Shown here in pieces: positions 1 to 26,070 of a stretch of DNA of 26,070 nucleotides (the first letter of the stretch is position 1; the number at the start of each line of letters is the position of its first letter). The translations under genes and the position numbers were made by a program. The DNA comes from Candidatus Terrybacteria bacterium RIFCSPLOWO2_01_FULL_58_14 (GTDB lineage: Bacteria > Patescibacteriota > Minisyncoccia > Terrybacterales > 2-01-FULL-58-14), in assembly GCA_001824745.1 (NCBI GenBank), contig MHSZ01000031.1, positions 11,309 to 37,378 on the forward strand. The letters are read 5' to 3'. Below the pieces are notes generated by a model. It saw nothing but the letters and a program-made list of their open reading frames with translations, made no database searches and was not told where the DNA came from.

Positions 1-2
1 GC

Positions 3-158
3 GGTGCGACCACCGGCGCCTGGCCCGGCATCCAATCCTTTGGCGGCTGGAAGATGAGCGGGCTTTCGGGTGTCAGCGCCTTCGGCCCCTGGTACCTCAC
101 CAAGTTCGGCCACGAGCAGTGCCGGACCGTAGTCCGCGAACGCCAAAAGAGGCAGTAA
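3..158 (+). CDS. C-terminal fragment of an aldehyde dehydrogenase family protein (1-pyrroline-5-carboxylate dehydrogenase-like), 5'-truncated by the window edge
   Basis: Frame from position 3 reads GATTGAWPGIQSFGGWKMSGLSGVSAFGPWYLTKFGHEQCRTVVRERQKRQ, stop TAA 156-158. The TGA-x-x-G-x-Q-x-FGG-x-K-x-SG segment matches the ALDH/P5CDH C-terminal signature. Absent from the ORF track because it has no start in the window. Confidence 0.8.
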   Translation, partial: GATTGAWPGIQSFGGWKMSGLSGVSAFGPWYLTKFGHEQCRTVVRERQKRQ

Positions 159-162
159 CTAC

Positions 163-188
163 AATGTCCCGATGTACATCGGGACATT
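163..188. terminator. Perfect 26-bp palindrome, probable intrinsic terminator of the ALDH gene
   Basis: AATGTCCCGATGTACATCGGGACATT is its own reverse complement, starts 4 nt after the ALDH stop and runs into TTTCCTTT on the + strand. Confidence 0.7.
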
Positions 189-196
189 TCCTTTGC

Positions 197-260
197 CAAT
201 CTCGCCTGCGAGCCGCCGCGAGAAGTTGCGAGATTGCGCATCCCGATCGTAATCGGGATG
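197..260. repeat. Two further inverted repeats between the convergent ALDH and HAD genes
   Basis: CAATCTCGC (197-205) / GCGAGATTG (228-236); CATCCCGAT-CGTA-ATCGGGATG (239-260). Confidence 0.7.
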
Positions 261-273
261 GTCGCTTTCACCT

Positions 274-855
274 TCAGCGCTCCGCCTCAAGAGGGGCTAA
301 AAGCGCGGGAAGCTCCCTCCACGACTTCATCGCCACGATACCATCGAAGACCTGCTGCTCGTAATTCCCGAATGGATCAAAAAGGATTCGACACGGAACG
401 GATTGCAGGTACTGAAGCACTCCTTGCTGGTCATCAACGAACGCCACCACTCCTTCACGGGCACACACGTCATCTTTCTCGGAATCCTGATCTACGAAGA
501 AGAGCCGATCGGAAGGAATAAGCTCGGAGAGTTCCCTCGCAATCCACGTACCCGCTCCCGCTCGTCCATCCCCTTTTCTTCGAGAAACGAGAGAAAAGTG
601 CCAACCGCGTTTTCGGAGTTCTTCGAGCGTCTGTAAGACGCCGTCGTTGCGGGGAGAACCGTCGGCGAGCTTGCGGTAAAGCCGATGCTGAAGTTCACGA
701 TAGTGTTCCGGCGTCATGAGGTGCTGGAGGACTTCCGACGCCGTCTCGCGCGGCGTGAATGCGTAACCGAGGGACTCGGTGATCTCAAGTTTCGCTCCCG
801 TGTGATCGGCGAGTGTGCCGTCGAGATCCAAACCAAGATGCAAATGCGATGACAT
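274..855 (-). CDS. HAD-superfamily phosphatase, 5'(3')-deoxyribonucleotidase (NT5C)-like
   Basis: N-terminal HAD motif I GLDLDGTLAD, motif II VSRR, motif III K (SEK), motif IV AFVDD, C-terminal ILFDPFGN...SWREL typical of NT5C-like proteins; 193 aa. Confidence 0.8.
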   Translation of the reverse strand: MSSHLHLGLDLDGTLADHTGAKLEITESLGYAFTPRETASEVLQHLMTPEHYRELQHRLYRKLADGSPRNDGVLQTLEELRKRGWHFSLVSRRKGDGRAGAGTWIARELSELIPSDRLFFVDQDSEKDDVCAREGVVAFVDDQQGVLQYLQSVPCRILFDPFGNYEQQVFDGIVAMKSWRELPALLAPLEAER

Positions 856-890
856 ATGTATTCACGTTAGCGTGGGAAGAAGAATGAGAA

Positions 891-913
891 AAGCCCCCGC
901 ATGTATGCGGGGG
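891..913 (-). terminator. Intrinsic terminator of the P-loop kinase-like gene
   Basis: Minus strand reads CCCCCGC-ATACAT-GCGGGGG followed by CTTTTCTCATTCTTCTT, 5 nt after the stop at 919-921. Confidence 0.7.
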
Positions 914-918
914 TTCCA

Positions 919-1653
919 TTACGAAACAGCGCCGAGACGCTCTTCGAGCATTGCGAGTGTTCGGTCGAGAAGCATGGCGGCGACCTGCCTCGGCTCAACT
1001 CCTGTCGTATCCACAAGCACGACGGGTGCGCCGCGACGCTGCCAAAAACGATGCGCTTCACGTGCGATGTCGACAAGAAGCCGAATGGATTCAGGATTCG
1101 TGGTTTCGCCCAAAACATCCTCGGGCAGCGCTTTGCTGTTTCGGCGAATCGCTTCCTCGGGATCGCACACGGTGAAAAAGCAGATATCGACGGCGCTGCG
1201 CCATCGCGGATCCGTGAAGAATCGCTGGTATGCGCGGGCCGTCGGCTGATCGATTTTCCCCTTCCGCACCCAGTACTCCATCCAGCACCAGGGGTCGTAG
1301 AGACCGCGATCGAGGATCAGAAGATCGGTGCGCCGATCGTGCATCGCGTCGAGCACGAGCCCCAACTGGTAGATGCCCGTCCGAACGTTATACTCGGGGC
1401 CGGTACGCGGAATGTGTCGCACGACTTCGGCACCTTCTTGCGGGCGCTCCACCTGAAAATCGAGACGCCGGAAGAACGGATCAAAGATATCGATGAGGGT
1501 GGTCTTTCCTGCATCAGGAGAGCCGGTAAACTCAAGGATCACCGGTCGGGGAAGTGCTGCATGCTTGATACCCTGGGGATCGAGAAGCTCACGGATACGC
1601 CGCGCGCGTTCCGTCAATCTCAGCTCGGCCACTGCACTGCTCCGTATTTGCAA
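919..1653 (-). CDS. P-loop NTPase, thymidylate/deoxynucleoside-monophosphate kinase-like (AAA_28-like)
   Basis: Walker A GSPDAGKT (1501-1524), E after the P-loop (PQEGAE), kinase-type LILDRGLYD motif (D at 1309-1311), CDPEEAIRR lid and C-terminal VDTT. Start moved from 1695 to TTG at 1653 because GGAGAG precedes it and a promoter overlaps the 1695 TTG. Confidence 0.75.
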   Translation of the reverse strand: MQIRSSAVAELRLTERARRIRELLDPQGIKHAALPRPVILEFTGSPDAGKTTLIDIFDPFFRRLDFQVERPQEGAEVVRHIPRTGPEYNVRTGIYQLGLVLDAMHDRRTDLLILDRGLYDPWCWMEYWVRKGKIDQPTARAYQRFFTDPRWRSAVDICFFTVCDPEEAIRRNSKALPEDVLGETTNPESIRLLVDIAREAHRFWQRRGAPVVLVDTTGVEPRQVAAMLLDRTLAMLEERLGAVS

Positions 1654-1666
1654 AGTGCTCTCCGCT

Positions 1667-1695
1667 ACCCTACCCCGCTCACAACCCTGCCGCAA
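1667..1695 (-). promoter_or_regulatory. Sigma70-like promoter for the kinase-like gene
   Basis: Minus strand TTGCGG (1690-1695) - 17 nt - TAGGGT (1667-1672), 13 nt upstream of the TTG start. Confidence 0.5.
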
Positions 1696-1764
1696 GAAGT
1701 TTGACGCCGCGGGGCCCGCGATGCTTCAACGGACAAAGAGTACATTCCCAAGGAGCAATATCGA

Positions 1765-2460
1765 ATGGCTGCAGCGAAACCGCGCCCAAGCGACTTTAGC
1801 CCGATCCCCGTAAACGAGTTTCTCACGCGCACCGGCATCGACCTTGCACGGATACCCGGATGCGAGCACGTCGAACTCATCGTCTCCCCCCGCGATATCG
1901 CGCGTGTCGAAGATATCGCACTGATGCGGAACGAGTATCGCAATCAGCTCCTAGAATCCGTGGGGCTCGCAGAGAATCGTGGGCAACAACTCTACCGCGA
2001 CCGAGCTATTCATCAACTCCTCATCGATCCGCGCGATCTCGTTTTAGGCCAACGCTACGTCTATCGCCCGAACTATGTCTCCATCGTGGAGGAGCTTCGC
2101 GACCTCTTCGAGGGCTTTGGGGTTCGCGGGGGATTCACCCAGTTCTTCGCATGCCGCATCGTCGGCCAAGATCTCGAAGGCCACCGCGTCCTCGCGCACT
2201 TCCTCCCTCCGATCCTCGAACGGCATGGCGCGCGCCTCATCTTGATGGACGGCGTTCACCGAAACTATCTCGCCCGGCAAGCCGGCGTCTCCATTGAGTG
2301 CCTCGTGGTCGACAACGTCGTTGCGGCATTCCCGTGCTCGACACGACGCTGGGAGACGATTGCCGTCACGGACGTGAAGCCGCCGAACATCGAAGACCGT
2401 TACTTCGATCTCGACCGCGGCCTGTTTCGCGACGTGAAATACATCGGCATCGACGGATAA
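1765..2460 (+). CDS. ParB/Sulfiredoxin-fold protein of unknown function
   Basis: SD AAGGAG at 1750-1755. DPRDLVLGQRYV and PPILERHGARLILMDGVHRNYLARQAG (DGVHR at 2248-2262) match the ParB/Srx core PP...hhDGxHR. No HTH is evident after the core; 231 aa. Confidence 0.65.
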   Translation: MAAAKPRPSDFSPIPVNEFLTRTGIDLARIPGCEHVELIVSPRDIARVEDIALMRNEYRNQLLESVGLAENRGQQLYRDRAIHQLLIDPRDLVLGQRYVYRPNYVSIVEELRDLFEGFGVRGGFTQFFACRIVGQDLEGHRVLAHFLPPILERHGARLILMDGVHRNYLARQAGVSIECLVVDNVVAAFPCSTRRWETIAVTDVKPPNIEDRYFDLDRGLFRDVKYIGIDG

Positions 2461-2468
2461 GAGAACAT

Positions 2469-2491
2469 CCCCCGCCTTCCGGCGGGGGCTT
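2469..2491 (+). terminator. Intrinsic terminator of the ParB/Srx-like gene
   Basis: CCCCCGCC-TTCC-GGCGGGGG followed by CTTCCTTT, 8 nt after the stop. Confidence 0.7.
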
Positions 2492-2500
2492 CCTTTGCGC

Positions 2501-2529
2501 TTGCCTCAAAACGAAACCGTTGCTATTCT
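2501..2529 (+). promoter_or_regulatory. Sigma70-like promoter with extended -10 for the kinase-CYTH gene
   Basis: TTGCCT (2501-2506) - 17 nt - TATTCT (2524-2529) with TG at 2521-2522; SD-like GAGGAG upstream of ATG 2579. Confidence 0.6.
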
Positions 2530-2578
2530 GCGGCCACTCGCGATCTTTGAAAACCGAGGGTGAGAGGAGACGAAGATA

Positions 2579-3979
2579 ATGGCGCGCACGCGTTCGGCCA
2601 CTGAACGATTGGTTTCCGCGGGTATCCCCGAGGAACCCTTCACCGGAGAAGAGTTGGCGATCGTGCTCGAGGCGCTCCGAGAGACCATCGATCCACCGCG
2701 GCGCAAGAGCGACCCCGCGACGAAAACACTGCTCGTGGACTTCTTCGGTACCGCGAACTCCGGAAAAACGGCGACGACTGCGGAAATCGAACGTGCCTTC
2801 CGGAGGAATGGCTACCACGTATTCTGCCCTCCGGAGACCGCGGAGCTCGCAGAGATCCGCAACAAAGCCGTGGAGAATCCAACGGTCTTCCAGGCCCGCC
2901 ACCTCACCGGTATTCAGCACTACGTGCTGAATCTTGCACACAATCGGGATTTCCACCTCGCCATCATCAGTCGCGGCCTCATCGATATACTCTACTGGTA
3001 CGCGAAAGGCCGCCTCGACGGAATCTACAGCGCGACGCACTACGCCTCTGTCCGCCGCGTCGTCTTTGAGTTCCTCCGTCTCGATCTCGTCGACGCATTC
3101 TTTTTCTTCACCTGTTCAGCGGATGAGGCGATCCGCCGCGAATACGGCGAAGCAACAACCCAGCAACGCGGCTCGAGGATGAACGAACAAGTTCTCGCGG
3201 AGGCGCACGTCATCTACGAAGAGGTCCTCGCGGAGGTCGAGAAAAACGTCCCCGGCCTCCCGATCTTCCGGATCGACACGACTAACCTGAGCGTCCGAGA
3301 GGTCGCCGATGAAGCGCTCCGGCATCTCGTCCCCACGCTCTGTGCGCGCTTCTCCGTTCCCGAAGGACGCTATCTCCCCCATTCACTGACACTCCTCACG
3401 AAAACGGCGAATCGCATCCCTGTTTTCGAGGAGCAACTCAAGCTCCGCGGGCATCCGGACGCCGCCGCTCTCACCCGTCACGGCTGGGTGCACGAACGCA
3501 ACATTGCGCCTCGCGAAGAGATCTACCTCAACGCCAGGCCATCGGCGCTCGACGATCACGGCGTATTCGATGAGATCGTCCGTCTCCATCAAGAGGATGG
3601 CCTTTGGCGCTTCGTGTTCAAGAACCGAGCGGAGGATCGCCTCTTCTCGCATCGCCGGACGATCAACTTCGAGGTGAGCGACGAGGAGTCCCGCAACATC
3701 CTTGCGGTTTATCCAGAAATCCTCCGCCTCCGCCATACGCGCCATATCTTCCTCCAAGCGAGAGGCGACGACGGGCACTCCGACCATGTCCTCCACATCG
3801 ATTTGATCGAGGGTCTCGGAGATTTCACCGAACTCAAGGCGCGTGGCAGCGCCAAGACGACGCACACCCAAGAGCTTCTCGAGCTCGCGACCGCCTTGGG
3901 CTTCACGCCCGCCGATATCCTCGAAGGGAGCTACCTCCATCTTGCGCTCGCGCAACAGCACGAACGCGAAGGATTCTGA
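2579..3979 (+). CDS. Fusion of a P-loop dNMP-kinase-like domain and a C-terminal CYTH (class IV adenylyl cyclase/triphosphate tunnel) domain
   Basis: N-half: GTANSGKT (2747-2770), IISRGLID, CSADEAIRR, IDTT, collinear with the 919-1653 protein. C-half from about 3420: FEEQLK, REEIYLN, VRL, FVFK, LHIDLIEGLGDFTELK, LGF...ILEGSYLHL, matching the CyaB-like CYTH pattern. Confidence 0.75.
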   Translation: MARTRSATERLVSAGIPEEPFTGEELAIVLEALRETIDPPRRKSDPATKTLLVDFFGTANSGKTATTAEIERAFRRNGYHVFCPPETAELAEIRNKAVENPTVFQARHLTGIQHYVLNLAHNRDFHLAIISRGLIDILYWYAKGRLDGIYSATHYASVRRVVFEFLRLDLVDAFFFFTCSADEAIRREYGEATTQQRGSRMNEQVLAEAHVIYEEVLAEVEKNVPGLPIFRIDTTNLSVREVADEALRHLVPTLCARFSVPEGRYLPHSLTLLTKTANRIPVFEEQLKLRGHPDAAALTRHGWVHERNIAPREEIYLNARPSALDDHGVFDEIVRLHQEDGLWRFVFKNRAEDRLFSHRRTINFEVSDEESRNILAVYPEILRLRHTRHIFLQARGDDGHSDHVLHIDLIEGLGDFTELKARGSAKTTHTQELLELATALGFTPADILEGSYLHLALAQQHEREGF

Positions 3980-3985
3980 AACACT

Positions 3986-4009
3986 ACGCCCCGACTACCG
4001 TCGGGGCGT
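3986..4009. terminator. Hairpin between convergent kinase-CYTH and tatD genes, probable terminator
   Basis: ACGCCCCGAC-TACC-GTCGGGGCGT followed by TCTTC on the + strand. Confidence 0.7.
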
Positions 4010-4034
4010 TCTTCATGGCGCGGGATAGGCCATC

Positions 4035-4892
4035 CTAGATGGGAAGCGCGAAGAGGCGTTTCGCATTCTCTGTCGTCTGTGCTGCCACATCGTCAAATGG
4101 TTTATTCTTTAAACTCGCGATGTGCTCGGCGACATATCGCACATAGATCGGCTCATTCCGCTTACCTCGGTGCGGAACAGGAGTCATATAGGGAATATCC
4201 GTTTCCACCATAATGCACTCAAGCGGCACGTCTCGGATCACCCCGTCCCATGCGGAGTTATAGGTAATGAGGCCGGTGAATGACAATGAGAAGCCGAGGT
4301 CAAGATACCGATGCGCTTGCTCAAGCGTTCCCGAATAACAATGTGCAACGCCACGAAGCCCTTGGGGGACGTACGCTGCGAGAATCGCGAGAGCGTCTTC
4401 GTGCGCGTCGCGCGGCTTGCCAGCAACAGGCCCGGAACGGCAGTGCTGAATCACGGGTTTATGGAGTTCGATCGCGAGATCGAGCTGTTGCCGGTACGTC
4501 GCCTCTTGTAACGCGCGATCCTCTTCGGACACCGAAAGACGATCAACGTAATCAAGGCCAACTTCGCCGAGCGCGACCGTGCGCGGATGTTCGGCAAGCG
4601 GCCGCCATTCCGCCTCGTCATAATGCGCACCGTATGTCTCAAACGCAGGGGAATCCTCCCCTCCCCCGTCAAAGTGGGCGGCCTTGAGATGAATTGGATG
4701 GAGCCCCACTGCGGCCCAGATATCGTCCGGGTATTTCTCGGCATAGTCGATGGCGCGGCGTGCCGTCCGGATTTCCGAGGACGGTGCGATCATCTTCACG
4801 CCCGCCTCAATCGCGCGCCGAATCACCTCGTCCGCATCGTCCTTGAATGCGGAAAACTGAACGTGGGCGTGGATATCGACCAGAAGAGTCAT
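4035..4892 (-). CDS. tatD: TatD family nuclease (amidohydrolase fold)
   Basis: VDIHAH, AVGLHP, ALGEVGLDY, PVIQHCR, VAHCYSG, ETDIPY and GKRNEP motifs; ATG overlaps the upstream TGA (ATGA). Confidence 0.93.
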   Translation of the reverse strand: MTLLVDIHAHVQFSAFKDDADEVIRRAIEAGVKMIAPSSEIRTARRAIDYAEKYPDDIWAAVGLHPIHLKAAHFDGGGEDSPAFETYGAHYDEAEWRPLAEHPRTVALGEVGLDYVDRLSVSEEDRALQEATYRQQLDLAIELHKPVIQHCRSGPVAGKPRDAHEDALAILAAYVPQGLRGVAHCYSGTLEQAHRYLDLGFSLSFTGLITYNSAWDGVIRDVPLECIMVETDIPYMTPVPHRGKRNEPIYVRYVAEHIASLKNKPFDDVAAQTTENAKRLFALPI

Positions 4893-5539
4893 CGACCAGA
4901 AGCTGCACGTGTTTTGAGATGACGACGAATCCTATTGAAAAACAGCACCGTCTCAACGGTAAGAAGGGTGCCGTAGTATAGTGCCCCCCATACCAATAAT
5001 GTCTGTGGCGACTCGCCAAACGATCCGCCGCTGATTTCCGGTTGAAAATCTCGGAGTTCGGGGGGGAAGGGGAAGATCTTTTCAAGAATCTGTGCAGCAA
5101 AAAGTGTGGCCAAGAGAAGTATGAGCAGAAGTACAACCGAAAACGCCAATAGACCCTCACGCACAGATGTACGCGTCCAAAAGTGTTTTGCCACGAAACT
5201 AGCAATGAAGACGACCGGGATATACCAATCGTTGAACACCCATATGAGCATAATCGACAACGTGACGATCGCTCCTAGTGGGAAATACCGATAAAAAATT
5301 TCGTGCCCCCAAGAAGGATGGTGAGTAACTTTCCCGCCGCGCAGTACCCCAGTGGCGACAAGGCTAAGAAATTCAATCATGACGAGCAATGGCCCGATGC
5401 GAAATATAAAATCGGCATTCGCCAACGGATTACGCAGGGCAGAAACAAAAAGCCCGACCAGGAAAAAGCCGCTCAGCGCGGATAAGCCAAAGGACGAAAC
5501 GTCTCCGAAGCTCCAAGAACGAGCGTTCATGCCCTCCAT
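4889..5539 (-). CDS. Multi-pass membrane protein, unknown function
   Basis: About six hydrophobic segments in 216 aa; stop overlaps the tatD start; alternative start ATG at 5530. Confidence 0.7.
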   Translation of the reverse strand: MEGMNARSWSFGDVSSFGLSALSGFFLVGLFVSALRNPLANADFIFRIGPLLVMIEFLSLVATGVLRGGKVTHHPSWGHEIFYRYFPLGAIVTLSIMLIWVFNDWYIPVVFIASFVAKHFWTRTSVREGLLAFSVVLLLILLLATLFAAQILEKIFPFPPELRDFQPEISGGSFGESPQTLLVWGALYYGTLLTVETVLFFNRIRRHLKTRAASGR

Positions 5540-5548
5540 ACTTAAGGC

Positions 5549-7018
5549 CTAGATCCTCGGGAAAAGGGGCTCTCCTTTTTTGGGACGAAGCGTGCGCTCC
5601 TCCCATGGCGTCGTATCGCGAGGATCAATGCCGAGCTGTATGAACATCTCGCGCGCGGTCTTCGGGAGAAACGGGACGAGTATCCAGGCGGCATTGCCGA
5701 GAAGTATTAAGAGATCTGGCAGAGCTTCTCGCCAGTTCTCTTTCTCCCAGGGACGCCTTTCTTCGACAAGGCGATTGCCGTATAGGACAAGATCGAAAAC
5801 GCTGGCGAGTGCACGATCGAGGCGAAAGGCCTCGAGTGCCGCGCGGTGGCTCTTCCACGCCGAAGCGATCTCCTCGCGAATACGGTGACCGCGAAGCGTA
5901 ATCGGCTCGCCGGCCTTCTCCGCAACCGCAACCACGCGCGAGAGGAGATTCCCGAGCCCGTTCACGAGTTCGCCCTCGTAGATTTCCCGGAAGCGCGCCT
6001 CGGTGAAATCGCCATCGCCGGTAGTGGGAATTTCTTTGAGGAGATACCAGCGCACTGCATCGGCGCCGTAGCGCTCAATGAGCGCGAAGGGGTCCACCAC
6101 GTTTCCTTTGGTCTTCGACATCTTCTGTCCTCCGGAGAGGATGTGGCCGTGAACGAGCAGTGTTTTGGGGAGCGGAAACTTCGCCGAAAGCAACATCGCG
6201 GGCCAAATCACCGCATGGAAACGGAGAATGTCCTTCCCGATGGCGTGCACATCCGCTGGCCAGAAAGTTCGGAAGCGCTCGTCGTCCCCGCGCCCGAATC
6301 CCAATGCCGTCAGATAGTTCGGTAACGCGTCGGCCCAGACATAGATGGTCTGACTCTCGTCGCCGGGCACCGGAATCCCCCAAGGAAGATCTTTTCTTGG
6401 CCGGGAAAACGATACGTCCTCAAGGCCCTGCCGAATAAACGACAAAACTTCATTTCGCCGCTCCGAAGGAACAATGTGAAGCTCGTCTTTTTCGATAAGG
6501 CCGAGCAGCTCATCCTGATAACGCGAGAGGTGGAAGAACCAGTTCTCCTCTTCAATGGCTTCCGGCGCCGTGCCGTGGTCAGGGCAACGGCCGTCTTTGA
6601 GATCGCTCAGCTTCTTGAAGGCCTCGCACCCCACACAGTAAAGCCCCTTGTACTGCCCCTTCCGAAGGTCACCGGCGTCGGCGAGCCGCCGCCAGAACGC
6701 CTCGACTCCGGGCCAGTGACGCTCGCGGTCGCTCGTGCGGATAAAATCGTCGTGGGAAATATCGAGGGACCGGGCAAGCTCTCGAAACTTCGCACTCATG
6801 GCATCTACGTACTTTTTCGGTTCCAGATCCGCCCCTTGTGCGGCTTCGAGATTCTTGCGGCCGTGTTCATCAGTGCCCGTGAGGAAAAACCGCGCGTCTC
6901 CTTCCAGCCCGTGCCACCGCGCGAGCACATCGGCCTGGCAGAGCTCAAGCGCGAACCCAATGTGGGGCGGCGCGTTCGTATAGGCGATGGAGGTCGTGAC
7001 GTAAAACTTATTAGGCAT
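5549..7018 (-). CDS. metG: Methionine--tRNA ligase (short form, no C-terminal tRNA-binding appendix)
   Basis: FYVTTSIAYTNAPPHIGF (HIGH), FLTGTDEHG, CVGC/CPDH zinc knuckle, YVWADAL, GKDILRFH, KMSKT (KMSKS). Start set at ATG 7018, overlapping the rsmI stop. Confidence 0.97.
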   Translation of the reverse strand: MPNKFYVTTSIAYTNAPPHIGFALELCQADVLARWHGLEGDARFFLTGTDEHGRKNLEAAQGADLEPKKYVDAMSAKFRELARSLDISHDDFIRTSDRERHWPGVEAFWRRLADAGDLRKGQYKGLYCVGCEAFKKLSDLKDGRCPDHGTAPEAIEEENWFFHLSRYQDELLGLIEKDELHIVPSERRNEVLSFIRQGLEDVSFSRPRKDLPWGIPVPGDESQTIYVWADALPNYLTALGFGRGDDERFRTFWPADVHAIGKDILRFHAVIWPAMLLSAKFPLPKTLLVHGHILSGGQKMSKTKGNVVDPFALIERYGADAVRWYLLKEIPTTGDGDFTEARFREIYEGELVNGLGNLLSRVVAVAEKAGEPITLRGHRIREEIASAWKSHRAALEAFRLDRALASVFDLVLYGNRLVEERRPWEKENWREALPDLLILLGNAAWILVPFLPKTAREMFIQLGIDPRDTTPWEERTLRPKKGEPLFPRI

Positions 7019-7739
7019 AAACAGATTCCTGCGTGGTATTCTTGTGCGATGCACGTATATTTTGGGGTTCGATAAGAATGACGTACTCACCTCGGGGCTT
7101 TTCTCGACCAATCCGATCAGCAACCTCCTGCAGCGTACCCCGCATCACTTCTTCGAACTTCTTCGTGAGCTCGCGCCCCACCACAACACGGCGCTCGACC
7201 CCGAGGGCCGCAAGAAGCTCCGCGATCGTTTTCTTGATTCGATGCGGCGATTCGAAAAGAATGCCGGGGTATGAATTCTCGGCAACGTCCTGAAAATACA
7301 TCTTCCTCCCTTTTTTCTGAGGCGGGTAGCCGAAAAAGTGGAACTCGTCCATCGACACTGGCGCGAGCGACGCGATCGCCGTCACCGCAGACGAGCCGGG
7401 AATCGGAACGATCGCGATGTCGGGCCCGAACTCTTTGACGGCTGCGGCAATAAGGCGCGGGCCCGGATCCGACACCGCCGGCGTACCAGCACAGCTCACA
7501 TAAGCCACCTGCATTCCTTCCCGCAGCATCGTAAGCAACCGCTCAAGCGCCTTCGGTCCTGAATGCTGATAGTATGGGAAGAGCGGTTTGTGAATGTCGT
7601 ACCGCGCGAGGAGCTTCCGCGTCACCCGAGTATCCTCAGAGAAAATCGCGTCGACGTCCTTGAGGGTGCGGATTGCGCGAAACGTGGCGTCCTCAAGATT
7701 CCCGATAGGTGTTGCCACCATGAAAAGCTTCCCCGGCAT
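7011..7739 (-). CDS. rsmI: 16S rRNA (cytidine1402-2'-O)-methyltransferase
   Basis: LFMVATPIGNLEDATFRA, EDTRVT, AGTPAVSDPG, PIPGSSA, FESPHRI, RELTKKFEE, RGEYVILI. Confidence 0.96.
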   Translation of the reverse strand: MPGKLFMVATPIGNLEDATFRAIRTLKDVDAIFSEDTRVTRKLLARYDIHKPLFPYYQHSGPKALERLLTMLREGMQVAYVSCAGTPAVSDPGPRLIAAAVKEFGPDIAIVPIPGSSAVTAIASLAPVSMDEFHFFGYPPQKKGRKMYFQDVAENSYPGILFESPHRIKKTIAELLAALGVERRVVVGRELTKKFEEVMRGTLQEVADRIGREKPRGEYVILIEPQNIRASHKNTTQESVYA

Positions 7740-7787
7740 CGTCTCTTATCCTAACCCCAGAAAGCCGCTGCCGCGAAACCGTGAACT

Positions 7788-8243
7788 ATGATTCTCGCTT
7801 CCCATGTGCTCATCGGGGGGGCGATCGGGGCGGCATTTCGCGAACCCGCCCTTGCCATCCCGCTCGCTCTTGCGAGTCACTATCTTCTCGATGCAGTACC
7901 GCATCGAGAATATCGTATCGCGCGGCTCGAAGCGGGGTTCCGCGATCACGGATTTATCGTCGAGCTCCTGGCCGTCTTTGCGGATCTCGCACTCGGTTTC
8001 GCTATCCTGCTCGCCCTCGCCCCTCCCCCGCTCGCAATCGTGGCGGGCTTTGCGGCAGCACTCCCCGATGCCGTCACGTTTCTCTCGTTCCTCATGCGCG
8101 AAAACGGGATCTTGCGCGCACAACGAGCATTCCACCGCCGAATCCATCTTATGAGGCGCGAGCAGGTTCCCTGGCTTCTCGCGCTACTCACCCAGGGTAG
8201 TGCGGTGCTTGTGGGAGTATTCGTGATCCTCGCCGCCGGCTGA
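7788..8243 (+). CDS. Membrane protein with His/Asp motifs, YdjM-like metal-dependent hydrolase
   Basis: Hydrophobic 151 aa with SHVLIG, SHYLLDAVPH, LPD and FHRRIH motifs. Confidence 0.6.
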   Translation: MILASHVLIGGAIGAAFREPALAIPLALASHYLLDAVPHREYRIARLEAGFRDHGFIVELLAVFADLALGFAILLALAPPPLAIVAGFAAALPDAVTFLSFLMRENGILRAQRAFHRRIHLMRREQVPWLLALLTQGSAVLVGVFVILAAG

Positions 8244-8267
8244 GGCCAATAATACGGATAAGGAAAC

Positions 8268-8296
8268 GAAGGCGGTCGCCTTGGGCGACCGCCTTC
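8268..8296. terminator. Hairpin between convergent genes, probable bidirectional terminator
   Basis: GAAGGCGGTCGCC-TTG-GGCGACCGCCTTC, a 13-bp perfect stem. Confidence 0.8.
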
Positions 8297-8318
8297 TCTT
8301 CACGGCGTTGCGCCGGTC

Positions 8319-9332
8319 CTAGATACGCGCCTTTCCTTTCGAGAAGTCACCGAGAAACTCCATGGCCACCGCAGCAAGGGGAACAGCAAGGATCATGCCG
8401 ATAATACCTCCGAGGCGTACGCCGATGAGAAACGCGAAAATAACAATGACGGGGTGAAGGCCCAACACCCGCCGGTAAAGCATCGGCACTATGAGGTTTC
8501 CTTCAATCTGTTGAAGCAAAATGTAGAAGAGAAGCACGAGCACCGCGAGTGCCGGCGCCTGAAAGATCGCGACGAGTACTGCCGCCGCTCCGGACACCAC
8601 GGGGCCCACGATCGGCACAATCTCAAGCATGGCCGCGAAGATTGCGAGTAGTAGCGCGTAGCGCACACCAAGCACAGTGAGCCCGAGATACGTGATGATG
8701 CCAATAAACACCATGAGAAGCACCTGTCCCCTTGCCCAGATACCGATCATCCGCTGCGCCCGCCGCCAGAGATCCACGACGTATGACTCCTCGCGCCCAG
8801 GGATAAGAAGGCGCAGGAGCTTCTCGACGCCGTCGCGCTCAAGTGCGAGATAGAAGGTTACGAGCAAAAGCGAGATCGTGGTGAAGACGCCTCCAAAAAT
8901 CTGGAACGTGAACGCCGGAAGGGCCAAGATCCCCCCCCCGAGAAGGCCCGCGACGCGCTCGAGCGCCTGGCTCACTCCTTGCCCGATAACCCCCTCGGGT
9001 GCGATGCCAATCGGCTCAAGACCGGTAACGAAAAGCTGGGCGTAGGCCGGAAAGTTTTTTGCGAAATCCTCGAACTCCTGAAGAAGCGGAGGGGCAACGG
9101 CACGCACGAAAAGCCCCAGGGCGCTTACCGCAACGAGCACGACGATGAGGAGGCCCACGAGACGAGGCACGCCTCCGCGTTCAAACCACGTCACCAACGG
9201 CGCGATGCCCGACGCGAGCACGATCGCGAACAGCAGGAACACAAGGAGATCGCGGATGAAAAAAAGGAAAAGCAGCGCGACAAGCACGAAACACACGCGC
9301 AGAATAGTGCGGATGGAGATATCGATCGTCAT
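8319..9332 (-). CDS. AI-2E family (PerM/UPF0118) transporter
   Basis: Multi-TM 337 aa with LEIVPIVGPVVS, QQIEGNLIVPML, LGLHPVIVIFAFLIG...GIIGMILAVPLAA signatures. Confidence 0.92.
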   Translation of the reverse strand: MTIDISIRTILRVCFVLVALLFLFFIRDLLVFLLFAIVLASGIAPLVTWFERGGVPRLVGLLIVVLVAVSALGLFVRAVAPPLLQEFEDFAKNFPAYAQLFVTGLEPIGIAPEGVIGQGVSQALERVAGLLGGGILALPAFTFQIFGGVFTTISLLLVTFYLALERDGVEKLLRLLIPGREESYVVDLWRRAQRMIGIWARGQVLLMVFIGIITYLGLTVLGVRYALLLAIFAAMLEIVPIVGPVVSGAAAVLVAIFQAPALAVLVLLFYILLQQIEGNLIVPMLYRRVLGLHPVIVIFAFLIGVRLGGIIGMILAVPLAAVAMEFLGDFSKGKARI

Positions 9333-9343
9333 ATATTCAGCTT

Positions 9344-9403
9344 ACGACCAACAACCGACGACTCACAACAATCATGGCCGTTGATCGTGGGTCATCGGTT
9401 GTG
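9344..9403. repeat. Degenerate heptamer tandem repeat arranged as an imperfect inverted repeat
   Basis: + strand ACGACCA ACAACCG ACGACTC ACAACAA (9344-9371); the right arm read on the - strand gives ACAACCG ATGACCC ACGATCA. Confidence 0.65.
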
Positions 9404-9405
9404 GA

Positions 9406-10692
9406 TCAAGACGGAAAAGCTCGATTAAGTTGACGATACCATAAGTCACGGCGATCGTCCGGCCCGATGAGTGCGAGGTTGAGCCGTTCGCGCCGGAAAA
9501 GGAGCCGGGCGGCCTCGCGCACCGCAGAGGGCGTTACGCGGCGTATCGCGCGAATCTCTTCCTCGGGTGTCTGGATACGACCGAGGAGAATCTCCTGCGT
9601 TGCCGCATACGCCGCGAGCTCATCGGTCTCCTCAAGGCCCAGCGAGAATTTCCCGATCATCGCCTCTTGCGCTTTCCGCACTTCCGCGCGATCCGACAAC
9701 TGCTTGGTAATCAGGCGGTATTCCTTGAGAATCGCGTCGATTGCCTCCCGCGCATTCGCATTCCTTACGCCCGCGATCGTCGCAAAAGAGCCGGTCTCGG
9801 TATCGAAATCTGCAATGGTCCGAATACTATACGCCAGGCCGAGTCGATCACGTATGAGAAGGAAGAGACGCGACGACATCGTGCCGCCCAATATGGTGGC
9901 GAGCACATCGATCGCGTACCGTGCGGGGTGCGTCATCGAAACCCCGAGGAAACCCACGGCGATATGCGTCTGATCGGTTTTCTTCTTGTGCGCGAGAACC
10001 TGAGGCGCGCGCTGCGAGTCCCGCACGGCGGGATAGTCGGGTGTCATTCCGTCACGGATGCCGCGGAATGATTCCCTCGCGATACGCGCGACCTCCCCGC
10101 TTGCGATCGCTCCGGCAAGCGTCACCACCATCGCAGGAGCCCGATAGTAGGTACGAAAATGCGCCACGATATCGCGGTGCTGAATCGCTCGCACCGTGCG
10201 CGGCGTCCCGCCAATGTACCGACCCGCCGGCTGATCGCCCCAGAGTACCTTCTCCCATAAATCACCGAGGAAGCGCGTGGGGGTATCGAAGTAGAGATTC
10301 AGCTCTTCCAGCACAACGCCGCGTTCACGCTCGACTTCACCCCGGGGAAACCTCGGGTGTTTCAACATATCGCTGACGATCCGCACCGCCTTCTTGGAGT
10401 TCTCGGAAGCAACCTTCACCCAAAACCCGGTGAACTCCTTTCCGGTAAAGGCGTTATACTCCGCACCTAGCCGATCGAATGCCTCTGTGAGTGCGCGTAC
10501 CGTAGGGAAACGCGCCGACCCCTTGAAACACATGTGCTCCAAAAAGTGAGATACGCCCGAGATCTCTTTTCGCTCATACTTTGAGCCGGTCTTCACGAGC
10601 ACGAGCACGGTAACGGCCCGCGTGCCCTTCATGGGAACGCTGAGGACGCGGAGACCATTGCGGAGTGTGCGTTTGGTATACATGGTCGACAT
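9406..10692 (-). CDS. M16 family (pitrilysin-like) zinc peptidase
   Basis: LRNGLRV, GVSHFLEHMCFKGS (HxxEH), YNAFTGKE, ERGVVLEE, LGGTMSSRLF...RDRLGLAY. Start ATG at 10692 coupled to the glyQS stop (TAATG). Confidence 0.93.
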   Translation of the reverse strand: MSTMYTKRTLRNGLRVLSVPMKGTRAVTVLVLVKTGSKYERKEISGVSHFLEHMCFKGSARFPTVRALTEAFDRLGAEYNAFTGKEFTGFWVKVASENSKKAVRIVSDMLKHPRFPRGEVERERGVVLEELNLYFDTPTRFLGDLWEKVLWGDQPAGRYIGGTPRTVRAIQHRDIVAHFRTYYRAPAMVVTLAGAIASGEVARIARESFRGIRDGMTPDYPAVRDSQRAPQVLAHKKKTDQTHIAVGFLGVSMTHPARYAIDVLATILGGTMSSRLFLLIRDRLGLAYSIRTIADFDTETGSFATIAGVRNANAREAIDAILKEYRLITKQLSDRAEVRKAQEAMIGKFSLGLEETDELAAYAATQEILLGRIQTPEEEIRAIRRVTPSAVREAARLLFRRERLNLALIGPDDRRDLWYRQLNRAFPS

Positions 10693-12071
10693 TATGCTGC
10701 ACTGATTCTCGAGGCGAGCTCGAGCGCGACCCCAGCGCCGGGCACGCGCACCTGGGCTGCGGTATCGCGATCGCGAAGCGTCACGGTGCCGTCTTCGAGG
10801 GTTTGGAAGTCCACCGTGATGCACCACGGCGTGCCGATTTCGTCCTGACTGTAGTAGCGCTTCCCGATATTTCCGCGGTCATCCCAGGCAACAGGGAACC
10901 GCGGGAGAAGACCTTCATAGATTTCCCGGGCCCGCGCCACGAGCTCGGGTTTGTTTGCGAGAAGCGGAAATACCGCGGCTTTGTAGGGAGCCAGGCGCGG
11001 CGCAAGCTTCAGCACCACGCGCCGTCCGCCGTCTTCCTCGTGGTAGGCCTCCAGAAGCACCATGAGAAGCAGCCGCGTGAGGCCGAAGGTGGGTTCGATC
11101 ACGTGCGGGAAGAACCTCTCACCCGTTACGGGATCGGTGTAGCGCAGATCGGTGCCGGAGTGCTCGGCGTGATTGCGAAGATCAAAGTCCGTACGGTAAG
11201 CAAGGCCGAACATTTCTTTGAAACCGAACGGGGTCTCGTATTCGATGTCCACCGTGCGCTTCGAGTAATGCGAAAGTTCGTCTTGGGAGTGTGCGCGTAC
11301 GCGCGTATGACCGAGGTCAAATCCTATGGCTTGAAGCCACGCCTGTTGTTCTGAAAGCCAGTAATCAAACCAGCGCTCCCACTCCTCGGCGCGCACGAAA
11401 TATTCGAACTCCATGAGGTCAAACTCCAGTGTCCGGAAGATGAAGTTGCCCGGCGTGATTTCGTTCCGGAACGCTTTGCCGACCGATGCAATGCCGAAAG
11501 GAAGCTGCACGCGCGTGGTGTCAAGGACATGCTTGAAGTTCACAAACATCGCCTGGGCAATCTCACCCCGCAGATAAATCGCGTTCGCGTTCTCCTCGAG
11601 CGTCCCGATGCGGGTCTGAAAAAGCAGGTTAAAACGCCGCGCCTCCGTGAAACTCTCTTTCTCACCGCAGTGAGGACATGCGATGTGCTCCTCTTGGATA
11701 ATTTTCGTGAGCGCTTCGGGCGTCAGGCCCTCCACCTTACGATCAGGCAAGGCGTGTTCAATCAAATGATCGGCGCGCTCCCGAGCCCGACACTTCCGAC
11801 AATCAACCATCGCATCGTTGAAGTTCGCCACATGTCCCGACGCTTCCCATACCTTCGGGTTCATGAGAATGGCCGCGTCGATGCCTACCATATCCGCACG
11901 GGTCCTCACGAAACGGTCCCACCACCAATCGCGGAGGTTGTTCTTGAGTTCAACGCCCAAGGGGCCGTAATCCCAGGAGTTGGCCAGACCCCCGTAGATT
12001 GCAGACCCCGGATACACGAATCCGCGGCGCTTGGCTAAACTCACGATGGTGTCGAGGTCAGGAGCGGGCAT
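10692..12071 (-). CDS. glyQS: Glycine--tRNA ligase, alpha2 dimeric type
   Basis: SLAKRRGFVYPG...YGGLANSWDYGPLG, FRNEITPGNFIFRTLEF, SHYSKRTVDIEY, PHVIEPTFGLTR, NIGKRYYSQDEIGTPWCITVDF. Start set at ATG 12071. Confidence 0.97.
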   Translation of the reverse strand: MPAPDLDTIVSLAKRRGFVYPGSAIYGGLANSWDYGPLGVELKNNLRDWWWDRFVRTRADMVGIDAAILMNPKVWEASGHVANFNDAMVDCRKCRARERADHLIEHALPDRKVEGLTPEALTKIIQEEHIACPHCGEKESFTEARRFNLLFQTRIGTLEENANAIYLRGEIAQAMFVNFKHVLDTTRVQLPFGIASVGKAFRNEITPGNFIFRTLEFDLMEFEYFVRAEEWERWFDYWLSEQQAWLQAIGFDLGHTRVRAHSQDELSHYSKRTVDIEYETPFGFKEMFGLAYRTDFDLRNHAEHSGTDLRYTDPVTGERFFPHVIEPTFGLTRLLLMVLLEAYHEEDGGRRVVLKLAPRLAPYKAAVFPLLANKPELVARAREIYEGLLPRFPVAWDDRGNIGKRYYSQDEIGTPWCITVDFQTLEDGTVTLRDRDTAAQVRVPGAGVALELASRISAA

Positions 12072-12079
12072 GGGGCAGC

Positions 12080-15000
12080 TCACTGTCGAAGAGAGAGAAG
12101 AACGATCTTGCTCGTACCGTCGTCCAGCGTCGCGCGGAGTTGCCACGTACCCGAGGTCATGGTGTCGGTAGAGAGGTTGAACATGTACTGGTCGCCGGAG
12201 ACGCGGAAGAGATTGCCCGTATCTGCGGCAGAAATGGAGAGCGCCACCTCTTCCGTACCAATGATGCCGTCAGTGATCTTGGCGAGGAAGAGGTGAGCGG
12301 TCGCGGTGGAGACGGACTGATCGTTCGCGTCGGTGAGACGGAACTTCACCGGGAGGGTCCTCCCCTGCTTGTAGATGCCGGAGCCGTCGGCTTTCACGGG
12401 CGGAAAGAAACCGCCGAAGTCATAGACGACAGCGAAAGTGATGGTTTCCGTGGTGGTGTTGCCGGCGTTGTCTTGGGCGGTGAGGACGATGGCGTGGGGG
12501 CCGGGGACGGTGAAGGAAAGGACGGAGCCGCTGGCGAAGGGCTGGCCGTCGAGGGTAGCAGAGACCGACGCGGCGCCAGAGAGCGTATCTTCCGCCGAGT
12601 AGGTGAACGCGAACGGTGAGGTGTTGAGGAGGTACTCCGGATCAAGCGAAATGTGGGCGATGGCGGGGCCAGTGTCGTCCACCACGCCTTCGTCCACGGT
12701 GGGCTCCTCGATGGTGCCGCTAATAATATGCACCCTTGTCTCTCCGGGGTTGACCGTGATGTTTTCGACAGGGGTTGCCGCGAAACGCTGGGAGGAGGCG
12801 TCATAGGTAATGGCGCCGAAAGTATAGGCTTCTTCGAGGGATGGGAGCGAAGCTGCGATGTCGGGGTGCTCTTGGAAGAATTGTTCGATGTCTCGGGAGG
12901 AAACCGCGAAGCGGACCTCGGTACCTACAGGAACGACAATCCACTCTTCGTCGCTCCATAAATCTCCAGATGCGCTGGCCCCAGGAATCTGGATCTCATA
13001 ATCTCCCGTGGAGTAATTCATCCCCACGTGAAGGCCGTCTGATGTGTACGCATGGAGATCCAAATCCGGCAGGACTTGGCCGTCATCAATGCCCACCGGA
13101 GAGCCAAAAGCCGAATGTGAAGTAGGTGCTTCCCGATCACCAGCGAAAGCCATTCCCAATAACTGCGGCAAAAAAACAAGCAATGCGAGAATGATGCTTA
13201 CGAGAAGGAAAAGGACCAACAAAAACAATTTTCGATTGCGCTTCTCTATAAATAGATCTTTCCTCCAAAGAATCACGAGCGCCAACGCAGAGATAACAAG
13301 AAATCCATATACAAAAGGAAGAGCCTCGGGAAAACCGGGTAGCCAATCTTCTTGTGGGCCAACGACTGTAACGGGGACACTTTCGTCGACACGAAGTGGC
13401 CCGCCAAATCCCCAAATCCGTTCAAGTAAGGAATCGTCTTGTCGATAAAAGGCGACCACCACATCAGCATAATTACCCGCCGTAAGCTGGACGTTCGCCT
13501 GAAAACTATCAACCTGACTCTGGAAACCCATGAGGGTAGCGGAGAATCCTCGAACCGGCTCTATGAATTGTGCGCCTACTCCTTCGAGCGCGGAAGCGAC
13601 GTTGACGTACTTAACCGGTTGACCGCTTGTCGTTGAAGGGGAGATTTTGTAAATAACCAGAGCGGTCTCGGGAACATTCACGTCCCATCGGCTGTAGAAT
13701 GGATCATCGGTTCTCGCTTCAAGCAGATAGTAAACGCCGTCGGGGAAATTGTATCTAGCCACCATCTCGCCTGGTCCCGTTGTCTCTAACGACTCAATGG
13801 CGTGCGTTCCGAAACCAACAACTTCCTCCCGTAGCCACCCCAACTTGATCTTGTTAAACGATGATAAATGGGCCGGATCGGTCGAAAGGAGTTTCTCAAA
13901 CAGAGACCCGGCCATAAGATCCCACTCCCCGAGCGACCCGCCATCTTGGCAAGAAGATTGTTTATAGAGATCACAAATCGCTACATCATTCACGAGAAAT
14001 CCGATACGGTGTCCCAACTCATGCGCCCACTCTCGAAGCTGATCTTCTTCGGCAACAACAGCCCAATGCTGTACGGGCGCCGATGAGACGTATGTCCCCC
14101 AATCCTCTGGCCCCCACGCTTCGGTGATAAGCCGATGAGGTTCACTGATTGCGAACACCTCTTCCCGATGCCCAGGATGAACGGCAACGGCAATTTGATA
14201 ATCGCCGCTGGCGATACCCGCAGCCGCCATCGCGTCCCAAACGAATTGCTCAGTTTGATCTTTCGCACTCGAAATCACAATCTCGAGGGTGCCATCGTCG
14301 TTGATATCGACGCCGTGTGGCCCCCTGGTGTTTTCGGCGTATTCTTCAATGGTCTTATCCAAAACAAAATTCTGTCCGGAATCGTCTAAAACCGTGAAAT
14401 CCAACTCAACTAACCCATTCTCGCAAGGCGCCGTCGGACTCGCCCTCGTCCCAAACGACACCTCGCACCAGTAGTCCTTCATCTTCGGGATAATCTCGTT
14501 CTCAAAATAGACCTTGTCGCGGCCCGCCGCGAAGTCGCTCCCCTCCGGCTCCGCCAGGATCACCGCAACCTTGATGGTGCGCGCCGTCTGCACGACGAAA
14601 TCCACATTCCCCACCGTCCCAAACTCCTGCCAATCGGAAAATGTGCCCTGATCATCCATCGCCCTCGCCCGCCACTTATATTGTCCGTCGGCCAACCCGG
14701 ATCGAGTGACGGAGGCTGCGGTGCCTGACGGCACGAATGCGCTCTCGGCGATCCCGCCGTCGAAGTTCCCGGTGAATGGCTCGGCGAACTGCCGAAGCTC
14801 GATCTGAAGCTTAGCCGAACGATCTTCGGGGCTCGAGGGGGTTGCGGAGAACATGGCGGTGTCCTCAGTGGTCGTGGCGCCTTCGGCAACTAGGGTAGCG
14901 GCATCGGATTTAAGCTGTTGTAGCGCATTGATCGTCGGCGCTTGGAGAACTATAGGAGGACCGAAGTTGTAAAAAGCGTCTTTTACGTTTGCGTCAAGCG

Positions 15001-15535
15001 TTATCCAAGAATTATCGCGCGTGAGTTGCCCGGGAGAGGAAACGGGGTTTGAGGAGCCGTATATCGCCACCGGAATGGAATTCTGGGAAACCACCTGCAG
15101 GCCGTAGCAGATGCCCGCGGTAGGCGCAAAGGGCACCCAGGTACCGTCGCTGTTCGGAACATCGCCGCTTACCCAGGTGAACTCGTACGAATCAACGCCG
15201 CCGCTGTTGATAGCCGGAAGCGTTTGGGAAACCCTGACGTAGCCATAGAACACAGGCGGGTCTTCGCATGCGCCCCCGGCGACGGAAGGATGCGAGAGCT
15301 GCATGAGCCGCGCCTGAACCTGCGTAGCGTTCGTGCTCCGGAGGAGTACCTGCACGCCCGCGCTCGCCGCTTGGAAATCCGTTGGCGTTTGATTCGTGAG
15401 CGTCTGCCGCCAGTCGGTCGAGGCCGCCGTGCTCGTCGAGGAAAAATCCAATTGCCCGATATCGGCTAAGACGAGTCGGGGCGCTAAAAAGAAAACGGCG
15501 AGCAACGATAAAGATATAATAAGTAGTTTTTTCAC
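12080..15535 (-). CDS. Large secreted/membrane protein: signal peptide, Ig/Fn3-like domain, M6 (immune inhibitor A-like) metalloprotease domain, two hydrophobic helices, C-terminal Ig-like and PxKF-type domain
   Basis: Signal MKKLLIISLSLLAVFFLAPRLVLA; WAHELGH (HELGH at 14009-14023) followed by CDLY, LGEWDLMAG and PAHLSSFNKIKLGWL as in M6-family domains; hydrophobic helices at about 13265-13321 and 13146-13229; C-terminal YDFGGFFPPV...GRTLPVKFRL. GTG start. Confidence 0.8.
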   Translation of the reverse strand: MKKLLIISLSLLAVFFLAPRLVLADIGQLDFSSTSTAASTDWRQTLTNQTPTDFQAASAGVQVLLRSTNATQVQARLMQLSHPSVAGGACEDPPVFYGYVRVSQTLPAINSGGVDSYEFTWVSGDVPNSDGTWVPFAPTAGICYGLQVVSQNSIPVAIYGSSNPVSSPGQLTRDNSWITLDANVKDAFYNFGPPIVLQAPTINALQQLKSDAATLVAEGATTTEDTAMFSATPSSPEDRSAKLQIELRQFAEPFTGNFDGGIAESAFVPSGTAASVTRSGLADGQYKWRARAMDDQGTFSDWQEFGTVGNVDFVVQTARTIKVAVILAEPEGSDFAAGRDKVYFENEIIPKMKDYWCEVSFGTRASPTAPCENGLVELDFTVLDDSGQNFVLDKTIEEYAENTRGPHGVDINDDGTLEIVISSAKDQTEQFVWDAMAAAGIASGDYQIAVAVHPGHREEVFAISEPHRLITEAWGPEDWGTYVSSAPVQHWAVVAEEDQLREWAHELGHRIGFLVNDVAICDLYKQSSCQDGGSLGEWDLMAGSLFEKLLSTDPAHLSSFNKIKLGWLREEVVGFGTHAIESLETTGPGEMVARYNFPDGVYYLLEARTDDPFYSRWDVNVPETALVIYKISPSTTSGQPVKYVNVASALEGVGAQFIEPVRGFSATLMGFQSQVDSFQANVQLTAGNYADVVVAFYRQDDSLLERIWGFGGPLRVDESVPVTVVGPQEDWLPGFPEALPFVYGFLVISALALVILWRKDLFIEKRNRKLFLLVLFLLVSIILALLVFLPQLLGMAFAGDREAPTSHSAFGSPVGIDDGQVLPDLDLHAYTSDGLHVGMNYSTGDYEIQIPGASASGDLWSDEEWIVVPVGTEVRFAVSSRDIEQFFQEHPDIAASLPSLEEAYTFGAITYDASSQRFAATPVENITVNPGETRVHIISGTIEEPTVDEGVVDDTGPAIAHISLDPEYLLNTSPFAFTYSAEDTLSGAASVSATLDGQPFASGSVLSFTVPGPHAIVLTAQDNAGNTTTETITFAVVYDFGGFFPPVKADGSGIYKQGRTLPVKFRLTDANDQSVSTATAHLFLAKITDGIIGTEEVALSISAADTGNLFRVSGDQYMFNLSTDTMTSGTWQLRATLDDGTSKIVLLSLRQ

Positions 15536-15559
15536 AAAAATGCTTTCGTTGCTGCTTTC

Positions 15560-15588
15560 ATTCTATGCTTATGCGCACTCGTCGGCAA
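15560..15588 (-). promoter_or_regulatory. Sigma70-like promoter for the 1151-aa gene
   Basis: Minus strand TTGCCG (15583-15588) - 17 nt - TAGAAT (15560-15565), 24 nt upstream of the GTG. Confidence 0.65.
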
Positions 15589-15662
15589 AAGGAGATTTTG
15601 GGAAATTTTGGAAGTATTCTCGAGGGCTAGCCGTCCTCGGTGAACGGCGGCGTTTCCACCAA

Positions 15663-17360
15663 CTAGAGCTGCACAATCCCCTGCTGGGGAGAAATCTTCG
15701 TATCGTCGGGAACGGTGCTGTCGACTGCGGCATCTTGCGCGTCGAGCGTCTGCGACACGAAGGTGTCGAGCCCTGTTGCGCTCACGGCGGTGAGGAGTTC
15801 TGCCGTATCTCCGACGTCTTCTTGGCGCGGGGTGAGCACGATGCGGAAAGAGATGCTCTTGGGAGACGAGAGGATACCAACGCCTGCAGGGACATCCCCC
15901 ACCGTCCACTGCACCTCGCTCGTCGCCGGATCGTACACCACGTCCCCGACGCCCGAAGTGAGAAGCGCCTCGTACGTCACCGCCGGCCCCAAGACGACGC
16001 GCGCAACCACGTTCTCAAGGCCATTTGTTCCTCCCGTAACGGTGAGGGTAACGGTATAAGAGGTTTGCTGGCCTACTTTCGGCGGGATCGAGCCGCGATT
16101 ATTTCCCCCCGGCGCATCGAAGTACCGCACCTCCGCATCAACTGCCAACTCCCCTACAATCTTCAGAACGAGACGGCGTTCCCCAAGAACTCGTCCCCCG
16201 GATATTGTCCTCGCCCGTACAGTGATCGTCTGCTCGTCATCTTCAAAGCTCCTCATGGGTACGTCGGAGGAAAGGCGCGCTCGAAACGCGATCTCTCCGG
16301 AAGCGCCCGGCCCCACCCGCTGGAGCGCTAAGACGTTCTCCGGCGCCCAAACGAACTCCCCGGAGACCGAACGCGTGAACCGTTCCGGCGACGAGACGGA
16401 TTCCGGCACAATCGCCTCGTGGGCGAATGCAAGCAACACCGAGAGATCTTCCAGCGGCTCACTCGTGGCATTCCGGTAATGGAGAACGAGATCGACGTTC
16501 TCTCCTGGCGCCACGAGTGCTTCAGCGGGGTTCTCCTGCTCCCGATAGACGACATCTAAGGGAACGGCGCCGGCGCGGAGATTGAGATACTCCCGAACCT
16601 CTCGCGAAGCGCTGAGCGAACGCCGTCCTTCATCGAGAAAGCCGATACGGGCCGTAAACTCGCCGCCGGCACTTCCTGCAGGAAACGTTCCCGTCACGGC
16701 AATCTCTCCTCGCCGGCCTGCCTCAAGCATTCCGAAGTCCCAAAGCCCTCCCGCGTCGGGAACCTCCGCGGGTCTCGTACGGGTCACCCGGAATCCTTCC
16801 GGTATCAGGAGTGTGAGGCCCACAGGACCGATGGGCGCTTCTGCGCGAGAAGAAAACCGGAGGAAAAACGTAAGCGGCTTCCCATCGCTCGCGTCGGCAG
16901 GAAAGGAAAATGAGAGATCAAGGGGAAGTTCACGGAGGCGGACGCTCGTTTTCGCCTCGCGCGTAAACACCGCGGAGAGCTGTCGCGGCTGAAAACGCGC
17001 GCGGGCGACAAGCTCGCCCGAAGTCCCCGCGTCCCCCATAACCCGAACCCGGAAACTAGCGGCGGTCTGCGCGCGCGGTGCCAAGGTTTCGAACGTCGTT
17101 TCCGCACTCTCCTGCAGTGTAAATTCCGAAGGGAGATCCAGTGCGATAGTGCCGCCACGAAGCGTGGCGCCCGTGTTATTCGTCACGAGAACGCGCACAT
17201 CCGCTTCGGTGCCAAGGTCGAGCTCTGCGGGTGCTTCAATGGCAATGATGACACCCGAGGAATCGAAACCGAAAGTGCGCGCAAGAAGGAACGCGGCGAC
17301 GATTGCCGCCGCGCCAATCAACGCAACCGCGGTAGCGCGCGGGGTGAAAGGGAATCGCAT
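15663..17360 (-). CDS. N-terminally anchored surface protein with repeated Ig-like (DUF11/CARDB-like) domains
   Basis: TM helix VALIGAAAIVAAFLLA; repeated segments VRVLVTNNTG...V.LDLP, LVLHYRNAT, YTVTLTVTGG and WDFGML/WTVGDV; 565 aa. Confidence 0.7.
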   Translation of the reverse strand: MRFPFTPRATAVALIGAAAIVAAFLLARTFGFDSSGVIIAIEAPAELDLGTEADVRVLVTNNTGATLRGGTIALDLPSEFTLQESAETTFETLAPRAQTAASFRVRVMGDAGTSGELVARARFQPRQLSAVFTREAKTSVRLRELPLDLSFSFPADASDGKPLTFFLRFSSRAEAPIGPVGLTLLIPEGFRVTRTRPAEVPDAGGLWDFGMLEAGRRGEIAVTGTFPAGSAGGEFTARIGFLDEGRRSLSASREVREYLNLRAGAVPLDVVYREQENPAEALVAPGENVDLVLHYRNATSEPLEDLSVLLAFAHEAIVPESVSSPERFTRSVSGEFVWAPENVLALQRVGPGASGEIAFRARLSSDVPMRSFEDDEQTITVRARTISGGRVLGERRLVLKIVGELAVDAEVRYFDAPGGNNRGSIPPKVGQQTSYTVTLTVTGGTNGLENVVARVVLGPAVTYEALLTSGVGDVVYDPATSEVQWTVGDVPAGVGILSSPKSISFRIVLTPRQEDVGDTAELLTAVSATGLDTFVSQTLDAQDAAVDSTVPDDTKISPQQGIVQL

Positions 17361-17372
17361 AGCTTTCCGTCC

Positions 17373-18110
17373 TCATCGTACCCGAAAATCGTCTCCCCCG
17401 CACATAGACGCGGCGAGGGAAACCTTGGCCGAAGCGGCCGGAAGATGCCAGGAAGCAAATCGTCCAAGAAAAAGGGCGAGTTCGCGCACCTCGCCGTTGC
17501 TTACGGGAATTCTCCGTGCGCCAAGATCAGCAAGCGCTCTGGACGAAAAACTTCTGCTATCCGTGAGATCCGAAGCGCAACTCCCGCAGAGAACGCCGCC
17601 TGCAGACGGGCTCACTGCGGCAAGCCGATCGGCGCTTGTGCATCGCACGCATTGATCGAAGGGCGGTGCCAACCCCGTAAGCGCCAGTGCCCGGAGGAGA
17701 GCCGCTGCCACGCGTCGAGCGATGAGCGACCCTCCTTCGCGAGCAGAGATCGCCACGTGGAGATCCCGAAAGAGACGCGTGGTGGCGGCATAGAGGCCCG
17801 ACTCCGGCGCGTCGGGGAGCCCTTCAGCCAATACTGCAGCGACCGCCGAAGCCCCCGAAAGTCCGTAGAGTGAGGATCGCAGACCGGAGAAAGAAAGGAG
17901 CGGAACTGCACTTCGTACGATCCACTGACGCCTCCCCAAAACGAGGGTGAGATCACTTACCGTGAAGGGAAGAATGCCGGCGCGGAGACGAGAGGATGGC
18001 TGACGCGCGGAGCGGGCAAAGCCCTCGACCCTCCTCCCCTCTCGGGTGAGAAGTGTAACGGAAATATCGGCCTCGCCTACCCCCTCGCCGCGGAGCACAA
18101 AAGCTTCCAT
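17373..18110 (-). CDS. recO: DNA repair protein RecO
   Basis: EAFVLRGEGVGEADISVTLLTREG...FARSARQPSSRL OB-fold start; zinc finger CVRC...CGSC. Confidence 0.88.
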   Translation of the reverse strand: MEAFVLRGEGVGEADISVTLLTREGRRVEGFARSARQPSSRLRAGILPFTVSDLTLVLGRRQWIVRSAVPLLSFSGLRSSLYGLSGASAVAAVLAEGLPDAPESGLYAATTRLFRDLHVAISAREGGSLIARRVAAALLRALALTGLAPPFDQCVRCTSADRLAAVSPSAGGVLCGSCASDLTDSRSFSSRALADLGARRIPVSNGEVRELALFLGRFASWHLPAASAKVSLAASMCGGDDFRVR

Positions 18111-18141
18111 AACACTATCCGCTGTGCGAAAAGCACAGCCG

Positions 18142-18528
18142 TCACTCTATCACCACACGGGGAATGTGCCGGAGGCGTGGCGGATCACTCTCTTTGAAGA
18201 AATCGATGGCGATCACGTCCACCTGCCAGGGAGTATCGCTTCTGCCCTGTATGGCGAGCCAGCGCTGAGCTGTCTGCCGTATCTTCTGCAGCTTCGCCCG
18301 AGAAACGTGGATCTCTGGCCGGAAAGCGGCCTCGGATCTCCTCCCGGCTTTCACTTCCACAAAAATCGTATCGCCTCCTCGTTGCGCGATAAGATCCACC
18401 TCCCCAAGGAGCTTCCCGCTCTTCACGCTGCGAAAGCTCCAGTTCCGCGCGAGGATACGGCAGCCCCTATTCCGCAAATATGCCTCCGCGAGCTCCTCCC
18501 CCTTTTTTCCTAATTCTTGTTTTCCCAT
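18142..18528 (-). CDS. yraN: YraN/UPF0102 family PD-(D/E)xK protein
   Basis: LGKKGEELAEAYLRNRGCRILARNW, GEVDLIA, IFVEVK, K...I...A..WL, WQVDVIAI. Start set at ATG 18528. Confidence 0.92.
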   Translation of the reverse strand: MGKQELGKKGEELAEAYLRNRGCRILARNWSFRSVKSGKLLGEVDLIAQRGGDTIFVEVKAGRRSEAAFRPEIHVSRAKLQKIRQTAQRWLAIQGRSDTPWQVDVIAIDFFKESDPPRLRHIPRVVIE

Positions 18529-18640
18529 TTGTTCTCTCGCGGGGCGCGAAGCGTGACCGCTCGGAATGGTTGGGCTTAGGTCTGGGTTCCGAGCGGGCGC
18601 GCGGAGCGCCGTCGCGATCACCGCGTCTTTTCGCAATACG

Positions 18641-19339
18641 CTACGAGTCCCATTCCTCTATCGCCTTCTGCCACCGTTCAAACGTGCCGCAATCGTACCA
18701 CTGGCCCCGATAGGGAAAACCGTGGAGCTTCCCCTCGGCGGCGAGTTTCGGGAAGAGATCGTGCTCAAGCATCGCAAACTTCGGCCGAGAGAAATCGTGA
18801 TATGCGAAAACCTCCGGCGTGAACAGGTAGAGGCCGGAAGAAATGAGATTCGTCGGCGGGTGCTCGGGCTTCTCGACGAACTCTCGAATGCGCTGTCCGT
18901 CCATGACGGCAACGCCGTAGTTTTTGGGCTCCGGGTGCTCGACGAGCGCAATCGTCGCCGGGGCCCCATGGGCTCTATGGAATTCTCGCATCGCCTTCAG
19001 ATCAACGCGCTTGAGTTCATCGCCATTCGTCACGAAAAACTCTTCATTACGCACGAAATGCGCACTGCCGATGAGTGCGCCCCATGTGCCCATGGGTTCA
19101 ATCTCCTCAAAGAAACGGAAGGGGTAGTCGCGCCACCATCTTCGGTACCACCAGTGGAAGTCCTCTTTATGCTCCGCGCTGATGGAGATGCCGATATCGT
19201 AAATCCCCTGCTCGAGAAAAAGTTCCACGAGATAGTTCAAGATCGGCTTTTTGCGCACCGTCAGCAGGGGTTTGGGTGTCTCGAGCGTGACGGGATGGAG
19301 CCGCGTGCCTTTGCCGCCCGCGAGAATCAACGCCTTCAT
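18641..19339 (-). CDS. Sugar-phosphate nucleotidyltransferase (NTP_transferase; mannose-1-P guanylyltransferase-like)
   Basis: MKALILAGGKGTRLHPVTLETPKPLL, EPMGTWGAL, FVTNGD, YGV, FVEKP, ISSGLYLF, WYDCGT. Confidence 0.92.
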   Translation of the reverse strand: MKALILAGGKGTRLHPVTLETPKPLLTVRKKPILNYLVELFLEQGIYDIGISISAEHKEDFHWWYRRWWRDYPFRFFEEIEPMGTWGALIGSAHFVRNEEFFVTNGDELKRVDLKAMREFHRAHGAPATIALVEHPEPKNYGVAVMDGQRIREFVEKPEHPPTNLISSGLYLFTPEVFAYHDFSRPKFAMLEHDLFPKLAAEGKLHGFPYRGQWYDCGTFERWQKAIEEWDS

Positions 19340-19345
19340 GGCATC

Positions 19346-19374
19346 ACCGTATCTTGCAGCCAGGAAAAAGTGAA
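19346..19374 (-). promoter_or_regulatory. Promoter giving a probable leaderless nucleotidyltransferase mRNA
   Basis: Minus strand TTCACT (19369-19374) - 17 nt - TACGGT (19346-19351) - 6 nt - ATG (19339); no SD. Confidence 0.5.
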
Positions 19375-19396
19375 GCGGCTTTCCAAGAAAAGCCGC
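19375..19396 (-). terminator. Intrinsic terminator after the zinc-ribbon membrane protein gene
   Basis: 8-bp stem GCGGCTTT/AAAGCCGC followed on the minus strand by TTCACTTTTT. Confidence 0.6.
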
Positions 19397-19421
19397 CCGC
19401 TCGCGCTACGGAACGGAGCCT

Positions 19422-20597
19422 TCAGGCCTTTCCGCAGGAGGGACAATGGCCCATGCCCACGTAGCGCAATTTCCCGCACTGCGGGCATGCCGCACGGATC
19501 TGCTTCCCGCAACCGGGACAAAAGCTCTCCGCAAGTTCCAAGGGGAACTCGCACGCTGGGCATTTCTTTGCGCGGAGCCGTCGGAGGCGAACCCGCTCTG
19601 GCGCAAACACTGCTGTCTGTAAACGGTAGACGCTGCCGCCGAAGATGGCGACCGCGATGAGCATTCCTATGTAGTAAAGGAGGGTGCGGAAAATCGCGAG
19701 TCGCTCGAGCACCGAAAAGAGGAAAAGGAGGAGGTCGGCCAGGAACAAACTCCAAAAGTAGACGAGGAACACGCGGGACAGGAGCAAGGCGGCCACGGCG
19801 ACGATAGGGATCGCGATGACGGTATGAGGGCTCGCGCGTCCGTGGAGACGCCGATAGAAACGCAGCGCGACTCCAAAGAATGGCACGGTGAAGAGCAGTT
19901 CGAGGAGGAACACCCAGAACTTGTATCCGGCCCACGCGCGTTCGTACGCATCGCCGGCAACACGATACGCGGCAGTAAGCGGCGGGAGTTCCTCGCTATA
20001 CTCGGCTTCCGCGCGCTGAAGATCCTCCTTTGCCTGCGCGCGCTGCCCGTCAAGCGACCGAATGGTGGCGCGGAGTTGTTCGGGTACGGCGCGGAGCGCC
20101 TCCTCGTCTGAAATGCGCTCGAGCAACGAAATATTATACTGGCGCTCGTACTGACGAATCTGGGTTTCGCTCTGATTGAGCTTCGTCTGCTGTGCTGCGA
20201 CGCGCTGCTGTGCATCCGCTGCGGCGCGGAAGGCGTCGGGAACACCCGCCTCGCGCTCAAACGAAGAGAATGTGCACCCGCGAAAATCGTCAAAAATGTA
20301 GGAAGGAAACGTTTCGGGGCGCTTGGGATCCAGAGATGCGACGAAACGGAGATCCCCCCGCGTGAATGCCGGCTCTTCCACGGCAACAAAGCACGAAGAA
20401 AGACGATCGGGCCTCGCCGGGATTTCTCCGAGATCATCGAGTCCGCGCCATCCGAAAAAGAACAGCACGATCGTCATCATCACGAGCAAGACCTTTCCGA
20501 GAAAGGGCGTCGGGTGTTCCTCGGGTTCGAACCCGGAGGCGCTCACGGAAACGTCTCTCTTTTTCGGAGATTGCAGGAAACGCGGGAACCAAAACAT
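19422..20597 (-). CDS. Membrane protein with coiled-coil loop and C-terminal double zinc ribbon
   Basis: N-terminal TM helix, heptad-rich soluble segment (AQQRVAAQQTKLNQSETQIRQYERQY), further TM helices, then CPAC...CPGC...CPQC...CPSC. Confidence 0.75.
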   Translation of the reverse strand: MFWFPRFLQSPKKRDVSVSASGFEPEEHPTPFLGKVLLVMMTIVLFFFGWRGLDDLGEIPARPDRLSSCFVAVEEPAFTRGDLRFVASLDPKRPETFPSYIFDDFRGCTFSSFEREAGVPDAFRAAADAQQRVAAQQTKLNQSETQIRQYERQYNISLLERISDEEALRAVPEQLRATIRSLDGQRAQAKEDLQRAEAEYSEELPPLTAAYRVAGDAYERAWAGYKFWVFLLELLFTVPFFGVALRFYRRLHGRASPHTVIAIPIVAVAALLLSRVFLVYFWSLFLADLLLFLFSVLERLAIFRTLLYYIGMLIAVAIFGGSVYRLQTAVFAPERVRLRRLRAKKCPACEFPLELAESFCPGCGKQIRAACPQCGKLRYVGMGHCPSCGKA

Positions 20598-20728
20598 GCC
20601 TGCTACGGGAACGGTCCTACCGTACGATCACCACCGTACCATAATAAAAAGAAGGGCCCGAATCCTTTCCTCGGGCATCGGCCGTCCGTGTGTCGTCGTT
20701 GCGGGATCCACGACGAGGGTTGCCGTTC

Positions 20729-21202
20729 CTACGGTGCGGCTGCAAACCACACATCATTGACGCCATCGCCTGTCGCATCGCCGGGTCTGCCGTCCTGAAG
20801 ATAGTAGTAGAGGGGCTTGGTGTCGTACGTGACCTGACGTTCGCCGCTCAATCGTTCCATGGCTCCCAGGGTGCCCCGTACGCCTTCCCCGCCAACGAGT
20901 TCTTGCCCCGGCGCGAGCGTGAGTGGCGGCCAGTTCGTCTCACAAACATCTTCGCAATGACTCACGTTCGGCTCATCGTTCACGAACACATAAAGCGTCA
21001 TGCCGTCCGGACCGGTCAGGATTTTTCCCAACTCTTCGTGTTCAAAGACCTGAACGAGCGGCTCGCCGCGAATGCCCGCAGACCCCTCTTCCCCCGGCCC
21101 TAAAGCATCGGGTGGGGGGGGAGATAAAAGGTAATATGCCGCCGCCACAATGGCCACGGCGACCACGACGAGGACGGGAATGAACGGCTTCACGTTCCGC
21201 AT
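20729..21202 (-). CDS. Secreted Y-X4-D repeat protein (Lipoprotein_15/COG4315-like)
   Basis: ILTGPDGMTLYVFVND, C...C...WPP, QVTYDTKPLYYYLQD...GDATGDGVNDVW. N-terminal hydrophobic anchor without a lipobox Cys. Start set at ATG 21202. Confidence 0.85.
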   Translation of the reverse strand: MRNVKPFIPVLVVVAVAIVAAAYYLLSPPPPDALGPGEEGSAGIRGEPLVQVFEHEELGKILTGPDGMTLYVFVNDEPNVSHCEDVCETNWPPLTLAPGQELVGGEGVRGTLGAMERLSGERQVTYDTKPLYYYLQDGRPGDATGDGVNDVWFAAAP

Positions 21203-21237
21203 AGACGAGAAAATGAGAAATCGATCGCCACGCCAAG

Positions 21238-21255
21238 AAGCACGCCGGCGTGCTT
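21238..21255. repeat. Perfect 18-bp palindrome between the DUF5679-like and Y-X4-D genes, possible terminator
   Basis: AAGCACGCCGGCGTGCTT. Confidence 0.55.
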
Positions 21256-21302
21256 GCTTCAACGAGGCGAGAGCGCCGGGATCGCCCAACGCCCGACAGG
21301 CA

Positions 21303-21458
21303 TTATTTCTTCTTTCCCATGATGCGGAACATCTTCGTTCCGCACACGGGGCAGATCCCCTGCATGGCTGTACGATCTTTGCCCATGGGGACCTCTTTTG
21401 CGCCCGTCATCTCGCGCTTCTGCTTGCATTTGACGCAGTATCCTTCGACCCCTGCCAT
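21303..21458 (-). CDS. Small basic zinc-ribbon protein, DUF5679-like
   Basis: MAGVEGYCVKCKQKREM...AMQGICPVCGTKMFRIMGKKK; 51 aa from ATG 21458; extended -10 TGGTATAAT just upstream. Confidence 0.8.
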   Translation of the reverse strand: MAGVEGYCVKCKQKREMTGAKEVPMGKDRTAMQGICPVCGTKMFRIMGKKK

Positions 21459-21603
21459 ACGATTTTCATTATACCACGGCCGGACGGCCGCAAGGATGCC
21501 CTGTGGATGGAGCCCGAAACGAGGAACGGCGAATAGGCGTAGCGGGTATTCACCAAAAATAGACCGCAATGAAACTGCGGCGCACTCGTGGACCACCCAT
21601 TCC

Positions 21604-21981
21604 TTACTGGGGAATACCTGAAGTGTTCGGGCTAGGAGACGTACCGCGATCTAAGACCTTCCAAGCGACCGCGTAGAGGACCGCGAGAATGGCTCCCACG
21701 ATGAGAATCCTGGAGAGCTTATCGATATCCCCGAAATTCTCAAAAAGGTTATGCAGCACCAGCAAATCCGCGGTGAAGAGGAGTCCTAAGCTCACTGAGA
21801 ATACCGAAGAGACGAGTATTCCGACAATGATATACGCCACCGCAAAGATGAAAAGGACAAGCCAGTAGTTGAACACATCCTCCTGTTGAAGATAGGAAGC
21901 GGCAAAATACGCGAAGGCGGCACTAAAAAGGAAAATGACGCCGCCGAATACCAGCTTCAATGCGATATTCTGCTCTTTCAT
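21604..21981 (-). CDS. Membrane protein, unknown function
   Basis: About four hydrophobic helices in 125 aa; ATG overlaps the upstream stop (ATGA). Confidence 0.75.
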   Translation of the reverse strand: MKEQNIALKLVFGGVIFLFSAAFAYFAASYLQQEDVFNYWLVLFIFAVAYIIVGILVSSVFSVSLGLLFTADLLVLHNLFENFGDIDKLSRILIVGAILAVLYAVAWKVLDRGTSPSPNTSGIPQ

Positions 21982-22532
21982 GCCAGCTTATCCTTTAACT
22001 TCACCACCGCGATGCCAATAGCGACCACCAAACCAAATCCGGCGGCAATCACGCGGGCCGCCTCCCCCAAGGCCCAAAGTTGTGTATAGACGTAAAGCAG
22101 CACCAGCGCCCCGCCCAGAATGTTCGCGTACATGATCGTATGGTGCCCCTTGAGAAACATCCCCCATACCGCCAGGCCAAATCCCAACACCAGGCCGAGA
22201 ATAACCCCTGCGAGCGATTTGTCCGTAAACTCCACAATGTAGCGTACAAAAATAGGCAAAAGCAGGGCGATGGAAAAGATCGCCGCATACCTCCGTACGG
22301 TCTCGAGTTGTTCCGAAGCCGTGAGCGTCCGCGCCTTGGCGCGGAGAGGATTATTCCGAGAGAACACGAACCAAAGAAGCGCAAAGGGGAGAAGCCAAAA
22401 AATCAGCCCCATGCCCATGCCGAAAAAGGGTCCGGGGCCTCCGAGCATAGCGTCGGAAAATACCACGAAAACAAGCCCCACCGCAAAAATCAGGAAGGGC
22501 CAAAGCAAAACCGCTGCGAGTGCTAGTCCCAT
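21978..22532 (-). CDS. Membrane protein, unknown function
   Basis: About six hydrophobic helices in 184 aa; extended -10 TGGTATGAT (hexamer 22544-22549) upstream. Confidence 0.75.
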   Translation of the reverse strand: MGLALAAVLLWPFLIFAVGLVFVVFSDAMLGGPGPFFGMGMGLIFWLLPFALLWFVFSRNNPLRAKARTLTASEQLETVRRYAAIFSIALLLPIFVRYIVEFTDKSLAGVILGLVLGFGLAVWGMFLKGHHTIMYANILGGALVLLYVYTQLWALGEAARVIAAGFGLVVAIGIAVVKLKDKLA

Positions 22533-22615
22533 AGGTCTTTTTTATCATACCACGCCCAAGGCGTTACAAGTTCGCCATGGGGATGGCCGGTGAAGCGAAG
22601 AGAGCGCCACGGGAT

Positions 22616-23389
22616 TCAGTCCTGTCGCTCCGGCGGGGCGGCGTATTGCCACCGGTCAAAGAGTGTCTGCAGTTCCTTATAAAAACTCGGGTCGAGATCC
22701 TCGCGGATAATCCGCTCATACCCCCTGCGATGATTCGCAAGGTAATAGTGCACATACTCTTTCACTCCCGCAGGCGAAGAGAACAGCCCGCGAAAGTCCG
22801 CCCCGGTCTCTGCTTGTGTCCTCCGCATTGCCCGAATGGCCCATGCCCATGCCCCCCGCTCGCTTTTGCTCCGGTTTTTTGCGATCTCTTCGTCGAGCAG
22901 CACTGTGTAGGCAGAATCCCGCGTATTCCGTTTCTCCTCTTCCAGATTCTCCCACGCATCGTTCTCCTCACTCGTATCGTTTACTGCGTGTCCGATTTCG
23001 TGGAGAAGACCGAGAATATCCTGCGGTGTTTTGAACTCACCACAGAGCACCATCTTCCTATCGGGGCTTGCGGCCCAATCGTTGTCAAAATAGTCAGCGA
23101 GGCTCTCTTCCTCAGGATGTTTCTGGAAATAGGTCGGGGTCACGAACTTCCAACCCTCAGGCAGCAGGGCGCTAAAATCGAGAACCGCCGCGCCGTCCTT
23201 CTCCAGCGTGATCATTCCCTGCCCTTTGTTGCTCTGCCGCGCGATGAACTTCTCACCTCCGGGAAACGTATGGCGAAATCCGAACGGCACGCGTCCTTCG
23301 CGGAACTCCTCCGAAGGCCTGTCCCGCGCCTCCATTTCGCGCTTCTCTTTTTGTGAGAAATGCTCGAGGTGAAGTTTCCGTTCGTCCAT
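22616..23389 (-). CDS. Hypothetical protein with zincin HExxH motif (putative metallopeptidase)
   Basis: LLHEIGHA followed about 35 aa later by SERGAWAWA (candidate third ligand Glu); acidic, no signal peptide. Confidence 0.65.
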   Translation of the reverse strand: MDERKLHLEHFSQKEKREMEARDRPSEEFREGRVPFGFRHTFPGGEKFIARQSNKGQGMITLEKDGAAVLDFSALLPEGWKFVTPTYFQKHPEEESLADYFDNDWAASPDRKMVLCGEFKTPQDILGLLHEIGHAVNDTSEENDAWENLEEEKRNTRDSAYTVLLDEEIAKNRSKSERGAWAWAIRAMRRTQAETGADFRGLFSSPAGVKEYVHYYLANHRRGYERIIREDLDPSFYKELQTLFDRWQYAAPPERQD

Positions 23390-23403
23390 AGCTCGTACGC
23401 CGT

Positions 23404-23793
23404 TTACTGCGGTGGGGAAAGTGTCTCCGCGATCGACACGTCGGCTGGCGCAAAATCAAACCGGGAAAACTCGCTTGCGGGAACCCTCCGAATCTCGTCG
23501 TGGACATTCGCCTTTACTTCACCGTGAAGACGCGTCGCGCGGTATCCCAAAACACGAATTGTGATTTTTTCGTCCTGAAACACACCTTCTGCGACAAACT
23601 CACCCACTGCGACCTTAATTCCAAGTTCTTCCTCTAATTCTCGCATCAAACAGGACTCCGGCGTTTCCTGTATTTCCACCTTCCCTCCGGGGAATTCCCA
23701 TTTTCCTGGAAACGGTTTTCCTCTGGGGCGCCGTGCGATGAGAAACGTCCCGTCCTCTTCGAGAATCGCCGCTGCAACCACGATCTCCTGCAT
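23404..23793 (-). CDS. NUDIX hydrolase, MutT/NudG-like (d)NTP pyrophosphohydrolase
   Basis: VVAAAIL...FLIARRP...GKWEFPGGKVEIQETPESCLMRELEEELGI (Nudix box), APAD near the C-terminus. Confidence 0.92.
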   Translation of the reverse strand: MQEIVVAAAILEEDGTFLIARRPRGKPFPGKWEFPGGKVEIQETPESCLMRELEEELGIKVAVGEFVAEGVFQDEKITIRVLGYRATRLHGEVKANVHDEIRRVPASEFSRFDFAPADVSIAETLSPPQ

Positions 23794-23813
23794 ACACTTT
23801 AAAAACTACGATC

Positions 23814-23888
23814 TGGTGGACCTGAGGGGATTCGAACCCCTGACCCCTGCAATGCGAATGCAGTGCTCTACCGCTGAGCTACAGGCCC
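23814..23888 (-). tRNA. tRNA-Ala (anticodon CGC), CCA encoded
   Basis: Minus strand GGGCCTG-TA-GCTC-AGCGGTA-GAGC-A-CTGCA-TTCGCAT-TGCAG-GGGTC-AGGGG-TTCGAAT-CCCCT-CAGGTCC-A-CCA; full cloverleaf with G3:U70, the alanine identity pair. Confidence 0.98.
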
Positions 23889-23893
23889 AATAT

Positions 23894-23928
23894 GCGCGCA
23901 TCGTAACGCGCCCCCCTCCCCCCGACAA
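23894..23928 (-). promoter_or_regulatory. tRNA promoter with GC-rich discriminator
   Basis: Minus strand TTGTCG (23923-23928) - 17 nt - TACGAT (23900-23905) - GCGCGC. Confidence 0.7.
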
Positions 23929-23955
23929 GACAAATGCCCCCGAACATCGGAGGCA

Positions 23956-24501
23956 TCATTGCGATCTACGAACACCTAGCCGCCTTGCAGCGAAATCGCA
24001 TACCGCCTGGAGCATAAGGAACCCAAAAGCGACGCCACCAACAACTGGCCACGAAGGAAACGCAATTCCGCTCAGTGCCGCGGCAACGAGCGCGCCTGCG
24101 ATCCAGTCGCCCCAGTCAAGCACGTACCCTTGCTGCCCTTCGCCAAGACCGATGCGGCGCTTCACGAACGAACCGACGAGATCTCCGCCCACGACGCCGA
24201 CGCCAAGCGCGAACGCTCGGAACATCGCCGGCCCCCACGCCTCGCCGAACGCGTCGACCGCACCGAACGGAATACCGTAGCGAAGCTCGATGCTGTAGAG
24301 GTTTTCTGCCGCGATGCCGGCGGCGTATAGCGCCAGAATCGCGCCACCGAGGGTCTTGTGGCTCCCGAAGACGCGGCGGCCAAACAGCCGTCGCCCGCCA
24401 TCGAGCGAAAGCGCGAGCGGGCGCAGCCGGAGCGTCTCAAAAACAAAGGCGGGAGCAGCGTTCGCGATGAACGCGATCATAAGGACTGCCGCGATAGCCA
24501 C
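23956..24501 (-). CDS. CDP-archaeol synthase (CarS)-like cytidylyltransferase family membrane protein
   Basis: FIANAAPAF, LDGG, RVFGSHKTLGG, GDLVGSFVKRRIG, G...LDWGDW match the CarS/CTP_transf pattern; GTG start with SD AAAGGAGGT (24505-24513). Confidence 0.8.
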   Translation of the reverse strand: MAIAAVLMIAFIANAAPAFVFETLRLRPLALSLDGGRRLFGRRVFGSHKTLGGAILALYAAGIAAENLYSIELRYGIPFGAVDAFGEAWGPAMFRAFALGVGVVGGDLVGSFVKRRIGLGEGQQGYVLDWGDWIAGALVAAALSGIAFPSWPVVGGVAFGFLMLQAVCDFAARRLGVRRSQ

Positions 24502-24561
24502 AGCACCTCCTTTACTGAAATGTGCTACCCGCTGCGTAACACGCAGCAGGAGAATAGGAAA

Positions 24562-24589
24562 GGCCCTCTCGGAGATTGCCGAGAGGGCC
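24562..24589 (-). terminator. Intrinsic terminator after the CoA-ligase-family gene
   Basis: GGCCCTCTCGG-N6-CCGAGAGGGCC, an 11-bp stem followed on the minus strand by TTTCCTATTCT. Confidence 0.7.
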
Positions 24590-24599
24590 GCGCCGTTCC

Positions 24600-26045
24600 T
24601 TATCGTTCGTCAACGATGCGGCGCTCCTTCAGTTCCGCATCGGTGCCGAGCTCCAAAATGAGCGCCTCGTAGGGCTCCACAAGGATCTCGTCGAGCGTCA
24701 CCTCGGTGCACATCTTGAAAGCGCGCTGGAGTCCCCGGAGGGTCTCTGCGACATCGGCGCCGTCATCGAGTGCCAGCGCAGCGACGAGGGTATCGCGGCT
24801 CCCGTCATTTCCGATCGTGATCTGCCAAGCGCGCACTGCCGGTTCGTTTGCGAACAATCGCGCGACATCGTCGAAATCCACGAGCGTACCCCGCACGTTC
24901 TTCAGCATATCCGACGAACGGCGCCGGATCGGCGGGAGGATCCTCGGCGCGCCCGAACCGCACGCAGGACACGGTTCATCTGTGAGGATTGCGACATCGC
25001 GGGTTCGCCACCGGAGTACCACCGTTCCGTGGCCAGAGAGGGGCGTGAAAAGCACTTCCCCTTCCTCTCCGGGTACGCAAGGAACCGCCTCCATCACAGC
25101 GCCGTCGGTATTCTCTTTGATGCGTACCGTCTCGATGATCGCAAGATCAGGATCGCAGTGGTAGCCGACCGGCGTGCCTTCGCGCGCGCCTTCAAGACAC
25201 TCCAGCATCGCGAGCCGCGCTTCCGTGAAGCCGTACGATCCGACCACGACGGGATCTTTCGCGCCAGCGGCACAGAGTGCCGCAACAATACGCTGACGTT
25301 GCGCCTCGGTCATGCCCTCGCCGCCCACCACGACACGGGAGATGGAAGAAAAATCCTTTCCTTCCGCGGCCGCAAGCGCCACGAGCCGTTCCACATAACT
25401 CGTGACGCCGAAAAGGACGAAGGGCTTGAGCGTCTCGATGGCGGCGATCCGCTGCTCTGTCGTGAGGCCAAGAAGCGGCAGCACCGCAGAAGGCACTGCC
25501 CGCGCTCCCTCGACGCTAAACACGTGCGCGAGATGGAGGGCGACCGGAAAAACACTCACGCCAATGCTGTCCCGAGGAATCTCCAGCATGGAGAATATTC
25601 CGCGAGCGGCCTTCGCGACGAAACCGTCAAGATCGAAGCGCGTGAATACAAACGCGGTGCGGGCAGACGAGCGGCCGGTCGTAAGTGTATAGACCACGGG
25701 CCGATACTCTCGCTCGAGGAATTCCCGCAACGCTGCACTCCGCCCTCGCGCGCGAACCGCTGCCGCAAGAAGATGGGCGGGGTCGGCGCGGAGAAGCGAA
25801 CCGAGTTCTGGTTGGAGTACGAAGTCGCGATCGCGCCCGACGATATCGCGCTTCTGCGTGATCAGGCCGGGAATGCGCTGGAGGTCCGCCACCGAATGAA
25901 TGCGCGCGGGCGTGATGCCGAGTTCTCGGAAGCGTTCACGATAATACGGATGGTGGGGAACAATCTCGCGCTGAAGGTAGCGCCGGAGTCGCCTGTCCTG
26001 GCGGCATCGCCAAGGTGCCGGGTGGTAATGCTTCGTGAGAGGCAT
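24600..26045 (-). CDS. Phenylacetate-CoA ligase / coenzyme F390 synthetase-like adenylate-forming enzyme
   Basis: HPYYRERF..LGI.P..I.SVADLQRIP, TTGRSS, GVTSYV, VVVGGE, SYGFTE, GEEGEVLFTPL, VLRWRTRD, CPACG, VRGTLV, RRIVDER; SD AAAGGAG upstream of the ATG. Confidence 0.85.
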   Translation of the reverse strand: MPLTKHYHPAPWRCRQDRRLRRYLQREIVPHHPYYRERFRELGITPARIHSVADLQRIPGLITQKRDIVGRDRDFVLQPELGSLLRADPAHLLAAAVRARGRSAALREFLEREYRPVVYTLTTGRSSARTAFVFTRFDLDGFVAKAARGIFSMLEIPRDSIGVSVFPVALHLAHVFSVEGARAVPSAVLPLLGLTTEQRIAAIETLKPFVLFGVTSYVERLVALAAAEGKDFSSISRVVVGGEGMTEAQRQRIVAALCAAGAKDPVVVGSYGFTEARLAMLECLEGAREGTPVGYHCDPDLAIIETVRIKENTDGAVMEAVPCVPGEEGEVLFTPLSGHGTVVLRWRTRDVAILTDEPCPACGSGAPRILPPIRRRSSDMLKNVRGTLVDFDDVARLFANEPAVRAWQITIGNDGSRDTLVAALALDDGADVAETLRGLQRAFKMCTEVTLDEILVEPYEALILELGTDAELKERRIVDER

Positions 26046-26070
26046 CGCTCTCTCCTTTGATTAGAAAAGT

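Follow-up and report, generated by a model that had tools for sequence, protein, structure and literature searches.

Near the start of the window, the whole 26,070-nucleotide stretch of DNA analysed here (genome G000, from a tiny symbiont-type bacterium of the Patescibacteria), lie four genes that are linked and are not neighbours by chance. Our reading, held with moderate confidence, is that they represent an instance of a modular accessory cluster of Parcubacteria-type Patescibacteria that acts on free nucleosides and nucleotides; the four genes probably control or clean the supply of DNA and RNA building blocks. The module centres on an NT5C-type HAD phosphatase with all four catalytic motifs, which is nearly always accompanied by a KinA-type kinase, by a ParB-CE-lineage protein with the ParB/Srx fold, or by the two together. 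A second kinase, fused to a CYTH domain (KinB-CYTH), joins them optionally and often without linkage: it is adjacent in some genomes and located elsewhere in others. Every activity and substrate given here for the ParB-CE lineage, this HAD clade and the kinases is drawn from distant similarity.

Results

The original prediction placed four adjacent genes between an aldehyde dehydrogenase (ALDH) and tatD. Four genes are indeed found there (Table 1), the CYTH domain being encoded within the second kinase gene, and both flanks were confirmed, with the ALDH reading frame (L115:1405-3066(+); Aldedh 349 bits) ending at window position 57. Two other frames, a minus-strand ORF at 2-271 (no family match) and a plus-strand ORF at 901-1704 overlapping KinA (no family match), were rejected as shadow frames, and no Rfam families or tRNAs were detected in the KinA-ParB intergenic region.

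Table 1. Features of the four-gene region and its flanks, in window coordinates
Feature	Position	Strand	Extent	Description
Aldehyde dehydrogenase, 3' end	1..57	+		Flank outside the module
HAD	274..855	-	193 aa	NT5C-type HAD phosphatase; predicted 5'-(deoxy)nucleotidase; module hub
Terminator-like hairpin, KinA/HAD gap	894..913	-		G+C-rich 8-bp stem
KinA	919..1632	-	237 aa from likely start	Stand-alone dNK/TMK-like P-loop kinase
KinA/ParB intergenic region	1633..1764	none		Genes divergent; read from sequence
ParB/Srx-fold protein	1765..2460	+	231 aa	'Long' clade related to Pfam ParB-CE
Terminator-like hairpin, ParB/KinB-CYTH gap	2469..2488	bidirectional		8 G-C pairs
KinB-CYTH fusion	2579..3979	+	466 aa	One gene
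KinB kinase domain	2711..3358	+	residues about 45-260	KinA paralogue
CYTH/TTM domain	3410..3976	+	residues about 278-466	Metal site partly degenerate
tatD-family nuclease	4035..4892	-		Flank; TatD_DNase 247 bits

The HAD barely exceeds the Pfam NT5C cut-off (25.4 bits against 24.8; E 1.5e-5), and a profile built on its family covers the whole length of PDB 3bwv, a putative 5'(3')-deoxyribonucleotidase (6.9e-7); 26 homologues show no variation in motifs I-IV (D10-x-D12, S91, K127, D141-D142). The longest KinA frame spans 919-1695(-), and we place the probable start at residue 22 (nt 1632) because the Atlas record begins there and homologues measure 236-245 aa. The KinA Walker A motif, GSPDAGKT (G58-x4-G63-K64-T), together with E87, R130, D134 and the LID residue R185, is fully or almost fully conserved across 22 homologues. 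For KinA, Pfam returned only weak matches to AAA_28, dNK and TMK, the scores of KinA, KinB and the window ParB all lying under the curated cut-offs; the best full-domain PDB sequence match of KinA is Drosophila deoxynucleoside kinase (3e-5).

The kinase domain of KinB is related to KinA both by sequence (BLASTP 29% identity, E 1e-17) and by profile (hhalign 99.9%, E 1e-32); it carries the Walker A motif GTANSGKT, has SR (S131-R132) where KinA has its DR motif, and structurally resembles dNK, dAK, dCK and TMK (Foldseek). The fusion has 43 full-length homologues of about 450-470 aa, and its AF2 model (pLDDT 86.6, pTM 0.83) finds as top Foldseek match the tandem kinase+TTM module of Arabidopsis TTM1 (7z67, 3e-13). 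Its C-terminal part is recognised as CYTH by TIGR00318 (1.4e-5), by PDB matches to TTM proteins, and by profile matches to SaTTM (1.9e-9) and PH1819 (4.3e-9). Two of the four metal-binding acidic residues are absent: ExExK is replaced by E284-E285-Q286-L-K288, with Q286 invariant in 23 sequences, and the C-terminal ExE by E418-I-R420; the basic tunnel is retained, with K348, R388 and D408 invariant. The triphosphate hydrolysis or cyclisation originally envisaged for this domain is made doubtful by these two substitutions, E-x-Q-x-K and E-x-R, and a ligand sensor is more likely than a hydrolase. In AtTTM1, an inactive TTM domain, in which Gln stands in place of Glu, regulates the nucleoside kinase to which it is fused (PMC9582702).

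The third protein bears the motifs PPILE...MDGVHR, with P148, P149, E152, D162-G163-x-H165-R166 and W196 invariant. Its AF2 model (pLDDT 88.5) has ParB/Srx proteins as all ten of its ten VIA matches with Z of at least 2 (Atu1540 6.3, Srx 6.1, PadC 5.6, SerK 5.6), Z values of about 6 being evidence for the fold only, and Foldseek returned an identical set; its sequence profile found no match among PDB sequences at E of 1 or below. The window protein scores 19.5 bits against PF24392, under the ParB-CE curated cut-off, compared with 59.5 and 44.7 bits, well over it, in relatives. We predict it to be an NTP-binding phosphohydrolase or phosphotransferase.

We surveyed 401 genomes in the class. ParB occurs patchily, in 28 of them (25 of 283 genera), and in 19 of these 28 it adjoins a HAD of the window's family; in another genome (G388) the adjoining gene is a canonical NT5C (98 bits), and in G078 it is a Pfam-tested HAD_2-type gene; the four relatives of G078 in family f60 have, in that position, ORFs matched to it by size. 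The orientation of ParB and HAD differs among genomes, and their adjacency recurs in many families of the class. Among loci that have no ParB, a KinA-type kinase adjoins the HAD in 14 of 17. All four genes are adjacent in three genomes, that of the window, G011 and L085, and KinB-CYTH is associated with the other components at genome level: ParB is present in 5 of 9 KinB-CYTH carriers versus 23 of 392 other genomes (Fisher 1.2e-4), and ParB or KinA in 7 of 9 versus 40 of 392 (6e-6). Outside the class, the ParB-HAD linkage also appears in G650, L072, L116 and L118/119; in L118/119 the HAD and the kinase are non-orthologous and form a kinase-HAD-ParB operon with a 4-nt overlap. A distant ParB clade lies in an operon of the order Dcd - HAD - ParB - Tmk - SHMT, and further ParB neighbours include NUDIX and HD genes. 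Consistent with a nucleotide theme, the kinase fold is also found in other phyla, fused to NUDIX, HD or CYTH domains.

The expected co-occurrence of homologues was thus found, both as adjacency and at genome level, and the proposed functional, nucleotide-centred link among the four genes gains support from it. The idea of a fixed four-part system gives way to a modular one: the four genes are not an obligate unit because the closest relative, the sister genome G001, has only HAD and ParB at the same locus and lacks both kinases. A housekeeping Tmk role for KinA or KinB is ruled out, since the genome encodes its own canonical Tmk elsewhere, along with Dcd, ThyX and Ndk, and the two kinases differ from it. 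Nor does the module follow loss of ribonucleotide reductase (RNR), which is encoded by 15 of the 28 ParB-positive genomes versus 211 of 401 overall, so that a simple logic in which salvage replaces RNR fails. The original view that the combination is no named system holds, PADLOC giving no match for any of the four proteins; its suggestion of an 'unusual' nucleotide that is written, read and erased in signalling remains speculation to which no finding points.

Separate transcription units, also proposed originally, fit the window itself. Two G+C-rich hairpins fall exactly within the KinA/HAD and ParB/KinB gaps, the first with 7 G-C pairs in its stem and a T-rich tail after it, the second scored on both strands; both are consensus matches only, and the total of terminator-like sites (9) is not above that in shuffled sequence (6.2 +/- 3.0). 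ParB has a Shine-Dalgarno sequence (AAGGAG, 1750-1755). In relatives, ParB and KinA mostly run in one direction and either overlap or lie at most 14 nt apart.

Discussion

Taken as a module acting on free nucleosides and nucleotides, the four genes suggest a scheme in which the kinase and the HAD would cycle (deoxy)nucleosides and their monophosphates through phosphorylation and dephosphorylation. The DGxHR/PPxxE site of the ParB-like enzyme may bind an NTP or dNTP, and the enzyme could either strip phosphoanhydride phosphates and so supply the HAD, the pair taking (d)NTP to nucleoside, or transfer phosphate, as do SerK and Srx. The stepwise conversion of dNTP to dNMP by the HAD and the second phosphohydrolase of PUA-Cal-HAD is a precedent for such a module. 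The CYTH domain would sense a triphosphate-bearing ligand and regulate its fused kinase, by analogy with what has been proposed for Arabidopsis TTM1. The net effect might be to set or sanitise (d)NTP and (d)NMP pools in an organism dependent on salvage, with pool homeostasis, sanitation and phage defence as candidate purposes.

The same parts can be read, by analogy and with distinctly lower probability, as an anti-phage device in which a ParB-CE-type enzyme and the HAD would collapse (d)NTP pools on infection, the kinases and CYTH sensing or processing phage-derived nucleotides. The ParB-CE family, matched by relatives well over its cut-off, was reportedly defined by Nicastro and colleagues in 2023 as a predicted nucleotide-targeting conflict effector; the window ParB itself falls under that cut-off. 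The distribution is patchy, as given above, patatin/iHKD proteins of Bacteroidota carry a fused domain of similar structure, the gene for P0180, a ParB-domain protein, adjoins a restriction-modification pair and Fic, and the G011 cluster has a further kinase that matches the kinase part of the PADLOC dCTPase model (2.8e-25). The model for this reading is PUA-Calcineurin-CE-HAD, in which a HAD and a second phosphohydrolase, an experimentally shown dNTP-depleting pair, take dNTP stepwise to dNMP (bioRxiv 10.64898/2026.01.15.699771). Against it, however, no sensor (PUA, STAND or CARF) is recognisable, PADLOC also lacks a match for the G011 counterparts, HAD and kinase often form a pair where ParB is absent, and one ParB clade sits among Dcd, Tmk and SHMT. 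The surroundings in the window are likewise those of housekeeping genes (ALDH, tatD, MetRS, an rRNA methylase, an aaRS and RecO), with even GC content and no mobile-element genes in the neighbourhood.

Polynucleotide kinase-phosphatases, too, combine a kinase with a HAD phosphatase. Were the module a split version serving end healing or repair, the kinase would act as a 5'-OH polynucleotide kinase, the HAD as a 3'-phosphatase, the ParB-like protein as a nuclease or NTPase, and CYTH as a polynucleotide 5'-triphosphatase. The window HAD does weakly match PHROG 415 'polynucleotide kinase' (9.4e-5), the HAD of the L118/119 operon has a PNK3P-type Pfam match, and the trio in L116 adjoins MGMT, an HhH-GPD glycosylase and AP endonuclease 2. 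We consider this improbable: the whole of the HAD can be aligned with 5'(3')-deoxyribonucleotidases of the NT5C type, the 79 residues between motifs I and II included, and every one of its nearest ESM-Atlas clusters is of NT5C nucleotidases; the kinases best fit dNK, TMK and dCK in sequence and structure, with no PNK among the top matches listed; and no ligase or nuclease partner recurs. Only the sister genome shares the adjacency of tatD, which would also suit repair; the order tatD-orf-MetRS is the same there.

Slightly less probable still is NAD salvage, with KinA and KinB as NadR-type nicotinamide-riboside kinases and the HAD as an NMN 5'-nucleotidase. AAA_28, the NadR/Ttd14 kinase family, is the best Pfam match of KinA, the Atlas label of its cluster reads 'NadR/Ttd14 AAA domain', and kinases related to it are fused to NUDIX or HD domains, in keeping with such a role. 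The AAA_28 score is, however, sub-threshold (20.1 bits against a cut-off of 27) and no better than those of dNK and TMK, the PDB profile matches are to dNK and TMK and not to NadR, and the genes found in context are Dcd, Tmk and SHMT rather than NAD genes. That the genes are unrelated neighbours sharing only phosphate chemistry, as their placement on both strands with hairpins between them and the solitary occurrence of KinB-CYTH in unrelated neighbourhoods might suggest, is contradicted by the survey and very improbable, given an adjacency that many families share in varying orientation, non-orthologous HAD and kinase replacements that preserve the same trio, the fusion of a ParB domain to a HAD-like C-terminus in P0180 (hhalign 95.9%), and the genome-level enrichment.

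Our preferred reading, a nucleoside- and nucleotide-directed module, has counterparts among characterised systems: the proposed kinase/HAD cycle would resemble the dNK/5'-deoxynucleotidase substrate cycles of animal cells, and KinB-CYTH, in lacking two of the four metal-binding acidic residues of its CYTH domain, is like plant TTM1.

Genomic setting of the cluster

The closest named relatives of the window's proteins belong to Candidatus Terrybacteria and other Parcubacteria-group MAGs, and GC content is even, at 0.55–0.63, throughout the window (G000:C31:11309-37378 of the source genome G000, an 814-kb assembly of 34 contigs that is 92% complete). The cluster at 274-3979 comprises genes for a HAD phosphatase (HAD), a P-loop kinase (KinA), a protein of predicted ParB/Srx fold (the ParB-like protein) and a kinase–CYTH fusion (KinB-CYTH), placed, as the original prediction had it, between an aldehyde dehydrogenase gene and tatD. 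The count of four genes also stands, with the amendment that CYTH is a domain of the fourth and has no gene of its own. The flanking genes are ordinary housekeeping genes, continuing farther out with an RsmI-like methylase, an AI-2E transporter, an M16 peptidase, a class II aminoacyl-tRNA synthetase and RecO.

Features in and around the cluster (window coordinates unless another source is named)
Feature	Position	Strand	Remarks
Aldehyde dehydrogenase	ends at 57	+	flank
HAD phosphatase	274-855	-	193 aa
KinA	919-1632	-	longest ORF extends to 1695
ParB/Srx-fold protein (predicted)	1765-2460	+	231 aa
KinB-CYTH	2579-3979	+	466 aa; paralogue of KinA fused to CYTH/TTM domain
tatD			flank
216-aa ORF	4889-5539	-	between tatD and MetRS; no Pfam or NCBIfam match
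MetRS			flank
1151-aa ORF	12080-15535	-	no Pfam match at E ≤ 0.001
Gene with NPCBM_assoc/DUF11 surface-protein repeats	15663-17360	-	beside 1151-aa ORF
tRNA-Ala(CGC)	23814-23888	-	sole RNA gene detected in window
Leucyl-tRNA synthetase	L115:1-1440 = G000:C31:8300-9740	-	just upstream of window

G+C-rich hairpins occupy the KinA/HAD and ParB/KinB gaps, and Rfam and tRNA scans found no RNA family or tRNA inside the cluster. Two further open reading frames, 901-1704 on the plus strand and 2-271 on the minus strand, were rejected as shadow frames, each having no family match and overlapping a better-supported gene. At the position equivalent to the 216-aa ORF, the sister genome (G001) carries a 198-aa ORF (L006:3295-3891). 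The nearby leucyl-tRNA synthetase has an apparent inserted alpha/beta serine-hydrolase domain (PF06821 Ser_hydrolase, 1.4e-11) at the boundary of its catalytic core and editing domain.

Gene linkage across the class

We searched a profile of the ParB-like protein against 401 genomes sampled from the class and fetched the DNA surrounding the positives, the neighbourhood survey that the original prediction had proposed; HAD and KinA-type kinase genes do recur beside the ParB-like gene, and KinB-CYTH is enriched in the same genomes. The ParB-like gene is present in 28 of the 401 genomes (25 of 283 genera), the positives spanning at least six different families. Its direct neighbour is a HAD gene of the window's family in 19 of these 28, a HAD_2-type phosphatase in the operon of one family's distant clade in five (Pfam-tested in G078, presumed from same-sized ORFs in the other four), a canonical NT5C gene in one (G388; 98 bits against NT5C) and a NUDIX gene in one (G277); one contig starts at the ParB-like gene, so that its neighbour is not assessable (G353), and one genome holds a truncated copy with no phosphatase detected (G138). 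Depending on the genome, HAD and ParB lie divergently, convergently or in tandem, which argues against mere inherited synteny.

Nine of the 28 genomes, and most of the further named MAGs, have a KinA-type kinase gene after the ParB-like gene, usually with a gap of 14 nt or less or with overlapping genes. Seventeen ParB-negative genomes have a KinA-type kinase, and in 14 of them a HAD gene of the window's family is the immediate neighbour. Taken with the HAD–ParB adjacency, this marks HAD as the hub of the module, with the kinase, the ParB-like protein or both as its partners. The commonest layout sets HAD divergently against a ParB-KinA pair. In one metagenomic lineage, where the trio forms a 4-nt-overlap operon, both the kinase (185 aa, AAA_28) and the HAD (type IIIA/PNK3P-like) are of other kinds. 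In the sister genome, HAD and ParB lie at the syntenic locus beside tatD and MetRS and neither kinase is present, so the kinases are optional.

All four genes are adjacent in three genomes (the window's, G011 and that of locus L085); the G011 cluster lies on one strand and includes a fifth gene, also for a kinase. Nine of the 401 genomes have a full-length KinB-CYTH gene, often on a different contig from ParB or KinA. Of these nine, five also carry ParB (background 23 of 392; Fisher 1.2e-4) and seven have ParB or KinA (Fisher 6e-6); both p values make the case look stronger than it is, since related genomes do not count as independent. The genes of the module are thus linked, and one protein (P0180) fuses a ParB domain with a HAD-like C terminus.

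Several loci vary the theme. P0180 (L071:5001-6035, 344 aa) has a domain like that of ParB-CE (Pfam PF24392) and a HAD-like C-terminal part with motifs II–IV only, DN replacing DD; its neighbours are Fic, N6/N4 methyltransferase and BamHI-like genes. The distant clade, of ParB-CE type, lies in a one-strand operon (G078, L069:5560-8689, and homologous stretches L065, L066, L068 and L070) in the order dCTP-deaminase-like gene, HAD_2 phosphatase, ParB, canonical Tmk in some, and SHMT; in the source genome Dcd and Tmk are direct neighbours and lack the HAD–ParB insert of that operon. Tandem ParB-like paralogues, one of a long type and one of a short ParB-CE type, stand beside a single HAD gene in G380 (L051:2448-3798). 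The fifth gene of G011 (L008:4485-5072) encodes a 195-aa AAA_17/AAA_18 kinase matching the kinase part of the PADLOC dCTPase model (2.8e-25) and phage dNMP-kinase PHROGs. At loci L008 and L009 the module sits within cell-envelope polysaccharide genes (Bac_transf, GT4, GT2, WecG/TagA, Wzy_C, LytR_cpsA_psr), which may be coincidence.

The phosphatase and the kinases

HAD passes the Pfam NT5C model (PF06941) marginally (25.4 bits, cut-off 24.8; residues 7-185 of 193), and its family profile aligns end to end (4-179 of 180, 6.9e-7) with PDB 3bwv, a putative 5'(3')-deoxyribonucleotidase. All four HAD catalytic motifs (DxD, S/T, K, DD) are present, with D10, D12, S91, K127 and D141-D142 invariant in 26 homologues, and the nearest ESM-Atlas clusters are all NT5C nucleotidases. 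These features predict an NT5C-type enzyme with 5'-dNMP phosphatase activity.

Walker A and the LID arginine are both intact in KinA, a P-loop kinase whose start an ESM-Atlas record and homologue lengths place at codon 22. The best full-domain match of its profile to a solved structure is Drosophila deoxynucleoside kinase (residues 31-172), followed by thymidylate kinases, and the KinB model matches dNK, dAK, dCK and TMK structures by Foldseek (1e-5 to 3e-6). The GxxxxGKT motif and LID arginine (R185/R187) are conserved in both families; in the DR motif of KinB, whose Walker A and LID arginine are likewise intact, Ser replaces the acidic residue. The Pfam dNK match of the kinases is below cut-off. 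KinA and KinB are, at the level of fold, dNK/TMK-like P-loop kinases, and this fold recurs in other phyla fused to NUDIX, HD or CYTH domains.

Might these instead be familiar enzymes of nucleotide metabolism? The original prediction would have fallen had each gene proved to be an unrelated housekeeping enzyme, for example a canonical Tmk, but KinB scores 16.9–17.5 bits against Tmk (PF02223; cut-off 27), and the source genome has a canonical Tmk of its own elsewhere (C1:31712-32287, 96 bits); a canonical dNK, like ribonucleotide reductase (RNR) and ThyA, was not found in this 92%-complete genome. Neither canonical identity therefore holds for the kinases. As the genome also encodes Dcd (adjacent to Tmk), ThyX and Ndk, the cluster is not a set of divergent housekeeping enzymes, and the presence of Ndk rules out the ParB-like protein as its substitute. 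Nor does the module replace RNR, despite the lack of an RNR match in the source genome: RNR occurs in 15 of the 28 ParB-positive genomes and in 211 of 401 overall, so that across the class the presence of the module is unrelated to that of RNR.

The ParB-like protein

The AlphaFold2 (AF2) model of the ParB-like protein (pLDDT 88.5) adopts a ParB N-terminal/Srx fold: all structural matches with Z ≥ 2 (VIA) and the top Foldseek rows are ParB/Srx proteins, among them Atu1540, sulfiredoxin, PadC, SerK, SbnI, pNOB8 ParB-N, KorB, Osa and SspE, at Z-scores of about 6, which establish fold only. Its profile had no match among PDB sequences at E ≤ 1. Invariant in the family are PPxxE152 and D162-G-x-H165-R166, the DGxHR motif being a GxxR-type phosphate-binding loop. 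The 231-aa protein has no HTH match, and neither the window nor the surveyed loci showed a ParA-type gene; the protein is not a canonical partition ParB (ParABS).

Against PF24392 the window protein scores 19.5 bits (cut-off 23), and homologues aligned with it score 59.5, 44.7 and 22.2. Its clade, termed 'long', extends about 80 residues farther at the N terminus, carries a RYFDL...FRD...GIDG tail at the C terminus and for the most part escapes the Pfam ParB-CE model. PF24392 is accordingly unsuited to this clade as a phylum-wide probe, matching in only 4 of 401 genomes and missing the window's own gene. Neither the long clade nor HAD or CYTH partners are mentioned in a survey of the ParB fold published in PNAS in 2025.

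The ESM-Atlas structural cluster closest to the ParB model (TM 0.87) has 53 members, 71% of them archaeal and mostly labelled Nanobdellota (DPANN), a hint that its distribution may extend more widely among ultra-small symbionts. A 625-aa Bacteroidota family in the same resource joins a similar fold to patatin and iHKD domains.

A degenerate tunnel domain fused to KinB

Foldseek pairs the CYTH model with SaTTM, PH1819, 1yem and CyaB (TM 0.7–0.84 by target), consistent with an eight-stranded tunnel fold whose basic lining is kept (K348, R388 and D408 invariant). The metal-binding glutamates of the N-terminal ExExK and C-terminal ExE motifs are incomplete in the family: aligned to SaTTM, the Sulfolobus tripolyphosphatase, E284-E-Q286-L-K288 replaces ExExK, with Q286 invariant in 23 sequences, and E418-I-R420 stands where ExE is expected. 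A score of 25 bits against the CyaB equivalog TIGR00318 (57.95 required) does not make it a class IV adenylate cyclase.

The top Foldseek match of the whole KinB-CYTH protein is the kinase+TTM module of Arabidopsis TTM1 (PDB 7z67; 3e-13), in which glutamines stand in for the metal-binding glutamates and the tunnel, catalytically inactive, has a proposed regulatory role towards the fused nucleoside kinase (PMC9582702). By this analogy and from its degenerate metal site, the CYTH domain is probably a ligand sensor and not a cyclase or triphosphatase; the hydrolysis or cyclisation of triphosphates first suggested for it is disfavoured by the EEQLK and EIR replacements. KinB-CYTH homologue neighbourhoods on long contigs are mostly uninformative, except at L014:5069-8031, where a homologue has a NUDIX gene and a YfbR-like HD 5'-deoxynucleotidase gene on its flanks, a further setting of nucleotide phosphohydrolases with neither ParB nor HAD.

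Proposed chemistry and purpose

Further recurrent neighbours of ParB are NUDIX, HD, dCTP-deaminase-like, Tmk and SHMT genes. Together with the NT5C-type HAD, the dNK/TMK-like kinases and the kinase fusions to NUDIX, HD or CYTH, these contexts point to free nucleotides as the concern of the module's chemistry. From domain identities, conserved catalytic motifs and gene linkage we infer a scheme in which HAD and KinA would run a nucleoside/nucleotide phosphorylation–dephosphorylation cycle, the ParB-like enzyme would bind an NTP or dNTP and either hydrolyse phosphoanhydride bonds upstream of HAD or transfer phosphate, and KinB would act as a second kinase, gated through its CYTH domain by a triphosphate-type ligand.

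We lean towards a metabolic purpose, pool homeostasis or sanitation in a salvage-dependent cell, because of the housekeeping neighbourhoods, the frequent ParB-less HAD–kinase pairs, the Dcd–Tmk–SHMT context and the lack of a sensor or PADLOC match. Nucleotide depletion as a defence is unlikely: the affinity to ParB-CE, the patchy distribution, the patatin fusions of similar fold and one R-M/Fic neighbourhood would suit it, but no recognisable immune sensor lies near the ParB-like protein, the flanks are housekeeping genes, and PADLOC matched none of the four window proteins, so that neither a named defence system nor a conflict or immune-system effector position for the ParB-like protein is indicated. 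Nucleic-acid end healing and NAD salvage, as purposes of the module, we consider very improbable.

The ParB-CE family has already been described, computationally only. New here are the linkage of the trio to a kinase–CYTH fusion, by adjacency and at genome level, the recognition of HAD as hub, the degenerate CYTH site with its plant TTM1 parallel, and the negative RNR test. A bolder proposal, which we hold as possible but doubtful, is that of an undescribed nucleotide-pool pathway typical of Patescibacteria, and possibly of DPANN archaea. Its ParB/sulfiredoxin-fold member would be genuinely metabolic, acting as an NTP/dNTP phosphohydrolase or phosphotransferase alongside a dedicated nucleoside kinase and an NT5C nucleotidase, and a triphosphate-sensing kinase–TTM fusion would gate the pathway. 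If true, the proposal would give the ParB fold a novel enzymatic role and CYTH a novel regulatory use, in organisms wholly dependent on nucleotide salvage.

Patescibacteria lack de novo nucleotide synthesis, and how they manage precursor pools is poorly understood; the module is one of few recurrent, lineage-typical gene sets bearing on the matter. It also makes three questions tractable: the biochemistry of ParB-CE proteins, so far predicted only; the teaming of NT5C-type phosphatases with a second nucleotide enzyme, a pairing recently shown in an E. coli immune effector; and whether catalytically degenerate CYTH domains serve as ligand sensors of fused kinases beyond plants. The four proteins are small and soluble-looking, which makes direct assays feasible.

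Comparison with known systems

The free serine kinases SerK and SbnI, like sulfiredoxin, are small enzymes of ParB/Srx fold whose phosphoryl donor is a nucleotide. Nearly the whole ParB-like model aligns with SerK (Z 5.6, residues 9-224), yet identity to these enzymes is about 10–16% with no sequence-level match, the family has no invariant cysteine equivalent to the Srx catalytic Cys, and its genes occur among those of nucleotide enzymes and not of cysteine or siderophore pathways. ParB-CE was reportedly proposed by Nicastro, Burroughs, Iyer and Aravind (NAR 2023) as a branch of ParB/sulfiredoxin proteins acting as nucleotide-targeting 'conflict effectors'. Like that family, the window protein stands alone as a ParB/Srx fold built on a DGxHR core, lacks HTH, parA and parS, and is predicted to act on free nucleotides; it differs in its sub-cut-off score (19.5 bits), in the extension and distinct tail of its long clade, and in having as fixed partners an NT5C-type HAD and dNK-like kinases, in housekeeping neighbourhoods with no recognisable immune sensors.

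In substrate cycles of deoxynucleoside kinases and 5'(3')-deoxyribonucleotidases, dNK, TK2 or dCK, for example, is paired with NT5C/NT5M. The module, too, sets an NT5C-family nucleotidase and a dNK/TMK-fold kinase in predicted opposite directions on the same pool. What sets the module apart is that the nucleotidase and kinase genes form a conserved pair, that its kinases diverge strongly from canonical dNK, and that nothing in the classical cycle corresponds to the ParB-like and CYTH partners.

For a HAD that works with another nucleotide phosphohydrolase, the closest analogue to have been tested, and the sole precedent to rest on experiment, is the anti-phage system PUA-Calcineurin-CE-HAD of E. 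coli, whose HAD, obligatorily paired with such a partner, converts dNTP to dNDP, the partner then converting dNDP to dNMP (bioRxiv 10.64898/2026.01.15.699771). Only that logic is common to the module: its partner has a predicted ParB/Srx fold, the cluster shows neither a PUA nor a calcineurin domain, and it includes kinases, which would be superfluous for a pure depletion effector.

The KinB-CYTH family is a bacterial counterpart of the plant kinase–TTM proteins on a different kinase subtype. As in Arabidopsis TTM1/TTM2, a P-loop kinase of nucleoside type comes first and is followed, at the C-terminal end, by a triphosphate-tunnel domain with Glu-to-Gln replacement at the metal site, pointing to a regulatory, non-catalytic tunnel. 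In contrast to the plant proteins, the kinase of this family is dNK/TMK-like and not uridine-cytidine-kinase-like, one Glu per pair only is replaced, and there is no coiled-coil or membrane anchor. Since the kinase–TTM architecture has been termed plant-unique (PMC9582702), the bacterial family is an independent example of it.
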